Shown here in pieces: positions 1-64,000 of a DNA stretch of 64,000 nt (position 1 is its first letter; the number at the start of each line of letters is the position of its first letter). The translations under genes were made by a program, and so were the position numbers. The DNA is from a virus (lineage: Duplodnaviria; Caudoviricetes), in the IMG/VR virus record IMGVR_UViG_3300031760_000050, positions 3,744-67,743 of that record. One strand, written 5' to 3'. Below the pieces are notes generated by a model that worked only from the letters and a program-made list of their open reading frames with translations, did no database searches and had not been told where the DNA came from.

Positions 1-383
1 TTAATTTGAACGTCAGGACATTTAGTTATTTCGGCTTCACCCATATCGCCGAGAAAAAGAAAAACATCGTTGCGTTTTACATACTGCTTGTGCATCTCAA
101 GCATAAGCTGAGAATCACGCGCAGCTTTTTCTTTCAATTCAGGAGGATAGTTAAGATTCCAATAACGACATTCTTTGAATAGATGATAATCTGTACTTAC
201 CCACGGATTACAAGATTCTATAAGCTGAAGAGCAGTATCCAAATCTATTCGAGATTTACCAAGCACTTGAGTAATCAATGTGTTTGGATTTATCCCACTA
301 TCTTCACAGCTAACTTTAGGTTTTTCTTTATAACCTTTTGGAACTTTTATCGAGTTAAGTCCCGAGTTAAAACTCTCAAACAT
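1..383 (-). CDS. Calcineurin-like metallophosphoesterase, runs off window edge (not in ORF track)
   Basis: Hand translation from ATG at 383: MFESFNSG...WVSTDYHLF...HKQYVKRNDVFLFLGDMG; DxH and GD motifs; GAGG SD. Confidence 0.75.
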   Translation of the reverse strand, partial: MFESFNSGLNSIKVPKGYKEKPKVSCEDSGINPNTLITQVLGKSRIDLDTALQLIESCNPWVSTDYHLFKECRYWNLNYPPELKEKAARDSQLMLEMHKQYVKRNDVFLFLGDMGEAEITKCPDVQI

Positions 384-402
384 ATTATACCTCAGTAAAC
401 TT

Positions 403-414
403 TACTGAGGTGTT
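403..414 (-). promoter_or_regulatory. Late-type promoter AACA-N6-TA
   Basis: AACAcctcagTA, +1 20 nt before ATG 383. Confidence 0.65.
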
Positions 415-420
415 TTCAAC

Positions 421-457
421 AAAAATAACCGCTTCCGTTTTCTATGGAAGCGGTTAT
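421..457 (-). terminator. Intrinsic terminator
   Basis: ataaccgcttcc/ggaagcggttat stem plus U-tract on minus. Confidence 0.8.
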
Positions 458-460
458 CTG

Positions 461-679
461 TTAAATGACAGTAATCGCATCAGGATCATTCATCATTCTG
501 TCAAATTCATCAAACGTTGCGTTAAGCCCCAAATGATATTCACGCTTTCCATCAGGACGTTGAACTATTTTTGTTTGACTCTTTTCTTGAAACCGTTTAG
601 GTCCAATCGCAAATATTAACTGATTACAAAGGTCGTCACCAATAGTATCATGAAGAATTGAGTTTTGCGCTATATACAT
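461..679 (-). CDS. Hypothetical protein, 72 aa
   Basis: AGAAGGA SD, early-type promoter upstream, terminator at 421-457 downstream. Confidence 0.7.
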   Translation of the reverse strand: MYIAQNSILHDTIGDDLCNQLIFAIGPKRFQEKSQTKIVQRPDGKREYHLGLNATFDEFDRMMNDPDAITVI

Positions 680-760
680 AGTAATATCCTTCTAGTAATA
701 ATTCTTTCATTGCCATTTACTAGTATGGCGATTGGGATTAAGCTCTCATACGAGTGCTTT
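680..760 (-). promoter_or_regulatory. Structured 5' leader, copy A
   Basis: GCACUC-GUAU-GAGAGC, UUAAUCCCAAU, second hairpin, AGAAGGA. Confidence 0.6.
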
Positions 761-763
761 CAT

Positions 764-776
764 AATAATGATATAT
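764..776 (-). promoter_or_regulatory. Early-type promoter motif
   Basis: ATATATCATTATT. Confidence 0.5.
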
Positions 777-811
777 AAATTATCTGGTCGCATATGCGAC
801 CAGATATTTTT

Positions 812-1675
812 TTATGATGCAGGTACAAAAACGATATTCTTGGCAACTCCCTTAAACTCAGGGTCTTCCCAAGCACAATCTTTGATGAGTTTAATCATAT
901 AGTTGAAAGGAGAATAATCCATATCGACAATCTCGATGTAGTTGAACTTCTCCTGAGCTTGCATAACTTTAATCTTCTCAGCTTCCTTAACCCTATCGAC
1001 TGCGAGAATCTTATGATGCTTATTTTCATGGGATTTAATCTCGACAATCAAGTTAAAGTTTGGAAGATAATAGTCAGGGATGTACAGATGCGTGGTTCCT
1101 TCATACATATACTCGAATGTCTCAGGACACCGCATGATTTCTGTTGATTCCCAACCGTATACTTTGTCAAGCAATCTTAAGAAATCTGCTTCGTAGCTTC
1201 CCATGTATGGTACACTACCACCGTCTGGGAAAGCATACTGTCCTGAAATGCTACGACCTTCTTCCATCTTCTCTTGCATCTTCGGGTCGTTTAGTAAATG
1301 CTCTTTGCCGTATTTTGCGACCATACGACGTTTTGCTTCCTGAACGTACTTCATTCTACACTCTGGCGAACAGAATCGTTTATATCGTTCTGCTTCTTCG
1401 TCCCAATCAGTATGCTTAATTCTACACATAACACACAATCCATAAGACTTATGATTGCGCACATTGAAGCAATACTGAGCAGGGCTCATACCTTCAGGGA
1501 GTTCATCTCCGTGGTTTTTCAATATATGAGAATACAATGCGTTTTTACCTATGTATGGACGCCCGCACACAGGGCATTTTACAACTTTTTCTTTTTTCGC
1601 AGTTTGTGCGATATCTCTTGCAGATTCCATAGCAACTTCGCCGAAGAAATCTGCTGTTTCAAAAACGATACTCAT
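812..1675 (-). CDS. C2H2 zinc finger + Zn ribbon + TnsA-N-like PD-(D/E)XK endonuclease
   Basis: CPVC...HILKNH; CVMC...FCSPEC; SYEADF...YIPDYYLPNFNLIVEIKS. Confidence 0.7.
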   Translation of the reverse strand: MSIVFETADFFGEVAMESARDIAQTAKKEKVVKCPVCGRPYIGKNALYSHILKNHGDELPEGMSPAQYCFNVRNHKSYGLCVMCRIKHTDWDEEAERYKRFCSPECRMKYVQEAKRRMVAKYGKEHLLNDPKMQEKMEEGRSISGQYAFPDGGSVPYMGSYEADFLRLLDKVYGWESTEIMRCPETFEYMYEGTTHLYIPDYYLPNFNLIVEIKSHENKHHKILAVDRVKEAEKIKVMQAQEKFNYIEIVDMDYSPFNYMIKLIKDCAWEDPEFKGVAKNIVFVPAS

Positions 1676-1716
1676 GTTATTATAATTCCTCCAAAATCAC
1701 TATAAAAATCGAGATT

Positions 1717-1728
1717 AACAAGAAACTA
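1717..1728 (+). promoter_or_regulatory. Late-type promoter
   Basis: AACAagaaacTA before gp25-like operon. Confidence 0.7.
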
Positions 1729-1736
1729 ACAGCGAT

Positions 1737-1748
1737 TACCGCCTTGTT
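1737..1748 (-). promoter_or_regulatory. Late-type promoter
   Basis: AACAaggcggTA before the 812-1675 gene. Confidence 0.6.
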
Positions 1749-1773
1749 TTTACGGTAATCAAGGAGGTACATC

Positions 1774-2226
1774 GTGTCTGAAACTTTGATTTGCGATTAC
1801 TCATTTGAGTTTGGTAAATACAAAGATATGAACGAAATGCTCGACAATAATAACTTCCGATATAAGCTAAATGCTTTGATGAATCTGATGCAGACAAGAC
1901 CGGGACAGGTTTGTGATAATCCGAAGATGGGTATTGATATGGATAAATTACAATTCTCTGAAGGAATGGAAATTGGTAACATGAGGAGTTACATCCAGCA
2001 GCAGATAATGAATCAAGCAAATACTTATATCGAGCCAGGATTTGTCGAGGAAATCGAAATAACCTCTGTACCTATCACAAATGGTGAAGCGGGTGCTGGA
2101 GCTATGGAAGTACAGTTTAGAATGGCTCTCAAAGGTGAAGTTGGCGTTGTAATAACGTCAATAAAATCGGAGAGAAAGCTCGTTTTCAAAACTGTAGAGT
2201 TTGATAAACAACCTTTCAGGTTATAA
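1774..2226 (+). CDS. Baseplate wedge protein, T4 gp25-like
   Basis: LMNLMQTRPGQVCDNPKMGIDM matches gp25 pattern; GTG start with AGGAGG SD. Confidence 0.7.
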   Translation: MSETLICDYSFEFGKYKDMNEMLDNNNFRYKLNALMNLMQTRPGQVCDNPKMGIDMDKLQFSEGMEIGNMRSYIQQQIMNQANTYIEPGFVEEIEITSVPITNGEAGAGAMEVQFRMALKGEVGVVITSIKSERKLVFKTVEFDKQPFRL

Positions 2227-2245
2227 TTTATAAAGGAGCCAGTTT

Positions 2246-2908
2246 ATGGATAAGGATTATGATGCAAGACGTAATATGCAGCGTTACGTCGACACCACAA
2301 GCGAGGAAATCGCTAGGACGCAAGAACAGCCGCTGAGAGAACGTTTCAAAACGTTCAAATCTCCTGTGAAGAACGAGCAGGAACGTGAGCAGATGTATGC
2401 TGATGTATCACATGCAGTGTCGCAGTTTGCTCAGAGTAATATGCCTTCTTCGGTAGCGAATGAAGCGGCTACTGCTACGCCGAAGGAACGCAAAGCTACA
2501 CTCGACAAACAGAGAGGAATTATCAAACGTATGCGTGCAGAACATGGTCTGGAAAATAAATCAGAACGTAGACCTGCACAAGGTGTTGTAAACGGTGAAG
2601 CTGGAAAAGGATTTTATCCCCTTCCAACAGAAGCTGAAGTCACCGGTCATCGTGAAGAAGCACGTGTTGTTCAGCATAATAATAGAAAACCACTTCCAAT
2701 GGAACAACGGCTTATCGACGCCGGAAAGCAAGAGTTTGCTACTCTCGGTAGCGAAGTTTCAAAACCTGATTACGGGGAATACAATTCGATAACGGAGTCT
2801 GAAGCTAAGCAAGGCAAGTTCGGTTTTGAGAAATCTGCCCAGCAGTCAAAGAATCCGCTTGGGTTGTACGACCCAGATTTCGAAGAAGAAAACGAATCTA
2901 ATCTATAA
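2246..2908 (+). CDS. Hypothetical protein, 220 aa
   Basis: AAGGAG SD, co-oriented in late operon. Confidence 0.75.
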   Translation: MDKDYDARRNMQRYVDTTSEEIARTQEQPLRERFKTFKSPVKNEQEREQMYADVSHAVSQFAQSNMPSSVANEAATATPKERKATLDKQRGIIKRMRAEHGLENKSERRPAQGVVNGEAGKGFYPLPTEAEVTGHREEARVVQHNNRKPLPMEQRLIDAGKQEFATLGSEVSKPDYGEYNSITESEAKQGKFGFEKSAQQSKNPLGLYDPDFEEENESNL

Positions 2909-2920
2909 GGAGTTTAAGTT

Positions 2921-4969
2921 ATGGAAGAACGCAAAATTCCGCCTATGGTCAATATGGACCCTAGTCACCCGTCAGCAGCGCCTTCAATTACAATCGAAGA
3001 GCGTACTAACGCTGAACTGGAAGCACTTGGTGCTACAAAGCGCAATGATGCTGCACCCGCAATCCCGCAGGTTCAGAAGTCTAAAAACGATGGGGTTCCT
3101 GGGAAGTTTACACTTCCACAGTTTGCAAATGAACCTATCCATCGTGGCGAGCAGGAAACTATGGTTCCTCCGCCTACACCGGTAAATCCGAAGTTTGCCG
3201 AAAACACAATCCCTGCGGAGAAGAAAGAAATGAATCTCGAAGCACCTACATCTATCGCTGCTCCTGTTATACAAGAACAGAAAGCGCCGGAAGTTATGGG
3301 AGTAGACATTGCTCCAGTTCCAAATATTACTGAAGCCGTCGAAACTCAGCGCAAGCTTGACCATCCTGAGTTGCAGGAAAATCCTGACGATAATCTCAAG
3401 CCTGCGAAGAAAGTCATCGTTCCTGAAGGACATAACGAACCGCTTCCTGAGCCGCCTGAAACTTCTGAAATGGAACGTTCTGCAGAAACAGTCGCTGTTG
3501 AAATGCCGAAACCGGAAGTTGCCACAACAAAAGAACCGCTTACTCAGCCTGAACCGCAGGATGCTGCAGAAGCTCTCGAAGATGCAAAGAAAGCTGTGCT
3601 TGCTGAGCGCAAGAACGTCGTGATTCCGAACGAATACGAGGATGCTGACCCTGAAGCATCTCGCGAAGCGCCGCACGTGCAGGAAGTTGAGGATACAACT
3701 CACGATAGCATTACTCCGAAAGAGTCCGACGCTGTCGATTCTGATGGTGCTCCTATTCAGGGCGACGTTCCTTCAGACCTTCCTGAAGAGAAGATTGTAA
3801 CTGGTCTTACCGACGACGAAATGCGGGACAAGTTCATCAAAGAGAATGATGAGATGGAGAAAAATTATCCTATCGCCACAACACCCCGCAAGTACACAAC
3901 TGCGAAAGAAATTCATGAGTTTGTCGACGAGACAACTACTCATTTCCGCATTATCGAAGGCAATCCGTCGATGAAACCAAAGCGCAAGATTGACCCGAAA
4001 GCACAGAACGTTACCATCATCAAGAATGATGAAGCTCACAGCTCCGATTTCTCACTCCGCTTTACACGTGCGCAGATGAACGTTCTCAGCGGCGAACGTA
4101 AAGTCATGGTCGTTGCAACACAGTCCGGTTACTCGGTTATGTGTTCAGCCATGAACAGCCGCGAAATCCGTGCATTCGGTCGTGACCAGCGTTCTCAGGA
4201 CGATATGAACAGAACGTACAACGCAAACATGGCAATTGTGTCTGCAGTGTTCGCAAAGCTTTCGGACTTCTCTTGTGGTCCGATGACGTTCAACCAATTC
4301 ATCGAGAATACGGCATATCCTGATTTGCAGACACTTATCTTCGGTATTTATCAGGCAACCTATCCGATTGCTAACAACTTCAACCTCATGTGTACTTACT
4401 GCAACCGCAGCTTCAGCGTACCGATTGGAAATGCATCACTTGCATGTGTTCCTGCTGGTGAAGTTGAGCAGCAGTATATCAAAGACGTATTGTATGGTGC
4501 GGCTGACCCTCGTGAGCTTATCAAAAAGTCAAAGAGGTACACCGGCTTCGAATACTTCTATGAAAATAACACGAAATGTTTGCGTATTCGCACACCGTCC
4601 ATCTTGGAGTTCTACAAACGCGCCTATCAGGGCAAGCGCGAGGACATCATAGACGAGTATCAGAACGATATGTACTACGCAGGTTACTGTCGTAGTTACG
4701 GTATTGCAGATATCGAGGAGTTCAACCGCTCTGGAAATCTGACGTACATCCACTCTGAGAAAATTGAAGACATTGACCGCGCAATCGCCGAGATGAATCC
4801 GTATGAGAAAGAAGCATTTGAGCGCACGATTCTGAATTACATCAACAAGTATTCAGTTTCGTACCAGATTCCTGCTGTACGTTGCCCGCACTGTAAGAAG
4901 ATTATGCTTCAGCGTGAAATTAACATGAAAACGCTTTTTTTCGAAGCCAAGGCCCAAAGGGGGTTATAA
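2921..4969 (+). CDS. Baseplate hub/tail assembly chaperone (T4 gp26/gp51-like) with long P/E-rich N-terminus
   Basis: LIFGIYQATYP...MCTYCNRSF and VRCPHCKK Zn motifs in C-terminal half. Confidence 0.6.
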   Translation: MEERKIPPMVNMDPSHPSAAPSITIEERTNAELEALGATKRNDAAPAIPQVQKSKNDGVPGKFTLPQFANEPIHRGEQETMVPPPTPVNPKFAENTIPAEKKEMNLEAPTSIAAPVIQEQKAPEVMGVDIAPVPNITEAVETQRKLDHPELQENPDDNLKPAKKVIVPEGHNEPLPEPPETSEMERSAETVAVEMPKPEVATTKEPLTQPEPQDAAEALEDAKKAVLAERKNVVIPNEYEDADPEASREAPHVQEVEDTTHDSITPKESDAVDSDGAPIQGDVPSDLPEEKIVTGLTDDEMRDKFIKENDEMEKNYPIATTPRKYTTAKEIHEFVDETTTHFRIIEGNPSMKPKRKIDPKAQNVTIIKNDEAHSSDFSLRFTRAQMNVLSGERKVMVVATQSGYSVMCSAMNSREIRAFGRDQRSQDDMNRTYNANMAIVSAVFAKLSDFSCGPMTFNQFIENTAYPDLQTLIFGIYQATYPIANNFNLMCTYCNRSFSVPIGNASLACVPAGEVEQQYIKDVLYGAADPRELIKKSKRYTGFEYFYENNTKCLRIRTPSILEFYKRAYQGKREDIIDEYQNDMYYAGYCRSYGIADIEEFNRSGNLTYIHSEKIEDIDRAIAEMNPYEKEAFERTILNYINKYSVSYQIPAVRCPHCKKIMLQREINMKTLFFEAKAQRGL

Positions 4970-5025
4970 GAGACAAATCTGGAAAGCTCGTCAGCACAGA
5001 TGTAGATATCGAGGAATCGGAATAC

Positions 5026-5196
5026 ATGTTGCAGCTGCTTGAGCTTTTTGGAAACAGCATATCTCTTACCGAGCTAGAAGAAATGGATTTGCCCTTACTG
5101 TCTTCTCGTATTGAGGCTCGAATTAGGCAAATTGGCAAACGCGAAGAAGCCCAAGCCAAAGCACGAGAAGCAGCTAAACGTGCTTCCAAAAGGTAA
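5026..5196 (+). CDS. Small tail-assembly-chaperone-like ORF, 56 aa; possibly the frameshifted extension of 2921-4969
   Basis: MLQLLELFGNSISLTELEEMDLPLLSSRIEARIRQ...; frame open from 4924, i.e. -1 relative to upstream gene. Confidence 0.65.
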   Translation: MLQLLELFGNSISLTELEEMDLPLLSSRIEARIRQIGKREEAQAKAREAAKRASKR

Positions 5197-5220
5197 TACT
5201 ACACTTAAGGAGTCCTACAA

Positions 5221-5604
5221 ATGGATAAAATGAAATTTCTTCTGGACTTGTCGAACCTTGGCGATGACCAGAAAGCAAATGATGAAAACTTCAAGGCGAT
5301 GATGCAGCATGATAGCTTCATCAACGCAGTGTACGACCATGTAAACGGTATCAATGATTCTGAAACTGGTGGTGCTGCTACAGTACAGCCAGTCGATTTC
5401 AGAAATCTTGAAACACCACCAGAGGTTATCTACTTCAAACCTGCTCAGAATCTGGACATTCCTGAGGAAAAGCAGGCTAAAAAGTTCGGCGGTTGTGTAC
5501 CATCGACTTATAGCTTCGACGATACTGTTGGAGACGAGGAGATTCACTTCGGGTACGACAAAAAAGCACACATGTATACGTACACACATACACATCGTGC
5601 TTAG
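5221..5604 (+). CDS. Hypothetical protein, 127 aa
   Basis: AAGGAG SD; directly upstream of chaperonin. Confidence 0.7.
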   Translation: MDKMKFLLDLSNLGDDQKANDENFKAMMQHDSFINAVYDHVNGINDSETGGAATVQPVDFRNLETPPEVIYFKPAQNLDIPEEKQAKKFGGCVPSTYSFDDTVGDEEIHFGYDKKAHMYTYTHTHRA

Positions 5605-5630
5605 CACGAAATTATATTGGAGGAACTACT

Positions 5631-7517
5631 ATGGCATTTCTCTTTAACAGAGGAGAATATAGCAACGTTATCGGAACGAATAAACTGAGACGTGAGGCTG
5701 CAAAAGCTCTCAAGTTTGAGTCTCAGGCGTTTGCAAAAACGCTCGGTCCGTACGGTGAAAACACCATCATTGAGTCTCAGACACTCAATCACAAAATCAC
5801 AAAAGACGGTTTTGAAGTCTATAAAAACGTAGTTATCTACAATAAGATTGGTCGAGTTATTGCCCGTCTTATTCAGAAGATTTCTGGTACGTTGAACGAA
5901 AACGTCGGCGACGGAACTACGTCATCTGTGGTTGTGGCAAAAGAAATGTACCAGCTGCGCAAAATCATCAAAAAATACAAAATTACGCCGAAGCTCTTCA
6001 CTCTTATTTTGGAAGAAGTAAGTGCTTGGCTGATTTCACGCATGAAGGTTAATGCATTCGATGTAACAACGCTGTCTGAGGATATAAAGGCTCTCGCAGA
6101 CCGCACTGACCTCGACAAACTCCGCGATACTCGTTTTCATGAAGTTGTCAAGAACTTGGCCGCTATCTCGCTTAACAACGACTATGAGAAAGGTCAGCTC
6201 ATTGCCGACATTTTCTCACAGCTTGAAGAGCCTGGAAATGGTTACATCAACGTCGACCGCTCGAATACTGAGCTTACACATTATGACAAAGACCGTGGTT
6301 TTGAAATCTTCCGTGGCGCAATTGACCCTGAACTTACTCCAGGAGGCACCATTGAATGGCGTAAGCCGAAGATTCTTCTTGTTAAGGGTCAGCTGGCAAC
6401 GAACGATATCGCCTGCGTCGAGAAGGTTGTAAACTTCGTTATCGGAACGCTAGGTCAGCCACTTGTCATTATTGCTGGCGGATTCAGTCAGGCTCTTACG
6501 CAGACAATCCTTCAGTCGGCGATGGTGTATCGCGAACAGAAAAAGACAGCGTTTCCGCTGCTTGCAATCGAAGTTGATAATACTTCAGATGCAGGTTTCG
6601 AGAACTTCAAAGACGTTGAGGCGAACGTGTGTGCTACAATCATTGACACACAATATGGTAAACCGTTCCCGAACGAAAAAGAACCGGAAATGTACATCAA
6701 GTACCTTGGTGAAGCTGAGCTTGTACGCTGTAAAGGCGTTTACTGGACTCGTATTCTCGGCGGCAAACGTTCAGCCACTCGTGTTGAAGCACGTCTCGCT
6801 GCTATTGACCAAGAAATCGCTCGCTTGAAGTCTGAGCCGGAAGTTGACCATTATCATGCTATCTTCAAGCTCAACAAACGTCGTGCTTGTTTGCTCAATG
6901 ACATGATTACGCTCAACATTGGCGGCAAAACACCTGAAGAAAAAGAAACCGATGCGTTCCTTTTCGACGACGCTGTGCGTGGATGCAAGTCGGCAATCAA
7001 CAACGGTATCTGTCGTGGTGGAAACCTTGAGGTTGCACGTATGTGCTATGAAATCCTCAATAATCTCAACCCGATGGTTGACGTTCTGAAAGACGAGGAA
7101 CTTCCTGTACTGGTTGACTTGTGTATGAAGAAAATCCAGTCGTTCGGTATCAGTGAGAATAAGATGAAAGCAATCGTTATTGATATGCTTCGTGGTCTCA
7201 TGGATGCATACACGAGAGCGTTCGCAATTATCGTGAACAATAAGTTTCACGACCGCAGAAAATCAATCAAAATTGCAAGAAAGTGTGTTGCTGAAAACCA
7301 GGTGTACAATCTCGTCGACGGTACATACGAATCTTACGATAGCAACCCGGATTCCTTCAGCTTCAACGGCGGATTTAAGATTGGTAACAAGGTTATCAAC
7401 TCGGTTGACACAGACATCAATATCTTGAAGACATCAGTGTCTATCCTCAACTTGGTGATTACCAGCAACCAATTCATCCGCTTCCCGAAGCGTGAGGAAA
7501 TGCTTAAGAACATGTAA
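5631..7517 (+). CDS. groEL: Phage GroEL-like chaperonin
   Basis: TLGPYGENTII, ITKDG, VGDGTTS, DDAV motifs; no GGM tail. Confidence 0.95.
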   Translation: MAFLFNRGEYSNVIGTNKLRREAAKALKFESQAFAKTLGPYGENTIIESQTLNHKITKDGFEVYKNVVIYNKIGRVIARLIQKISGTLNENVGDGTTSSVVVAKEMYQLRKIIKKYKITPKLFTLILEEVSAWLISRMKVNAFDVTTLSEDIKALADRTDLDKLRDTRFHEVVKNLAAISLNNDYEKGQLIADIFSQLEEPGNGYINVDRSNTELTHYDKDRGFEIFRGAIDPELTPGGTIEWRKPKILLVKGQLATNDIACVEKVVNFVIGTLGQPLVIIAGGFSQALTQTILQSAMVYREQKKTAFPLLAIEVDNTSDAGFENFKDVEANVCATIIDTQYGKPFPNEKEPEMYIKYLGEAELVRCKGVYWTRILGGKRSATRVEARLAAIDQEIARLKSEPEVDHYHAIFKLNKRRACLLNDMITLNIGGKTPEEKETDAFLFDDAVRGCKSAINNGICRGGNLEVARMCYEILNNLNPMVDVLKDEELPVLVDLCMKKIQSFGISENKMKAIVIDMLRGLMDAYTRAFAIIVNNKFHDRRKSIKIARKCVAENQVYNLVDGTYESYDSNPDSFSFNGGFKIGNKVINSVDTDINILKTSVSILNLVITSNQFIRFPKREEMLKNM

Positions 7518-7552
7518 AACGTCCTACTGTTACTTTCGTGGATTTTCCGCAA

Positions 7553-7595
7553 AAAATAAGACCTGGCGGGTTCCCGCCAGGCACTTTTCTTTTTT
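7553..7595. terminator. Bidirectional intrinsic terminator between convergent genes
   Basis: cctggcggg/cccgccagg stem, A-tract left and T-tract right. Confidence 0.85.
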
Positions 7596-7610
7596 GGAAA
7601 TCCTTTTAGA

Positions 7611-7970
7611 TTAAGCTACTCTCTTATAAGCCTTGATTGTAGCCAATCTTATAACGCGCTCGACGCGCATTGCAAAATCGAAGAATATTTTTGATTCATA
7701 CGCTTTTCCTTTGAACTTCCCGCCATGCCCGCCATGACAAAGAACATTGAAGTTCTCGTTGACAGGATTGAATGTGTTCACCGTAAGGCTTAACGCTCCA
7801 ATTGCATTTGTCGGAACGTTTCTGAAGAGAACTGTTACGACGGGAAACTGCCCGTCAGCTCTCTTAACACTCAAAGCGAAACGAGCATCGTCAAAGACAT
7901 ACTCTCCAATCTTTTCCTCAATGAGGTCACTGAGGGTTTCCAAATAGTAGTTACGAATATTCCCACCCAT
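7611..7970 (-). CDS. Hypothetical protein, 119 aa
   Basis: AAGGAG SD, early-type promoter. Confidence 0.7.
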   Translation of the reverse strand: MGGNIRNYYLETLSDLIEEKIGEYVFDDARFALSVKRADGQFPVVTVLFRNVPTNAIGALSLTVNTFNPVNENFNVLCHGGHGGKFKGKAYESKIFFDFAMRVERVIRLATIKAYKRVA

Positions 7971-8020
7971 TCGTATACTCCTTAAAAAGAAATTTCGTAG
8001 ATATCCCCAATCTACACCAT

Positions 8021-8032
8021 AATCATGTATAT
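8021..8032 (-). promoter_or_regulatory. Early-type promoter motif
   Basis: ATATACATGATT. Confidence 0.6.
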
Positions 8033-8114
8033 TTGGATATTTTCCATCTACGATTATGTGAATGTATTACAGTAAATAAAAAATAACTGCCCGCATTGTG
8101 CGGGCAGTATTGTG

Positions 8115-8768
8115 TTACCTGTAGAGTCTCATCTTCTCGTTGATTGAAATCAAACGGTTATTTATTGCGATGAGTTCGTTGTACTTTTCTTTGTAAGGAA
8201 CGTATCCGTCTTTTGTAGACTTACGCCACATGATGTGGTTTACATCCTTCTCCAAAGCCAAGTTCCAGTAGAACTCACCGAGAGTCATTGAAATACGCTT
8301 ACACTCAGCATTTGTACTCGGTACTTCAATCGGGTACATAGACAAAGTTATCCTTGCAGGAAATTCGTCATCTGCAGCATAATGTGCAAGTTCAAACTTC
8401 CATCCGACAGGAAGCTTCGGAATACCGAAGTTTGGTGACTTGAACATGATGTATGGTGTTGATTCGCAGATAATATGTCCACCGTTTCTGTACACATGCC
8501 CATGACAACTTGCAGCTGTAGGATAACCAAGCAGATTGAGAGCTGCGACCGCTCTTGCAATGTATGGGTCGACATATACAAATTTCTCATCATCGAGAAG
8601 CTTTATATTCGCTTTACGAGCGAAGATTTCATCAATGTACTTGCCGATTCTGAGTCTATCATAGAAGTTCCTAACTGAATCAAATACAAGTACGGCTGAG
8701 ACAGGATTTCCATTATTATATGACTTAGCTGCCTGTCTAGCAGCTTCACAATCGTAAATGTCTTTCAT
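8115..8768 (-). CDS. Hypothetical protein with Tyw3-like D..I...V..LN..G..T..SC.GH motif
   Basis: VDPYIARAVAALNLLGYPTAASCHGH. Confidence 0.55.
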   Translation of the reverse strand: MKDIYDCEAARQAAKSYNNGNPVSAVLVFDSVRNFYDRLRIGKYIDEIFARKANIKLLDDEKFVYVDPYIARAVAALNLLGYPTAASCHGHVYRNGGHIICESTPYIMFKSPNFGIPKLPVGWKFELAHYAADDEFPARITLSMYPIEVPSTNAECKRISMTLGEFYWNLALEKDVNHIMWRKSTKDGYVPYKEKYNELIAINNRLISINEKMRLYR

Positions 8769-8846
8769 GACTTTACTCCTTTTCGATAAAATAAACCTGT
8801 CTGCAGCAATCCAGCTGCAGACAGGTTCGGGTGGGTTTTTGTTGGC

Positions 8847-9023
8847 TTAGTTGATTGTGCAGTTTACAGCTGCGTATTTGTTGTCAAATACAGCCATGAA
8901 TCTGGTAGCATGGATAAAGGTGCAACCGTTCTTACCGACCTCGACGTCGTCAGCGTGAAATGTTGCGGAATGCGTGTAAACGCCCTGTTTTGCGAGTTCT
9001 TTGTATTCGTCAAACTTCGTCAT
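8847..9023 (-). CDS. Hypothetical protein, 58 aa
   Basis: AGAAGGAG SD before ATG at 9023; terminator at about 8790-8830. Confidence 0.7.
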   Translation of the reverse strand: MTKFDEYKELAKQGVYTHSATFHADDVEVGKNGCTFIHATRFMAVFDNKYAAVNCTIN

Positions 9024-9105
9024 AGTAAGACTCCTTCTCACTGTTTATCCCTTGAGTCGTGAGCCTCTCAAGGTAATTGGATTAGCTTCTCATACGAGTA
9101 GCCAA
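9024..9105 (-). promoter_or_regulatory. Structured 5' leader, copy B
   Basis: GCUACUC-GUAU-GAGAAGC, UAAUCCAAU, second hairpin, AGAAGGA. Confidence 0.6.
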
Positions 9106-9108
9106 TAA

Positions 9109-9120
9109 AATAATGTATAT
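9109..9120 (-). promoter_or_regulatory. Early-type promoter motif
   Basis: ATATACATTATT. Confidence 0.62.
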
Positions 9121-9171
9121 GCGACGATACTAGAATATACGAGACGCTCCCGGTTTCCCGGGAGCATAGAA

Positions 9172-9924
9172 TTACAACTTTAATTCCGCACAATAACGCT
9201 TGAGTTCAGGATGCTGTTTTACATACTTACGGCAGTCTTTCTCGTAATCAATCCATTTGCCTTCAAACATCCTGCGCATGAAAGGATACTTTGTAAAACG
9301 ATTTGGTGATACAAAGTTGAAGTTTCCGATGAAACTTGCAATACTCGGTACACAGTTCTTCAAAACGAATGAAACGTATGTAGAGCATACCAAATGCTGA
9401 TGTGAGAAATCTAGAGGAGAAACTGATGCCAAAACATCAGCAGACTCGTGAGTTAGCTTAGATTTAATTAAGTCGAGTCCAATTTTCACATTCTGTACAA
9501 CGTCGTAAGGAATCTTCTGATTCTGTACAGAATCTTGAAGAGATATCTTAATTTTCTTGTATTCTTCATCGTTTACTTGGCAGCAGTATACTGCGTAAGT
9601 TGACTGCTTCAAATCACAGCTTGCAATAATGAGATTTCCTTTACCGTTATGAATGTACTCACGTTTCACGTTGTCTGTAGTCAACCCATAAAAACCATCA
9701 TCTAACATACACGACATCGTTGAATGCGTTGCGATAATATCATTATCATCAGTATCATTATCCAGATGCTTAATAAATGGTGCTAATATAGCACCAGCAT
9801 GAATACCTGGTTTGTATATCGTATGTACATTGCGAATGAAAATTAGCTTCTTACCTTTTGGGAGTTCAGAAGATTTATATGCTGCCATCTCATACATGAG
9901 TTCGCTTACGCTTGGTACTTTCAT
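9172..9924 (-). CDS. Permuted papain-like NlpC/P60 (YiiX/YaeF-like) enzyme
   Basis: His early (IHAGAIL), Cys late (LVCSTYVSFVL), terminal VSP; GGAGG SD. Confidence 0.65.
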   Translation of the reverse strand: MKVPSVSELMYEMAAYKSSELPKGKKLIFIRNVHTIYKPGIHAGAILAPFIKHLDNDTDDNDIIATHSTMSCMLDDGFYGLTTDNVKREYIHNGKGNLIIASCDLKQSTYAVYCCQVNDEEYKKIKISLQDSVQNQKIPYDVVQNVKIGLDLIKSKLTHESADVLASVSPLDFSHQHLVCSTYVSFVLKNCVPSIASFIGNFNFVSPNRFTKYPFMRRMFEGKWIDYEKDCRKYVKQHPELKRYCAELKL

Positions 9925-9939
9925 ATTTACCTCCAAAGT

Positions 9940-9951
9940 TATCGGAGTGTT
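9940..9951 (-). promoter_or_regulatory. Late-type promoter
   Basis: AACActccgaTA just after terminator, before SD. Confidence 0.7.
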
Positions 9952-9954
9952 TGA

Positions 9955-9988
9955 CAAAAAATAACCTGCCCCGAAGGGCAGGTTCTGT
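9955..9988 (-). terminator. Intrinsic terminator
   Basis: aacctgccc/gggcaggtt stem plus UAUUUUUU. Confidence 0.85.
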
Positions 9989-10933
9989 TTATCCGTTGTT
10001 TCCTTGTACTGGAACTATAGGCATGACTCCGAGACACGTAACACAAGCAAAGTCATTGTCTGTAAAAGTATCACTATCTTTAATGATTCTAGCAAGATGC
10101 CCATAAGTATATCCGCCAACGAACGCTATGTGAGTAGCTTCATATTGACTATGAATCCTACGAAGTATTGCCTCGAATGAACTCTTGCATTTCCAAGGAA
10201 CTTCGTTTACACTTTCTTTCGAGTACGTTGGAGTAACCCAACGCCTGAATGTATTTGGATTATGCCAGACTGTCAAGCAATCTTTCATTACATGTGTATG
10301 CTCAGCTGGGTTAAATAGATTCAATCCATAAGTAGCATTACCATTTACAGTACACGGCAATAAGCATGGATGAAATACTGATTTATCGACAATCATACCG
10401 TACCACATAATCTGATACGGAGGTCTGAAGCAACCGCCTTCTTCAAGCAAGTTGATTTCTTCCTCAGTCAGATATGAGATATTCTTATCGGTGAAGTATG
10501 TATTGTATCCTTCAGATACCTTAAATAGGTTATCTAAAGAATACCCAATGTACATCTGAGCAGGAGCAATCTCATAAAATCCGTTATTTCTGATGTGAAT
10601 AAATACCGCCATGATACTGAATCTTTTATCCAGTTCTTTGTACATTTCATCTTTATCAGTTATACCACCGAGAACTACAGCACGTTCGTCGATATTTGCG
10701 ACATCAGCAGACACTGAATGAATCATGTCTGTGATGTTTGCAATGCTTGGATTTATGTAAATCTCATCTGGAACTTTGAAGTTGAGATACCGCTCAAACA
10801 TGAATCTCACACGTTCGTCAGGTTTCATTTTGAACGGGTCAACTTCTTTGATTTGAGTTTTGTAATGTAGCTCCATAGCTTTTTTCGGTTTTAATTTCGA
10901 AAGTATCTGGAGCCAGAGTTTGCGAAATATCAT
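9989..10933 (-). CDS. Hypothetical protein, 314 aa
   Basis: Long ORF, 4-nt overlap with upstream gene. Confidence 0.75.
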   Translation of the reverse strand: MIFRKLWLQILSKLKPKKAMELHYKTQIKEVDPFKMKPDERVRFMFERYLNFKVPDEIYINPSIANITDMIHSVSADVANIDERAVVLGGITDKDEMYKELDKRFSIMAVFIHIRNNGFYEIAPAQMYIGYSLDNLFKVSEGYNTYFTDKNISYLTEEEINLLEEGGCFRPPYQIMWYGMIVDKSVFHPCLLPCTVNGNATYGLNLFNPAEHTHVMKDCLTVWHNPNTFRRWVTPTYSKESVNEVPWKCKSSFEAILRRIHSQYEATHIAFVGGYTYGHLARIIKDSDTFTDNDFACVTCLGVMPIVPVQGNNG

Positions 10934-12504
10934 ATGTACTCCACAAATGCCATGTATTCATCGCAGATTTGTGTTAAGTCATATTCGATTTCCTGACCAA
11001 GGGTAGGAGAACCGAAATCGTTGTCTACAATCGTAGCATTCAAGATTGTAATGATACCGCTCTCGATAACTTTTGACTTTTCAATCATTGAGCCTGTGTA
11101 TGAATACTTCTGCAGGATATTCTGATAGCGCACAGATTCTTTAATCTTGCGCTCAATTGGTCTTGACAGAACGCGTTTTTCATTCATTGAAGTTACGCGT
11201 CCTGTAAATACTCTTGATAGTACAGGGAACTGCCCGCTGTCCTTCAAGAAGTGCTTTAAGAAGCACACAAGCCTTGTATATTGCTCTTTACCAACACCAT
11301 CGAGGTTATCGTATCCTCCAAACGGGTTCGCGAAGTAGTTTCGAACCATTGATTCCTGAATCGTTGAAATCGGGTCGTTATTTGTAAGATACCAATTGTA
11401 CTCATCAAGATTAAGTACAAACTTCTTGCGCCTGAAGATGATATTGATTGTGTCATCTGTGAAGTTATCTGAACAAATCTTCTTGAACTCGTTTGTCTTC
11501 ACGGAGTTAATCTCGAACTTGTCTGCATCGCTGAAGTCTGAGTTATCAGACATCGTCGTAATCATATTGTACGAGATTGTGAAGTCTTGGTGCAATGACC
11601 AGTTTATGTGCTGCTCGATTGTAGTTGCAATGAACTTGACAACGCTCTTTTCAAACGTTGCTTTTGGCAAGATATCAATCAACAGTTTAGTCATGATGAC
11701 ATCGGTTAATGTGAATTTATTGGTTGACTTCATTGCCAACTTGCTCCACATTTCCTGGTCTGAATAGCTTGTACCCTTGATGATTGAGAGTGTGTAGTGA
11801 TTTAATTTTCCGTAGATATTCATCTCCGGATTGTCATATGTACATACAGCAATCGTCTCTTTCATCAATGCTAGCAAGAACTGAGTCTTGTTGAAGAGTT
11901 TACCGCCCTTCTCAGCAGCCTCAAGGAAACTTCCGTATTTCGTCCCCATCTCATCAGCAAATAGTGACTGTGAATCTGCAGTTGCCATCATGTCTGTGTA
12001 GATGTACATGAAGTGAGTTGCCAGTGGAGCAATCAAGCGAAACATGACTGCTACGCGATACAAGATGATTGCGTGCTCATTATTGAATACAAGTGAAGGG
12101 TTGTGCTTACGGTCAAGCTCCTTAAGTGTAGCATCAATGTCGGTACACTTCTCTTTGTACATCTTTTCGGTGTACTGACGAATACGTTCGATGAACCACG
12201 GTTTGAAGATTTCAGTAACAACCGCGCCTATGAACTGCTGAGGTGACTTGTAAAGACATTTGTTAATCTTGTAAGATACCATCAGATAGTTACAAAGAAT
12301 CTCGTTGCCGACGTCGAGCGTCATAACCTTATTATTTTCCTGAATAAAGAACTTTACCTGATTGAAGTAAGTCTTCTTTGTACTCAGGTTGAAATCCTCG
12401 TAATCTTTCAACTCTTTTCCGAAGAGTTCAGAGAACGGTATATGAATACCGCTTTTGTACACTTCAGACAGTTGAAAAATCTCTGGAGTTTTTTCTGTGC
12501 TCAT
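10930..12504 (-). CDS. Probable sigma-like promoter-specificity subunit of non-virion RNAP (AR9 gp226/phiKZ gp68-like)
   Basis: 524 aa; N-terminal IPFSELFG...KKTY...EIL..Y...YKIN pattern resembles my recollection of gp226-family proteins; near chaperonin gene; early-type promoter. No alignment run. Confidence 0.55.
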   Translation of the reverse strand: MSTEKTPEIFQLSEVYKSGIHIPFSELFGKELKDYEDFNLSTKKTYFNQVKFFIQENNKVMTLDVGNEILCNYLMVSYKINKCLYKSPQQFIGAVVTEIFKPWFIERIRQYTEKMYKEKCTDIDATLKELDRKHNPSLVFNNEHAIILYRVAVMFRLIAPLATHFMYIYTDMMATADSQSLFADEMGTKYGSFLEAAEKGGKLFNKTQFLLALMKETIAVCTYDNPEMNIYGKLNHYTLSIIKGTSYSDQEMWSKLAMKSTNKFTLTDVIMTKLLIDILPKATFEKSVVKFIATTIEQHINWSLHQDFTISYNMITTMSDNSDFSDADKFEINSVKTNEFKKICSDNFTDDTINIIFRRKKFVLNLDEYNWYLTNNDPISTIQESMVRNYFANPFGGYDNLDGVGKEQYTRLVCFLKHFLKDSGQFPVLSRVFTGRVTSMNEKRVLSRPIERKIKESVRYQNILQKYSYTGSMIEKSKVIESGIITILNATIVDNDFGSPTLGQEIEYDLTQICDEYMAFVEYI

Positions 12505-12523
12505 AATGAATACCTCGCAAATG

Positions 12524-12535
12524 AATAATTTATAT
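12524..12535 (-). promoter_or_regulatory. Early-type promoter motif before sigma-like gene
   Basis: ATATAAATTATT. Confidence 0.5.
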
Positions 12536-12538
12536 TTT

Positions 12539-13324
12539 CTATCTTGGTCGTCTTGGATGCCTTGGTGAGCGAGCTGTACGTGCAGCTTTCGCTATCTTTT
12601 TACCAACCACCCGTGAATTGAGTTTTCCTCCGCTTGCTTTTGCTACTGCGTGCTCGTAAGACTTCTGTTCCTGATAGTCTGAGTTGTGCTTATTAGCTCT
12701 TGCCATAGCTTTCTGAATCTTGCGTTTTTCACGTTCTTTCGATTCTGACCGTGAACGAAGTACGAGCATTGCTTCCTGTGTAAATACGTTATCGTATATC
12801 TTCTTACGAGTTGCTTTAGCAGCCGCTTCAAACGTCTGCTTATATGACAATAATCCCAGTCTCTTGAGATGAAATGCAGCTTGCCATGTGTCAATATCAA
12901 CGCCGATTGCGTTGTTGGGGTTAAGTCGTACCGCCGGTTTAGTGAGACATATCTTGCTGCATTTATTCTTCAAGAAATCGGTGATTAAGTTATACCGATT
13001 ATAAGCATATGTGAACTGATATATGAAACTCGGACAGTTTGAATAAATCTTAACTGAGTATTCATTGAGAGACCGAGATTCGGCAACCTTTTCAGATGCT
13101 GGATAGAGCTCAAGAACTACGTCATAAAAAATATCAGGGCAGAGCTCTGATGACGATGGTATTCTTACGTGAGCTATGTAATGACCCTTGTCTACAGCTA
13201 ATCCCCAAAGAATACGAGATTTGATTTCTTCATACCTCGCTTGGTATTGCTCAAGCATCATATGTGCTGAGATACCAGGAATTGACTTAAACGGGTTAAG
13301 TAAAGTATCTATAGTAAAAGCCAT
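12539..13324 (-). CDS. Conserved jumbo-phage hypothetical protein with basic C-terminus
   Basis: HVRIPS...FYDVVLEL...KIYSNCPSF; AAGGAG SD. Confidence 0.7.
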   Translation of the reverse strand: MAFTIDTLLNPFKSIPGISAHMMLEQYQARYEEIKSRILWGLAVDKGHYIAHVRIPSSSELCPDIFYDVVLELYPASEKVAESRSLNEYSVKIYSNCPSFIYQFTYAYNRYNLITDFLKNKCSKICLTKPAVRLNPNNAIGVDIDTWQAAFHLKRLGLLSYKQTFEAAAKATRKKIYDNVFTQEAMLVLRSRSESKEREKRKIQKAMARANKHNSDYQEQKSYEHAVAKASGGKLNSRVVGKKIAKAARTARSPRHPRRPR

Positions 13325-13345
13325 AATAGACTCCTTATTCTCAAG

Positions 13346-13357
13346 TAATCGAGTGTT
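13346..13357 (-). promoter_or_regulatory. Late-type promoter
   Basis: AACActcgatTA before SD of the 13324 gene. Confidence 0.7.
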
Positions 13358-13377
13358 TGCCACATAATCAAAATAAA

Positions 13378-13389
13378 ATAAACATCATA
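13378..13389 (+). promoter_or_regulatory. Early-type promoter motif
   Basis: ATAAACATCATA. Confidence 0.5.
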
Positions 13390-13404
13390 TCTATGGAGGT
13401 TATC

Positions 13405-14451
13405 ATGGAAACTTCAATGCTTGAAATAGCTTGCAACGCTCATAAGTGTAAGTATGAAGTATTGCACACAGTAGCAAATAACAGAGCGTACAAGTATGCA
13501 TTTATATTTATATCACTAAACTCAATTTTCAACACATACATCTCAATGCTCAAGAGCACAAAAGAGACCTTGAGTGCTGAGAATATTGCGAAAACTATAC
13601 TTGACGTAATTGGGCACTATCGCAGATTCTTCAGACATAAGTCAAAATGCGAATCGGTGTACGTGTTTTTGTACTACGGACGAGATTGGTTGAAAACATC
13701 CTCAAATCTCAGCCTTTATTTGGCAGATTTTCCCGATGATAATCGTTTCGGTATAGATTCCGCCGTATCTATGTTAAATGACATAATAGGGTATATTCCG
13801 GGAGTTTATATGATAGATTCCAAGGACTTGAATCCTGGAGTTATACCATATTCAATTCTCACAAATTCATATCTCAAGCAGATTACTACTCGTAAAGGAG
13901 CTAAAGCAAAGATGATATCAGTCAACGTCTCAAGATTTAGATATGATTGGTACACATTAAATTATGACGGACTATCTCTCGGATATGATACTATGGCTTC
14001 TTACGTTGTAAGAAGCTCAACGTCAATACTCAATATGGAACGGATAAACTCTGAGATTATCTTCCCAAGACTCAAGAAAAATCCGTTTGAAAAACTGATT
14101 ACATGGCAACAGGTTTACTCGATTTTCCTGATGTCGAGAACTTCGCAGTTATCTCTATTCAAAGGCTGTACACTTGCTCAAGGTTCAGAAGTTCGAAGGA
14201 GATTTGCTGAAGCTTCACGAGAAGGAAGTATTGAGAAGTTAAATGATTTGAGAAAGTTTATTGAATCTGATGCTCAACTCGATGAAGCTGATAAGATAAT
14301 CAATATACCAAGAATTGCTCGTGACAATGCACTGATTCTTCAGAATCGTGAGAAAGTCTGGAAGAAAGACTTGGTAGACTTTTCAATTCAAGATATCAAC
14401 GAGACGATTTTCAAGAATTACCGCATTGACCTAAAATCATTGCTGGAATGA
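13405..14451 (+). CDS. Divergent PIN/5'-3' exonuclease (T4 RNase H-like) fold protein
   Basis: FISLNSIF...GHYRRFF...VFLYY...YIPGVYMID pattern; catalytic acidic residues not evident. Confidence 0.4.
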   Translation: METSMLEIACNAHKCKYEVLHTVANNRAYKYAFIFISLNSIFNTYISMLKSTKETLSAENIAKTILDVIGHYRRFFRHKSKCESVYVFLYYGRDWLKTSSNLSLYLADFPDDNRFGIDSAVSMLNDIIGYIPGVYMIDSKDLNPGVIPYSILTNSYLKQITTRKGAKAKMISVNVSRFRYDWYTLNYDGLSLGYDTMASYVVRSSTSILNMERINSEIIFPRLKKNPFEKLITWQQVYSIFLMSRTSQLSLFKGCTLAQGSEVRRRFAEASREGSIEKLNDLRKFIESDAQLDEADKIINIPRIARDNALILQNREKVWKKDLVDFSIQDINETIFKNYRIDLKSLLE

Positions 14452-14503
14452 CAATTCAATAAGGCATTGCCTCAGCGGTGCCTTATTTTTTGTGGAGGTT
14501 ATT

Positions 14504-15880
14504 ATGTTTAAGCCAGACCCATCCAAACTCATGAAGAGCTTTTATACTGTAGACGCAATCATCATGGGTGTTGAAAGTTCGGAGGTTTACTTTAACTGGA
14601 CAAATAAAATTAAAGTTCGGTGGTTAGCAATAAGCGACGATTTCGAGAAAGCCGTAATGCCGATAGTAAGAGTTTCATTGTCGTTGAGCGACGACGAACG
14701 TCTCACTATTCAGAAGCATAAAAATGATATTCTGATAAATCTTAAAGTTCATCGTATTGAGAAATCATATGATGAAGAACTCCAATCATATCAGGATACT
14801 TCAAATAACGTCGTATTTGACTTGAACTTTCAGATTTTCACTATGGGACCTGAGAGTACACACTTGTCAAAAGAAGAGCGATTTGACCGCACTGAGATTG
14901 AAGGAGAAGACCAGCTGACTTCAAATAACCCGAATGCTGAGATGAAAGAAACCCCAATGACATTTGTGTTATCTTGTACAGACTTCAGAAACCGTTTCAA
15001 GATTCCGATTAACTTCAATCATACAAAGCTCGGTTCTCAGGATGCTACAGTTGCTGGAGCTATGGCTCTTGGAATTAGTAAATGCGTAACCGCTCCAAAG
15101 TCAGTGGTATTTCAAGACCCAGATAATACTGAGAACTATACTCAGATTACAGTTCCTCCGTTTAATCTTAAGGACTTCTGTAACTATATGCAGCACATGT
15201 ACGGTGTGTATAAGACAGGACTTATTGTCTACCAAGACTTAAAGTATCTGTACGTCATTCCAAAAATATCAAAGAATTTTGCAGTACCTGAAGGTGAGTA
15301 TAACAGCGTTACAGTATTTATTTATGGTAGTGAAGCAGCAATCAGTGGTGAGAGTCATGTTGGATACTACAAAGATGATGATAACTCTACTTACACACTG
15401 ATGCAGACTGCTGGATATCAAGTAGTCAGAATGGATGAGTATATTCGTGAGACTACTGGTAGCGACTATAACGTGGTCTCAGATAAACAAATTGAATCTT
15501 CTATCAGCTATGGCAACGGTTCATTCTCAAATACCAAGCCTTACAAAGAATATGCTACAGAAATAAAAGGAGCATCGTCAAACTCTGTAAAGAAAGTTCG
15601 AAATTTTCACGACGAACTTGATAACGAGATGAACGCTACAGAACTCGTTGAGAATGCGAAGCTTCTTGTAAATACGTTTACAATGTCTTTTAGAGACGTC
15701 GATATTGACGTATTCAAATATAATCGGTTATATCGCATGAATATAAACGAGAATGTAAACCTTGACGTTCGTTTCGGCGGCACATACAAAATGCTGACCG
15801 CTGAGAAGATTATTACTCGTGAGAATGGTAATCATGAAATGAACTCAAAAGTATCAGCAACGTTTGCAAAACTCGAATAA
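14504..15880 (+). CDS. Probable baseplate hub/virion structural protein
   Basis: VPPFNLKDFCNYMQHMYGVYKTG...YLYVIPK resembles gp27/gpD-like hub; GGAGG SD. Confidence 0.45.
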   Translation: MFKPDPSKLMKSFYTVDAIIMGVESSEVYFNWTNKIKVRWLAISDDFEKAVMPIVRVSLSLSDDERLTIQKHKNDILINLKVHRIEKSYDEELQSYQDTSNNVVFDLNFQIFTMGPESTHLSKEERFDRTEIEGEDQLTSNNPNAEMKETPMTFVLSCTDFRNRFKIPINFNHTKLGSQDATVAGAMALGISKCVTAPKSVVFQDPDNTENYTQITVPPFNLKDFCNYMQHMYGVYKTGLIVYQDLKYLYVIPKISKNFAVPEGEYNSVTVFIYGSEAAISGESHVGYYKDDDNSTYTLMQTAGYQVVRMDEYIRETTGSDYNVVSDKQIESSISYGNGSFSNTKPYKEYATEIKGASSNSVKKVRNFHDELDNEMNATELVENAKLLVNTFTMSFRDVDIDVFKYNRLYRMNINENVNLDVRFGGTYKMLTAEKIITRENGNHEMNSKVSATFAKLE

Positions 15881-15920
15881 AAGAATCTCGGAGGCATAGC
15901 CTCCGAGTCTTTATTTTTTT
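15881..15920. terminator. Terminator between convergent genes
   Basis: ctcggagg/cctccgag stem plus T-tract. Confidence 0.8.
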
Positions 15921-17514
15921 AATCGTCTGGGTCACGAAGCAAGTTAAGCATAACGTGCTGGGCAGAGTCACCAAGATTACGAGCAGTCTTACCATCAGGA
16001 GAAATCAAGTTTCCAACTGAGTTAATCTGTTTCTGAGCAGCCCTATTACCTTCGAGTGTCCAAATACCACGGTTTGTAGTTTGGTCACCATCGTGGTCTG
16101 CACCCATAGGACCCATGTAAGGTGAGAAGATTTCGAGAGTGTCAACAAATTGCTCTTCGATTTTATTTGAAGGTAACGACAAATCAATCTTCGGATAATG
16201 TTCATATAGTTTATTACCAATGAGCATCTCCTGAGTTGTGTAAGTCGTTCGTACATTGACACCTGCGAAGTATTCAGAGTGCGGACCAGTGATAGGATAA
16301 CGTGTAATCTGAACGTGCTTATCGCGACAAACGTCTTCGGCTGCAATGTAGAAGAGGTCTGTCCACGTGAAGTAACGGACCGTCTTCAAGACATCTTTGT
16401 TAATCTCTCCAGTGTCGAGAGTAATGTCTTTATTGTCAGTGATAAAGAAGAATGGATAATGCTTTCCGTCAGCGAACTTGATACATACTGGATGAAAGCG
16501 AGATTCTGGAGTATGAATGTATAACTCCATAATCTTCACGAGTTTCTCAGGAGAATACTCTTCTTTCCAGTTCTTGTGAAGTTCTTTACGTTCAATTTTA
16601 CCGGTTACTTGGTCATAGGTCACTAAGTTCGTAGAATTTCCGACCATTGAGTTGAACCACGATGTAACGTATGCCTGAATAAATAGTGTAAATGTACTGA
16701 TACACTGTGTGAGCGGAACCGCTGCGTGTCTGAAATCTGCAGGAAGTTCTTTCCAAGAGTTTGCCATGTATGACGGCGCAGTAATCGTTGTACGCAAACC
16801 CATGTCAATATTTTTTGACATAAGTGACTGATGTAAGAATCCAGTCTTTAGCTTAATAAGCTTCATAAAGTAATCGTAAATCTCAACGATTTTCATCTGC
16901 AAACGAGAGCGTGTCATATTGTACGAAAATCCAATCTTTCCGATAGACCTCAACGTATCTACACTCATGATGATTGATTTATACATACCGTTGATTTCAG
17001 GTACACGAGAGTTAGGATTATAATCTCTCAAAAACGCTGGAATCACAAATTGCTTCGTCATAAATGCTTCGTCTTTCGACAGACTCATGAGCATCTCGAC
17101 TTTGTCGTTACGTTTCTTCGACTCTGAATCTCTGAAACGAATCTGTCCCCAGTATTCATACAGATAATCCAAACCAGTACCCATACCTGGAATATCAGCA
17201 TCATCAGGAAGTTTTCTGAGTTCTTTGGTCTTCTGGTCGAAGATAAACATTTTCTCTCCAGTAATCAATTCAGCATAACTTCTGTTGAGCGAAATCAAAG
17301 TTTTATATACCTGAGGTACGAGGTAGTGGTCTTCAAGGTCTATGTATGCAGGACGCATACGACGTTCTCTTGAACCGGGATATCCGAAAATCTGAAAGCT
17401 GAAAAGACCATTCGGGTCGGGCTGTTTATTTTCGGTCATATATAACGGAGAGGTTACCGGCGCAAGATTATTTACTTTCACCATTTTGTCGACGTTCATT
17501 ATATTGATAACCAT
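15919..17514 (-). CDS. rpoC: RNA polymerase beta' N-terminal/catalytic subunit (probably virion RNAP)
   Basis: PDPNGLFSFQIFG, RPAYIDL, RYPIT, catalytic GADHDGD; late-type promoter. Confidence 0.92.
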   Translation of the reverse strand: MVINIMNVDKMVKVNNLAPVTSPLYMTENKQPDPNGLFSFQIFGYPGSRERRMRPAYIDLEDHYLVPQVYKTLISLNRSYAELITGEKMFIFDQKTKELRKLPDDADIPGMGTGLDYLYEYWGQIRFRDSESKKRNDKVEMLMSLSKDEAFMTKQFVIPAFLRDYNPNSRVPEINGMYKSIIMSVDTLRSIGKIGFSYNMTRSRLQMKIVEIYDYFMKLIKLKTGFLHQSLMSKNIDMGLRTTITAPSYMANSWKELPADFRHAAVPLTQCISTFTLFIQAYVTSWFNSMVGNSTNLVTYDQVTGKIERKELHKNWKEEYSPEKLVKIMELYIHTPESRFHPVCIKFADGKHYPFFFITDNKDITLDTGEINKDVLKTVRYFTWTDLFYIAAEDVCRDKHVQITRYPITGPHSEYFAGVNVRTTYTTQEMLIGNKLYEHYPKIDLSLPSNKIEEQFVDTLEIFSPYMGPMGADHDGDQTTNRGIWTLEGNRAAQKQINSVGNLISPDGKTARNLGDSAQHVMLNLLRDPDD

Positions 17515-17535
17515 AAAAGACTCCTTTATGCTTAA

Positions 17536-17547
17536 TATATCAGTGTT
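17536..17547 (-). promoter_or_regulatory. Late-type promoter
   Basis: AACActgataTA before the beta' gene. Confidence 0.7.
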
Positions 17548-17660
17548 TTCGACAAAAAATAACCTGGCGGTAACCCGCCAGGGATTAAATGCAAAAATCC
17601 ATCAGATGTCCACCGAGATCGGGTGGGAGGGGAAGACCTCGGTGAACGAATGGTTTATCG

Positions 17661-18029
17661 TTATGCGTTGTATGACGCAAACGATTTGAATACTGCACCA
17701 TCCTGACGTGTTCCGTCATCCTGGCGGTCAACTGGGTAGACGAGGTCAGTGCGGTCGCCACACATGAAAGCGATTGACTGCGGTACGATGTAATAGGTGT
17801 CCGGTTCCGGATTAGGGAGTGAGATTGTCCCACGACCCATCTGAAGAACGTAGACATTGTCTACAGCAGCATAACTACCGCTATTCGTTTCAGTCACACT
17901 CGCTTCGAGTTCGAAGCTACAGCCGTACTCGGCACCCTGTGACTTAAACGCCATGTAGGATGAATCCCGTAATTCAGGATTACGCTGTACCCTTACTGGT
18001 ACATTCAAAAGGTTTACAAACTTTGACAT
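17661..18029 (-). CDS. Conserved phage hypothetical protein, 122 aa
   Basis: YYIVPQSIA...RTDLVYP...RQDG pattern; GGAGG SD. Confidence 0.7.
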   Translation of the reverse strand: MSKFVNLLNVPVRVQRNPELRDSSYMAFKSQGAEYGCSFELEASVTETNSGSYAAVDNVYVLQMGRGTISLPNPEPDTYYIVPQSIAFMCGDRTDLVYPVDRQDDGTRQDGAVFKSFASYNA

Positions 18030-18071
18030 ATTTCAAAGCCTCCATATAGAGTAGTGATATCACTTGAGGAA

Positions 18072-18962
18072 TCAACGATTCCTCTCATTGCCATTATGTA
18101 TATTTAAGTCTATAGGCAAGTTCTTATACGACACATATTCGCATTCCTGCTTAGCAATCCTCAACCCAGTTGCTGTGTCTTCACTAAGGTCATCATGAAT
18201 CCTTTCAGGAAATAGAAATGATACGTTCTTGATAGACTTATCTAACGAAATCTTTTCCATGAGTGCTTTGTCCGTCGTAACGTACACTGTATGCTTCAGA
18301 TACTTCTGGTCTTGAAAACCGTTAGATAACCGAGCAACGAAGTCGTACATTGGACTTTCAGAATCGTCGCGAAACTCAACGAAGACATCAGTCTTCGTCG
18401 TTTTCGGAAAGAATCTCTTGAGGTACGTTTTAACTGCTTCGTGACATTTATTGCAATAAGCGTTAGGTACTAGAAATATCATTTCTGGGATATCTCCAGT
18501 ACCATATAACCTCATGAGTCCTTTCAGCATAGACATAGGTGGGGATACATCGACAATCAATCCGGATTCATCGTTGTAAATAGCATCTTCAACTTCCATC
18601 CTGAGTTTCTTGAATGAATCATCAGGAATAGGAAACCCTTTTGATTTGTGAAGGTTTTGAATCTGCTCCCACACTGTCTTCTCTTTACGCTCATAGATTA
18701 CACTGTGCTTAAGCATCTTCATAATATCTTTGTCGAGATACTTAGCACAGTATGATTCTTTGTCCATTTCAGAAATCATGCCCATGAAAATGACAGTTCC
18801 AGTATCGAAGCACTGAACGATGTCTTCCCATTGAACGATGAAGTTCTGTTTTGCGGTGCATGTAATTTCTGTAGCATCAATGAGCTGCGGTTTCTTTTTT
18901 CCCGACATAATGGCTGAAAGTTCAGCCAAGTCGGGATACATTTCTTCTGGTCTAAACTCCAT
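18072..18962 (-). CDS. Hypothetical protein, possibly degenerate HAD fold
   Basis: FIVQWEDIVQCFD N-terminal strand; TAATG coupling to upstream gene. Confidence 0.6.
   Translation of the reverse strand: MEFRPEEMYPDLAELSAIMSGKKKPQLIDATEITCTAKQNFIVQWEDIVQCFDTGTVIFMGMISEMDKESYCAKYLDKDIMKMLKHSVIYERKEKTVWEQIQNLHKSKGFPIPDDSFKKLRMEVEDAIYNDESGLIVDVSPPMSMLKGLMRLYGTGDIPEMIFLVPNAYCNKCHEAVKTYLKRFFPKTTKTDVFVEFRDDSESPMYDFVARLSNGFQDQKYLKHTVYVTTDKALMEKISLDKSIKNVSFLFPERIHDDLSEDTATGLRIAKQECEYVSYKNLPIDLNIHNGNERNR
18092..18103 (-). promoter_or_regulatory. Early-type promoter motif
   Basis: ATATACATAATG. Confidence 0.62.
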
Positions 18963-19804
18963 TAGAACGGTATATCCTCAGGGAAATCATTCCCTCCAGT
19001 AGAACCACCAGTATCATTTCCACCATCGCTACCGTGACTTCCATAATTACTCTTGTATCCGCCGTATGAATTATCAACGCGATTGTAATTTCCACCACCG
19101 CCAAACCTAATGCCTTTGTGCATACCGTACATCAACTTACCTTCTTTCAGTGCCTGCTCAATCAACGTCACGAACGTAGCGAAGTCCAAGTGTCGCATGG
19201 TTGACGTAGAATACTGCTCGTTGGTTTTTGAGTTCTTGTATGCCAAGATTCCATCAGCACCGACACGAGTTCTGAATACAAACTGTTCAACTGTGTCTGC
19301 CCCTGGCGTATTACGCTCTTCTTTCGGTGTATAATGGTAATACAATGAGAACGCTTCGTTTCCATCACGGTTCGTTGTAATGCCAATACTAAGTGTAGCA
19401 TACACCTGTCCTGTTGTGAATGCCATGAACGGAATGTCTATGACATCTGTATTGAGAATCTGATTTCTCTGCTTTGCTGTCGGGTCACGCTGGTTCTGCA
19501 GATAAATCGTAATGAGATGACGGCACGCAATATACAACCTGTCAAGGTCTGACAAGTCAAGCGAACAAACCACAGGGTCTTTGAAATTCCAAGACCCACC
19601 ACCATTTCCACCTTGTGTGTCGGAATAGCTAACGAATCCGATACGGAACTTATCGTTTCCCATACCGAATGTCAACGCTTTTCCATTTGCGCCGAAAAGC
19701 GTCAGGTACGTTTCGTACACTGTTGACTTGGTGGGGCCGCCGTTCTGATTTGAGTTTCCACCACCGTTATTATTACCATTTCCGTAAGATGATTGATATG
19801 ACAT
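18962..19804 (-). CDS. Probable single-stranded DNA-binding protein
   Basis: G/N/S-rich linker and acidic C-terminal tip DFPEDIPF; next to DNA polymerase. Confidence 0.6.
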   Translation of the reverse strand: MSYQSSYGNGNNNGGGNSNQNGGPTKSTVYETYLTLFGANGKALTFGMGNDKFRIGFVSYSDTQGGNGGGSWNFKDPVVCSLDLSDLDRLYIACRHLITIYLQNQRDPTAKQRNQILNTDVIDIPFMAFTTGQVYATLSIGITTNRDGNEAFSLYYHYTPKEERNTPGADTVEQFVFRTRVGADGILAYKNSKTNEQYSTSTMRHLDFATFVTLIEQALKEGKLMYGMHKGIRFGGGGNYNRVDNSYGGYKSNYGSHGSDGGNDTGGSTGGNDFPEDIPF

Positions 19805-19854
19805 TGATATCCTCCATTGAGTTAGTTTATTTTTCTGCCGACAATAATTTTTGA

Positions 19855-21861
19855 TTATATCGACATCACTGTACTGTAATAACGCTCTGATTTGATTGTA
19901 TCAACCGGAGCACCAAGAGATGGAAGTAACGAGAATAATGGACCCAAGTGCTTACGCCAGATGTCCATGATATTCACGTATGGTCTAATCCATTCAGGTA
20001 TCGTCTCAAACCTAGTCGGTAATGCGATATACTTGATTCCGTTCTTTGACATCTTCTTGTCTGAGAAGAAGTTCTTCTTGAGGTTCTCATAAATCTCAGG
20101 ATAATTCTCCTGAAGCCAACCGAGGTCTTCAAGTTTACCCATATTCACGTCAATCATATTGAACGCTCCTGGTAACGTAACTGTCTTATCTTCAGTTGCT
20201 GCTAGGTAGACCATAACTGCAATAAACTTTGACTGAGATGTCGCGTCAGTATACGCTTCAGCATCCTTTACTTTGATTGGACTTGCGAACTTCGTTTCGC
20301 CATTCTTCAACGAATTGATGATTTCATCTCTGAACTTGTAAATCTCGCTAATAAATCCAGCCGGGTTAATTACTGGTCTATCGAGCGTAATATCAGTGAT
20401 GATTTTCTTATTTCGCTTAGTTACAATCATATTCTTTGACTTTGCATTGACGTTTCCGCCAGACATATTAACATCTGGCGGGTCAAGTACGCGACCTTCC
20501 TGAACGATAACTCGGTTCACATATGTCTTCTTAATATTTGGGAATGAAATGTAACGGTCCATTACTAATTCTGACTTTGCATTTATGAATGGCGCGTGCT
20601 CATCATCAACGTTCGCATTTCTCGTAAGTTCACGATACATCTTGTGAATGCCAACGTAGATTATACGAGTAATCATATTGACAATCTTCAGAATGAATGG
20701 AGTTCTCTTAATTAACTCGTTCATATTGATATCTTTTTCTTCGATGCCTTCAAGCCAATATAAAATCTTGAAAATCCACCAACCAACGTACACGAACACA
20801 GAGTCTGTATCTGAATACATGACTGTATTTCTCTGATGATTCTCGTACTTGAATACCTTACCGTATACGATATACTTAGGCATCAAGCAGAACTCTTCGA
20901 GGATATCCCAAACCCCGTTAAATTCAACCTCAATAATCTCAGGAACTTTATTAGAATCGTTCCACTCGATGAACTCGTTATCGTTAGTAACTTTTGAGAT
21001 AACACGAAGTACAGTTTCGCGAATCCTTGGATTATCAAACAGAAGTTCGCTCAAGCTACATTTGTAATACAGCTTTAGCATTTGGATTTGATCGAGGTTC
21101 TTAATTACCAGATGCATAATTCCTGGAATACGTTTCATCTCTTCTTTAGAGCCTTCGAACCTATCGAGAATCTTCTGGATAATCATATGCTCATCTGGGA
21201 TTTTGTCGATAAGCATTGCAAGATTCTTTTCCGGAAACCTTAGAGGCTCATTAATACACATCGTCACGAAATTCATAACATCGTCAAGATTGTCATAAAT
21301 TACGTGACTACCAATGAATCCTTCGATGAACCAACATGCTGCACTTATGATATTTCTACCCTGTGCCGTAATTGCACTTGCGCAGCTGATGTTATACGAG
21401 TATGAAATAGGAACCGCTTGAACGCCATAGGTTCCAGAGTTCATATCACGTTTAATTGTATTCTGTTGACGATTGAACTTATCCTTTGCGATGTCATCAT
21501 GTCGCTGCTTTGCTTCAAACATCTTATTCTTTGCAGCTGTTCTTTCAGCACGTAAATGATGAATGATTTTCAGCAACGGAGATTCCTGAACAGCGTGCTG
21601 AACGTACATCGAGCCATTACCAGTTACGATAGGTTTGGTTCTTATGATGTAATCTGCAATACTCAACAGGGTTGTTTGTTCTTCGAACTCCTCGTAAGTA
21701 TTGATTACCTTAACGTCTTGGTCTTTGATATACTTCTCAACTTCTTGCTTAAGGAAGTCGTCGAGGTAAGCGTCTGGAAGCTCCGGCATTGTAGCCTTGA
21801 GCATAGCTTTAGCCTCTTCTTTATAATGCTGTATGAAAGCGTTTTCATGAATACTCTTCAT
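19855..21861 (-). CDS. Family B DNA polymerase, catalytic (split) subunit
   Basis: KRDMNSGTYG (motif B), YSDTDS (motif C); no exonuclease or motif A seen. Confidence 0.88.
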   Translation of the reverse strand: MKSIHENAFIQHYKEEAKAMLKATMPELPDAYLDDFLKQEVEKYIKDQDVKVINTYEEFEEQTTLLSIADYIIRTKPIVTGNGSMYVQHAVQESPLLKIIHHLRAERTAAKNKMFEAKQRHDDIAKDKFNRQQNTIKRDMNSGTYGVQAVPISYSYNISCASAITAQGRNIISAACWFIEGFIGSHVIYDNLDDVMNFVTMCINEPLRFPEKNLAMLIDKIPDEHMIIQKILDRFEGSKEEMKRIPGIMHLVIKNLDQIQMLKLYYKCSLSELLFDNPRIRETVLRVISKVTNDNEFIEWNDSNKVPEIIEVEFNGVWDILEEFCLMPKYIVYGKVFKYENHQRNTVMYSDTDSVFVYVGWWIFKILYWLEGIEEKDINMNELIKRTPFILKIVNMITRIIYVGIHKMYRELTRNANVDDEHAPFINAKSELVMDRYISFPNIKKTYVNRVIVQEGRVLDPPDVNMSGGNVNAKSKNMIVTKRNKKIITDITLDRPVINPAGFISEIYKFRDEIINSLKNGETKFASPIKVKDAEAYTDATSQSKFIAVMVYLAATEDKTVTLPGAFNMIDVNMGKLEDLGWLQENYPEIYENLKKNFFSDKKMSKNGIKYIALPTRFETIPEWIRPYVNIMDIWRKHLGPLFSLLPSLGAPVDTIKSERYYSTVMSI

Positions 21862-21878
21862 GTAATCCTCCACAAGTA

Positions 21879-21890
21879 CATCATGTATTT
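21879..21890 (-). promoter_or_regulatory. Early-type promoter motif before DNA polymerase
   Basis: AAATACATGATG. Confidence 0.55.
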
Positions 21891-21923
21891 CTAAATGGTA
21901 TCTTATTTTTGAAACGCTCAACG

Positions 21924-21967
21924 AAAAAAAATAATGCGGAGACCCCCGAGGCATGGGGGTCTCCGCA
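21924..21967 (-). terminator. Intrinsic terminator
   Basis: tgcggagacccc/ggggtctccgca stem plus long U-tract. Confidence 0.85.
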
Positions 21968-22007
21968 CATTCCGGACTATGCGGATTTGCTAAAGTTCGC
22001 TGGGCCC

Positions 22008-22400
22008 TTAAGCGAACTTCTTAGCAGACCCGTCATTGCCCTTCCATTTGTCGTATGCGTTTTTCGCGCACACGCCGATTACAGCACCGCCCAAAATACA
22101 TCCTCCGACGATAAGGCCAATCTGGAGTTTCGTCAAATTAACGTCTCCGTCATCGTCGTCGTTTCCGCCCGCATAAATAACTGGCTGCTGAGGCTGCTGG
22201 ACCATAGGCATTCCCATGTTTCCTGCTGCAGCCATCTGCTGCATATACGCAGCCATATTGGGGTCCATGCTAGGATTACCCATCTGAGGTGCTGCGCCTG
22301 TACCCTGTGCGTTGTTTCCAAACTGAGGAGGAACGAATCCCATCCCCATTGCTGCTGCATTATTGCCCTGCTGGGCTCCAAAAGTTGCTGCCTGATTCAT
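22008..22400 (-). CDS. Q/G/M-rich protein with single C-terminal transmembrane helix
   Basis: LQIGLIVGGCILGGAVIGVCA followed by basic tail. Confidence 0.7.
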   Translation of the reverse strand: MNQAATFGAQQGNNAAAMGMGFVPPQFGNNAQGTGAAPQMGNPSMDPNMAAYMQQMAAAGNMGMPMVQQPQQPVIYAGGNDDDDGDVNLTKLQIGLIVGGCILGGAVIGVCAKNAYDKWKGNDGSAKKFA

Positions 22401-22455
22401 AATATCAGACCTCCTATATAAGATAATACCTTAAGGATTTTCCCTAAGATTCAAT

Positions 22456-22467
22456 TAAATGATATAT
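22456..22467 (-). promoter_or_regulatory. Early-type promoter motif
   Basis: ATATATCATTTA. Confidence 0.5.
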
Positions 22468-22534
22468 ATTTCCATAAGCTCTAAGATACAAAAATCCCTG
22501 AAATCTCAGGGTTTCTGAATATAGACTTATCTTT

Positions 22535-22546
22535 AACATTATCCTA
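22535..22546 (+). promoter_or_regulatory. Late-type promoter
   Basis: AACAttatccTA. Confidence 0.7.
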
Positions 22547-22569
22547 ATCTTTACGTTAGGAGGCAAATT

Positions 22570-23007
22570 GTGGCAGCCACAAACCAAAATATTGTAACAT
22601 TTGAGGCTGGCGATAAGGCTTTGGCTCTGGCTATGCTTGAATCGTCGTACTCATTCAATCCTACAGACGTACGCAACCTTGCAAATGCGGGAGCTATTTC
22701 TCTTGAAGATGCTTCCGGGCTCATAGAAAAAATGCGCTCAGAACCCGCCGATGGTAACAAGATTGAGAAACAGAACGTGCTTCATCTCAAGGCTGTTATC
22801 ATCACTGCAAAAGACAAATCTGACCCTGAGATTACGAGACTCCAGCAGCTCTACGATGAAGAGCAGCAGATTTATCAGAGTCTCGAATCAAAATACGGCT
22901 CAGAAGCTACCGTCAATTCAGGCGCAATGATTGGTAAGGTTATCGGAAGCCTTAAAAGCAACGAGAACGGGGTTGAAACCTGTAAGAAAATTGTAGACTT
23001 CAAGTAA
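22570..23007 (+). CDS. Probable virion protein, 145 aa
   Basis: KDKSDPEITRL...LESKYG pattern recalled from phiKZ-like virion proteins; late promoter. Confidence 0.55.
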   Translation: MAATNQNIVTFEAGDKALALAMLESSYSFNPTDVRNLANAGAISLEDASGLIEKMRSEPADGNKIEKQNVLHLKAVIITAKDKSDPEITRLQQLYDEEQQIYQSLESKYGSEATVNSGAMIGKVIGSLKSNENGVETCKKIVDFK

Positions 23008-23045
23008 AAAATAAACTCCCGGGCTACGGCCCGGGAGTCTTTTTA
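23005..23045. terminator. Bidirectional terminator
   Basis: actcccgggc/gcccgggagt stem. Confidence 0.85.
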
Positions 23046-23441
23046 GTAAGCTGCTGCCTGAAGTCTCAATCTCTGAAGATTACGGTACGAAGCATACTGG
23101 TATTTGATACCGACTTCATTTGCCCACTTGTCCATCTCGAAGTATGTCTGACGACACTCTCTTCGATACTTGACAGGACCATATTTTTCGCCCCAGTACA
23201 AGAAACGATACATCCAGTCGATTGTGTTTGACTGAATGAACTTTCTTGTGATGGTTGTATGGTCTGATTTTGCTTCAACTTCGATGACATGAACGTCCAT
23301 AGGAAGTCCATCTGACATAATCAATTCGCAACGAACTAGCTTGCGAGAAACATCTTCTTCGAGTTTCTCTTCATCAGTCATGCGAGCTCTTCTGAAGCTC
23401 TCCCGAATCTTAATGATAATCTCCAAATCAGATTCTGTCAT
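23043..23441 (-). CDS. Hypothetical protein, 132 aa
   Basis: GGTGAG SD, flanked by terminator. Confidence 0.7.
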   Translation of the reverse strand: MTESDLEIIIKIRESFRRARMTDEEKLEEDVSRKLVRCELIMSDGLPMDVHVIEVEAKSDHTTITRKFIQSNTIDWMYRFLYWGEKYGPVKYRRECRQTYFEMDKWANEVGIKYQYASYRNLQRLRLQAAAY

Positions 23442-23443
23442 AT

Positions 23444-23494
23444 TTACTCACCTTCCAAGATAGCGCTTGGTCGTAGAAGAATATAGAATACCAT
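23444..23494 (-). CDS. Micro-ORF, 16 aa (MVFYILLRPSAILEGE)
   Basis: GAGGA SD right after early-type motif; stop 2 nt before next ATG. Confidence 0.45.
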   Translation of the reverse strand: MVFYILLRPSAILEGE

Positions 23495-23510
23495 TCAGTA
23501 TCCTCAAGTT

Positions 23511-23522
23511 TATGATGTATAT
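23511..23522 (-). promoter_or_regulatory. Early-type promoter motif
   Basis: ATATACATCATA. Confidence 0.65.
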
Positions 23523-23570
23523 TTAGTGAAATAAAATAATACGCTCGGAGGCTTAGGCCTCCGAGTTTGT

Positions 23571-23948
23571 TTACATACATAGATGAAAGTGATACTGATA
23601 ATTCTCCTTGATATCAGCACCAGGAAACTGCTCAGTAGTTGTAATATACAGATGATGACACATCTTCGATTTTGCAAGCTCCATATTGAAAATATTTGGT
23701 TGTAAACTGCCGAAATAGTAGTGATAGGTCTCGTAATTTACATAGAACTCCATAGATACTGATTTATGCTCTTTTGAAATCTCAAGTTTAAGGGCTTTAA
23801 TTTCACCCGTATCTTTTTCGATAAAATACATTTTGAGGAACTTTGAGAAGTATTCATTCGCTAACTCATCAAGATTGTGACGAGTAGCTAACTGAGTATC
23901 AGTATTTGGACGACCGTGCCAGATTTTATTATCGTTATTGAAACCCAT
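23571..23948 (-). CDS. Hypothetical protein, 125 aa
   Basis: GGAG SD before ATG at 23948. Confidence 0.65.
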   Translation of the reverse strand: MGFNNDNKIWHGRPNTDTQLATRHNLDELANEYFSKFLKMYFIEKDTGEIKALKLEISKEHKSVSMEFYVNYETYHYYFGSLQPNIFNMELAKSKMCHHLYITTTEQFPGADIKENYQYHFHLCM

Positions 23949-24019
23949 AGTAGTTCTCCATGACAAAAAATAAAGGGTAGGCGCGACTGCGCCTACCCTA
24001 GTGTTTTTGATACTTAATC

Positions 24020-24892
24020 TTACACGATGATTGAACTCTTCGTGAAGTTTGGATTCTTGGCATTCTCGGCAATCACCTGCTCGATGAACACGCCAGATGA
24101 GTGAATAAGTTCTGAGATATCAAAGCTCGGTGTAATAGGATAAATCGGATAGCACCTGCGCTTCTCAATGAGTTCCCATAGCTTCGCGTAGTCAGTAGGA
24201 TGAGCTCCGACTGCTTTGAAAAGGTCTTTCTCATCGACAACCGAAATCATGTGACCGGGCTGGCAGTTGTCAGGGCACTGGTCGAGGTCACCATAGACCA
24301 CCCATTTACCGATGCACTTAAGCGGCTGAATAGAAGCAGCAATAGTTTCGCTAAACTTCATCTGCTCAGTAGCGAGTTTGACGTACTGCTTTTTCGGAAC
24401 AGAGTGATTCTTTCCATCTCTGCCTTTAATAGTCGACATCTCTGAGAAGATGTAATATGATTTGTTGAGTACATCAAATGTTACCATCGGAACTGCACCT
24501 GCTGGAACGACAGTTACAACACCTTCTTCGCAGACATTTGCGAGCGCTGCACGGTCTTTAATAATTTGCCACATTCCAGGCCAGTTATCCATGATAAGCT
24601 GGTTATGAAAATCATACTCGACGTCCAAGGTTCTTACTTCCATGTCAATAGAACCGTCGTCGTGGACGTTTGATTCTTTGACGGTAATAACGTCTACAGG
24701 ATTCTGCGGGTCGATTGCATTGACAATAGCGAATCCTTGTTTACCGTCGTCGAAGAATCTGTCAGCAGTTACGAGCTTGAACTTGCGGGCATTGCAAGTA
24801 TAAAGAACTGTAGGAATGAAGATATCCATAAGTTCACGTTCGCGTTTTGAAACGGTAACCACTTCACTAAATGATGTCTTTGAGGTATGCAT
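24020..24892 (-). CDS. Hypothetical protein, 290 aa
   Basis: AGGAG SD, terminators on both sides. Confidence 0.75.
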   Translation of the reverse strand: MHTSKTSFSEVVTVSKRERELMDIFIPTVLYTCNARKFKLVTADRFFDDGKQGFAIVNAIDPQNPVDVITVKESNVHDDGSIDMEVRTLDVEYDFHNQLIMDNWPGMWQIIKDRAALANVCEEGVVTVVPAGAVPMVTFDVLNKSYYIFSEMSTIKGRDGKNHSVPKKQYVKLATEQMKFSETIAASIQPLKCIGKWVVYGDLDQCPDNCQPGHMISVVDEKDLFKAVGAHPTDYAKLWELIEKRRCYPIYPITPSFDISELIHSSGVFIEQVIAENAKNPNFTKSSIIV

Positions 24893-24947
24893 TTAAGACT
24901 CCTATATAGATATAGAATAAAGCCCTGACAATCATCAGGGCGTTGAT

Positions 24948-25658
24948 TTATTTCACAAGCTCGAACTTCGGTGGGTCGATTGCTTCTGCAAACTCGCCTT
25001 CGCATACTGCGTCAGCGAGAGCCATGAAGTCATCGCCATCATCCATAAAGTCTTTATCTTCAAACTTCAGGTATGCGTCGTCGGATTCTCCCTCGTATCC
25101 GTTCGGACCGAAGTTTAAGCTACCCTCAATCCACGGATGAGCATCATTGTTGATAAACGAAGTAAATCGCTTGTCGTAGTCTTTGGTGTTGATTCCAGCA
25201 AGACACCTTGAGATAAACCCAAGAACCGCCTTGTGAGTAATCTTTGCGGCTGCATCTTTATCTGAAAGTGAATTCTCTTTCTTCTCTTCCGCAGCTGTTT
25301 CTTTCTTTTCGGCAGCAGACTTTTCTTTCTTTGCTTTCTTTCCGATAAGCATAGCAAGTTCGTCGTTGACGTTCTCCTCGCTCTCTTTGTCTGCGTCGTA
25401 CGGCTGGATACCTGCATCCTGAATGAGCGCAGAGTCAAAGCTCGTAAGCTCAATGTCAGATACGTGTCCATCGCCAATGTGATAACCCTCGAACACATTG
25501 AGGTCTGGTTCGCCAAGAGCCTGTGTGAGCTCTGCGGCACATGAGCCAAGCAACGTGTCAGTCAAGTCGAGATGTGCGAGGTCGATTTCTTCCCCACCGA
25601 TATCCCCGATACCGCCACCAAGTTCGAATGTCTCAAGATTCTGAACGATTTGGTTCAT
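24948..25658 (-). CDS. Highly acidic hypothetical protein, 236 aa
   Basis: AGGAG SD; D/E-rich throughout. Confidence 0.75.
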   Translation of the reverse strand: MNQIVQNLETFELGGGIGDIGGEEIDLAHLDLTDTLLGSCAAELTQALGEPDLNVFEGYHIGDGHVSDIELTSFDSALIQDAGIQPYDADKESEENVNDELAMLIGKKAKKEKSAAEKKETAAEEKKENSLSDKDAAAKITHKAVLGFISRCLAGINTKDYDKRFTSFINNDAHPWIEGSLNFGPNGYEGESDDAYLKFEDKDFMDDGDDFMALADAVCEGEFAEAIDPPKFELVK

Positions 25659-25796
25659 ATTTCAAACTCCTATAAAATAGATTTCTTGTCAATATTGAAT
25701 ATCAACAAGTAGTTTCAATTTTTGAGACGAAAGTCTCGTCTGTAACCTTTTGTTACACCCAAATTAATTTCTAATTTTCCATTTCACCTCCATATG

Positions 25797-25808
25797 AATG
25801 ATGTATTT
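25797..25808 (-). promoter_or_regulatory. Early-type promoter motif
   Basis: AAATACATCATT followed by GGAGGTG. Confidence 0.55.
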
Positions 25809-25849
25809 TTATCCAATATATGAAAATAATACGAAAGATTTAGCAGAAA

Positions 25850-25861
25850 AACACTGGATTA
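25850..25861 (+). promoter_or_regulatory. Late-type promoter
   Basis: AACActggatTA before the beta gene SD. Confidence 0.7.
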
Positions 25862-25893
25862 ACTTTAATAAACATTTTTTGTTGGAGGAATAT

Positions 25894-28800
25894 ATGCGAT
25901 ATCTCTCTACATACAGACAGCTGAAGATGTACCGCACAACGTCTTCGGGGTTTATGTTTGACCCTAAAGATAAAAAGAAACCTAAGGTCGGTACCGAGCT
26001 GATTATACTGAAACCCGGTTTGGATAACCTCATAGACATCCTCGAAAATAAGACGTTCTATCTCCGCTATTTCCAGTCATACTTCACTGAGAAGCTTACT
26101 CGACAGAAGATGATGACTGGCAAAATAATTACAAAGCGTCAGAAACTGGTTGATGTCTACGCAGACATCAAGAAACGTCTTCCGTTCATCAAGTTCACGT
26201 ACCTTGACCCTAAGCAGTACCAGAATAAAAACCTCATCTATGATACCAGCATTAAACTGAGTATGATAGATTATGTGCCTGTAGATAACCGTATGCGTTA
26301 CATTAAGCAAGTAAGTATGATTATTGACAGTCTCATTACAGACCCAAGATTTGCTAACTGGTCAAATAAGTACATCATCATGCAAATTGATTCTTCTGCG
26401 AGACCGATTGAGTCATACTATATGCGGCAGAATATTGCTTCGTTAAATCAGGTCATGCTTCATCGTCTCTTCTATATGCCCGAAACTCTCACCGAGTATA
26501 TCGGTAAGAAGTTTATCTTCATCAACCAGACCGGTATCTTTACTTGGTTTGAGTTGAAAGCTGAGCATCTTGCTGAAAAATCTCAGGAACGCAGTATTAT
26601 GATTCAGTCTCTTAAGAGATTCTTCAAAATTATGTACGCTTACAATGTATCCGATGTAGATGAAATCTCTCAGAGCGAAGATGCTTTCGAAGTTGAGACG
26701 AAAGAAGAAGCTGAACAAGCGGAATCTCCTTTTGAGTTGCGTGTAAACGCTATGGCTAATGCTATTTCGAAGGGCAATAAAGTTTCCGCAAACCGCATCA
26801 AGAACGAACTCATTGATTCTGAGGGCGAACCTGAAGATGTCGAAGATGAAGAAACCTATGATTATGACGAAGCTGCAGATGATGAAGATTCAATCCTCAA
26901 TACTATAGAGAAAAACCGCAAGGCTATCTTGAAAGAAGAGGAAGAACTCGCAAAGTCTGCTGAAGAAGAGCGTGTTGATGAAGACATTGCTGAGCTCGAC
27001 AAGAACTCTATGGAGATTACTGATGCTCTTGAGAATCCTGACGATTACATTGACGAGGAAATTGAAAAAGAAGCTGAGAAGGTAGTCAAGAAAGCAAAGA
27101 AAACTCAGGTTCCTCGGCAGCACACTGAGAAAGAACTCAAGAGAATCAAAGAGCTTGAGGATAACTTCCAGTCTATTAAGGTTCAAGGTGATTCGGAGCA
27201 TAGAGATTTCAAGAAAATGCTCAAAGACTTCGAGGCTATTCAGTTCCCGACGAAAGATCTTCCTGTAGACGGCGTTAATGCTTCTATCAAACAGACTTCA
27301 GCTCATGATTTCACTGTGCAGTACGAAAAGAAAATGCTTGACGCTACTATTGTAGCTATCATGAAGCAGTTTGAGAATAACAAAGAAATCAAGCTCATAT
27401 GTACTGGAATGAAAAAGGAAGATGTTTCCGATAACCTCAATGCGATGTGGAAATACACGTTCGAGTTTGAAGATGAGTTCGGCAAGAAACACAAGATTGC
27501 ATACAACGTGCCGAAACTTGTGAATGGAAAGTTCTTTTACATCGCGGGCGTCAAGAAGATGCTTGAAACTCAGATTGCTCTGATTCCTGTGGTAAAACTT
27601 GGACCTGAACGTGTTAATATCCAGACTGCTCATAACCGTATGGAACTGACTCGTTTTGGAACTACACGTTCATTCGATCCGAAGATTACCGCACTCAAGA
27701 AATACATCGACCACATGATTCCGGGTAATGGAAAGTTTGGCATTACCGTAAAGATTGGTAATTCAAGCGCAATGAACTTGAATTACCCAACAACGCTTGA
27801 GTATGATAACTTGAGCAAATCGTACTATCTCATCACAGTTGAAACCGAAGATAAAAAGTCTGGAGTAACGTTCATGTTTAACCAGCACGATATCCGTCTT
27901 ATGATGGAAGATGCTGGAATTAACTACGTTGACAAGCCAAACTCATTTCCAGTTGCTATTACACACGACCGTAAAGTCATCTCGATAAACAGAAATACTG
28001 GTACTGATACTGAGGGTAAACACTGCGGAGTTACCGATTTGATTGTCAGCGCAATCAAGAAGTTCTCAAAAGCTCCTGATGTTGAAACGTATTTTGGACA
28101 GGTTTCTGTACCAAAATCATACACATATACAAGACTCTTCTACATCAGTCGCAATATTGCATTTGGAGTATTCCTCGGATATCTGTTCGGATTGGAAACT
28201 CTTATGCAGCGCATGAGTCTGAAGTATGAGTTTACTCCAACACGTAAGCACTTTACAAACCGTGCGGACAAACTCAAGCAGCATTGTATCGTTTTCAAAG
28301 ACGGATTTTTGTACTACGATGTAAATCCGGTGCGTAATTCGTTGATTATGAACGGTATCAACGCTGAGATGAACTGTGCGAACTATAACTTCGCTGATAT
28401 GAATGAACCGGACCCGTACCTTGATGCTATGCAGGAACTCTTCAGAACCAAACAGATGGCTAAAGGTTACATCGCTGCTCGTGAGTTTATGATGGACCCA
28501 ATATCAGTCGAGGTTATGAAATACCTTGGCTTGCCGTATGAATTCTTAGACGTTATGCTGTATGCAAACTCATTGCTTGCAGATAATTCTTCAAACGACC
28601 CTAAGTCTATGAAGATTAACCGTCTGAGAAAGATGGAAGTAATTCCTCTGTTGATGTATAAATCAATGGTCGAATCTTTCATGAAGTACCGTAACCGTCA
28701 GAACCGTAAAGGTTCAACGATGAGTGTTGATGAAAATGACGTTCTCAAGCGTATTATGGATTCTGGTGTATGTAACGACTATGACACTTTGAATCCTGTG

Positions 28801-30453
28801 CGTGAAATTGATACTGAAGGTACGCTCACATGGAAAGGGCCTGGTGGTTGTGGTATTGATGATGCTTATACACTATCGAGACGCGCTTACGACAAGTCAA
28901 TGATTGGTACGGTTGCAGCATCTTCTCCTGATTCTTCAAGTGTCGGTATTACTCGTTATATGAGTATGAATCCGAAAATTATCAATCTTCTTGGATTCGT
29001 TGAAAACGGTGAAGAGATTGGGTCTAAAGGCGTAGACTACGGAAATCTCGGCTCAGCTTCTGAGCTTACAGCTCCATTTGCTATTGACCACGACGATCCG
29101 AAACGCTTGGCATTCGTTACAAAAGAGACAAAACACTTGATGCCATCAAATGATACCGACCCGCAGATGATTGGTAACGGCGTTGAGAAAGTTCTTCCGT
29201 ACATGGCGAGTAATGACTTCTCAGTAGTTGCAAAGCAGGATGGTAAAGTTATCTTCTTAGATAAAGAGAATCTTGGTATTGCTATCGTTCAGTACAAAGA
29301 CGGAACGAAAGAAACCATTGATATTAAAGACCGCGAGCATCGCAATGGCGGTATGTCGATGTATATCGAAGCTCGCAGAGACTTTAAGTTCAAGAAAGGT
29401 GACTCGTTCAAGAAAAACGATATGCTTGCTTGTAATCCGTCGTACTTCACAACGACGAGAGACCCAAGTCATCCTGAATATTGTCCGGGAGTTTTGGCAA
29501 ACGTTGCTATTATCATGAGTTATTCAACCTATGAAGACTCTTCGATGATTTCGACACGTATCTCTGAAAAGATGAGTACGCAAGTTATCTTGCCGAAGAA
29601 AATCGTAATTGACGCTAAAGCGAGATTGATTTCTTGTGTACGTCCTGGAGACCACGTTGAATGCGGCGACCCGTTGATGGTATTTGAGGATGCATCTGAT
29701 GAAGAGCTCAACTCAATCATTGCAGCGAACGCTACAGATGAGGATTTCTACGATGGAATCGAAGATATCTATAAGAGAACACCGAAAGCTAAATGCTCAG
29801 GTGTAATCCACGATATCAAGATTTACTACACCGTTCCTTACGGCGAGATGAGTGATTCGGTTGCTAAACTCGTCAAGAGCTACGACAAGAAAATCAAAGA
29901 CCGTTTGAAGGTTATTGAACAGTATGGAGCTTCAAATCCTGATGAAATTATTACCGACCACGTAGGTGTATCTACACCAAACAGTCAGGGTAAACTTGAT
30001 GGAGAGTTCTGTCCTGTTGGGAAAGTGCTTATCGAAATCTTCCAGAAGTACACAGACTATCCAGGAGCTGGAGATAAAGTAACGTTCCAGAGTTCTATGA
30101 AGACGACAATTCATCGTACGCTTCCGAAGGAACTCACTCCGTATCCTTTGAATCATCCAGAACGTCCTATTGATGCATTGCTTTCGCCGATTTCAGTAAA
30201 TGCTCGTATGGTAACATCAATTTTCTTTATGCTTTACGGTAACAAGCTCGTTGCCGGATTAAAAGAGAAGATTCGTGGAATCTACGATAAATATGCTAAA
30301 GGTGAACGTAATGTCAAAATGGAAGACCACTCGGTACTTCCTGAGATTGGAGAGAATGAAATAAGTCTTGAAGATTCGGTAAATGCATTTGTCAATGAGT
30401 TTAACCGTAGATTCGATGAAATCCACGGTGATGACTTCGTAGATGACGAGTAA
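25894..30453 (+). CDS. rpoB: RNA polymerase beta subunit, apparently unsplit, with long N-terminal extension (probably virion RNAP)
   Basis: YNVPKLVNG.FYI.G, TWKGPGG, SSPDSSSVG, YSTYEDS, GDKVT, PIDALLSPISVNARM; GGAGG SD before ATG 25894. Confidence 0.9.
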   Translation: MRYLSTYRQLKMYRTTSSGFMFDPKDKKKPKVGTELIILKPGLDNLIDILENKTFYLRYFQSYFTEKLTRQKMMTGKIITKRQKLVDVYADIKKRLPFIKFTYLDPKQYQNKNLIYDTSIKLSMIDYVPVDNRMRYIKQVSMIIDSLITDPRFANWSNKYIIMQIDSSARPIESYYMRQNIASLNQVMLHRLFYMPETLTEYIGKKFIFINQTGIFTWFELKAEHLAEKSQERSIMIQSLKRFFKIMYAYNVSDVDEISQSEDAFEVETKEEAEQAESPFELRVNAMANAISKGNKVSANRIKNELIDSEGEPEDVEDEETYDYDEAADDEDSILNTIEKNRKAILKEEEELAKSAEEERVDEDIAELDKNSMEITDALENPDDYIDEEIEKEAEKVVKKAKKTQVPRQHTEKELKRIKELEDNFQSIKVQGDSEHRDFKKMLKDFEAIQFPTKDLPVDGVNASIKQTSAHDFTVQYEKKMLDATIVAIMKQFENNKEIKLICTGMKKEDVSDNLNAMWKYTFEFEDEFGKKHKIAYNVPKLVNGKFFYIAGVKKMLETQIALIPVVKLGPERVNIQTAHNRMELTRFGTTRSFDPKITALKKYIDHMIPGNGKFGITVKIGNSSAMNLNYPTTLEYDNLSKSYYLITVETEDKKSGVTFMFNQHDIRLMMEDAGINYVDKPNSFPVAITHDRKVISINRNTGTDTEGKHCGVTDLIVSAIKKFSKAPDVETYFGQVSVPKSYTYTRLFYISRNIAFGVFLGYLFGLETLMQRMSLKYEFTPTRKHFTNRADKLKQHCIVFKDGFLYYDVNPVRNSLIMNGINAEMNCANYNFADMNEPDPYLDAMQELFRTKQMAKGYIAAREFMMDPISVEVMKYLGLPYEFLDVMLYANSLLADNSSNDPKSMKINRLRKMEVIPLLMYKSMVESFMKYRNRQNRKGSTMSVDENDVLKRIMDSGVCNDYDTLNPVREIDTEGTLTWKGPGGCGIDDAYTLSRRAYDKSMIGTVAASSPDSSSVGITRYMSMNPKIINLLGFVENGEEIGSKGVDYGNLGSASELTAPFAIDHDDPKRLAFVTKETKHLMPSNDTDPQMIGNGVEKVLPYMASNDFSVVAKQDGKVIFLDKENLGIAIVQYKDGTKETIDIKDREHRNGGMSMYIEARRDFKFKKGDSFKKNDMLACNPSYFTTTRDPSHPEYCPGVLANVAIIMSYSTYEDSSMISTRISEKMSTQVILPKKIVIDAKARLISCVRPGDHVECGDPLMVFEDASDEELNSIIAANATDEDFYDGIEDIYKRTPKAKCSGVIHDIKIYYTVPYGEMSDSVAKLVKSYDKKIKDRLKVIEQYGASNPDEIITDHVGVSTPNSQGKLDGEFCPVGKVLIEIFQKYTDYPGAGDKVTFQSSMKTTIHRTLPKELTPYPLNHPERPIDALLSPISVNARMVTSIFFMLYGNKLVAGLKEKIRGIYDKYAKGERNVKMEDHSVLPEIGENEISLEDSVNAFVNEFNRRFDEIHGDDFVDDE

Positions 30454-30486
30454 ATAAGAGTCTCCGCCCTAGGGCGGAGACATCTT

Positions 30487-31134
30487 TTATGCGTTGTAGA
30501 TTTTGCCGTTCGGCAAGAAGACGATACCAAAGTGGTTACCGCCAGCCTTCTCAGTGGCTTTCCAGAAATAGTCGAAAGGTTCAATGACGTCATCGCCATC
30601 GTAACCAACCGGTTTGTAGTTCTTCAACGGATTGCCGTAAGAATCATCTACGATGAAATGCGTAAGTTTCGAGTTCTTGTCTTCGGTAATGAAACCGACG
30701 ACACAAACTACGTGTGCAAACTTACAGAAACGTCCTGAAGTAACGAACGCTCCGCCTTGTGAAATAACGTCTTTAACACCGTCCGCAGTAATTTTTCCAA
30801 TGAACTTACATACGTCCTTACCCCACCACTGATTCATCGCATACTCTTCAACACGGTAGATTTCACGATAGTCGTAGTCCTGATTGATGAAGTCTACGAT
30901 GTCTTTCTGTGAATCCGCCCAATCGGTAATTTCTTTTGAGTGGATAAACCAATCGTACTGATCTTCCGGCTGAGAGTATTTCGCCTGGTCTTTACATTTC
31001 GGTTTTGGAAAGTTCAAAAGACCGACAGTTGCACATGCATTAATCATTGAAGTTGGAAAACAAGACACACCAGGGAACCTTTCGTTGTTCGTCTGCTTAT
31101 AATACTCTCCAACTTTAGAGTTATTTACAACCAT
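30487..31134 (-). CDS. C39-like cysteine peptidase
   Basis: QTNN...SCFPTS, AHVVCVVG, IVDDSYG (Q-C-H-D). Confidence 0.75.
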   Translation of the reverse strand: MVVNNSKVGEYYKQTNNERFPGVSCFPTSMINACATVGLLNFPKPKCKDQAKYSQPEDQYDWFIHSKEITDWADSQKDIVDFINQDYDYREIYRVEEYAMNQWWGKDVCKFIGKITADGVKDVISQGGAFVTSGRFCKFAHVVCVVGFITEDKNSKLTHFIVDDSYGNPLKNYKPVGYDGDDVIEPFDYFWKATEKAGGNHFGIVFLPNGKIYNA

Positions 31135-31150
31135 ATTATCCTCCGTAGTA

Positions 31151-31681
31151 TTATTTTTGGACAATGATATCAAATCTCTTTTGAGGGAGATTTGGTACAC
31201 CACAGATACGCTTTGTAAGCGTAGTCATCACATAGTTGTGGTAGATTTTTGCTGCTGTTTGTGAAGTGATTTTCGGTTTATATTTATTCATCAGATGCGC
31301 CTCAACTTCACGTAATATCTGAAACGTAATCTCATTATAAAGATATCCGTTAATCATAGTTAGTTCATTGAAGTTAATCCGATGACCATCTTTGAGATTC
31401 ATCTCATTAATGAGATATTTTGAAGGGGCTATCTGAATTATCCCGCAGTTAAGATAATCTTCAGTATGACATGCTTGCACGCGATTTCCACAGTTCACTG
31501 TAGTAAATAATGAAAAGTGGACTGTAGATGGAACGATATCTGTGAGCATCTGCACGATTGTGTAGAACCCGTTATCAACGTTTATCCATCGGCGGTATGC
31601 TAAGTCAACGTATTGAAATATTTTTTCAGGTGATGTATCACCGGAGCTGGGTGCTCCTTGTTTTCCAGTATAGTTTTCCAT
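31151..31681 (-). CDS. Hypothetical protein, 176 aa (start uncertain)
   Basis: ORF in operon; overlaps RusA gene end by 82 nt. Confidence 0.65.
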   Translation of the reverse strand: MENYTGKQGAPSSGDTSPEKIFQYVDLAYRRWINVDNGFYTIVQMLTDIVPSTVHFSLFTTVNCGNRVQACHTEDYLNCGIIQIAPSKYLINEMNLKDGHRINFNELTMINGYLYNEITFQILREVEAHLMNKYKPKITSQTAAKIYHNYVMTTLTKRICGVPNLPQKRFDIIVQK

Positions 31682-32271
31682 TTTTCCCTACGCTGCTTTA
31701 TAGTATTCTTATGGACAATCTCCAACGGAGATGCATTATAGATGACTTCAAACTCGTACCTCGGCACTTCTGAATAAAACTTTTCAGTTACATCAGTGAC
31801 AATCTGAGCATCATCGTATATAATGAATGATTTAATTGCGTCATTTACAATCTTCTCAATATTGTCAGTGTCTGGTATAACGATTGGTCTGAGAATCCCG
31901 CATTCTGCGAGATATTTGGCTTCACGACTGAACGACTTCGGAGTTGGTATATAAAACCTTGCGCGAACTATAGTCTCTGTAAATCTTGGGAAGAACCCAT
32001 TTAAGAAACAGTCCGGACCAAGTTCACTCAACATAAGGTCTCGTATATTCGCAACCATCTTCTGTTTGTCGGGCACATACATTGTCATCGTTCTTGGATT
32101 TACTCGAACTTGCCGGTATGGTATAGGCTCAGTAAGAACGGTAATTGGAATGACATATGCTCTGGTCGCATAGTTCACATGTCTTGCACGAAACAGAAAC
32201 TCCTCGTCATCAGTGATATTGTATTTCTTTTTTACGTTGTCAACGTAAGCTTGTCTGTTAAAAGATTCCAT
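31600..32271 (-). CDS. rusA: RusA-like Holliday junction resolvase
   Basis: PDTDNIEKIVNDA...DDAQIV...KFYSEVPRYE. Confidence 0.88.
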   Translation of the reverse strand: MESFNRQAYVDNVKKKYNITDDEEFLFRARHVNYATRAYVIPITVLTEPIPYRQVRVNPRTMTMYVPDKQKMVANIRDLMLSELGPDCFLNGFFPRFTETIVRARFYIPTPKSFSREAKYLAECGILRPIVIPDTDNIEKIVNDAIKSFIIYDDAQIVTDVTEKFYSEVPRYEFEVIYNASPLEIVHKNTIKQRREKWKTILENKEHPAPVIHHLKKYFNTLT

Positions 32272-32287
32272 ATCTTAATGTCCATAC

Positions 32288-33973
32288 TTATTTAGCAAAG
32301 AACTCAAGAGGGAACCTCGTTCCGGGTATCTTGGAGATTGCTCCTGCCACAGCATTATCCCAATAGAGTGGATCTACAAGACGTTTCCAACTACGACCAG
32401 AACGTTTCATCCAGTTCTTAATTTTATGTGGGAAGTCCTGACATGTGAATGTATCAAGGCCACCAAGACAGTTGAGATAATCAGACAACGGAGTATTGTA
32501 GTGCCCAGCATATTTGCGACCTTCACCACCCATGAGTGACATTACCATCGTTCCGAACATGTCACGAATATTGAGAGTAACGTCGATAGAACGTGGGAAG
32601 CGATGAACCGTCCAGTCATTCTTATCAGTAGACCGCTGAATTGATACAGATTCAACCATACCCATATCACAAGATAACCATCCGCGAGACCGAAGTCTGA
32701 TAAGCGGAGGCGATGCGTAAACTGCAGAATCGACTTGCTCGGGCCAGCAGAACGCAAGAATACAAGCTAACGGGAACAGGACGTTCTCGTAGTATGTAAT
32801 CAAATCTCCAAGTGGAGCATGAAGTTTAATCGTAAGTGATATACTTCGAGACATTGTAGAATTCTTCCAAATCTGTGGAAATAGAAGATTGCCACCAGTT
32901 TTCAAGATTGCTGCAGCTCCAGAAGAAACTACAGATAAAGCACTTTCAGCTCCAGAAATAATTGAAGTTGCTCCGCCAATTAAATGCTCAGAAATACTAT
33001 GAGACTCTCCACCTTTACTCTGAGTAAGATACATAGCTTCACGTGCCATATCCATCTTATCATTACCGACGATAGTATCTTTAATCATTGATTCACCGAT
33101 CTCATTATTGTAGCTTTCAGACATCTGAGACGACTTTTCAACGCGAATTGGTATGAAGCTTGAGTGACTCAGTTGGGTGTCTTGTGAAGAAAGAATTTTG
33201 TTTGCAAACGAGTAGTAAGATTGGAAACGTGTGAGAATGTCAACGTTCTTACCGTCATCACGTTCAAAGTATCCTTGCTCTTCGTAGTATTCATCAAGAC
33301 CAAGACGAACTAAAAGCTCTTCCGTGATACCAGCAACGTAATTACGGTACTTTGTCCAGCAAGGCTGAAAGTCATAAAATTTCATCGGGTTTGAACGATT
33401 ATTAGACATATCAACCATTTCCTTTGCTAATGAACCGATATCAAACTCTGATTTCTTATACAAGCTTTCGCTGACAATGGCTTTTTGTAATGCACTGAAC
33501 TTATTATTTCCGAGAATACCTCCGAGGAATCCACCAGCGCCGAACTTTGGCATACCCGGTTGCATGAATACAATCATATCGTTTGGACGAATCTCTGAGT
33601 TGTATACACGACCAAAGTTTACACCACTCTGACCAGCAGTTCTCGGGTCTGCGTAATCATTATATTGCCACAACGGATTCAAAACACCACGTTTGCCGAT
33701 TTCAAGAGTAGAATAATCTACCGTATCTCCAGTAACCCCAGCATCATCAGCAGTATCTGGAGCTTTCTTATGTAATGCACCCTGAGGTTGAGGGAACTCA
33801 ATAGAACTCATGACGTTCTCGTTTACCAAAGCTGAACCGTAAGTAAATGGATTTGCAAATGCTACAGCGTTAGCACACTCATCCGCGGTTCCGAACGTGT
33901 CTATTGTAGTATCCTTAAAATTGGAAGTTCTCTCAGGGTCATTGTCATATTCATCAAGATATAGCAGTTCCAT
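32288..33973 (-). CDS. Baseplate/tail-tube cap protein, T4 gp48-like
   Basis: PQIWKNST..RSISLTIKL, PPLIRL, GMVESVSI, FPRSIDVTL. Confidence 0.7.
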   Translation of the reverse strand: MELLYLDEYDNDPERTSNFKDTTIDTFGTADECANAVAFANPFTYGSALVNENVMSSIEFPQPQGALHKKAPDTADDAGVTGDTVDYSTLEIGKRGVLNPLWQYNDYADPRTAGQSGVNFGRVYNSEIRPNDMIVFMQPGMPKFGAGGFLGGILGNNKFSALQKAIVSESLYKKSEFDIGSLAKEMVDMSNNRSNPMKFYDFQPCWTKYRNYVAGITEELLVRLGLDEYYEEQGYFERDDGKNVDILTRFQSYYSFANKILSSQDTQLSHSSFIPIRVEKSSQMSESYNNEIGESMIKDTIVGNDKMDMAREAMYLTQSKGGESHSISEHLIGGATSIISGAESALSVVSSGAAAILKTGGNLLFPQIWKNSTMSRSISLTIKLHAPLGDLITYYENVLFPLACILAFCWPEQVDSAVYASPPLIRLRSRGWLSCDMGMVESVSIQRSTDKNDWTVHRFPRSIDVTLNIRDMFGTMVMSLMGGEGRKYAGHYNTPLSDYLNCLGGLDTFTCQDFPHKIKNWMKRSGRSWKRLVDPLYWDNAVAGAISKIPGTRFPLEFFAK

Positions 33974-34000
33974 AATAAGACTCTCCTTTTCTGCGAGAAT

Positions 34001-34012
34001 TACGAGTTTGTT
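34001..34012 (-). promoter_or_regulatory. Late-type promoter
   Basis: AACAaactcgTA, same N6 as 34508 copy. Confidence 0.72.
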
Positions 34013-34093
34013 TTTCAACATAAATTATTGCGATTTTTGAAAAAAAATAGACAAGGGATTCGTCCCTTGTCTATTTTGGTAACATAATGAATC

Positions 34094-34447
34094 TTATCTG
34101 AAACGTACACCACACATGACCGGAAATCTCATGCAAGTATTTCCAGCATGATTTGCATTGTAGATGTCAGAGAATCTTCGAGTTCCTCTCGGAAGCCACA
34201 TGGCTGCAGGAGTCATTTGGTTATTCATGAACTCTCTTCCCCAACTTGTCTGCATGAGCATCATCACAGAGTACGATTCTTTAGCTGCGTTTGCACTCGC
34301 AATCTCAAGATTCATAATGTGATTCATCTCGTTCATTAATTCTAATGAACGTTCCTCAATCATCTTCTTTGCCTCTTGAATAGCCTTGTAACTAAGTTTC
34401 TCGGCGTCTTCTTTGATAGGCTCGAAGTCTTTGAAATCGTCTTTCAT
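34094..34447 (-). CDS. Hypothetical early protein, 117 aa
   Basis: Early-type motif and GAGG SD. Confidence 0.7.
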   Translation of the reverse strand: MKDDFKDFEPIKEDAEKLSYKAIQEAKKMIEERSLELMNEMNHIMNLEIASANAAKESYSVMMLMQTSWGREFMNNQMTPAAMWLPRGTRRFSDIYNANHAGNTCMRFPVMCGVRFR

Positions 34448-34463
34448 GTTACTACCTCAAGTT

Positions 34464-34475
34464 TATGATGTATAT
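34464..34475 (-). promoter_or_regulatory. Early-type promoter motif
   Basis: ATATACATCATA. Confidence 0.65.
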
Positions 34476-34507
34476 CTCAATAGAAAATCCCTAAAAATAC
34501 AAGGAAA

Positions 34508-34519
34508 AACAAACTCGTA
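34508..34519 (+). promoter_or_regulatory. Late-type promoter
   Basis: AACAaactcgTA before baseplate operon. Confidence 0.72.
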
Positions 34520-34550
34520 ATCTTTATGTTTCATAAATGGAGGTTGTAAA

Positions 34551-36194
34551 ATGCCAAGTTCTATGCTTTATGAAGGTACCGAAAGTCTTGAAGGTAAAAT
34601 TACTGATGAAGCGCAGAATGCAATCAATTCACTTACTGGCAAATCAGAGACAAAAGCAAAAACTCCGGCAGATGAAGAATCCAGAAGGAAAACGCTTGAA
34701 GAGAAGACTAGCATATTATATGGTGCAGCTATTGCTTCTGCAGGTGGTGGATATCCAGATGATACGGCTTACTACAGAGCATATAACTCTTTACATCGTC
34801 TTGATTATTTCAACCCTAACGTTACTGGTAATCTTCACGTATTTGTAACACGTCCAAATCTCTTTTTAGCTCCACAAAATCTCAAGATGAGCACAAAGTT
34901 CATGCAAGCTTGTCTTACCGAAGAAGGATGTTTGGTTCTCGGTTCTCTTTGTCGTCCAGGATTCGACCCTTCTGAAATTACAGCGAAAGCTAATAAAGGT
35001 GATCGTCCTCTAAGAAACCGAGTTCCTATTCCTACATGGGTCGAAGATACTGTAGATGGCGAAATTGTAGGTGGACATTTCGATTGGAATAATAAAAGTG
35101 CCGGTGATGCACCTATGGATTGGGATAACCCGTTCTTTACAATGGGAGCGACCCCATCAAACAATGATGCTGCCGCAGCCGCAAATAACCTTCATCGTTG
35201 GGGTACGATGCAAGGTACTGGTTACGGAAACTCTGGTTATGGTGGAGTTGGTGCTACACCATTCATTCCTTTGCTTTCAAACCTTACTACATCAATTCAA
35301 GGAATCAAGGATATTGGAATTGACTCTTACGAGTATGATGGCGATATGGCGGGTCATAAAACGTCTGATGCATCTGGGTATACTGACTCAAAAATGGGCG
35401 GTGAAGTAACTCTTACCTGTTACGAGACCGCAAATATGGGCGTGACAAGTTTGATTGATTTCTGGACGCTTTATATTGATCTTGTCACAAAGGGTATTAT
35501 GAACGCGGGTATCGAGGAAAGTATTAAACCGTGTATTTACGATTACATGTGTTCTATTTACTGGTTCGTTACTGGTATGGATGGTTATACAATTAAACTC
35601 TATGGTCGTCTTACTGGTGCGTGGCCCGTAAATATTCCAATTTCTTCTCTCATACCAAGCAAACGCGGTTCTTCAGTAGACCCGGAAATCTCGATTCCAT
35701 TCAAGTACAATCATCCTGAGGTTAATAACCCTGAAATCCTCAATGATTTTAACTGGTTGGTAGACCGTGCTATTTATAGCTTAGGTAACCAGAAAGGCGC
35801 GTTGACTCCAGGACCTCGTGTATTGAACTCTAAAGTTCGCGCATGGAAAGAAAAATACTACGATGACAAGAACGGTGTTTCAACTATTCAGCTCAAAGAT
35901 ACAACCGAACTGTACGGTCGTGGTAAGTATGATAACGGAAATCCTGTTGTTGGAGAGTACAAATATCATCCAACTTCAAAGACATATCGCAACGGGTCAA
36001 GTGAACCTGGTGCGCAGTTCAGAATACTTATACCAAATGAAATGAATGCTTGGTTTGGTCATCCGTATATCTTGAACGGACATCTTGTATACAGAACTCT
36101 TGACGGAGAATCTACTATTGCATCTTCTTACAGTGGTTCAGACCCATCAAAACGGCAAAAACGTATTTCACCAGAATATCGTTTTGGATTATAA
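34551..36194 (+). CDS. Tail tube-like baseplate tube initiator (gp54/gp19 fold)
   Basis: VFVTRPNL, VTLTCYET...IDFW..YI, SIYWFV...LTGAWPVNIP. Confidence 0.65.
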   Translation: MPSSMLYEGTESLEGKITDEAQNAINSLTGKSETKAKTPADEESRRKTLEEKTSILYGAAIASAGGGYPDDTAYYRAYNSLHRLDYFNPNVTGNLHVFVTRPNLFLAPQNLKMSTKFMQACLTEEGCLVLGSLCRPGFDPSEITAKANKGDRPLRNRVPIPTWVEDTVDGEIVGGHFDWNNKSAGDAPMDWDNPFFTMGATPSNNDAAAAANNLHRWGTMQGTGYGNSGYGGVGATPFIPLLSNLTTSIQGIKDIGIDSYEYDGDMAGHKTSDASGYTDSKMGGEVTLTCYETANMGVTSLIDFWTLYIDLVTKGIMNAGIEESIKPCIYDYMCSIYWFVTGMDGYTIKLYGRLTGAWPVNIPISSLIPSKRGSSVDPEISIPFKYNHPEVNNPEILNDFNWLVDRAIYSLGNQKGALTPGPRVLNSKVRAWKEKYYDDKNGVSTIQLKDTTELYGRGKYDNGNPVVGEYKYHPTSKTYRNGSSEPGAQFRILIPNEMNAWFGHPYILNGHLVYRTLDGESTIASSYSGSDPSKRQKRISPEYRFGL

Positions 36195-36212
36195 AATAGG
36201 AGGTTAAAAGCT

Positions 36213-39200
36213 ATGGCTGTGACCGATATGCTTGATATTACTGAGTATGGAAAGTCCTCAGCGAATCTTAAGGCTAAGTTTATAGATACATTGAGAGCTA
36301 GGTTCGATAGTTCAAGAACAGATGGTGCTGAACCTAGTCCACTCAATGCCGGTATTATCGGCTTAACTCTTGATATGAACGCAAATGCTATCGAAGATGC
36401 TTACTTCGAGAGTGTAACTCGTGGTAAAGAAATCTTTGTTGCATCTGCGAAGTTTGACGACAGTATTTATACTGAAGCAGCAAGCTGTAAAATCAATGAG
36501 TTCTTTGCTAAACCGGCAGCGATTGATATCTTGATTGGTATTCCTACTTCAGATATAGTAGACCACGCTATCCCTGTATCTGGAGGCGCTTACTCCAAAA
36601 TTACACTTAGTGCAAAAACGCACTTCATCCTTGATAACTACGTGTATATGCTGGACTATCCAGTAGACATAACGTATAAGAAAACTCAAAACTCTGAGAA
36701 GTCTATCTTCTCTTGTAAGTACGTGCTTACCAATCCTAATCAATTCTCTGATGTGAACTCAACGTATATCGTTGGCGTCATTCAGGTCGTTGACGGGATG
36801 GAATACTATGTATTCAAAGTACGTGCTCATCAGGTTAAGCTTACTTCAGAGCGTCAGGTATTCCTCGGACGTGCAAACGCAACTGATATCTTCGAGTATG
36901 ACTACGAAAATCAGCTTGCAGGATTTGAAGTCTTCTGGAGACAGAATAACAAGCAGAGCTGGACGAAGCTTGAGAATATTTACAACGGTATGCTTGTGTC
37001 AAAAGACCAGAAGATTGCTTACTACCGTTTGGGCGACCAAAAAATTGAAATCTCATTTCCGAATGCGTCAAACAAGTGGCATCCCGAAATCAATAACCAA
37101 TTCCTTATCAATATCTACACTACGAATGGTAAGGATGGCAACTTTAATTACATTTCTTCAGATGTAGCGATTCTATTGCAGCAGGATTCTGGCGAAGTGT
37201 ACGAAGCAGCTTTCTCAGGAATTACTCCTGCAATTCAGCTGGCGTCTTCTACATCAAGTGGTGGCGAAGATATGCCGACGATTGATTCTATTCGTCAGCG
37301 CGTAATTAGTTTTAAGGCTTCACGTGAAGTTATCATTTCGGATAAAGACTTGCTAAGAATCATCAAGCAATACGGTTTCAATATCGTAAAGCAGCGGGAT
37401 GATATCCTCATGCGTCAATTCGTTACTTATGCTTTGCTGCAGAATAAAGCAAAAGGTTTCACACTTCCCGGACGCACCTCTGAGATTCAGGTTGGTGTAA
37501 ATGAACTCCAGAAGTTCAATGAAACTGATTCTCTTGGAGTTCCATCATCAGATGTCTTCCAGTTCTGGTTGGCAGATGACGCTGAGTCGGAGAATATCTC
37601 AAGGTTTGTGTGTAAACAACCGCAAACTATCGAGACAACTTCAACAGCAAAGACTGATGCTTACCGAATGTCTGTAGGTTCATCTCATAACGTTGAGTTT
37701 TTGGACAATAAGGGTGCTGAAACAGCAGTTATGGTTCTTGCAGACAATATGGAGTTTGAATCAAACCGTATTTATGACAACGAGACAATCTGTTTCTATG
37801 GCGAAAATGTAAATGAGTTCAAACTCGGAAACTATAAGACTACAAATACAGTCGAAATCTACCTGATGTCAAATACGAACGACGTTTTGGTGAAACTTAA
37901 TTTAGGTTACGATGATGAAGTCTTAAACCGCGTTACTATCAAAAAAGGTTTCCGCTACAGAATAAAGTGGAACCTTAATAAGTGGATTCTTGTCAACGCA
38001 GAAGATCCGCTTGCGATAGATGACTCGCAGTTCCCAGATGAAGACGGTAAGCTTCCTACAATTCAGTATCTTGAAATGCCAGCAGTTCAAAACGTTGGTA
38101 CAGAGTTCTACTTTGTAAACCACACTGAAAAGACTACGGTTACTATTGGATATCGTTATGTAAACGAATTCAATCAGAACGTTTTGAAAACCGTGCAGGT
38201 TCCTGTTCACAACGTAGTTAAGTTTATAGCAGATTACAACTCCCAGTGGACCATAGAAAAAATCGGTTTGGAAACCGATAATCTCACACCAACATTAGCC
38301 CTCAAGAATAAGAACTGGACGGTTCTCTACCAGTGGTATGAGAAATACGGCGGAATGCTTATGATGTGTCCGTTCGTTATCCGAGTTCTTAAGAATCCGT
38401 ATATGGCGGCGTTATATAACGTGTGCGTTAATACATCAGCAACCACAGTATTCAAGTACAATAACACCAACTCATACGAGAAGTTTAGTGTAAACTCGAT
38501 TTCAGTAGTTCGCAAGTCAATTCTTGACAATTACTACGAGGTTACTTGTGCATTGTCAGTATCAGACACAATTTATAACGCGTTCCTTGAAACTGACGAT
38601 ATGTCAAACTTCCCTGTACGTTTGAAGGTTGAGTTCTTGAAGTCTGACGGTTCTTCGTTCGGATACTTCTCACTCAAACAAATGTGGGTCGATGAAGAAG
38701 TTCCTAATAAAATCTACTTCAGTTCACGCCTGAGAACTCAGGATATGATTAGTGCAAAAGACTGGATTTACATTGATTCGGTCGAAGACCCTGACAATCC
38801 TGAATATACTTACATCGTCCCTACTGATGAATCAACGTTCTTGGATGGAAAGATTAAGCCGTCTGCACCGCAGCGTCTTGCATTCAGTAGTAAGTTACGT
38901 GTAAACGTCATTTACCAGCCTGATTTTGAGATTACTAACGAAGAATCTGGACATCTTCTTACAGACGACGAAAAGAATAACCTCTTTATCGTTTCTGATA
39001 TCTTCGAAACCGAAGATGAGATTAACTTTGTCCAGAACGTTTCTGACATCTTCGCTACACGTCTTAACGTTATTAAGACAGCTGGCGAATACTTCAAATA
39101 CTCAAATGACATTTATCAGAGATATGAGAAGACTGAATACAAGAAGGATGAAAATGGTATGTATGACACCGACGCTAACGGAGATTTCATTATTCTCCAT

Positions 39201-39959
39201 AACGCTGGTGAAATTATGTACCGTGAAAACTCTTCTGGTATGATGGAACCAATTGTGCTTCACTACGCAGGCGAACCAATTCTTGATAAGTTCGATAAAG
39301 ACGGTAATCTTATCTTGGCTAAAGATCCTGAAACTACGTTCATCCTGGCGAACGTTCCGCTCGTTTCTATAACGGCAATTCTGGATAATGAAACTCGCGA
39401 AATGATGTACACGCTGTTCTCGAATACAATCCAGACAATCAAGGATAAGGTTCTTTCGAAGTTCATTGAGAATAACCAAATCGTTTGCTCGATTTACAAC
39501 ACAGTAGGTCCTGCTTCGAAGTACGTTCAGGGCTACAAAAACCAGTTCTCAAGACTCAAGAATCTTGATATTTCAATCTCGATTAACGTTCGCTTCAAGA
39601 ATACGATTAAGGACAATGATACTTCAATCGTGTCTGAAATAAAAAATTCCATCGTAAGTTATCTTCAGCAAGCAGTTGCCGATACTGGTAACCTCTATAT
39701 GTACGATATGCTGGAGTACATCAAAAACTTGTACAACGACATTGAATACATTGAGTTCGATAGTATCAATGGAGAATCTTCTGAAGTACAGACCGTTCAG
39801 AATGAGGATAACGATGAAAATGGGAGTGAAATCCCTGAGTACATCACCGTTGCTCAGACATTGGATAAAGATGCGTTCTGCGCAGATGGGACGATTATCT
39901 TAACGCCAAACATCGACGTAAACGTCGTTTCACTATATAAGGAGATGAATGATGAGTAA
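36213..39959 (+). CDS. Baseplate wedge protein, T4 gp6-like
   Basis: GIIGL...SIYTEAA, IYTTNGKDGN, SSGGEDMPTIDSIRQ, IEYIEFDSING. Confidence 0.75.
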   Translation: MAVTDMLDITEYGKSSANLKAKFIDTLRARFDSSRTDGAEPSPLNAGIIGLTLDMNANAIEDAYFESVTRGKEIFVASAKFDDSIYTEAASCKINEFFAKPAAIDILIGIPTSDIVDHAIPVSGGAYSKITLSAKTHFILDNYVYMLDYPVDITYKKTQNSEKSIFSCKYVLTNPNQFSDVNSTYIVGVIQVVDGMEYYVFKVRAHQVKLTSERQVFLGRANATDIFEYDYENQLAGFEVFWRQNNKQSWTKLENIYNGMLVSKDQKIAYYRLGDQKIEISFPNASNKWHPEINNQFLINIYTTNGKDGNFNYISSDVAILLQQDSGEVYEAAFSGITPAIQLASSTSSGGEDMPTIDSIRQRVISFKASREVIISDKDLLRIIKQYGFNIVKQRDDILMRQFVTYALLQNKAKGFTLPGRTSEIQVGVNELQKFNETDSLGVPSSDVFQFWLADDAESENISRFVCKQPQTIETTSTAKTDAYRMSVGSSHNVEFLDNKGAETAVMVLADNMEFESNRIYDNETICFYGENVNEFKLGNYKTTNTVEIYLMSNTNDVLVKLNLGYDDEVLNRVTIKKGFRYRIKWNLNKWILVNAEDPLAIDDSQFPDEDGKLPTIQYLEMPAVQNVGTEFYFVNHTEKTTVTIGYRYVNEFNQNVLKTVQVPVHNVVKFIADYNSQWTIEKIGLETDNLTPTLALKNKNWTVLYQWYEKYGGMLMMCPFVIRVLKNPYMAALYNVCVNTSATTVFKYNNTNSYEKFSVNSISVVRKSILDNYYEVTCALSVSDTIYNAFLETDDMSNFPVRLKVEFLKSDGSSFGYFSLKQMWVDEEVPNKIYFSSRLRTQDMISAKDWIYIDSVEDPDNPEYTYIVPTDESTFLDGKIKPSAPQRLAFSSKLRVNVIYQPDFEITNEESGHLLTDDEKNNLFIVSDIFETEDEINFVQNVSDIFATRLNVIKTAGEYFKYSNDIYQRYEKTEYKKDENGMYDTDANGDFIILHNAGEIMYRENSSGMMEPIVLHYAGEPILDKFDKDGNLILAKDPETTFILANVPLVSITAILDNETREMMYTLFSNTIQTIKDKVLSKFIENNQIVCSIYNTVGPASKYVQGYKNQFSRLKNLDISISINVRFKNTIKDNDTSIVSEIKNSIVSYLQQAVADTGNLYMYDMLEYIKNLYNDIEYIEFDSINGESSEVQTVQNEDNDENGSEIPEYITVAQTLDKDAFCADGTIILTPNIDVNVVSLYKEMNDE

Positions 39960-41757
39960 TTTCTTTGGAGATACATCAACTGAGACAAAGAAACCTGCGC
40001 TCAATCCTGACGTTGCAGCGCAGAGGAAAAAAGAATACGAAGGTATCAAAAACTTCAATGCTGCGCTTCAGATGCGTATGGAAGGCGCAATGCAGAATCC
40101 TATCATGAGTGGATTCCAGAAAGTATCTGGTAGTACAATCACGAAGGACGTTCCAAGTGTTGTGAATCATCAAGACATCGCCAAAGCTGCGTATGCTTGT
40201 CGTGCGCAGTTCGAAGATGCCTTAAAACGCTCGCTTTTCTGCAATACGCTTAATACAATCTGTCTTGAGTCTTGCCCTCTCGACGATAAAGTTGTCAGTA
40301 ATTCAAACGTACGCAGAGCGTCTTACGGGATGATTCGCGCCATGTTTGAAGACTGCGAAGACAATCTCAAATCATTTACAAAGGCTTGTGAGAAAAATGA
40401 AGTTCCTACCTTCATTCAGGAGATTTGGGAATGTGCTTGTGAATGTGCACGAATTGAAACTGATTGGCGTTTTAACCCTGACCGTATTATGAGCTTCTGC
40501 GGTAATGATGGTAATCGTCTTCAGGAAGTTCTGCAGAATGAGTGTGCAAATGTGAATCTGCAGAACTCAGTGCTGGCAAATCAGTATAGTAACCTTGCTA
40601 CGATGCTCATTATTGAGAACGAGGATGTCATCGCCGAAATCAAAAATAAGGTGAACTCTGACATCAATCAGTACAAAGAGAACGCGCAGAAAATCAATGA
40701 TGCGAAAGCGAGCGTAAAAGAAAATCTTGACTCTGCAAACAAGGTTGAAGATGGAAAACCGTCTGCTGACACAAGTGACCCGAACGCTGGTGGAACCAAT
40801 GATAATCCTGATTCAAACGGTAACGGAAGCGGTGATACAAACAGCACTAGTCCTGACGCTAATAGCAGTGGTGATGAAGGTGCTGCTGCTGCGAATACGG
40901 ATACAATGCCTGGTCAGACCGACAACAACGGAGAAGGTAACGCTGATGGTGGCGACACCGCGTCTGCACAGAATGACCTTGACAAACTTAAGAATCAGGC
41001 TGGAGCAGCTGCTGGTGGTGAAGGCGGAGAACAGCCGACTCAGACTACTGATAATCAAACCGATGGTTCTCAACAGCCAGCAAACGGTGCAAATACCCAG
41101 CCTCCGCTTATGGCTCCTGATACTGGAGGTAGTAGTACTACTAATGAAGGAGACGACCTTGGTGGAGATGCTAGTTCTCAGGCAGTAAATACAGTTCAGG
41201 TTGACCCTGAAACTGAACGTGCTGTTGAGGACGCCACAACGTTTGCTATGAAAAATAAGCATACGTTCAATACTGGCGATGAGAAATTCGCCGAACTTCG
41301 CAAGAAGTATGCTGCCGAGATGACGCGTGCAATGTCTGCGAATAACATGGAAGAACTCCAGAAAGTTCGTGACAAAATATCATTCACTTATGACCGCTTC
41401 AAGCAAGTCAACAACGCATCGAACAACAAGTATTCTTCTACACTCCAGAAGTTCGGCGAAATCAATAACTCCATCAAGTTTGAGATTGGTCGCCGCGTAT
41501 CAGAGCAGGTACAGGTCGCTCAGGAATCACACAACGTTCTCGAAGCACTTGTGTTGAAGATTGCTAAACGTAAGATGGCAGCTAACGCACTTAAAATGGA
41601 GAGTGGTGACGACCCGCTTTCTATGCAGGACAAATATACCGCAGTGCAGGAAGCCGTTATGAACGACACGATTCTTGAGACATTCAATACACTCAAGATT
41701 ATTCCGTCAAATAAAGCTGATGGAATGCGTACATTCATCAAAGGTTTGAGAGTGTAA
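39949..41757 (+). CDS. Probable virion protein with G/D/N/T low-complexity core
   Basis: Coupled to baseplate gene; helical ends with disordered middle. Confidence 0.55.
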   Translation: MMSNFFGDTSTETKKPALNPDVAAQRKKEYEGIKNFNAALQMRMEGAMQNPIMSGFQKVSGSTITKDVPSVVNHQDIAKAAYACRAQFEDALKRSLFCNTLNTICLESCPLDDKVVSNSNVRRASYGMIRAMFEDCEDNLKSFTKACEKNEVPTFIQEIWECACECARIETDWRFNPDRIMSFCGNDGNRLQEVLQNECANVNLQNSVLANQYSNLATMLIIENEDVIAEIKNKVNSDINQYKENAQKINDAKASVKENLDSANKVEDGKPSADTSDPNAGGTNDNPDSNGNGSGDTNSTSPDANSSGDEGAAAANTDTMPGQTDNNGEGNADGGDTASAQNDLDKLKNQAGAAAGGEGGEQPTQTTDNQTDGSQQPANGANTQPPLMAPDTGGSSTTNEGDDLGGDASSQAVNTVQVDPETERAVEDATTFAMKNKHTFNTGDEKFAELRKKYAAEMTRAMSANNMEELQKVRDKISFTYDRFKQVNNASNNKYSSTLQKFGEINNSIKFEIGRRVSEQVQVAQESHNVLEALVLKIAKRKMAANALKMESGDDPLSMQDKYTAVQEAVMNDTILETFNTLKIIPSNKADGMRTFIKGLRV

Positions 41758-41803
41758 AATATCTGGCACCCATATGGGTGCCAGTGTTTTGTGTGATGAT
41801 TTA

Positions 41804-42151
41804 TTAATCTTTGAAAAGTGAACGCGCTCGTTTAGCAGCGTTCTTTGAACGACGTTTACGTCTCTCTTCTTTCTGAGTCTTAAATCTAGCAATAGTTTCA
41901 ATAGCCGCTTTAACTTCGGTCTCATCGACTTTATGCTTCTCTGAACTCTCAATACACATTAGCATTCTCTTAAAGAACGAATGAGGTCTCTCCTTTGACG
42001 ATTGAACTCTATAGAGTTCCTTCATGACGTCTTCAGGTACGTCACACAAGCATTTCACTTGTCCACTAGTACAATATTCAATCTGCTCTACTAATAAATC
42101 ATCAGGAGTATTATTAGTAACAGCAATAAATATGAGATGATTTTTACCCAT
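41804..42151 (-). CDS. Hypothetical protein, 115 aa, basic C-terminus
   Basis: AGGAG SD. Confidence 0.7.
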   Translation of the reverse strand: MGKNHLIFIAVTNNTPDDLLVEQIEYCTSGQVKCLCDVPEDVMKELYRVQSSKERPHSFFKRMLMCIESSEKHKVDETEVKAAIETIARFKTQKEERRKRRSKNAAKRARSLFKD

Positions 42152-42276
42152 ATGGTTACTCCTTTCGTTATATAAAAGTTCTGGTAAATCACATTTATTG
42201 ATTATATGTAGTATATATTATCTTTATGGTGCTATAGAAAAAGAAACATGCGCTAATTCGTTATAGGAGGAATCAT

Positions 42277-43080
42277 ATGGAAAGAATGATTCTTAGAGTA
42301 GGCGTGCATAAAAGCACAACCGACGAGGCTCTTCATATGCTCTTGCGGCATTTGAAGAATTTCAAGAAACCTGTTACTGTCGATGTACAATCAGATTCAC
42401 TTACTGATTCTGATAAAGAAAAGGTATGCGCTATGATTACTATCGACACCGACCCAAACAACGCACGCACAAATGAATTATGTGGTGGAACTGGTTTCAT
42501 AGCTGAGTTTGAGGATGGAGGAACGCCTGACAGTTTGAGAGACTTCTTTGAAAGTCTCTTTAAGACGCTCAACTGTGTACCTGGATTTTCAGATACATTT
42601 GACGAAGATGCCTTTGCTCGCTACACAAAGCAGTATACCTTCGATTGGGAAGCTGACCGCAAACACGAAGTTAAGGTGCAAAAATTATTGGCACAAGGAA
42701 AGGCTCTTAGAGGGTTCTTCGACTTCGTCCAAAAAGCCATGAAAGATGGTGCAAAACTTTGTGTAAATTATGCATCAAAGTATCCTAAAGTGAACCGCAT
42801 CCCTAGCGGTAGCTTCAAGGAATGTATGAGAGATGCATTCATTCCGCAGCTTATTGCAATCCGAAGTGCATATCCAACTTTCTTTGAAGATGGTGAATAT
42901 TTCGAGCTTATCTCAACGACTGCTACTGCAGCAATTGTAATTGAACTCGAAGCCCAGAAATATGGGCGCGATTGCTTTGGTACTGTACCCTACACTGAGG
43001 TTACAAAGGAAGAAACCGAGTGGATACTTGAAACCTTCCGCAATGCTTACATCAATGAGATTGTATGGTTGAAACACTAA
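42277..43080 (+). CDS. Hypothetical protein, 267 aa
   Basis: GGAGG SD, terminator at about 43095-43130. Confidence 0.75.
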   Translation: MERMILRVGVHKSTTDEALHMLLRHLKNFKKPVTVDVQSDSLTDSDKEKVCAMITIDTDPNNARTNELCGGTGFIAEFEDGGTPDSLRDFFESLFKTLNCVPGFSDTFDEDAFARYTKQYTFDWEADRKHEVKVQKLLAQGKALRGFFDFVQKAMKDGAKLCVNYASKYPKVNRIPSGSFKECMRDAFIPQLIAIRSAYPTFFEDGEYFELISTTATAAIVIELEAQKYGRDCFGTVPYTEVTKEETEWILETFRNAYINEIVWLKH

Positions 43081-43136
43081 TCGCAACTCATTGATAAATA
43101 ACCCACGCACTCCAGCGTGGGTTATTTTTGCCTGAA

Positions 43137-43148
43137 AACACTGGAATA
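43137..43148 (+). promoter_or_regulatory. Late-type promoter
   Basis: AACActggaaTA just after terminator. Confidence 0.72.
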
Positions 43149-43165
43149 ATTCGTTGGAGGATATT

Positions 43166-44053
43166 ATGGTTATAGATGAAAATACAAACCGCACGAAGCT
43201 TCCGATTTCACAGTTAGCATTAGCTATGGAAGCGGCTCACGTTACTTCTAAGAGTGAAGTGAGAAAATCCACACTACAAAATGCTCCATTTTCTAAGATC
43301 CCAATGCAACTTTGTTTTGAAAAGTTAGCCGATAACTCTATACGTTTTATCGGCGAATATATGGAGATTTACATCGACGAATCTGATATTGAACGTAATA
43401 CCGAACTTGATGGTCAGAAAGTTCATACTATTGGAATCTTCGAAATGCATATCTGGACAAAAGCCGGAGTTCAGAATATCGCTGATACTAAACCTACCTA
43501 TATTACAAGATTTATGCTCCCAATGATGATTACGACGATTCCAAGTTCAATCTCAAAAAAGACAATGTCTCTTCAGGGTGAGCCTGAGATGAAGTATTGC
43601 GTACTCGGATTCCAAAAGAACAGTGTATTCATTGAGAATACAATGCTTATGAAGAATGCTAAGACTGTCGAAAAGTTTATGAAAATGATCATGGGCGGTT
43701 TCGTTCCGAATTGTGTACGTTATGATGAGTTTGTTTCACTCCTCATCGACTGCTGTATTCTTAACGGTATGGATATTCCTGTATCTGCTACAGCTATGGA
43801 ACTTCTCATTGCAGCTCAATGTCGCTCGAAAGAAGACTTGTACACTCCATACCGCATGATTGTAAATAAAACTGGGCAAATCAGTACCGAAGATATGAAG
43901 CTTATCAAGATGACTCAGGTACCTCAGGTAAGTTCGACATTCGGTGCTATTGCGTTCCAAGATATCACACAAGCAGTTACTGTCGGTATTAATAATCACA
44001 GAAAACACAAAAAAGAAGCAGACTCACCTATTGAGGATGTCCTGAAGTATTAA
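43166..44053 (+). CDS. rpoC: RNA polymerase beta' C-terminal fragment
   Basis: MELLIAAQCRS and SSTFGAIAFQDITQAV parallel the IEVIVRQM and SFISAASFQETTRVL segments of bacterial beta'; late promoter. Confidence 0.65.
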   Translation: MVIDENTNRTKLPISQLALAMEAAHVTSKSEVRKSTLQNAPFSKIPMQLCFEKLADNSIRFIGEYMEIYIDESDIERNTELDGQKVHTIGIFEMHIWTKAGVQNIADTKPTYITRFMLPMMITTIPSSISKKTMSLQGEPEMKYCVLGFQKNSVFIENTMLMKNAKTVEKFMKMIMGGFVPNCVRYDEFVSLLIDCCILNGMDIPVSATAMELLIAAQCRSKEDLYTPYRMIVNKTGQISTEDMKLIKMTQVPQVSSTFGAIAFQDITQAVTVGINNHRKHKKEADSPIEDVLKY

Positions 44054-44133
44054 GACGAAAATGCTGGAGGCGAGTGCCTCCAGTTTGTCTTAATTCGACT
44101 TCAGGATAATCCAAAAATGCTTTCTGTTTCTTT

Positions 44134-45228
44134 TTATGCAACCCTGATGAAAGCGTTCAGAGTTGTGTAATAATCTTCCTGTCTGATGAGTATTTTCTGC
44201 ATATGCCCTGTAAGAATAGGATGCTCCATAGGTGTATTTGCAGAGTTAAGTTCGGCAAATTGTGTATTCTTGTAGAATTCTTCCATGGACTTATCATGCT
44301 CGATTTTAGCGTTGATTTCATCACTGGTTTCTGCGAGTAAATTTATATTTGCGAAACAATCATCTTCGATGGTAGTCATACCAACTTCAGATGCCAATCG
44401 AACAGCTTTTCTTGAATAGCTTATAGATGCTGCGGGCGTCTTATTTTTAAGTAAACGAGTTAATCCGCCATTGTATGCTTTACAAGCAGATGAGAAATCT
44501 CCAGTGTAACTTACAAGCCATTTGATATAGTTTACACCAAGCTTTAGAATATGCAGCTGATTGTCTCTATCGAATGCCTCGTACTCATTATCGAAATAGA
44601 AGTGAGTTTGTAAGAATCGGCGACCGTTCTCGGTATTCGGGTCAATATTACATGAGTTAATACCCATAAGACCAAAATCAGTTGTACCATTCTTATTGGT
44701 TACAAGAGATTCGAAGAACTCATAGTTGACAGTCTCGATTTTCGAAATCGCGTAGATGTAGTTGATAGGAACGTCCTGTTTCAATGACTCATTTACGATA
44801 GCGTATAAAAACTTGCTCGGTATCTTTTTTCTCCAAACTCCACAAATCTCTGTGTACTTTTCATACGTTACGATATGTGTCATATCCTTCGCAACTTCAA
44901 GTTCATACTTTACATAAGCCATGTACCAATCGACGTCGAGAAACTGAGTTTCATCATCAACGTATAATGCTCTTGGCATATAATCCGTTTCGACGTCGTT
45001 CATTACTCTCAATACCATGGCGTCTGTTACCGAGTTCTGCTCATGAATGAGCTTAAGAATCGGGTCTTCTTTGGTTACCTTGAAGTCTGCAAACTGTTCC
45101 CATCTTTCAACGATAGTTCCGGAATACTGCGGTTGCGAAGACGGAGCTGTCGCAACTACGAACGTTAATAAACCTACGCATACCATAATAGTAAGCGTAG
45201 AAACGATAAGGGCAATACGAGTTTTCAT
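44134..45228 (-). CDS. SLT-family lytic transglycosylase with N-terminal membrane anchor
   Basis: AISKIET (catalytic E), NKNGTTDFGLMGIN, AYNGG; hydrophobic residues 5-26. Confidence 0.85.
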   Translation of the reverse strand: MKTRIALIVSTLTIMVCVGLLTFVVATAPSSQPQYSGTIVERWEQFADFKVTKEDPILKLIHEQNSVTDAMVLRVMNDVETDYMPRALYVDDETQFLDVDWYMAYVKYELEVAKDMTHIVTYEKYTEICGVWRKKIPSKFLYAIVNESLKQDVPINYIYAISKIETVNYEFFESLVTNKNGTTDFGLMGINSCNIDPNTENGRRFLQTHFYFDNEYEAFDRDNQLHILKLGVNYIKWLVSYTGDFSSACKAYNGGLTRLLKNKTPAASISYSRKAVRLASEVGMTTIEDDCFANINLLAETSDEINAKIEHDKSMEEFYKNTQFAELNSANTPMEHPILTGHMQKILIRQEDYYTTLNAFIRVA

Positions 45229-45244
45229 TTTACTCCTCCCAAAG

Positions 45245-45256
45245 TAAAGTGATGTT
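45245..45256 (-). promoter_or_regulatory. Late-type promoter
   Basis: AACAtcacttTA before SLT gene SD. Confidence 0.7.
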
Positions 45257-45337
45257 ATATTTGGTTTATTTTCCACAAAAAGTGCAGAAAATGAGCGGGT
45301 CGTAAATCAACACGCTTTTAACCACAAGTGTCAGGGT

Positions 45338-45349
45338 CATTATGTATAT
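45338..45349 (-). promoter_or_regulatory. Early-type promoter motif
   Basis: ATATACATAATG. Confidence 0.55.
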
Positions 45350-45361
45350 TCAACGGTTCGA

Positions 45362-45373
45362 AACGTTAGAGTA
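45362..45373 (+). promoter_or_regulatory. Variant late-type promoter (AACG) for sheath-tube operon
   Basis: AACGttagagTA; one mismatch. Confidence 0.45.
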
Positions 45374-45418
45374 TCTGTGATGATATGTCTCAATTAACTA
45401 TCAAGAGAGGTGAATAGT

Positions 45419-47590
45419 ATGGCAACCGAAGTTGCAACCAGTTATATTCACTCCCGCATTGTGACGAAAATAATCGACAATTCTATTGTCGAGGAAGAGG
45501 TTAATGTACCTGTAGGGTTCATCCTGTTCCAGCCTTACTTCTCTACATCCGGAGAGGATAACCACGTTATCCTTTGGGATAAGGAGACGGAGTTCGTCAG
45601 GGAGAATGGTAATCCGAATATCACTACTCATGGACAGCATATATACAATGCCATTCAATGGCTGAAAGGTGGCGGAAAGCTCCTTGGACTTCGCCTCACC
45701 GCAAATGATGCTCGTCCTGCATTTGCTGTCCTTAACGTCCGTACAAAACACGTGGCGAATTATACCGTGGATTGTCCGTTCCATACGGCAGACCCGAACG
45801 CCGAAGATACTTCGCTTAACTGTGAAGAGCGTGGAAAGGAAGACAACGACACCGAGTTCTGTGCAAAATACAGAACAACGGCGCTGCGCATCAGCACAAC
45901 GTTCACACCAATTCCTCCTGAGCTTATCACTAACGACATTATGTCGATGTCTGAGAACCTCATGCTCAAGCAGCTTATGGCTACTATTAAGAGCGAGGCT
46001 GAGAAGCTCAACACACCTACAAACTATGCGGCTGCGTCTGAGGATATGAAGAAACTTCACACCGAAGGGTGGACAAACCACTTCCTCACAATCTTCAAGA
46101 TTAACGGCGCTGGTAAGTTCGGCAATGATTACGGTCTTACTTTTTCACTCGACCAGACTCGTGAGGAAGACCTTGAGGATTCACGTCGCTATTTCTATAC
46201 CGTATACAAGCGCGATGAAAACGGCAACCTTGAGAAAAAGACAACACCGTATTCTATTTCGTTTAACCCGAGCGCAACAGACTCTACTGGCTTGCAGTCA
46301 GAGTTCATCGACACTGTCGTGAAGTCTGAGGACTACCAGAAAGAGTTTACAGGCATCGGCGTCTACACAGACGAGAAAGAGTATAATAAGCTCTTCGAAC
46401 TCTTCGGTAAATACATTGCACCGGTTACCTGCTCAAAGGTTCCTGCGAATACAGTAATTCCGAAGCTTGGCGATGATGCTCGCTTTGTTGATTTCTTCAC
46501 ACTGGTTGACCGGGAAGGAAACTCTTACAAGAGATTCCTCGACCCGACTGCAGAAGAGAAAGCTGCTATGGAAACTGCAGGAGTTCCAGACATGGACTTC
46601 CGCACTGAGCAGTACCTCATGAACGGTTCTGACGGTAGCTTGGATAAGAATAACTATCTTACTCCGAACCCGGAAGACGAAGACAAGCCGTACACAATCA
46701 ACGGCGTTGCCAACAAGACCGAGAAAGAGGTTGAAGCGGCGATTCAGGTTGTGAAAGACAACCTTCTGTATGACGCATATGCGGGTAAGATTGACCCGAA
46801 CATCATTTCGCCGTACAAGTATCAGATTTCTTGTGTCATCGACGCTGGAAATACCCCTGATGTCAAGAAGCAGATGGTTTACTTCTGCCGCGAACGTCTC
46901 GATGTTGTAGCATATCTTGACTGCTCAGGTGCACCTTCTGTACAGGCAGCTAAGAACTTCCGTGATTTGTATCTCACCGGTTTCTACGACTGGAACGCGT
47001 CATTGTGGCCTCAGGCTGGCGTTGCATACGATATCTACACTAAACGTAATATCGACGTTACCTACTGCTTCGACATTGCTTACAAGCTTCCGAATCTCCG
47101 AAATACGGAAGGTCCGAACCGCTTGATGGCGGGTACGAAGAAAGGTGCCGTTGCTACGATGAGTTCTCTCAACTGGTATCCTGATGAGGACCAGAAGACC
47201 GAACTTCTGAAGAAGCAAATGAACTACGTTGAAGAAGTGCGCCTCAAGCAGTATGCAATCATGTCTACACGTACACTGTACGACAAACGTTTGTCATACC
47301 TCGCGGTTATTCGCAATGCGCACTGTATTTGCGAAGCGGTCTACGTCGGGCGCCAGATTCTTACGGATTTGCGCTTCGAGGAAGTTCCGTCAATTGCAAT
47401 GACAAAAGCAAAGGAGCAGATTACTCGTAACCTCATGTACCTTATCAGCAACGGTCCTGTTGAGAGACTCACTGTAGTCGCATCTCAGAGCCAGCAGGAA
47501 GCGTACGAGAACGCAGCGTCTGTTACCATCGAGATGAAGTTTACTGACTTCATTCACACTTGGAAGTTCAATATCGTGGCGGCACGCTAA
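45419..47590 (+). CDS. Tail sheath protein
   Basis: VIDAG..PDVKKQM, RLDVVAYLD, ASLWPQ..YDIYT, QMNYVEE; precedes tube gene. Confidence 0.85.
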   Translation: MATEVATSYIHSRIVTKIIDNSIVEEEVNVPVGFILFQPYFSTSGEDNHVILWDKETEFVRENGNPNITTHGQHIYNAIQWLKGGGKLLGLRLTANDARPAFAVLNVRTKHVANYTVDCPFHTADPNAEDTSLNCEERGKEDNDTEFCAKYRTTALRISTTFTPIPPELITNDIMSMSENLMLKQLMATIKSEAEKLNTPTNYAAASEDMKKLHTEGWTNHFLTIFKINGAGKFGNDYGLTFSLDQTREEDLEDSRRYFYTVYKRDENGNLEKKTTPYSISFNPSATDSTGLQSEFIDTVVKSEDYQKEFTGIGVYTDEKEYNKLFELFGKYIAPVTCSKVPANTVIPKLGDDARFVDFFTLVDREGNSYKRFLDPTAEEKAAMETAGVPDMDFRTEQYLMNGSDGSLDKNNYLTPNPEDEDKPYTINGVANKTEKEVEAAIQVVKDNLLYDAYAGKIDPNIISPYKYQISCVIDAGNTPDVKKQMVYFCRERLDVVAYLDCSGAPSVQAAKNFRDLYLTGFYDWNASLWPQAGVAYDIYTKRNIDVTYCFDIAYKLPNLRNTEGPNRLMAGTKKGAVATMSSLNWYPDEDQKTELLKKQMNYVEEVRLKQYAIMSTRTLYDKRLSYLAVIRNAHCICEAVYVGRQILTDLRFEEVPSIAMTKAKEQITRNLMYLISNGPVERLTVVASQSQQEAYENAASVTIEMKFTDFIHTWKFNIVAAR

Positions 47591-47601
47591 GGAGTTAAAG
47601 T

Positions 47602-48549
47602 ATGAGCGATTCAACTATTGACTTGAGTGGAACTACGGGTTGGACCAATGCCCACACTGTAGTCTACGATCTGCGTGATAACAACGTCTTCTTGGGCGTA
47701 CCTAACGTCACGCAGAATACGCTTCCTGTAATCGACCCGTTCATCGGCGGTTACGGTCGCGTCTGGTGTCTCCAGTCACCGGTGTTCTTTGAGCCTAACT
47801 TGCGCGGTCTTTGGCAACGTATGGTTGAGCGTTACTGCCGTGGTTTGTCAGGATTGAGCAACTACGAGTTGCAGACGACTGACATTACTTATGGCAACAC
47901 GGCTGAGACATACACTGTCGCAACCGGTATCAAGCGCGGTAACAACCAGTTCAACTTGAAGTTCCAGGAACTTCAGGGTGGACTGTTCCGCAACATGTCG
48001 AAATACTGGGTAACTGGTATTTCAGACCTCGGTTCCGGTTACGGCACATATCACGGCAAGGTTTTCGACGGTTCAAACCTCAGATTCTCTGCCGTGAACC
48101 ATACGAGCATCATGCTCTATGCATTGACGGATAACTCCGGTGGTGCATACGGTCTTGAGTCGTTGGAGTTTGCATGTCTTTGGTTTGCTGCATTCCCGAC
48201 ATCTGTTCCGAACTCTCATTTGGAATACAGTGTTGGTGAGCATAACACTACGGACATTGATATGGCGTTTAATGGTATTTACCATGAAAACAACACAATC
48301 AACACGTTCGCTGCGAACATGCTGCAGATTTCCAACTTCTACAAAGACAACTACGACAACTTCAACCTCGGTCCTATCACAATCAATTCTGCAAGCAGAA
48401 GCGAGGACGATTCAGCGGTCGAGACAGCAGGCATCGAGCCTATGCAGGGTGGTGCTGGTCCTTCTGGAGATTACGAAGGAAGTGCAAACCAATACGACAA
48501 CCTTGTATCCGAAGTTGGTATGGTTCAGCTTCAGAGCGACGGCGAATAG
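47602..48549 (+). CDS. Tail tube protein
   Basis: DPFIGGYGRVW...P.FF, FNLKFQE, YWVTGISD; sheath-tube-TMP order. Confidence 0.75.
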   Translation: MSDSTIDLSGTTGWTNAHTVVYDLRDNNVFLGVPNVTQNTLPVIDPFIGGYGRVWCLQSPVFFEPNLRGLWQRMVERYCRGLSGLSNYELQTTDITYGNTAETYTVATGIKRGNNQFNLKFQELQGGLFRNMSKYWVTGISDLGSGYGTYHGKVFDGSNLRFSAVNHTSIMLYALTDNSGGAYGLESLEFACLWFAAFPTSVPNSHLEYSVGEHNTTDIDMAFNGIYHENNTINTFAANMLQISNFYKDNYDNFNLGPITINSASRSEDDSAVETAGIEPMQGGAGPSGDYEGSANQYDNLVSEVGMVQLQSDGE

Positions 48550-48569
48550 TCGTAATTTATCCAAACGAA

Positions 48570-48602
48570 TTCTCGGGAGCTTCGGCTCCCGAGTTTCTTT
48601 GC
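48570..48602 (+). terminator. Intrinsic terminator after tube gene
   Basis: ctcgggagc-ttcg-gctcccgag plus tttcttt. Confidence 0.85.
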
Positions 48603-48617
48603 TCATTTATTAGCGAA

Positions 48618-48629
48618 AACACTCAGCTA
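48618..48629 (+). promoter_or_regulatory. Late-type promoter
   Basis: AACActcagcTA just after terminator, before TMP. Confidence 0.72.
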
Positions 48630-48659
48630 ACACTTAAAAAGTGTCTTTGGAGGATAATT

Positions 48660-51600
48660 ATGGCTAAAGACGATTTTGACGATTTTGGCATGGATATGGA
48701 CTTTGATATGGATTTGTCAAAAGAAACCCCTTCCGAAACCAAGCATAGCTTCTTCAAAGACCTCGCATCCGGATTTATTGAGGGTGCTGTAGGCAAGATG
48801 GATGAGTACCTCCCTGCCGCTGCAGACACGCGTCATTCTATGGATGAAATGCGTGAAACTATGAGAAACCAGCGCGATGTAATACGCCAGAATATGAATA
48901 AAGTTGGCGAAGTTCTCCAGAAAGGAGTTATCGACAACGTTCGTGAGACGTTCAAAACTATCAAGAGTTCAAAGAACTTAAAAGACGTTATCACAAACCT
49001 TGATACTGGCTTAAATAAGATTCGTAAAGATTTGGCGTACGCCATTGATGCTGATACAGCAGCTTCCCTTGATGACGAGGCGATGAATGATGACCTCGAC
49101 TTTAGCTCATCTACTCCTGCAGCTACAGGAACACAAGTTAGTGCTGGTAAGAGTACATCTATGCCGAGCACCGATGCTGAAACCCGTCTGCGTAACGAGA
49201 AACTTGGACTTGACCCGAACTTTGGCATTCAACCAGAGCAGGGTGGTTATAGTGGAACTACTGTAATTAATAAGCATATCGTTACGAATAAGACGCCTCA
49301 GGCTACAAAGGGTGATATGCTGAAGATTAATGCAGAGCAGCTTTTCAATACTGCTCTGCGTGAGACAATCATTTCATCTTCTTCGCAACTCATTGCCAAT
49401 AACGTAAAACTTTTCAAAGAACAGGTTGTGTTGGATAACCAGCGCCACATCGAGAAGATGAACGTTATGCAGCATATTGCTGAGTCTGTTGATAAGAGCG
49501 CACGTATTTTCGCTGAACAGATTGCTCCGAAACAGGCTGAGATGACCGAGAAAGTCAAAAAGATGGAAGTTCAGCTCACTGACCTTATTGCGCTCGAACG
49601 TGACTCAAATACGTTTGATTCTTTGCGTTCTGATAACTCGAAGAAGACACGTGCTAAACGTATTACTGACTTCACATCTTCAGGAGCTATTGATATTGGT
49701 GGATTATATTCTCACATGAGCGAGCAGCTTAAAGAATCTGCCAATAATATGGGTCTTGATATGATTCTCGGCATGAAAGATATGCTTCCGATGATGCTTA
49801 TGGGTGGAGGTAGAACTTCACTTGGTAAATTAATCGGTAAGGGTGCTGGAACCGTAGCAATGATGCCGTTCAAAGAAACTCTCGGTAAACTCAACGATAG
49901 GCTTGAAACGTTCGTTCCTGACATGATGATGAAAGGACTTCAGTACATGAAGGACAAAGGAGGAATCCTTGGTTCTATTGCTGAAATGAGTGGTATTAAG
50001 ACCGGTACTGATAAAACAGTGTCGTTTGAGAAAAGAAATCGTCGTACAAACTTCGATATGGTTACTCGTACCGCTATCACTGAAGTTATTCCTGGATACT
50101 TGGCAAAGATTTACTCTGCAGTTTCTCATACTGAGGAGCTTGCGTTTGATTATAAGAATCTTCGTTTCACTGGAGCAAAGCAGCTCCGTCAGGAAAATGA
50201 CCGTGAAATTCGTAATGCTGGTATGATGAGTATGTCCGGTACCAAACATGATATACTCAATGCTGGTAAAGAGAATAAAGCTCTCGGATTGCAGGAATTG
50301 ATTATAGACCAAGATGAGTTAGATAAGATTCTGGTAAACATCGTGTCTTCTGGAAGACACTTTGACCCAACTCATATCAATGAAGAACTCGTATTCAAGG
50401 GCGTAAATAAAGCTGCACAAGAGAACTTCAAACGAATGCTGAAGCGTATGCCTCGTCAAGAGTTGGAGAAGCTCAACATCAACGCATCTCATGCGAGAGC
50501 CTCAAGAGACCGTGTCCTTGAGGAAAAGGGTATTGAACTTCAAGAATATGGAATGACTCAGCAGCTTAGCAAAGGAAATATTGACAACCAGATTGCAGAC
50601 CTTAAACGCAAGAAGTGGAACCTTGATAATATCAACGGTGCTAACGGCGGATTGAACGTTCGTAACACTGAAGAGTACATGAAGAAGCTCAAGGAAAATG
50701 CCGAGATTGATAAGCAAATCAAAGAACTTGAGTTGACAAAACTTCAGAGTGCCGACAAAGAAAAGGTTTCAAATGCAGCAGATAATTACACATCAAAGAT
50801 TTACGATTTGCTGTTAAATGGTATCGTTGTTTACTCACAGCCACTCGGAAAGAATGAAAAACGTAAGCTGAAAGAATTGCGTAACCAGCGTTCAGAAGAG
50901 ATATCTTCAGAATTGAAGGCTAAACAGGCTCGTGAAGCTAAGCAAAAAGACCTTGACGATGCTATTAAGCAGTACCATGATTTTGCTGCTCAGAATGAGT
51001 ACGATTTGTACGATGCTGTAACAGGTTATCGTGAGAACCATAATAAAGCATTCATTTCAAGATTCGACGACATCTTCGGCGGTCGTGTTGGTAAGTTCTT
51101 AAATAAAGCGTCTGGTGGTAAACTTGATGTCTTTAGACAGAGCGATACTTACAAGAAATGGCAGGAGTTCAATAATAAGGTTACTGGCGGTATCAATAAG
51201 CTTACACAGAGTATAGACGACGGTACTCTTGGAGAGACTATTAAGAATACTGCTGAAAATGCTTATTCTGGTCTTATGCGTGCTGCTGGTGGCAACGCCG
51301 GTGGTGGAGCTCTTCTCCCGAGAGTATTCAATAAAGCTAAAGAAGCGATTTCTGAAGCTATAGCTCCAAAGGGATTCAAAGATTCTGAAAATGTACCTGC
51401 TCCTGCTGCTGAACCACAGCTCGAAACTACGAAACCTGCGACACAGACTACTGGTCTTATGCGTGCTGCTGGTGGCAACGCCGGTGGTGGAGCTCTTCTC
51501 CCGAGATTTCCAGTAAATGGTACAGCTGCTCTTAAACCTGAGTATGCAGAACCTACTACAGAAGAACTTGAGTTCGAGAAGAATAAGCAACTTATGATTC

Positions 51601-54600
51601 AGAGAACTAAGGTCAACGACATCCGTGATTCTCTCATGAAAACTATCGGTATGACGCCTGAGAAGGTTAAGAAAGTTGAGGCTTTCGTTGAAAAGACAAA
51701 GAGTCTCATGGAGCCCGATAAGATTCGTGAAGAGATTGCAAAGTTCACTGAAACGTTTGGTAAAGATGACCATACTCCTGTCGCTAATACAATGCGTATT
51801 CTCAAGATGACGCCGGATATGACTGCAGAAGCAGTTGCTGCGAAAATCGAAGAGAATAAACGTATTGACAAAGCGATTGCTGATGAAATGGATTTGGCTG
51901 TTGCTAAGCAGAAAGTCATTCTCAGATACCGTGGAGCACTCGAAGAAAAGATTTTCAATATCGAACACAATAACCTCACCAACTCTCTGGTTCGTATGTA
52001 CTCTAAAGACGCACAAATGCAGTTCCAGAAAGACATCAAAGATATTCAGAACGCAACGTCTGTTGAGGAGATCCAGAATATCATTCACAAGCAGGTCAAG
52101 AACGAAGAAGATTTGAAGAAATTCGAAACGTTCTCTGATGATGAGATGAAAGAAGTCAATATTCGAGCCAAGAACTCTCTGAATAAGAAGTATGGACGTG
52201 AAATTGATACTTCTATCGACGATGAGAAGATTCGTGCTGAAATCGCAGCTAAGCATAGCGGTGGAAAGGCCTTCAAGAATAAGTATGATGCAAAAGAAGA
52301 ACAGAAATTGCTCTATGAAATCATTGAAGAAAAAGGTGAATCAGCATTGTCTCCTGAATCTCGTGCACGTTTGCGTAAGAGCTACAAATATGGATTCATG
52401 GGTGGAATCGCCGCAAAGTTCAACGATACAGTTGATAGTCTGAACCGTTTTATCTTTGGTGAAAATAAACGTCAGCTTCAGAAGGGCACCAAGAATATCG
52501 CAAATATGCTTATGTCTGGAGTTAAGGGGCTTCCTGCAAAGATGTCTCAGTATATCTTTGGTGGAAAGGATGGCCCTGGACTACTTCAGAAACTTGCTGT
52601 TCCTATGCTAAAAGGTATGGAGAATGTAAGGCACGAGGTCGTTGATAAACTCATCAATCCATTCAAATCAGTTGGTACTGAGCTTAAACGTTCAGTTGGT
52701 TGGTTTGCACGTGATGTAGTCTCAAACGTTGGTGATAGAATCACTCAGATATTCGGTACAAAGCGTGATAGGGCAATGCGTCGCGTTGAACGCAATAAAC
52801 GTATCGCTGAAAAACTCAGAAACTGGAATGCTGAACGTCAAGCTGAAGGTAAGGGTGCTGTAGGTGGAATGCTTGCAGGAAAACTTGCCGACGTTATCTC
52901 TGGAACTGCAAAGTTCGGTGGTAAGTTAACTTCAATCCCAATGTCTATGGTTTCTAACGCTGCGCTTAAGTCGTCTACTAAACGTATGAAGAATATGCTT
53001 GCTGCCGGTCGCATATCTCAGGAAGAGTACGACGATTGGATTACACAGCAGGATGTAAATCGTACCGAAGAAGATAAGAAACACGAAGCAAATCAGAAAG
53101 CTATCGAAGCATATTCTCAGCGTCTTAACGTTGACCGTATTCAGGATGAAAAACTGAAGAATCAGATTGCTAACTACGACAAAGAGTTTGGTGATTTGAG
53201 TAAACGTGCTAACGAAATGACTTGGGAAGAACTCAAAGCTGACAAAGAACGTGCTCGTGCTCAGGCTGCGAAGAACCGTATCAAAATCGAACGTGGTGAA
53301 AAGCTCACTGAAGAAGAACAGATGGCTGCGCTTACTGTCAAGGAGCAGATGTGGCGTAAACAAGATGACTACGCACGTAAGATTAAGGAAGAAATGGAGC
53401 GTCAGGATAAAACCCGCGATATCGAAGAATTTAATATGGCGAAAGAACGCACTGGAGCTGTAAATAAGATTCTCGACTTCCTTCATGGTTGGTCCGATAA
53501 GCAGGATAAAGAACGCGAAGAGTATCTCGAAGACAAGAGACATGAAGAAGCTCAGGCGAAGATTGCTCACGATAATGCTGTTGACCCATTCACTACAGGT
53601 AAGCGTAGTCTTGATGTAGATGGAATTGGTACTATAACCAATAAAGGTGGACAGATAGAGCGTATCGTTCAGAAAGCTACAAGCCCGAGTTATGGTCTTA
53701 CTCTTGGAGAAAAAGGTCTTGAAAGAGCAATAGCTATAGCTACAAAAGCAGCTAACGCAAATTATCCTGGAGCAAAAGAAGCTCTCAGTAACCTAGAATC
53801 GTCTCGTGCTCAGATTGAGCAGGGTATGGATAAAGCTCCTCGCACAAAAGAAGGCTATCACGTTTCAAGTGTAGATTCTTCTATAGCGTCACAGATTTAC
53901 AAGAAAACTGCTGGACGTTTTGTAACTGCTGGCGAAGCATTCAAAGAAGGTGGTCTTGTAGGTCTCGCTAAGGCTGGAGCAAAAGGTATTGCAAACGACG
54001 TTAAAGACATCGCAGCAGTTCCTTTCCAAACTATCGGTTCTGCAGCTGCTACTACTCGTAATATACTCATTGGAAATAAAGGCGAAGATGGTCATTATCA
54101 CGGTGGACTAAAAGATAAGATTTACACTACTGGTATCGGTATGCGTAACGCTATCGACGATATGAGAACAGCTGTCAAAGAAGACGGAACTACTCATGTT
54201 ATCGGCGGTGGTATAAAGAGTCTTATGTTTGGACGTAAACGAGATTCTCAGACAGGACTCGTTGAAGGTTCTCGTGCTGATATGCTTATGGACAAGAAAA
54301 AAGATTTACCTGAACAGCAGCTCACTCAGCTCGAAGAAATCAAAGAAACCATTACTGGTATGCGTGATGAGTTTACTGAACGTGATGACCGTGACCAGAA
54401 AGAAAAGAAGAAATCCAAGAAAGAGAAAATGAAGGAAGGATTCGGAAAGGTTCTTGACTTTGCCAAGAAGTGGGGATTACCTACGCTCGGTCTTGGAGCT
54501 GGTGCAGCTAGTTTGGCTGCCGGTGGAATTGGATTGGCTAACTGGGGTAAGAATATCTTTAGAAGAACTAAGGAAGAAGGTATTACTGGATTCCTCGGTG

Positions 54601-57600
54601 AAGCTACTGGTATTGATAGCTCTGGGGATTCAAGATTTAACTCTGACGGCACATATAAAACCAAGTTCCAGATGGCTAAAGACCGTTTTAAGGCTGGTCG
54701 TTGGTTGGTAGGCAAGCACGGCGCTAAACTCGCGGTAAATCTCGTGAAGAAAAATGGTGGTAAACTCGGTAAAAACTTTGCTGAGCTTGGTGCTAAGATT
54801 GGTGGTAAGGTTGCAAAAACTGGTGCTGGAACCGTTCTCAAGAAGAGTGCTGGTAGAATCATTAGTACAATCACAGCTTTCCTTTCAAAGCCGAGCATTG
54901 CGAAGCATTTGCCAAAAGGTGCTGTCAAACACATCGCCGACGTTGTAGGTAAGAAAGCTATTCAAGAAGCTGGAAAAGGAGCCGCTAAAGGCGCTGCGAA
55001 AACCCTGTTGAAGAACGTTGCTGGTTTTGTTACTGGCGGCGGATTGACAGCTGCGCTTGCTGCTGCAGACTTCGTATCAGGTATGCACGATGCTCCGAGG
55101 TACTTCAAAGTAAGTAAAGGAATGAAGATTACTGCAAAGATGAGAGTAACAGCCGGTCTTTGTAAGGCTCTTACAAACTTACTCTTTGGTATCATTCCTG
55201 CAGACTGGTTGACTAAAACTATCTACAACTTGATTGCTACAGACGAAGAAAAACAAGACCTCGAACAGGGACAGCAGGATTTAGTATCGAGAGCTTACAA
55301 TCTTGGTGCTGACGTTGACCCTACACGTCTCAACGAACTTGAAAATAAGACACTAGGTAAAAAGTTCTTCAATCTCTTCAAGAGCAAAAATAAGATTGAA
55401 GCTGAAGAAGCCAAGCTTATGGGCATGGATATTGAAAGATACCGTGAGTTCAAGAAGGATTATGACGCTCAGCTCGAAAGACTCAAGAACGACAAAGACG
55501 CAATGAATAAAATCGAGGGTGAAAACTTTGAGAAGGGTATGAAAAATGGTGAACTCGGAACTTCCAATCTTGTGACTGGACCGGGCGGAGTCATTATGAA
55601 TAACCCTGATAAAAAGAGTGATAAACAGATTGCTCTTGATAAACTCAAAGAAGGAACTCCTATTGAGGTTAAAGGTGTTGGTGAAGTAAAGAACGACGAT
55701 ATCGTTAATGCAATGAAAGACTCCGTGAATCTCGATAAGGTAAAGATGATGTCTACCAAGACATACAATACCAAGAAGAAGATTCTCGAAGAAGCTGTTA
55801 AGATGGAATATCCTGGGGCAAAAGATGCGCTTGATGCGTTGAAGTCGTCTTACAAGAAGGAAGCTATCAAGAACGTTGCTAAAGCTGCACTGATAGGCGG
55901 TATTCCGAGACTTCTGTTTACAGAGTGGAAGAAACGTAAAGGCGAGCAAAATGAAATCGAACTTCACAATATCGAATCTGGAAAAGATATAGACCTTGGT
56001 AATGGAATTATCGTAAATAAAGCTTCGCTTGATTCATCAATTCAGGCTTCTCAAAACGAGGATGCTCTTGGAGAGATGGATAGAAAGGCACGAATGAATC
56101 TCTTGAAAGTGCTGCGTAAAGGTTCTGAGATTAAATATCCGGGAGCTGACGAAGCGTACAAGAAAGTTCGAAGTTTTCAGCGTCAGAAATCTTGGGATGC
56201 TGCTAAAGCAAAACTCAAGGATGTTGGTAAATCCGTATGGAACGGTGCCAAGAAAGTTCTCGGAGTAGCTGCGACGATCACAGGTGCTAAACAGCTGTGG
56301 AATGCTGGTAAGTTCCTTGTAAAAGGTGCTAGTAAAGCTATTGGAATTGGAATGGGTGCCGTTGCCAAGTTTGCAAGCGAAGGTGGAAACAAAGTAAAAG
56401 AAGGTGTAAAAGAAGCACTTACTAAAGCCGGTGAAATCAAGGATAAAGTTTTTGGTAAAGTATCCGATGCTGTTCATGCAATGGGTGAGGGTATCTCAAA
56501 TGGTCTCGGTAAGGCTGGAGACTTCTTCAAAGGAATCTTCTCTAGTCTCACAAACTTCTTCAAGGACAAATGGGAGAAAATCAAAAACTGGGGTAAGAAT
56601 CTCATTGAGGGTGCAAAAGACTTCAAGAACGACCCTATTGGTTTTATGAGTAAGAAAGCCGCGAGTCTTAAAGATGCTGTAGCTGATAAGATTGAAGGTG
56701 TGAAGAACTCTGCGATTGTACGCAAGGGAGCTTCAATGCTTAGTACTGCTACTAACTTCTGGAATAACTCCAAAGTTGGTTCTGCTGTAAATGCTACGCT
56801 TAGCGAAATCCAGAAAAAAGGATTAGCGAAGTGGGCGTTCGGTAAGATAAAAGGTGCTGGTGATGCAGTCAAGCAGTTCTGGAGCAATCGTAAGAAAACT
56901 CAGAACGAGATTGATTCAGCATTACGTTCGGACCCTCAGTCAGTTATAGCATTAGCTTCGCAGATTACAGGTGGTATAAAAGGTCAGACAAAAAACATTG
57001 GTGCGTTGAGCCCTGAAATGGCTAAGCGTGTTAATGCATTCTTGAACGACCCGAGAGTTAAAGGACGGGGCGTAAGCATTCGCGAAAGCGTACGTTCACC
57101 TGCAGTTCAGCTCGCGTACTACTCAAAGTCTCGTGCAAGCAAAGATACAACCGACCAGCTTATGAAAATCGCAGGATTCCCTGCAGGTGCTAAGTTCTGG
57201 GGCGGTGAAGTTAGTAATCCTGTAACTTGGACGATTGCATCAAATCACTTTGATGGAAATGCAGTTGATCTTGAGCCTGGAAAGATTGGCTACGATAGGC
57301 TTGGTAAGATTGCTAAAGAATACGGTCTTGAATGGGGTGGAGATTGGGCAGGCCATGCTGATAAGCCTCACTTCCAGTTAGACAAGAACGTAAAGAATAT
57401 CGTTGATGATGCTTGGAGGGTAGACCAGCCAGCAAGTGCAGGTTCACCTATTGAATCTAGTTCTTTACAGACTGAGACAAAAGGTGGAACTCCTATTACA
57501 CAAGCTGCTGCTGATATAGGTCAAGCAACAACTACAACTGCTCAGTTGGATATGTCTGCTAACAAACAGGCAGTTCCTGCGCCTACACAGCCTGCTGTAA

Positions 57601-58130
57601 ATACATCGGATTCTGCTGGTGGTTCAAGTGCTGATGTTGGTAGTGTGGTAAGCAATACTGACGCTGCTATTGAAACCGCTAACTATTCAACTGTGAAGAA
57701 AGTTGAAGACCTTACTCAAACAAACGACCCATTGACTTCAAATCTCAGTAGCATGGCTGAACAGGCTAGTACAGCTGCTAAGACCGCTGAATCAATGGAT
57801 ACAAATACTCAAGCAACTCAAGCAAACACGGATGCGATGAATCGGTTGGCTGCTGCTATGGAACAGCAAAACGAACTCAACAAAACGATTGCTGAATCTG
57901 CAAGTTCTAATAACAGTAAACGTCGTGTAAGCTTTGAGGAACTTTCTGCAGAAGCTGATAAACTTGCTCGTAAACGACTTGAAGGTCAGCGTCCTACTAC
58001 TAGAGCAGCGCAATTCTCAGACCCTGAGTATGCGAAACTTTGGCATGAGATGCAAGCACCTGCTGGAAATATCGGTCAAGCATTGGTTGACGCAGAATAT
58101 GTCAGACGATACTCTGACGTTGCATCGTAA
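48660..58130 (+). CDS. Tape-measure-like protein, 3156 aa, with C-terminal M15 (L-Ala-D-Glu) peptidase
   Basis: Long helical K/G/A-rich chain after tube gene; ESVRS, SNHFDGNAVDL, GLEWGGDW, DKPHFQL. Confidence 0.8.
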   Translation: MAKDDFDDFGMDMDFDMDLSKETPSETKHSFFKDLASGFIEGAVGKMDEYLPAAADTRHSMDEMRETMRNQRDVIRQNMNKVGEVLQKGVIDNVRETFKTIKSSKNLKDVITNLDTGLNKIRKDLAYAIDADTAASLDDEAMNDDLDFSSSTPAATGTQVSAGKSTSMPSTDAETRLRNEKLGLDPNFGIQPEQGGYSGTTVINKHIVTNKTPQATKGDMLKINAEQLFNTALRETIISSSSQLIANNVKLFKEQVVLDNQRHIEKMNVMQHIAESVDKSARIFAEQIAPKQAEMTEKVKKMEVQLTDLIALERDSNTFDSLRSDNSKKTRAKRITDFTSSGAIDIGGLYSHMSEQLKESANNMGLDMILGMKDMLPMMLMGGGRTSLGKLIGKGAGTVAMMPFKETLGKLNDRLETFVPDMMMKGLQYMKDKGGILGSIAEMSGIKTGTDKTVSFEKRNRRTNFDMVTRTAITEVIPGYLAKIYSAVSHTEELAFDYKNLRFTGAKQLRQENDREIRNAGMMSMSGTKHDILNAGKENKALGLQELIIDQDELDKILVNIVSSGRHFDPTHINEELVFKGVNKAAQENFKRMLKRMPRQELEKLNINASHARASRDRVLEEKGIELQEYGMTQQLSKGNIDNQIADLKRKKWNLDNINGANGGLNVRNTEEYMKKLKENAEIDKQIKELELTKLQSADKEKVSNAADNYTSKIYDLLLNGIVVYSQPLGKNEKRKLKELRNQRSEEISSELKAKQAREAKQKDLDDAIKQYHDFAAQNEYDLYDAVTGYRENHNKAFISRFDDIFGGRVGKFLNKASGGKLDVFRQSDTYKKWQEFNNKVTGGINKLTQSIDDGTLGETIKNTAENAYSGLMRAAGGNAGGGALLPRVFNKAKEAISEAIAPKGFKDSENVPAPAAEPQLETTKPATQTTGLMRAAGGNAGGGALLPRFPVNGTAALKPEYAEPTTEELEFEKNKQLMIQRTKVNDIRDSLMKTIGMTPEKVKKVEAFVEKTKSLMEPDKIREEIAKFTETFGKDDHTPVANTMRILKMTPDMTAEAVAAKIEENKRIDKAIADEMDLAVAKQKVILRYRGALEEKIFNIEHNNLTNSLVRMYSKDAQMQFQKDIKDIQNATSVEEIQNIIHKQVKNEEDLKKFETFSDDEMKEVNIRAKNSLNKKYGREIDTSIDDEKIRAEIAAKHSGGKAFKNKYDAKEEQKLLYEIIEEKGESALSPESRARLRKSYKYGFMGGIAAKFNDTVDSLNRFIFGENKRQLQKGTKNIANMLMSGVKGLPAKMSQYIFGGKDGPGLLQKLAVPMLKGMENVRHEVVDKLINPFKSVGTELKRSVGWFARDVVSNVGDRITQIFGTKRDRAMRRVERNKRIAEKLRNWNAERQAEGKGAVGGMLAGKLADVISGTAKFGGKLTSIPMSMVSNAALKSSTKRMKNMLAAGRISQEEYDDWITQQDVNRTEEDKKHEANQKAIEAYSQRLNVDRIQDEKLKNQIANYDKEFGDLSKRANEMTWEELKADKERARAQAAKNRIKIERGEKLTEEEQMAALTVKEQMWRKQDDYARKIKEEMERQDKTRDIEEFNMAKERTGAVNKILDFLHGWSDKQDKEREEYLEDKRHEEAQAKIAHDNAVDPFTTGKRSLDVDGIGTITNKGGQIERIVQKATSPSYGLTLGEKGLERAIAIATKAANANYPGAKEALSNLESSRAQIEQGMDKAPRTKEGYHVSSVDSSIASQIYKKTAGRFVTAGEAFKEGGLVGLAKAGAKGIANDVKDIAAVPFQTIGSAAATTRNILIGNKGEDGHYHGGLKDKIYTTGIGMRNAIDDMRTAVKEDGTTHVIGGGIKSLMFGRKRDSQTGLVEGSRADMLMDKKKDLPEQQLTQLEEIKETITGMRDEFTERDDRDQKEKKKSKKEKMKEGFGKVLDFAKKWGLPTLGLGAGAASLAAGGIGLANWGKNIFRRTKEEGITGFLGEATGIDSSGDSRFNSDGTYKTKFQMAKDRFKAGRWLVGKHGAKLAVNLVKKNGGKLGKNFAELGAKIGGKVAKTGAGTVLKKSAGRIISTITAFLSKPSIAKHLPKGAVKHIADVVGKKAIQEAGKGAAKGAAKTLLKNVAGFVTGGGLTAALAAADFVSGMHDAPRYFKVSKGMKITAKMRVTAGLCKALTNLLFGIIPADWLTKTIYNLIATDEEKQDLEQGQQDLVSRAYNLGADVDPTRLNELENKTLGKKFFNLFKSKNKIEAEEAKLMGMDIERYREFKKDYDAQLERLKNDKDAMNKIEGENFEKGMKNGELGTSNLVTGPGGVIMNNPDKKSDKQIALDKLKEGTPIEVKGVGEVKNDDIVNAMKDSVNLDKVKMMSTKTYNTKKKILEEAVKMEYPGAKDALDALKSSYKKEAIKNVAKAALIGGIPRLLFTEWKKRKGEQNEIELHNIESGKDIDLGNGIIVNKASLDSSIQASQNEDALGEMDRKARMNLLKVLRKGSEIKYPGADEAYKKVRSFQRQKSWDAAKAKLKDVGKSVWNGAKKVLGVAATITGAKQLWNAGKFLVKGASKAIGIGMGAVAKFASEGGNKVKEGVKEALTKAGEIKDKVFGKVSDAVHAMGEGISNGLGKAGDFFKGIFSSLTNFFKDKWEKIKNWGKNLIEGAKDFKNDPIGFMSKKAASLKDAVADKIEGVKNSAIVRKGASMLSTATNFWNNSKVGSAVNATLSEIQKKGLAKWAFGKIKGAGDAVKQFWSNRKKTQNEIDSALRSDPQSVIALASQITGGIKGQTKNIGALSPEMAKRVNAFLNDPRVKGRGVSIRESVRSPAVQLAYYSKSRASKDTTDQLMKIAGFPAGAKFWGGEVSNPVTWTIASNHFDGNAVDLEPGKIGYDRLGKIAKEYGLEWGGDWAGHADKPHFQLDKNVKNIVDDAWRVDQPASAGSPIESSSLQTETKGGTPITQAAADIGQATTTTAQLDMSANKQAVPAPTQPAVNTSDSAGGSSADVGSVVSNTDAAIETANYSTVKKVEDLTQTNDPLTSNLSSMAEQASTAAKTAESMDTNTQATQANTDAMNRLAAAMEQQNELNKTIAESASSNNSKRRVSFEELSAEADKLARKRLEGQRPTTRAAQFSDPEYAKLWHEMQAPAGNIGQALVDAEYVRRYSDVAS
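51268..51506 (+). repeat. Exact 56-bp direct repeat (51268-51323 and 51451-51506) inside the tape-measure gene
   Basis: ctggtcttatgcgtgctgctggtggcaacgccggtggtggagctcttctcccgaga twice; encodes GLMRAAGGNAGGGALLPR. Confidence 0.95.
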
Positions 58131-58132
58131 TC

Positions 58133-58173
58133 AAAAAATAAAGTCTCCCGGGCTTAAGCCCGGGAGTTCTTTT
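58133..58173. terminator. Bidirectional terminator between TMP and ligA
   Basis: ctcccgggc-ttaa-gcccgggag. Confidence 0.88.
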
Positions 58174-60100
58174 ACATTCCTATCATTTCAAGAAATTCTT
58201 GTTCACTAATTATCTTGACGCCAAACTTCAAAGCATTGAGATACTTTGAAGATGTAGGTTCAATCAAATTAGTTACAAGATAAGCAGTCTTTTTGGTTAC
58301 AGCACTCTTAGTATTTGCGCCATTTAATTGAGCTAAGTGTTCCATCTCAGCACGGTTGCCTGTTTCGAATGAACCTGTAAATACAACGTCTTGGTCTCTG
58401 AATACCAATTCGTTCTTACCGCCATTCTCAACACGAGGAACTAACTTGAACTTACCAACTTTCAGAATCTTGAAAGTTTCACCTCTCAATGAGTTCAACC
58501 CATCAAGAAGTGTCTGTGCTGTAATTACTGCAACTCCACGTATAGAGCTTAACGAATCAACCGAAGCATCCATTATAGATTCAAGTGTGTCAAATCCAGC
58601 ATCTACAATGGTCTGTGCTAACGTTTCACCAATACCGTCTATATCAAGCCCCGCAATAAATCTTGCTAAGCTTAATTCAGTCGGATGATTGCGAATATTA
58701 TCACAAATAGCCACGGCTCGTTTTGAAAAGTTCTCCTTTGGGTTTGTGATGAAGAACTTTGTAATGTTTGAAGGATGTACGGTTGTATACAAGCTGTGAA
58801 TATCCTCGACGACTCCGTTATCAAACAGAACCTTCAAGAATGTGATTCCGAGTCCTTTGATATCCATAACCTGAATCCACTTTGACACACGGTGAAATGC
58901 ACGTTTTATACATGCTTGGTTAGGACATCGAACTTCAGTATCTGTAACTACAAGCTTCGTTCCACAACCATCGCATGTTGTAGGCGGAACGATTGCTCCC
59001 AAGAACTTACCTCCAGGAATCTGACTTTCAATCTTTGGGATTATCTCGCCACGCTTGGATACAACGATTTTAGAACCGATGTAAACTCCAAGCGATTTAA
59101 TCGTTCCCATATTTACGAGGTTAGCACGCTTCACGATTGTGCCGCAGAGTTCTACAGGTTCATAAATTGCTACAGGTGTGTACGTCGGTCCGTTCTGAGA
59201 CCATTCAACGCTCGTGATTGTAGTAACCGCAGTATCAAGCTCGAACTTGAACGCGATTTGACTGTCTGGTCTTGGTAAATCTGCGTCTTCAGGGTGCAAG
59301 TTATTATCCTTAATTACCAACCCGTCGATATTGTATGGAAGATTTTCACGAAGCACTTGCATCTTGTCTCTGAACTCGATAACTTTCATTGGATTGGTAA
59401 ATACCTCATACCAAGCTGTGGTGAAGCCTTGCTTAGTAAGCCAACGTAGTTTATCAAGCTCATTATTGAACTTTACAGAATCACAGGTACTGATAGCATC
59501 ATAGCAAATGATTGTGAGATTCTCACATCCTTCACCATTCCGCCGTTTCATGATACCATTAGCTGTATTTCTACAATTCGCCTTGTCGAAGTATTTGCTC
59601 TGGAAAACGCCCTTCATGAGGATAACTTCACCTCGTGTAGCCCCAGAAAATCCACCTGAAACTTCAGGGATAAATCCTTGCATTTTCCTTGCATTTGACG
59701 TTATAACGTCCCCATAGTACCCATTGCCACGTGTAACTGCTTTGACACATTTTCCGTTGGAATATTGCAATTCGATACTACAACCGTCGAGCTTATGCTC
59801 GACAATCATTTCCGTCCACATGTGTTTATTGTACCACGCATTAAACGTAGCATACGAATTGCATTTATTCTGACTTCCCATTGGGATTATGTGTTTTACT
59901 TTTTCAAAATCGTCGCTGTGGTCAAATCCAACTTTCTTTAAGACCGGATTATCTGGGTCGAGCTCAGTAAGCTCGTCCCAGTATCTGTCAAATTGAGAGT
60001 CTGGAATCTCAGCGTCGCCATTATAATAGAGGTCTTGATTTCTCTTGATAAGATACTCAAGCTCCTCTATTCTCCTCTTGTCTGCTGTGTTGTGTTTCAT
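58172..60100 (-). CDS. ligA: NAD-dependent DNA ligase
   Basis: EHKLDG, VTRGNG, DGLVIK, AFKF, Zn finger, HhH, C-terminal BRCT. Confidence 0.97.
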   Translation of the reverse strand: MKHNTADKRRIEELEYLIKRNQDLYYNGDAEIPDSQFDRYWDELTELDPDNPVLKKVGFDHSDDFEKVKHIIPMGSQNKCNSYATFNAWYNKHMWTEMIVEHKLDGCSIELQYSNGKCVKAVTRGNGYYGDVITSNARKMQGFIPEVSGGFSGATRGEVILMKGVFQSKYFDKANCRNTANGIMKRRNGEGCENLTIICYDAISTCDSVKFNNELDKLRWLTKQGFTTAWYEVFTNPMKVIEFRDKMQVLRENLPYNIDGLVIKDNNLHPEDADLPRPDSQIAFKFELDTAVTTITSVEWSQNGPTYTPVAIYEPVELCGTIVKRANLVNMGTIKSLGVYIGSKIVVSKRGEIIPKIESQIPGGKFLGAIVPPTTCDGCGTKLVVTDTEVRCPNQACIKRAFHRVSKWIQVMDIKGLGITFLKVLFDNGVVEDIHSLYTTVHPSNITKFFITNPKENFSKRAVAICDNIRNHPTELSLARFIAGLDIDGIGETLAQTIVDAGFDTLESIMDASVDSLSSIRGVAVITAQTLLDGLNSLRGETFKILKVGKFKLVPRVENGGKNELVFRDQDVVFTGSFETGNRAEMEHLAQLNGANTKSAVTKKTAYLVTNLIEPTSSKYLNALKFGVKIISEQEFLEMIGM

Positions 60101-60109
60101 AAATGCCTC

Positions 60110-60289
60110 TTATTCATAATGCTTTAAGAGTGTGGTAAACTTGTAACCGTATTTGTTATTCAAATCTACCAACTCCTGAAATCTTTTATCTGCTGAATCT
60201 CTGGTAGGAAATGTCTCTTGTATAGACTCATAATGTCCATCTTCCATAGGCGCACCATATGATATAGTATAATCTGAAGTTATCTTCAT
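60110..60289 (-). CDS. Small protein, 59 aa (not in ORF track)
   Basis: AGGAG SD; MKITSDYTISYGAPMEDGHYESIQETF...; stop 9 nt before ligA start. Confidence 0.65.
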   Translation of the reverse strand: MKITSDYTISYGAPMEDGHYESIQETFPTRDSADKRFQELVDLNNKYGYKFTTLLKHYE

Positions 60290-60394
60290 TAGTTTCTCCT
60301 TTGCTTTTTCAAAGCGGTTGTAAGCTTATAGTATTGTCCGCAATTCATGTGCTTTATAGATTGCTCCTTATATATAGAATGTATAATTACAACA

Positions 60395-60428
60395 AAAAAT
60401 ATCAGCTCCACGGGTGCACCCGTGGAGC
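60395..60428 (-). terminator. Intrinsic terminator ending candidate ncRNA
   Basis: gctccacggg-tgca-cccgtggagc then UGAUAUUUUUUG on minus. Confidence 0.85.
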
Positions 60429-60944
60429 CAATCTTTCTGCGTCAGCTAACGCATAATCTTACAACTCATGCACTTGGGTTGCATTGGAACTGAGGCGACT
60501 ATTGGTGGCAATCGCTAGTCGTCCACAGTTACGAGATATCGTCTTTCAAAGATGTATTACTACATCTCACGAGTTTGCTAAACTTGTCATGTAGACACCT
60601 CATCCCGAGAGAGTGCACACTCAGGACTTCTTCGCATCATTTAATCGCTCTTGCCCTACACCGCGTGAGCGAACTATCGAAAGTAGTCGAACTTGACCTA
60701 AACTAACTCTGACTGTTGAATAGGGTAATCGACAGTTTCGAAAGCAGATTATCGGCTAATCGGAGCGCCGAACTCCATACCCACGGTTCTACCAAGTTGC
60801 GCAAACTCAGCATTCAGCGAACCATATTGAAAGAGCTAACGTGCTCTAAAGCGCCTCAAGATAGGAGAAAACAGGCGCCGGTGCAATGCGCATGACGATT
60901 AGCTCGAACGGGGATAACGGAGCTAACTGTCTTGCAACCTCAGT
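60400..60944 (-). ncRNA. Candidate large structured non-coding RNA, about 545 nt
   Basis: No ORF in track; late promoter at 60944-60955; at least 8 local stems; 5' end complementary to 60489-60495; terminator at 60395-60428. Confidence 0.7.
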
Positions 60945-60955
60945 AACGTACTGTT
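60944..60955 (-). promoter_or_regulatory. Late-type promoter of candidate ncRNA
   Basis: AACAgtacgtTA inside an inverted repeat. Confidence 0.65.
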
Positions 60956-60971
60956 ACTGAGTTTTTATTTT

Positions 60972-61397
60972 TTAATCAAGAATATGAGGGTCGTACTTTG
61001 AATTTGTCGCCATACAGTAGTACGCATATACTGTGAGTAAGTCACTCTTGGTAGGTCCTTTGGTCGCAGCTGAATGACTTAAATCCCCGACTACCAAATC
61101 ATAGAACTGACCGAGATATTCATGTGTCAACGGAATCAAAGCAACGCAATCATGTTCTTTCTGATGGTAGATACCTTCGATATCATAGCATTTCCCTTTG
61201 TATCTGTAAACACAGTGTGAAGTTGGAAATGCTACGCAAACTTCACCGCCGGGATAATTTGCTTCGAGAATCTTAGCAAAGTTGTAACACTGCCCTGCAC
61301 GAAACAGTAGTCTCACAACTTCTTGCTGATCTTCATTGAACTGTCCACAGTTATCATAAATAGTTTCAATGAACTTGAGAATTGATTTCTTTTTCAT
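60972..61397 (-). CDS. Small papain/transglutaminase-like protein
   Basis: GQCYNFAKIL...SHCVY...YDIEG (C-H-D). Confidence 0.6.
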   Translation of the reverse strand: MKKKSILKFIETIYDNCGQFNEDQQEVVRLLFRAGQCYNFAKILEANYPGGEVCVAFPTSHCVYRYKGKCYDIEGIYHQKEHDCVALIPLTHEYLGQFYDLVVGDLSHSAATKGPTKSDLLTVYAYYCMATNSKYDPHILD

Positions 61398-61442
61398 AAT
61401 TGCTCCTTAAAAAGAATATCGGGAGCCAAAGCTCCCGAGCTA

Positions 61443-61715
61443 TTATTTCGTCGAATTGATAAGCTTGCGATACATCGACAAATCAATTACTAATGGATAC
61501 AGAAGATGTGCAGGTACTCCTTCCAAAGCTCTTGATTTGAGATATTTCTCAACCATATTCAAACACCGTTCACAGAGGTTCATGTTTACGGGAATTACAG
61601 AACCTTCTTTTGTCTTCGTGCGACAAACATATCTACTATACTCCTTTACGGATTCTGCTGAGCAAACACTACAAGCAGAGTTTCCATACGGAGAGTATGT
61701 TACTTGCTGAGACAT
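61443..61715 (-). CDS. Small Zn-binding hypothetical protein, 90 aa
   Basis: CSVC...CERC; GGAGG SD. Confidence 0.65.
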   Translation of the reverse strand: MSQQVTYSPYGNSACSVCSAESVKEYSRYVCRTKTKEGSVIPVNMNLCERCLNMVEKYLKSRALEGVPAHLLYPLVIDLSMYRKLINSTK

Positions 61716-61770
61716 ACTAGTTGCCCTCCAATATCCAAGCGATTTTCTTCCAAATTGTACTCCTTAGTTA

Positions 61771-61782
61771 AATGATGCATAT
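61771..61782 (-). promoter_or_regulatory. Early-type promoter motif
   Basis: ATATGCATCATT. Confidence 0.55.
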
Positions 61783-61785
61783 TTC

Positions 61786-62103
61786 TCACTGTACGGTACC
61801 CCTACTCTGTTCTGGACTGAGCCACCAGTCAGTCATATCCGTAGGAGTTCTGGTTGGAGTATTATTTTTGAGCATATCGTTCAAGTCAAAAACGCACTCA
61901 TACTTCTGAGCAATATTGCCAGATTCCATAAAGCTAATTTTCCTGAGAACTTTGTCAAATATCTCAGCAGAGCACAGCGATTTCTTGATAGTTACACTAA
62001 CTTTATACCTGAACTCTATAATGAGAGACTCCTGCTGCTCAAAGTATCTTGAGATATCATCAATCGCATATCTGGTATTGTCGATTATAATAAATCGTTT
62101 CAT
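61786..62103 (-). CDS. Hypothetical protein, 105 aa
   Basis: AGGAG SD. Confidence 0.7.
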   Translation of the reverse strand: MKRFIIIDNTRYAIDDISRYFEQQESLIIEFRYKVSVTIKKSLCSAEIFDKVLRKISFMESGNIAQKYECVFDLNDMLKNNTPTRTPTDMTDWWLSPEQSRGTVQ

Positions 62104-62148
62104 AATATCTCCTAAAAATAACTCCGCGATTACTCACGGAGTTTTGAT

Positions 62149-62874
62149 TTATACGTGGTAGATTTTAGTTGCAATCATGTCAGCGTGATGAAGCAATAGC
62201 ACTTCAGGAACTTTCTCAGTCACTTTGCTGAAGCGCATCATTTCTTCATTGGTAACACCGAAGACTCCCATGTGATAATTTACAGCAAGTTGCCACTCGT
62301 ATGAGATATTACCATCGAAGTCCATACCCATCGTATTAAGGATTTTGAAAATACGTCTTAAGCTCTCAGCACCATGACCAATCGTAAACTGTGAAGCGTT
62401 TTCTGGCTCTGCGTAATCGTACCAAGTCTTGATTTGTCCAGCTTTGTCGGTTTTTGACTTCTGAACGTAAGCTCCACACTTGCAGATGTCGTGGAAGACG
62501 CACGCAATTGGGTTGACTGAAAGTGGTTCGATACCGTAAGCGTTAGCTGTCTTGAGTGCAGCTTCGTATACTGCAAGCGAATGAGTAAGCAATCCACCTT
62601 CACACGCACCATGATACTTAGTGGATGCTGGAGCTGTCGTGAAATCAGGAAACTCTCTCAACACATTATCACAGAAGATATCGAAGATTTGGAAACCATT
62701 GGTACAATAAATATTTTTGCACTTATTGCGAATCTGGTTGATAATTTCAGTTACCAACTTCAATGAATCATCGTTCAATGACTCGGGTTTGGTTCTGAGT
62801 GATTCAAGAGTTTGAATTAACTCACTATCTCTGAGAAACTCATGGAATTGCTTCCAATCAATAATATATCTCAT
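62149..62874 (-). CDS. HD-domain hydrolase (YhaM-like)
   Basis: PASTKYHG..EGGLLTHS, FHDICK, HGAES, HMG, LHHADM. Confidence 0.88.
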   Translation of the reverse strand: MRYIIDWKQFHEFLRDSELIQTLESLRTKPESLNDDSLKLVTEIINQIRNKCKNIYCTNGFQIFDIFCDNVLREFPDFTTAPASTKYHGACEGGLLTHSLAVYEAALKTANAYGIEPLSVNPIACVFHDICKCGAYVQKSKTDKAGQIKTWYDYAEPENASQFTIGHGAESLRRIFKILNTMGMDFDGNISYEWQLAVNYHMGVFGVTNEEMMRFSKVTEKVPEVLLLHHADMIATKIYHV

Positions 62875-62935
62875 TATATCCTCCATATAAATTGATTTAG
62901 ATGTGTCTTTGAATAGACATTTTACACCTCGATAA

Positions 62936-62947
62936 GATTATGTATAT
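62936..62947 (-). promoter_or_regulatory. Early-type promoter motif
   Basis: ATATACATAATC. Confidence 0.62.
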
Positions 62948-63048
62948 GTACACCAAAAAATAATAAAGAACACCAGATACTTTCTGGTGTTCTTTATCAC
63001 ATCATCTTGAAAAAAATAGCTCCGCAGGAAACCCTGCGGAGTATAGAA

Positions 63049-63897
63049 TTATTCAGACGATTTGCTCCAGTCTTCGTCTGGGTCGAAGCCATGTTGACGT
63101 TCCCAATCTATGTACGCTAATCTAGCATGAGTAATAGCATCACAATCTTGATTACAAGTCATACTCGCGCCATCTGTAACGCAGAAGAATGGAACTTTGT
63201 ATTCTTCAGAAAGTTTCTTTACCCTCATCAAGAACTCTCTCGATTTAAGTTCTTTCGAAGCATTCTTCATATCGAGTTCTTTCCGCATCTCTTCAACCTT
63301 ATGAATACTCTGCTTGTAAATCCTATAGTAAAGAACTTCACATAATATATTCATTACGCACATAATGCATTCAATCACTATAACTGTATTCATGGTTATC
63401 GGAGCATTACCAATGATGAAGAACGCTATCAAAATGCTAATACATCTAGCAATAATCTGTGAGGTTGAATGATATCTCGACCGTCTGCGAGAATGCTCAG
63501 TTCTATCATTACCATTGAACCATGCAGCATTGACTTCTACAAACATATATCCTTCGGCATTATTGAATCCATCAATTAATGCGTCAATAATCAGCAACTG
63601 CACAAGGTTATGTGTAATGATAAAGATTACCAAGCTAATCAAGTCACCAAACGTCATTGCGAGCACAAGTAGCTTATAGTTGTAGAAGACCTTACGTTTA
63701 ATCTTTGTATTATCGAAGATTTTCGCCATGAAGAAATCCATGACAAAGAACGCAAACCCATACAACGTCATGGCGTAGTACGGAAGATTTTCTTGATAAG
63801 CCCTACCAATGAGCGACGGAGCAAATCCCCAGCACAGCCCACCAATGAAGATTGTCTTGCATAATTTCATTGAAATCTTGTACATATCTTTATTCAT
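63049..63897 (-). CDS. Membrane protein, half-MFS-like (about 6 TM), fused to small soluble C-terminal domain
   Basis: Hydrophobic helices, WFNGNDR loop; C-terminal FFCVTDGAS...WERQHGFDPDEDWSK; AAGGAG SD before 63897 (in-frame ATG also at 63975). Confidence 0.6.
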   Translation of the reverse strand: MNKDMYKISMKLCKTIFIGGLCWGFAPSLIGRAYQENLPYYAMTLYGFAFFVMDFFMAKIFDNTKIKRKVFYNYKLLVLAMTFGDLISLVIFIITHNLVQLLIIDALIDGFNNAEGYMFVEVNAAWFNGNDRTEHSRRRSRYHSTSQIIARCISILIAFFIIGNAPITMNTVIVIECIMCVMNILCEVLYYRIYKQSIHKVEEMRKELDMKNASKELKSREFLMRVKKLSEEYKVPFFCVTDGASMTCNQDCDAITHARLAYIDWERQHGFDPDEDWSKSSE

Positions 63898-63978
63898 ATG
63901 TAACTCCTTACTGGTGTTTCGCGAGTGGTTATCCAGTACCACGACAGAAATTAGACTTTCTTTCGTTAGTCTCATAAT

Positions 63979-63990
63979 TATAATGTATAA
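63979..63990 (-). promoter_or_regulatory. Early-type promoter motif
   Basis: TTATACATTATA. Confidence 0.5.
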
Positions 63991-64000
63991 CGTCGGGGGG

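Follow-up and report, generated by a model that had tools for sequence, protein, structure and literature searches.

What is the role of a similar structured RNA leader placed in front of two unrelated early genes of the same phage? The question is raised by the window, the 64,000-nucleotide stretch of DNA analysed here, in which the original prediction read two such leaders, A and B, as a cis-regulatory RNA. The phage encodes multisubunit RNA polymerase genes about 32% identical to AR9/PBS1-group proteins and is an AR9-like giant phage with a genome of at least 210 kb, uncultivated and recovered from metagenome assemblies. All the sequence features listed in that prediction are present on the minus strand, on which both leaders are read, and the described order of hairpin, linker, second hairpin and AGAAGGA is found in both (Table 1). 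The best explanation, with a probability of roughly one half, is a duplicated early promoter/leader module that combines a 5'-terminal protective stem-loop with shared recognition boxes. The leader is probably an mRNA end-protecting and translation-tuning element.

Table 1. Features of leaders A and B and of the cassettes that they head, in the direction of transcription; coordinates are window positions.
Feature	Position	Strand	Basis and details
Upstream intrinsic terminator, DUF7487/HNH endonuclease gene	781..806	-	11-bp stem then T run; would insulate cassette A
Early promoter motif, copy A (ATATATCATTAT)	765..776	-	Motif scan and AR9 consensus; followed by 6 nt (764-759) and predicted +1 = A758
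Hairpin 1, copy A	741..758	-	Folds and pair counts; AGC/GCU basal stem, A.A mismatch, CUC/GAG stem, GUAU loop; predicted 5'-terminal
Single-stranded box UAAUCCCAAU, copy A	731..740	-	Alignments; mean P(unpaired) 0.76
Hairpin 2, copy A	712..729	-	Fold; GCCAU / AUGGC, loop ACUAGUAA
Ribosome-binding box, copy A	677..693	-	Sequence; AGAAGGA 693-687, UUACUAUG 684-677, start codon 679-677
Gene A	461..679	-	72-aa acidic protein; no family, no homologues outside this phage species
Intrinsic terminator closing cassette A	421..457	-	Direct sequence reading; AUAACCGCUUCC...GGAAGCGGUUAU + UUUUU
Hairpin after upstream 261-aa gene	9146..9165	-	Sequence; GCUCCCGGG AAA CCGGGAGC; would insulate cassette B
Early promoter motif, copy B (ATATACATTAT)	9110..9120	-	Motif scan and AR9 analogy; followed by 6 nt (9109-9104) and predicted +1 = G9103
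Hairpin 1, copy B	9084..9103	-	Folds and pair counts; GGCU/AGCU basal stem, A.A mismatch, CUC/GAG stem, GUAU loop; predicted 5'-terminal
Single-stranded box UAAUCCAAU, copy B	9076..9084	-	Alignments, unpaired-probability calculation
Hairpin 2, copy B	9050..9073	-	Fold; CCUUGAG / CUCAAGG, loop AGGCUCACGA
Ribosome-binding box, copy B	9021..9038	-	Sequence; AGAAGGA 9038-9032, UUACUAUG 9028-9021, start codon 9023-9021
Gene B	8847..9023	-	58-aa remnant; N-terminal 27 aa + C-terminal 31 aa of MYG1-like (PF03690) gene
Strong intrinsic terminator closing cassette B	8793..8828	-	15-bp stem + U tract

Motif scanning places both leaders directly downstream of an early motif, as had been proposed, and analogy with AR9 puts the element within the predicted transcribed 5' leader. 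The motif, ATATACATnAT-6N-G/A, occurs at 12 sites in the contig, A and B included. Its logic is nearly identical to that of the AR9 early promoters, for which a consensus, AAATATATATTAT-6N-G(+1), and a table of mapped transcription start sites have been published (Lavysh et al. 2017, PMC5312081). By sequence, A and B both have the AT-rich consensus, 6-nt spacing, purine at +1, intergenic position and early-type gene of an AR9-type virion RNA polymerase promoter. This analogy, which leans on a relative with just ~32% protein identity, predicts that transcription starts at the first base of hairpin 1 (758 in A, 9103 in B) and not downstream of it. The predicted 5' UTRs are 79 nt long in A and 80 nt in B.

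Hairpin 1 reads AGC A CUC GUAU GAG A GCU in A and GGCU A CUC GUAU GAG A AGCU in B, with an identical apex of 12 nt (ACUCGUAUGAGA). Folded in isolation, it reaches -6.4 kcal/mol in A (z -2.5) and -9.8 kcal/mol in B (z -3.8), while hairpin 2 reaches -6.4 kcal/mol (z -2.1) and -10.1 kcal/mol (z -1.9). Full-length leader A folds no better than its shuffles (z = -0.67), and the leader hairpins are real but modest taken singly. In an ungapped alignment, all seven pairs of hairpin 1 are kept in both copies; the four basal pairs all differ between A and B, and all four still pair, three after changes on both sides and one after a change on one side (AU to GU). These differences had been described as an inserted U-A pair in B that preserves the stem; the stem is indeed preserved, and four differing, still-paired basal pairs describe it equally well. 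The covariation is a single A-B comparison with a shuffle control of 69/500, and significance is unattainable with two sequences. RNAalifold on a MAFFT-gapped alignment recovered the three apical pairs alone because the gap placement hides the basal stem, and the ungapped alignment was used instead. A three-codon mini-ORF inside hairpin 1 (AUG AGA GCU/AGC UAA) lacks a Shine-Dalgarno (SD) sequence and is regarded as a coincidence. Beyond the hairpin, the two leaders have in common a single-stranded box of 9-10 nt, UAAUCC(C)AAU, and the ribosome-binding box AGAAGGA..UUACUAUG.

The similarity between A and B is far above chance. Their local alignment scores 22, compared with a mean of 9.6 (sd 2.2, maximum 16) for the other 65 pairs of early leaders and a mean of 8.4 (maximum 17) for 2000 shuffles of B. 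The proteins encoded upstream of A and B are also unrelated to each other. A homing-endonuclease flank or mobile cassette was rejected, the upstream genes being unrelated and an endonuclease neighbour being present at A only.

Shared sequence of this kind could be a relic, in which a promoter and leader were copied before the second gene, the common blocks are leftover identity and function is limited to the promoter and the ribosome-binding site. The element occurs in only two copies across ~150 kb and in one phage species, other genes of the phage also have the ribosome-binding context AGGAGUCUU..AUG, and the leader carries 1 strain-level SNP in 83 nt, no different from its flanks (~97.4% identity), all of which would suit a relic. 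Neutral decay, however, is a poor match for blocks of 12/12 and 9/10 identity beside a centre of ~35 nt that is unalignable and at random-level identity, with overall length equal within 1 nt, or for a basal stem in which every pair has changed and every pair still forms. A relic is accordingly judged improbable. Identical blocks, a covarying basal stem, constant spacing and a second hairpin kept in place only form a conservation pattern that points to function. The original prediction saw selection on RNA structure here; the pattern favours function as it proposed, although the covariation comes from one comparison and no relatives add to it.

The position of hairpin 1 suggests one such function. 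A 5'-terminal stem-loop shields mRNA from decay that depends on the 5' end, through RppH/RNase E or RNase J1/Y. Known 5' stabilisers include the E. coli ompA leader (Emory-Belasco rule), the B. subtilis aprE leader and the 5'-proximal SD of phage SP82, and an SD near the 5' end is the second known class of stabiliser. Given the predicted starts, hairpin 1 of both copies lies within the ~0-4 nt of the 5' end expected of such a stem-loop. Of the 12 early promoters in the contig, 7 have a hairpin that begins at +1 to +3 with a folding energy of -5 kcal/mol or lower; random windows show one in 11% of cases and intergenic windows in 15% (binomial P = 1e-4 to 6e-4, with thresholds set after data inspection). 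With upstream sequence in the fold, 9 of 12 promoters have a hairpin that begins between -3 and +3 relative to the predicted start, and two more early promoters from other parts of the genome likewise have predicted transcripts with a structured 5' end. Three of the remaining early promoters have an SD at +1 to +5. The leaders thus resemble the ompA, aprE and SP82 stabilisers in having a hairpin with 0-2 unpaired nt at the very 5' end, with a 5'-proximal SD in other early units. They differ in that the start is predicted and that the apical sequence and adjacent box are conserved between two units.

A stability element fits best among the cis-regulatory roles first suggested, given that the predicted +1 is the first base of hairpin 1 and that a hairpin is also predicted at the start of most other early transcripts. 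The habit appears to belong to this phage: 2 of 39 mapped AR9 early starts have a 5' hairpin, so 5' hairpins are neither conserved across the polymerase family nor a general trait of AR9-type promoters. A motif of unexplained function is reported to be common to the early 5' UTRs of AR9 (Lavysh et al. 2017, PMC5312081), a likeness to the present leaders at the level of description.

A role at the DNA level would account for the same position differently. The inverted repeat at +1 to +20 could serve a DNA-binding shut-off protein as operator or roadblock at these two early promoters, or it could be a quasi-palindrome kept by template-switch repair and lacking any RNA role. Template-switch mutation in quasi-palindromes can yield paired changes without selection at the RNA level. 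The repeat does sit on the predicted start, its stems can extend to -1 to -3 with upstream DNA, and the mutational mechanism alone can give palindromes paired changes on both arms. Yet the two outer half-sites are in different register in A and B, and the RNA still pairs, as expected of a hairpin more than of a site for a dimeric DNA-binding protein. Hairpins unrelated in sequence occupy this position at other early promoters, which argues for an RNA structural role, and the linker and ribosome-binding boxes are not palindromic. Such a DNA element is very unlikely.

Stabilisation alone leaves the conservation unexplained, because a pure stabiliser needs neither an identical apical sequence nor the linker. 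Alignment and folds agree with the earlier observation that hairpin 2 is kept in position and not in sequence. In A its loop could form a duplex of -6.7 kcal/mol with the complementary UUACUAG at 700-694, overlapping the SD (p=0.004 relative to shuffled loops), and in B one of -7.5 kcal/mol with GAGUCU, likewise overlapping the SD (p=0.04), both by a test whose thresholds were picked after seeing the data. The complementarity is present in both copies despite differing loop sequences. In the 97%-identical strain L001, the sole SNP of leader B sits in this loop. The constant apex with its A.A mismatch, box, spacing and ribosome-binding site, together with loops that pair with the SD region, suggest that one sequence-specific factor may read both messages, that a loop-SD pseudoknot may tune translation initiation, or both.

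Small pseudoknot riboswitches of the preQ1-I/II or SAM-II type sequester the SD in a ligand-dependent pseudoknot. Loop-SD complementarity exists here too, but the loop sequences differ between A and B, so there is no conserved riboswitch pocket, and neither leader matches such an aptamer model. Rfam (release 15) gave no match in the whole window at gathering thresholds and no family for either leader even at E<=5 (400-9400), and the riboswitch-like motif of the original prediction is not borne out. An attenuator or premature terminator was rejected, since in neither leader does a U tract follow a hairpin ahead of the gene. In this the leaders differ from the structured 5'-UTR-derived RNAs of the giant phages 201phi2-1 and phiKZ, some conserved between phages, which arise by premature termination in the UTR (PMC11512511); they are alike in being structured 5' UTR elements of jumbo-phage transcription units.

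A shared factor could also be the whole explanation. The apical hairpin (A.A, GUAU) and UAAUCC(C)AAU would then be a sequence-specific RNA operator bound by one phage or host protein, which either represses translation and co-regulates two accessory early messages, as T4 RegA or coat-protein operators do, or modifies the polymerase for terminator read-through, as at lambda nut or HK022 put. In its favour, A and B agree exactly in the 12-nt apex and the 9-nt box and keep the same spacing, their basal stems covary, their centres cannot be aligned, and strong terminators close both cassettes. Read-through may matter for the 217-aa gene after cassette B (8115-8768), for which a motif scan recognised neither an early nor a late promoter; on the other side of the argument, the gene that follows cassette A does have a late promoter. 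No protein emerged as a candidate binder, and there are only two sites. The operator is a tentative possibility, on balance unlikely.

The phage antitermination sites offer a comparison. Lambda nut combines a boxA consensus (CGCUCUUA-like), a boxB hairpin with a GNRA-like pentaloop and the arginine-rich N protein, and HK022 put consists of two adjacent stem-loops, both conserved between two early operons, that act in cis on RNA polymerase. Like nutL/nutR and putL/putR, the present element is a similar RNA in the leaders of two early units with unrelated genes, upstream of terminators, and its layout is bipartite, a hairpin with a linear box as in nut, or two hairpins. Unlike them, it has neither boxA nor a GNRA-like pentaloop but a UAAUCC(C)AAU box and a GUAU loop, in the order hairpin then box. 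No N-like protein is present, the gene A product being acidic and not arginine-rich; both leaders have two stem-loops, yet hairpin 2 has no shared sequence, unlike the put stems; and the polymerase is a sigma-less split phage enzyme. The more specific proposal of a bipartite RNA signal (apex and box) with a dedicated factor, acting on the sigma-less multisubunit polymerase in nut/put-like read-through or jointly silencing two accessory early messages, is doubtful.

The two downstream genes are mutually unrelated, as first stated. The 58-aa reading frame is not a natural small gene: gene B is the remnant of a 307-aa MYG1-like gene after an in-frame deletion of 747 nt, and the gene is intact in strain L001.

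The element is real and is known solely from one phage species. A covariance model of hairpin 1 and linker, the search proposed with the original prediction, recovered A and B as the sole matches in the window, the next hit being a terminator at E = 0.6. No further copies were found in the ~150 kb covered of the genome of at least 210 kb; beyond the window, this coverage came from stretches of a 210-kb ENA contig and a related Logan contig that took in about 60-155 kb. Matches to CTCGTATGAG at 38471 and 62296 lie in coding DNA, lack stem flanks, linker or promoter, and are not copies. Megablast of the leader DNA against phages and a strict leader pattern against viral contigs returned nothing. 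A looser pattern gave at least 163 matches in metagenome and viral contigs, none with promoter context among those listed, and is too loose to be informative. Searching viral contigs with an RNA polymerase subunit gave no divergent relatives, the 72-aa protein had no homologues outside its own 90% cluster, and the single relative found for the 217-aa protein was a 97% twin. The fetched strains are ~97-100% identical and add no covariation, and no relatives provided an independent test.

Under the preferred reading of a duplicated protective leader, A and B would be two copies of one early promoter/5'-UTR module. Each would head an insulated single-gene early cassette composed of an upstream terminator, the early promoter, the 79/80-nt leader, an accessory gene and a strong terminator. 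Transcription by the injected virion RNA polymerase would begin at the foot of hairpin 1, giving a message that opens with a stem-loop and zero free 5' nucleotides, the usual design of this phage's early messages. The stem-loop would then protect the message from 5'-end-dependent decay.

To our knowledge, post-promoter control of jumbo-phage early expression is almost unstudied. The impact of this case is limited by an uncultivated phage and an element present twice in one species; the A/B pair is nevertheless a natural experiment, with the same apex, a different base and a different second hairpin. If a dedicated factor does read both leaders, jumbo-phage virion RNA polymerase transcripts would have their first described cis-acting RNA control element, set within a phage-wide habit of 5' hairpins. 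If the prediction of starts holds, most early messages of this phage begin with a hairpin at +1. A transcription programme independent of the host would in this simple way shield its earliest mRNAs during host RNA degradation.

The window is the final 64 kb of a 67.7-kb contig, which in turn forms one end of a phage genome, 210 kb or longer, that is also represented by one ENA metagenome contig and several Logan/JGI contigs at 97-100% identity. Among the products of the contig are split subunits of a multisubunit RNA polymerase, a tail sheath, a GroEL-like chaperonin and a protein of 3156 aa. In its RNA polymerase beta' fragment it shares about 32% identity with Bacillus phages AR9, PBS1 and Goe21 and with Staphylococcus jumbo phages; no close relative was found in phage or viral-contig collections. 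The remaining genome (sections L215, L219 and L220 of ENA contig ERZ27256908 k141_1574202, about 78-145 kb) carries genes for thymidylate synthase, thymidylate kinase, dUTPase and DHFR; the thymidylate genes argue for thymine DNA and against AR9-like dU-DNA. The same ENA region encodes NrdD/G for anaerobic ribonucleotide reduction, an RVT_1 reverse transcriptase and, besides Cpn60, Cpn10.

Every leader feature listed in the original prediction was found in both minus-strand copies, A and B. In each, a first hairpin (H1), interrupted by an A.A mismatch and capped with a GUAU loop, precedes the single-stranded linker box U(U)AAUCC(C)AAU; then come another hairpin (H2), which begins at the same alignment column but is unrelated in sequence, and AGAAGGA with UUACUAUG after it. 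The two leaders align locally with a score of 22, compared with 9.6 ± 2.2 (maximum 16) for the 65 other early-leader pairs of the contig and 8.4 ± 1.7 (maximum 17) for shuffled controls (n = 2000). Within the contig the exact, promoter-linked core occurs at these two places only. An element that acts as DNA seems a very improbable reading of the pair. A covariance model of H1 and linker found no other match in the window, and no third leader was found in about 150 kb (the contig plus about 60-155 kb of the 210-kb genome). In public collections, pattern scans gave chance matches only, among the matches listed, and Rfam returned no match to the leaders. The proposal of a cis-regulatory RNA has partial support: it keeps its structured leader and fixed blocks, and gains neither a known family nor a further copy. 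That the pair is a neutral relic of duplication is quite improbable, since the central 35 nt or so are at random-level identity and yet total length differs by 1 nt.

Transcription start sites were predicted from the early motif ATATACATnAT, which copy A carries as the one-base variant ATATATCATTAT. At its 12 intergenic sites in the contig, the base 6 nt beyond is G in nine, A in two and T in one. The experimentally mapped AR9 early promoter, AAATATATATTAT-6N-G(+1), is nearly the same in motif and spacing, and phiKZ and phiR1-37 likewise start 6 nt past their consensus (PMC5312081). On this basis, +1 would be A758 for copy A and G9103 for copy B; both are the first base of H1, and the 5' UTRs would be 79 and 80 nt long. 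The B leader also holds AACA-N6-AG, which differs by a single base from AACA-N6-TA/G, the late promoter of AR9 type, and would yield a short, Shine-Dalgarno (SD)-first late transcript of gene B.

Features of the two leaders and their surroundings (window positions unless stated)
Feature	Position	Strand
Leader A	~758-677	-
Leader B	~9103-9021	-
Early promoters (12), predicted starts	758, 8015, 9103, 18086, 22449, 23505, 34458, 45332, 61765, 62930, 63973; one 1096 nt before window
H1 mini-ORF, copy A (AUG AGA GCU UAA)	749-738	-
H1 mini-ORF, copy B (AUG AGA AGC UAA)	9093-9082	-
Putative late promoter in leader B	9045-9034	-
Gene B	8847-9023	-
Intact MYG1-like gene	L001:9001-9924
217-aa gene	8115-8768	-
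Terminators flanking 217-aa gene	8828-8793; 8108-8086
Terminator upstream of cassette A	781-806	-
DUF7487/HNH-like endonuclease gene	812-1675	-
Third copy of ACTCGTATGAGA	62295-62306	+
Early gene antisense to that copy	62149-62886

Folded alone, H1 reaches -6.4 kcal/mol (z -2.5) in A and -9.8 kcal/mol (z -3.8) in B. Its apical 12 nt, ACUCGUAUGAGA, are identical in an ungapped alignment, and all four basal pairs have changed and still pair (AAGC/GCUU in A, GGCU/AGCU in B), three by substitutions in both arms of the stem and the fourth in one arm. This covariation comes from a single A-B comparison (69/500 shuffles), and two sequences cannot give formal significance; even without selection, a quasi-palindrome could acquire such paired changes by slippage or template switching. 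Still, a fixed apex on a free yet paired base is the pattern of a recognised hairpin. H1 also contains a three-codon mini-ORF with its AUG in the loop and no SD before it in either copy. The 12-mer ACTCGTATGAGA, expected about 0.008 times per genome, has a third exact copy, without stem flanks or linker, antisense within an early gene with a weak HD-domain match; the mRNA of that gene is therefore perfectly complementary to the H1 apex over 12 nt.

In copy A, the H2 loop CUAGUAA is complementary to UUACUAG, overlapping the SD (-6.7 kcal/mol, p=0.004 against loop shuffles); in copy B, AGGCUC is complementary to GAGUCU, likewise overlapping it (-7.5 kcal/mol, p=0.04). Because the test was post hoc and the two copies differ in the side of the GGA core on which the paired segment falls, a loop-SD pseudoknot in both leaders is a lead rather than a finding.

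Both units are insulated single-gene cassettes, ordered upstream terminator, promoter, leader, gene and strong terminator, and the genes preceding them show no kinship to each other. The product of gene A is an acidic orphan protein of 72 aa. Gene B, in this strain, is the 58-aa remainder of a 307-aa MYG1-like (PF03690) gene after an in-frame deletion of 747 nt; strain L001, 97% identical, has the gene intact, and it is therefore dispensable. The deleted form recurs in the 210-kb ENA contig and one Logan contig. A late promoter of its own serves the gene following cassette A. After cassette B, a 217-aa gene lies between strong terminators, lacks any recognisable promoter of the early or late class, and may depend on read-through from the cassette. 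This keeps an antitermination reading alive. An operator for a dedicated protein, or a signal of the nut/put kind, is a tentative, rather unlikely alternative. Three independent Logan contigs (L001, L006, L008) end close to or at the terminator that separates cassette A from the endonuclease gene, which suggests population heterogeneity at this point and possibly a mobile endonuclease gene.

A 5'-terminal hairpin has an established role in shielding mRNA from 5'-end-dependent decay, as in ompA, aprE and SP82. When positions +1 to +32 of the 12 predicted early transcripts were folded (threshold -5 kcal/mol, start at +1 to +3), seven gave such a hairpin, compared with 11% of random and 15% of intergenic windows (binomial P = 1e-4 to 6e-4); H1 of copy A, at -4.6, fell just short. 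With upstream sequence folded in, 9/12 promoters have a hairpin that begins no more than 3 nt to either side of the predicted start, and two further early promoters elsewhere in the genome likewise start with structure. Three of the remaining promoters have leaders of 10-13 nt with the SD at +1 to +5. Most early transcripts are predicted to open with a hairpin at +1 to +3, or else with an SD at +1 to +5.

Our main reading, held at about even odds, is that A and B are a duplicated early promoter/leader module in which H1 serves as the protective 5'-terminal stem-loop that is standard for this phage, and that the extra boxes imply shared recognition or translational tuning. A pure stabiliser needs no identical apex, box or constant spacing, so the conservation goes beyond stabilisation. 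The leader element is so far confined to one uncultivated phage species. In AR9, whose starts are mapped, a 5' hairpin is found at 2/39 early starts, in contrast to the 7/12 predicted here; it is therefore not required by the polymerase family and seems to be an adaptation of the early messages in this phage.

Follow-up and report, generated by a model that had tools for sequence, protein, structure and literature searches.

The stretch of DNA analyzed here (hereafter the window) comprises 64,000 nucleotides of an IMG/VR phage contig that is 67.7 kb long and estimated to be 28% complete. The near relatives of this phage are contigs of about 212-229 kb from animal-gut and rumen assemblies, and its genes encode, among others, multisubunit RNA polymerase beta-like proteins, a DNA polymerase, a GroEL-like chaperonin, a tail sheath and a virion protein of 3156 aa. 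On the minus strand, a YunG-like gene is followed by the RNA element that is the subject of this report, then by a 59-aa ORF and an NAD-dependent DNA ligase, with the following coordinates:

60972-61397, minus strand: YunG-like gene, 141 aa
60394-60961, minus strand: the maximal extent of the RNA unit, running from the foot of the 5' hairpin through the U-run of the terminator; at minimum, 60440-60957 is covered by RNA contigs
60290-60393, minus strand: A+T-rich spacer upstream of the 59-aa ORF, 94-99% conserved, with low RNA depth here and downstream
60110-60289, minus strand: 59-aa ORF, downstream of the RNA element
58172-60100, minus strand: NAD-dependent DNA ligase, identified in both Pfam and PHROGs

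A preliminary description of the window, made from the letters alone, had claimed that the region between the flanking genes is free of ORFs, and this proved to be correct. The 682-nt gap at 60290-60971 contains no frame longer than 59 aa when all six frames are read with table 11, and readings with TAG as Q, with table 4 (TGA) or with TAA as Q each opened no long frame in the same interval. The sole 36-aa frame inside the RNA element lacks its start codon in one variant (L045), and the G+C content of the element is 45-48%, compared with 33-42% in its flanks. A second apparent ORF-free gap, at 31204-31599, was rejected because a 176-aa ORF spans the region. The spacer at 60290-60393 is probably a separate promoter and ribosome-binding region of the downstream genes. 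The 59-aa ORF itself gave no lead in Pfam, PHROGs or Atlas; in one sublineage (L036-L039, at the equivalent of about 60290-60300) its predicted length is 79 aa instead of 59 aa (protein P0158), and an extra A in the spacer of these contigs seems to give access to a start farther upstream. Between 48% and 90% identity the ligase is without relatives, the nearest ones outside the phage lineage being LigA of Treponema and other spirochaetes at 45-48% identity, and this spirochaete-like character could be a clue to the host or to an ancient gene transfer.

The element is well represented in RNA samples from cattle. Much of its set of sampled words is present in each of 13 bovine-gut metatranscriptome runs that are labeled as RNA and come from six studies; one of these runs comprises just 12 million letters. 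Contigs from four runs, representing four studies, were mapped on 59800-61600, and these reveal neither the strand nor the exact ends of the RNA. They occupy 60445-60957 in run X2, 60443-60929 in run X7, 60440-60756 and 60751-60953 in run X10, and 60477-60931 in run X1. Consistent with the discrete transcript that had been proposed, the RNA contigs in all four runs are confined to 60440-60957, with a depth of 0-5 on the flanks: runs X7, X10 and X1 gave zero flank cover, and run X2 had a depth of 139.5 on the element versus 2-5 on the directly adjacent genes and 10.7 on a 90-aa ORF farther upstream. In that one run (X2), the RNA is thus about 30-70 times deeper than the genes directly beside it. 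The flanks serve as a silent control, and the signal must therefore come from RNA and not from carried-over phage DNA. Multiplying depth by length gives approximately 3-4 letters per 10,000 of runs X2 and X10, a rough figure that is based on word depths.

Evidence that this RNA is folded, and on which strand, comes from several comparisons. When fold energy was compared with that of shuffled copies, none of 100 shuffles was as good on either strand (z = -3.4 for the minus strand and -4.9 for the plus strand), in agreement with the expectation that the element folds better than chance. Because both strands beat their shuffles, fold energy alone cannot choose between them. A terminator-like hairpin on the plus strand at 60939-60961, which is followed by TTTTTATTTT and overlaps the proposed start, put the strand in genuine doubt. 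Folding 12 variants to a consensus gives 158 pairs in 21 helices, and 99.3% of its 1639 cells are paired. Over the whole fold there are 190 G-U cells compared with 6 A·C cells on the minus strand of the window, which bears out the earlier remark that G-U pairs work on this strand, and in helices with changes on both sides many of the pairs are G-U when read this way. The alignment fold energy is -298 kcal/mol for the given strand and -269 kcal/mol for the reverse complement. The asymmetry of G-U over A·C and the alignment fold energy therefore place the RNA on the minus strand. We conclude that this uncultivated jumbo phage of the cattle rumen encodes, at 60394-60961, a folded minus-strand RNA that is about 520-565 nt long.

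Compensatory changes among homologues support the same fold. Changes on both sides were found in 15 of the 158 pairs, compared with 5.9 ± 1.6 in column shuffles (none of 500 reached 15) and with 0-2 pairs in slid controls, in which the partners were moved by 1-3 columns. The 12 aligned variants are 89-97% identical and belong to one phage lineage, and because all of the sequences are such close relatives, these counts reflect few independent events; they stem mostly from two divergent 5'-domain variants (L024/L025 and L047). Seven of the nine local stems listed in the preliminary description recur in the consensus fold (60898-60927, 60851-60878, 60832-60847, 60603-60626, 60550-60567, 60495-60521 and 60438-60453), and four of these seven carry both-side changes. 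The other two, at 60762-60776 and 60670-60689, do not recur; their sequence is invariant, and the consensus fold puts alternative pairings there. Between the 5' hairpin and the terminator, which are treated below with the RNA ends, the element is divided into three domains:

60832-60935, minus strand: variable 5' domain, with hairpins H1 (60890-60935), H2 (60850-60879) and H3 (60832-60847)
60571-60808, minus strand: near-invariant core of 238 nt, forming a multi-helix junction that a long-range helix of 14 bp (60793-60808 with 60571-60586) closes
60433-60570, minus strand: variable 3' domain, with hairpins at 60549-60568, 60531-60542, 60488-60530, 60461-60482 and 60438-60453, including CCUCAGU at 60489-60495

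The near-invariant core is flanked by 5' and 3' sets of hairpins that drift in sequence and keep their pairing. Identity in the 5' domain ranges from 73% (in L024) to 99%, and both-side changes affect eight of its pairs: helix 2 contributes four of these, helix 3 two, and helices 4 and 5 one apiece. In the 3' domain identity falls to 89%, and both-side changes occur in helices 15, 16 and 19, with clusters in the hairpins 60531-60542, 60488-60530 and 60461-60482 and a pairing register at the tip of the 60488-60530 arm that differs between variants. The core region, measured over 60561-60798, is 97-99% identical, compared with 91-97% for the flanking genes in the same variants; judged by these identities, the core is under tighter sequence constraint than the neighboring proteins. 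Its fold energy is modest (z = -2.1). Within the core, helix 11 (UCGCUC/GAGCGA) has two pairs with both-side changes and the remaining helices never vary, and because the core is near-invariant, most of its helices lie beyond the reach of a covariation test and their pairing is predicted.

Two long-range pairings had also been proposed. The minus strand from 60944 reads ACTGAGGTTGCA, and CCTCAGT is found at 60489-60495 and TGCAACC at 60477-60483, as stated earlier. The first pairing, a P1 helix of ACUGAGG with CCUCAGU, can form in each of the 11 full-length variants (duplex energies from -6.1 to -9.9 kcal/mol), but the changes in its partner are only wobbles (C-to-U and A-to-G), apart from one in L047/L048 that gives a central A·A mismatch. 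A local helix of AACUGUGG with the 60489-60495 segment also competes with it, being favored in L047 and lost in L025, and ACUG is in addition part of the 5' hairpin if the RNA starts upstream of 60944. These pairing models leave P1 as a possible helix. The second pairing, GGUUGCA with UGCAACC, was rejected as the main pairing. It is unlikely because its 3' partner, 60477-60483, is the 5' arm of the hairpin at 60461-60482, which carries one both-side change, and a U is deleted from GGUUGCA in two variants.

Three features mark the ends of the RNA:

60941-60959, minus strand: helix 1, a 7-bp hairpin CAGUAAC/GUUACUG, paired in nine of nine full-length rows of alignment A2
60944-60955, minus strand: promoter-like motif AACAGTACGTTA, a match to the AR9-type AACA-N6-TA with a predicted +1 at 60944, of doubtful function
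60394-60432, minus strand: intrinsic terminator with a 14-bp stem (60432-60401), a 4-nt loop and a U-run tail ATTTTTTGTT

In phage AR9, AACA-N6-T[A/G] is the late promoter recognized by the non-virion RNA polymerase, with transcription starting at its last base (PMC5312081). The window has fewer copies of the stricter form, AACA-N6-TA, than expected (22 versus 46.5 ± 7.6). Of 32 copies of AACA-N6-T[A/G], 13 are located within 150 nt upstream of a gene start on the same strand, compared with 5.9% of positions; the genes behind these copies include those for the tail sheath, virion proteins and an RNA polymerase subunit, and the copies themselves are mostly of the form (G/A)AAAACA(C), often straight after the T-run of a terminator. 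From its placement, this is a real promoter-like motif of the phage, and the whole looks like an AR9-type late promoter system. The preliminary description had given the RNA its own promoter of this type, with a start at 60944, a claim on which the evidence points in two directions. As in AR9-type late units, the phage has a multisubunit RNA polymerase, the motif is enriched upstream of genes and a copy that would place +1 at 60944 is present, invariant in 11 of 11 full-length variants. However, this copy is atypical (GTAACAG, that is, AACAG without an A-rich lead-in), the other AACAG copies all being intragenic (seven of seven), and the RNA contigs extend 9-13 nt upstream of the predicted start, to 60953 and 60957, inside the 5' arm of the hairpin at 60941-60959. 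That hairpin is either the 5'-terminal stem of the RNA or simply a DNA-level feature that overlaps the motif. The 5' end would lie between 60944 and about 60961, and would be produced by an internal AR9-type promoter or by processing at the 5' hairpin.

Processing of this kind is central to an alternative in which the RNA is a stable fragment of a 3' UTR: the YunG-like mRNA would read through, ribonucleases would trim it to the 5' hairpin and the structured remainder would accumulate. The RNA could have this origin because no minus-strand terminator separates it from the upstream gene, none being found between the YunG-like stop (60972) and 60432. The contig ends past the predicted start and inside the hairpin arm, the atypical copy of the motif, and the relatives without the large RNA, which keep the 5' hairpin and H1 directly after the YunG-like gene and then have their own terminator, all favor such trimming. 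The RNA also shares with 3'-UTR-derived bacterial small RNAs a terminator that belongs to the unit of the upstream gene and an accumulation far above that of the parent mRNA. However, the depth on the YunG-like gene in run X2 is about 45-fold lower, the AACA-N6-TA motif is invariant, and unlike these small RNAs, with their short seed region, the element has a large, conserved and structured core. It is also five to ten times longer than typical 3'-UTR small RNAs. This explanation concerns biogenesis only, leaving the 97-99% identity of the core and the kept peripheral pairing unexplained, and we consider it rather unlikely, if still worth serious attention.

The terminator that had been described at the other end, with a 10-bp stem, is real and stronger than stated, having 14 pairs of which 8 are G-C; it is conserved in 15 of 15 variants, with one C-G to U-A change. 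The contigs end at 60440-60445 on this side, immediately short of the terminator stem, which can be explained by weak cDNA recovery of a stable hairpin, by a break in the assembly at the polymorphic position 60439, or by trimming. There is no contig cover at 60394-60439 or beyond 60957, which speaks neither for nor against the ends because polymorphic sites and the stable terminal hairpin are located there, and the contig ends near 60440 and 60957 could be assembly breaks because they lie beside polymorphic sites (60439 and 60960-60962).

A strong terminator between the RNA and the genes that follow it, with depth falling from 139 to 3-5 across it, is also what would be seen if the RNA were a cis-acting leader or attenuator of the 59-aa ORF and ligase, sensing a signal and gating passage of the terminator at 60401-60432, and the three do travel together in every relative seen. 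Against a leader stands the length of about 500 nt, which far exceeds known leaders, and the lack of any match to riboswitch or T-box models. Moreover, the terminator is followed by a conserved 100-nt A+T-rich spacer with its own ribosome-binding site, which therefore suggests a separate promoter. An alternative, anti-terminator pairing was not seen, and the terminator stem pairs with itself in every fold. A leader function seems to us very unlikely.

Two kinds of relative were obtained from look-ups with exact proteins. Relatives that carry the element comprise 15 distinct variants, 11 of them full length, with 89-97% DNA identity, and wherever the contig extends far enough, the element is followed by the 59-aa ORF and the ligase in every one seen. 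Other relatives have a YunG-like protein that is at least 90% identical and different downstream genes; their DNA similarity to the window stops near 60960 or 60888, and those without the RNA are also without the 59-aa ORF and ligase at this locus. Because the RNA, the 59-aa ORF and the ligase are present or absent together, they behave as one accessory cassette at a recombination hot spot that is anchored by the YunG-like gene, a comparison in which sampling is partly biased, since most relatives with the element were fetched through the 59-aa ORF. The contigs without the cassette (about 70) outnumber those with it (about 25), and neighbors at the RNA-less loci (L004-L023, compared with 60888-61409 of the window) encode a 318-aa protein with a weak Sigma70_r4 match, a GNAT acetyltransferase and an 87-aa ORF. 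Some RNA-less relatives (L006:3427-3616, L014:3427-3561 and L017:2346-2542) still have roughly 75 nt of the sequence that follows the YunG-like gene, corresponding to the H1 hairpin, which shows covariation in these genomes; L006 and L022 retain the 5' hairpin as well, and an A-run and their own terminator follow. The retained segment may represent a short RNA or 3'-UTR element that either gave rise to the large RNA by extension or is what was left when the large RNA was truncated.

The same breakpoints, near 60960 and 60888, could be taken to mean that the element acts as DNA, with hairpins that matter at that level, for instance as an origin, a site of packaging or a hot spot of recombination. 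However, a depth of RNA some 30-70 times that of the adjacent genes, the 190:6 excess of G-U over A·C, which fits a single RNA strand, and the intrinsic terminator at the end of the element all point to a transcript. The RNA contigs have already largely refuted the DNA-level explanation, and we find it scarcely credible.

Beyond this lineage, searches with four exact core words of 18-21 nt, three in IMG/VR and one in 185,579 species genomes, gave nothing or a chance match inside an ORF, and one 20-mer scan of JGI metagenomes gave one extra near relative (L045) and three chance matches inside ORFs; because exact words miss diverged homologues, such null results are no proof of absence. Neither the YunG-like protein nor the RNA polymerase subunit had relatives in IMG/VR, and the sole relative of the ligase found there (41% identity) lacks both a gap preceding the ligase and any similarity to the RNA. 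Among GenBank phages, blastn with a word size of 11 gave no match to the region.

Comparison with known RNA families agreed with the statement that the element matches none of them. A scan of the whole window against 4227 Rfam families gave no match at the gathering score, and a scan of 901 nt with lax filters and E <= 10 returned only chance-level scraps of miRNA and snoRNA models. The ROOL model (RF03087) had no match at its 99.1-bit cut-off in the window or at E <= 10 on the 901 nt, and a family-specific search of the contig was likewise without a match, as were the control genomes. GOLLD gave no covariance-model match among the 4227 families, and the same was true of RNase P RNA, tmRNA, 6S RNA and SRP RNA. 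No riboswitch, T-box or ribozyme family in Rfam matches the element, and ARAGORN found no tRNA and no tmRNA in the 64-kb window. A group I or group II intron was rejected as well: Rfam gave no match, a separate search with RF01998 (a group II intron domain model) was also negative, and the element interrupts no gene, because the YunG-like protein is 141 aa with and without it. The suggestion of a discrete minus-strand phage ncRNA, possibly of a new class, has thus been upheld by the RNA contigs, the compensatory changes, the G-U asymmetry and the lack of a family match. The RNA is real, abundant, structured and non-coding, and apparently represents a new family, seen only in one rumen phage lineage.

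This new family falls inside a known kind, the large structured phage RNAs, and its function is something that we can only infer. The nanocages of ROOL and GOLLD are RNA-only homo-oligomers held together by kissing loops and A-minor contacts. ROOL is often found near tRNA genes or islands in phages and prophages and spans three phyla, and expression of GOLLD, many members of which exceed 800 nt, rises in the lysis of phage-infected cells. Both are phage-borne and very abundant, and form cages composed only of RNA (PMC5737381; 10.1101/2024.12.08.627333). ROOL (Rumen-Originating, Ornate, Large) averages 581 nt and has few highly conserved nucleotides (PMC5737381), and its abundance has been reported to equal that of 16S rRNA; in GOLLD the 3' region is conserved and the 5' region variable (10.1101/2024.12.08.627333). 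Like ROOL, the RNA studied here is encoded by a phage of the cow rumen, belongs to a similar size class, has many helices and multistem junctions and reaches very high abundance. Unlike ROOL, it lacks a model match and a tRNA anywhere in the 64-kb window, has a long near-invariant core and is found in only one phage lineage. The likeness to GOLLD lies in its being a large RNA of phages or prophages that is split into conserved and less conserved parts; the differences are the lack of an Rfam match, the size of about 550 nt, the lack of an adjacent tRNA, and a conserved part that is central, with variable domains on both sides. The RNA resembles ROOL and GOLLD in kind only, and the features that we tested for membership in either family are lacking.

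Taken together, we favor, as reasonably likely, a gene for a stable structured ncRNA with a near-invariant core that acts in trans as a folded particle, the action being the part that we infer. The RNA would be transcribed in the same direction as the flanking genes and would end at the intrinsic terminator at 60401-60432. It would then act in trans as a folded particle, its conserved core binding a protein, an RNA, a small-molecule partner or its own copies, in a mode like that thought to apply to ROOL and GOLLD and not as an antisense RNA or a cis leader. More tentatively, it is conceivable that the RNA founds a new family of large phage RNAs acting as folded particles, whose core is a self-assembling cage or scaffold, a ribozyme or a high-affinity decoy for a host factor, a possibility that we hold to be on the unlikely side. 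If true, it would be among the most abundant transcripts of a rumen jumbo phage, moving between phages as a cassette with a small ORF and a ligase. Beyond ribosomal RNA, RNase P RNA and introns, bacteria and phages have yielded very few known RNAs that are both large and structured, and the recently solved ROOL, GOLLD and OLE form unexpected RNA-only assemblies. With evidence of expression, a defined terminator, peripheral helices supported by covariation and an unusually conserved core, the RNA offers a concrete target for probing.

The strict conservation of the core, typical of catalytic or ligand-binding RNAs, could also be read as that of a ribozyme or of an antisense or sponge regulator, such as an anti-defense decoy. 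In these readings, a reaction would be catalyzed by the core, or single-stranded segments would bind or sequester RNAs of phage or host or RNA-binding proteins. Consistent with this, the T-loop-like sequence UUCGA/UUCAA occurs six times by eye in 545 nt, with about one estimated by chance, and ACUGAGGU at the 5' end is similar to a leader with Shine-Dalgarno sequence, at 381-403, that belongs to another phage gene. However, there is no ribozyme family match and no known target, and the high degree of pairing leaves few long single strands; we regard such a role as quite doubtful.

A minor observation concerns the 5' hairpin of the element. A second CAGUAA...UUACUG hairpin is found at 393-407 on the minus strand, giving two copies in the window versus 0.05 expected. 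The second copy overlaps a well-formed AACAC-N5-TA promoter located just after a terminator (the 381-420 region), and the Shine-Dalgarno GAGG of the gene starting at 381 is part of its 3' arm, so that this hairpin would form only in read-through transcripts.
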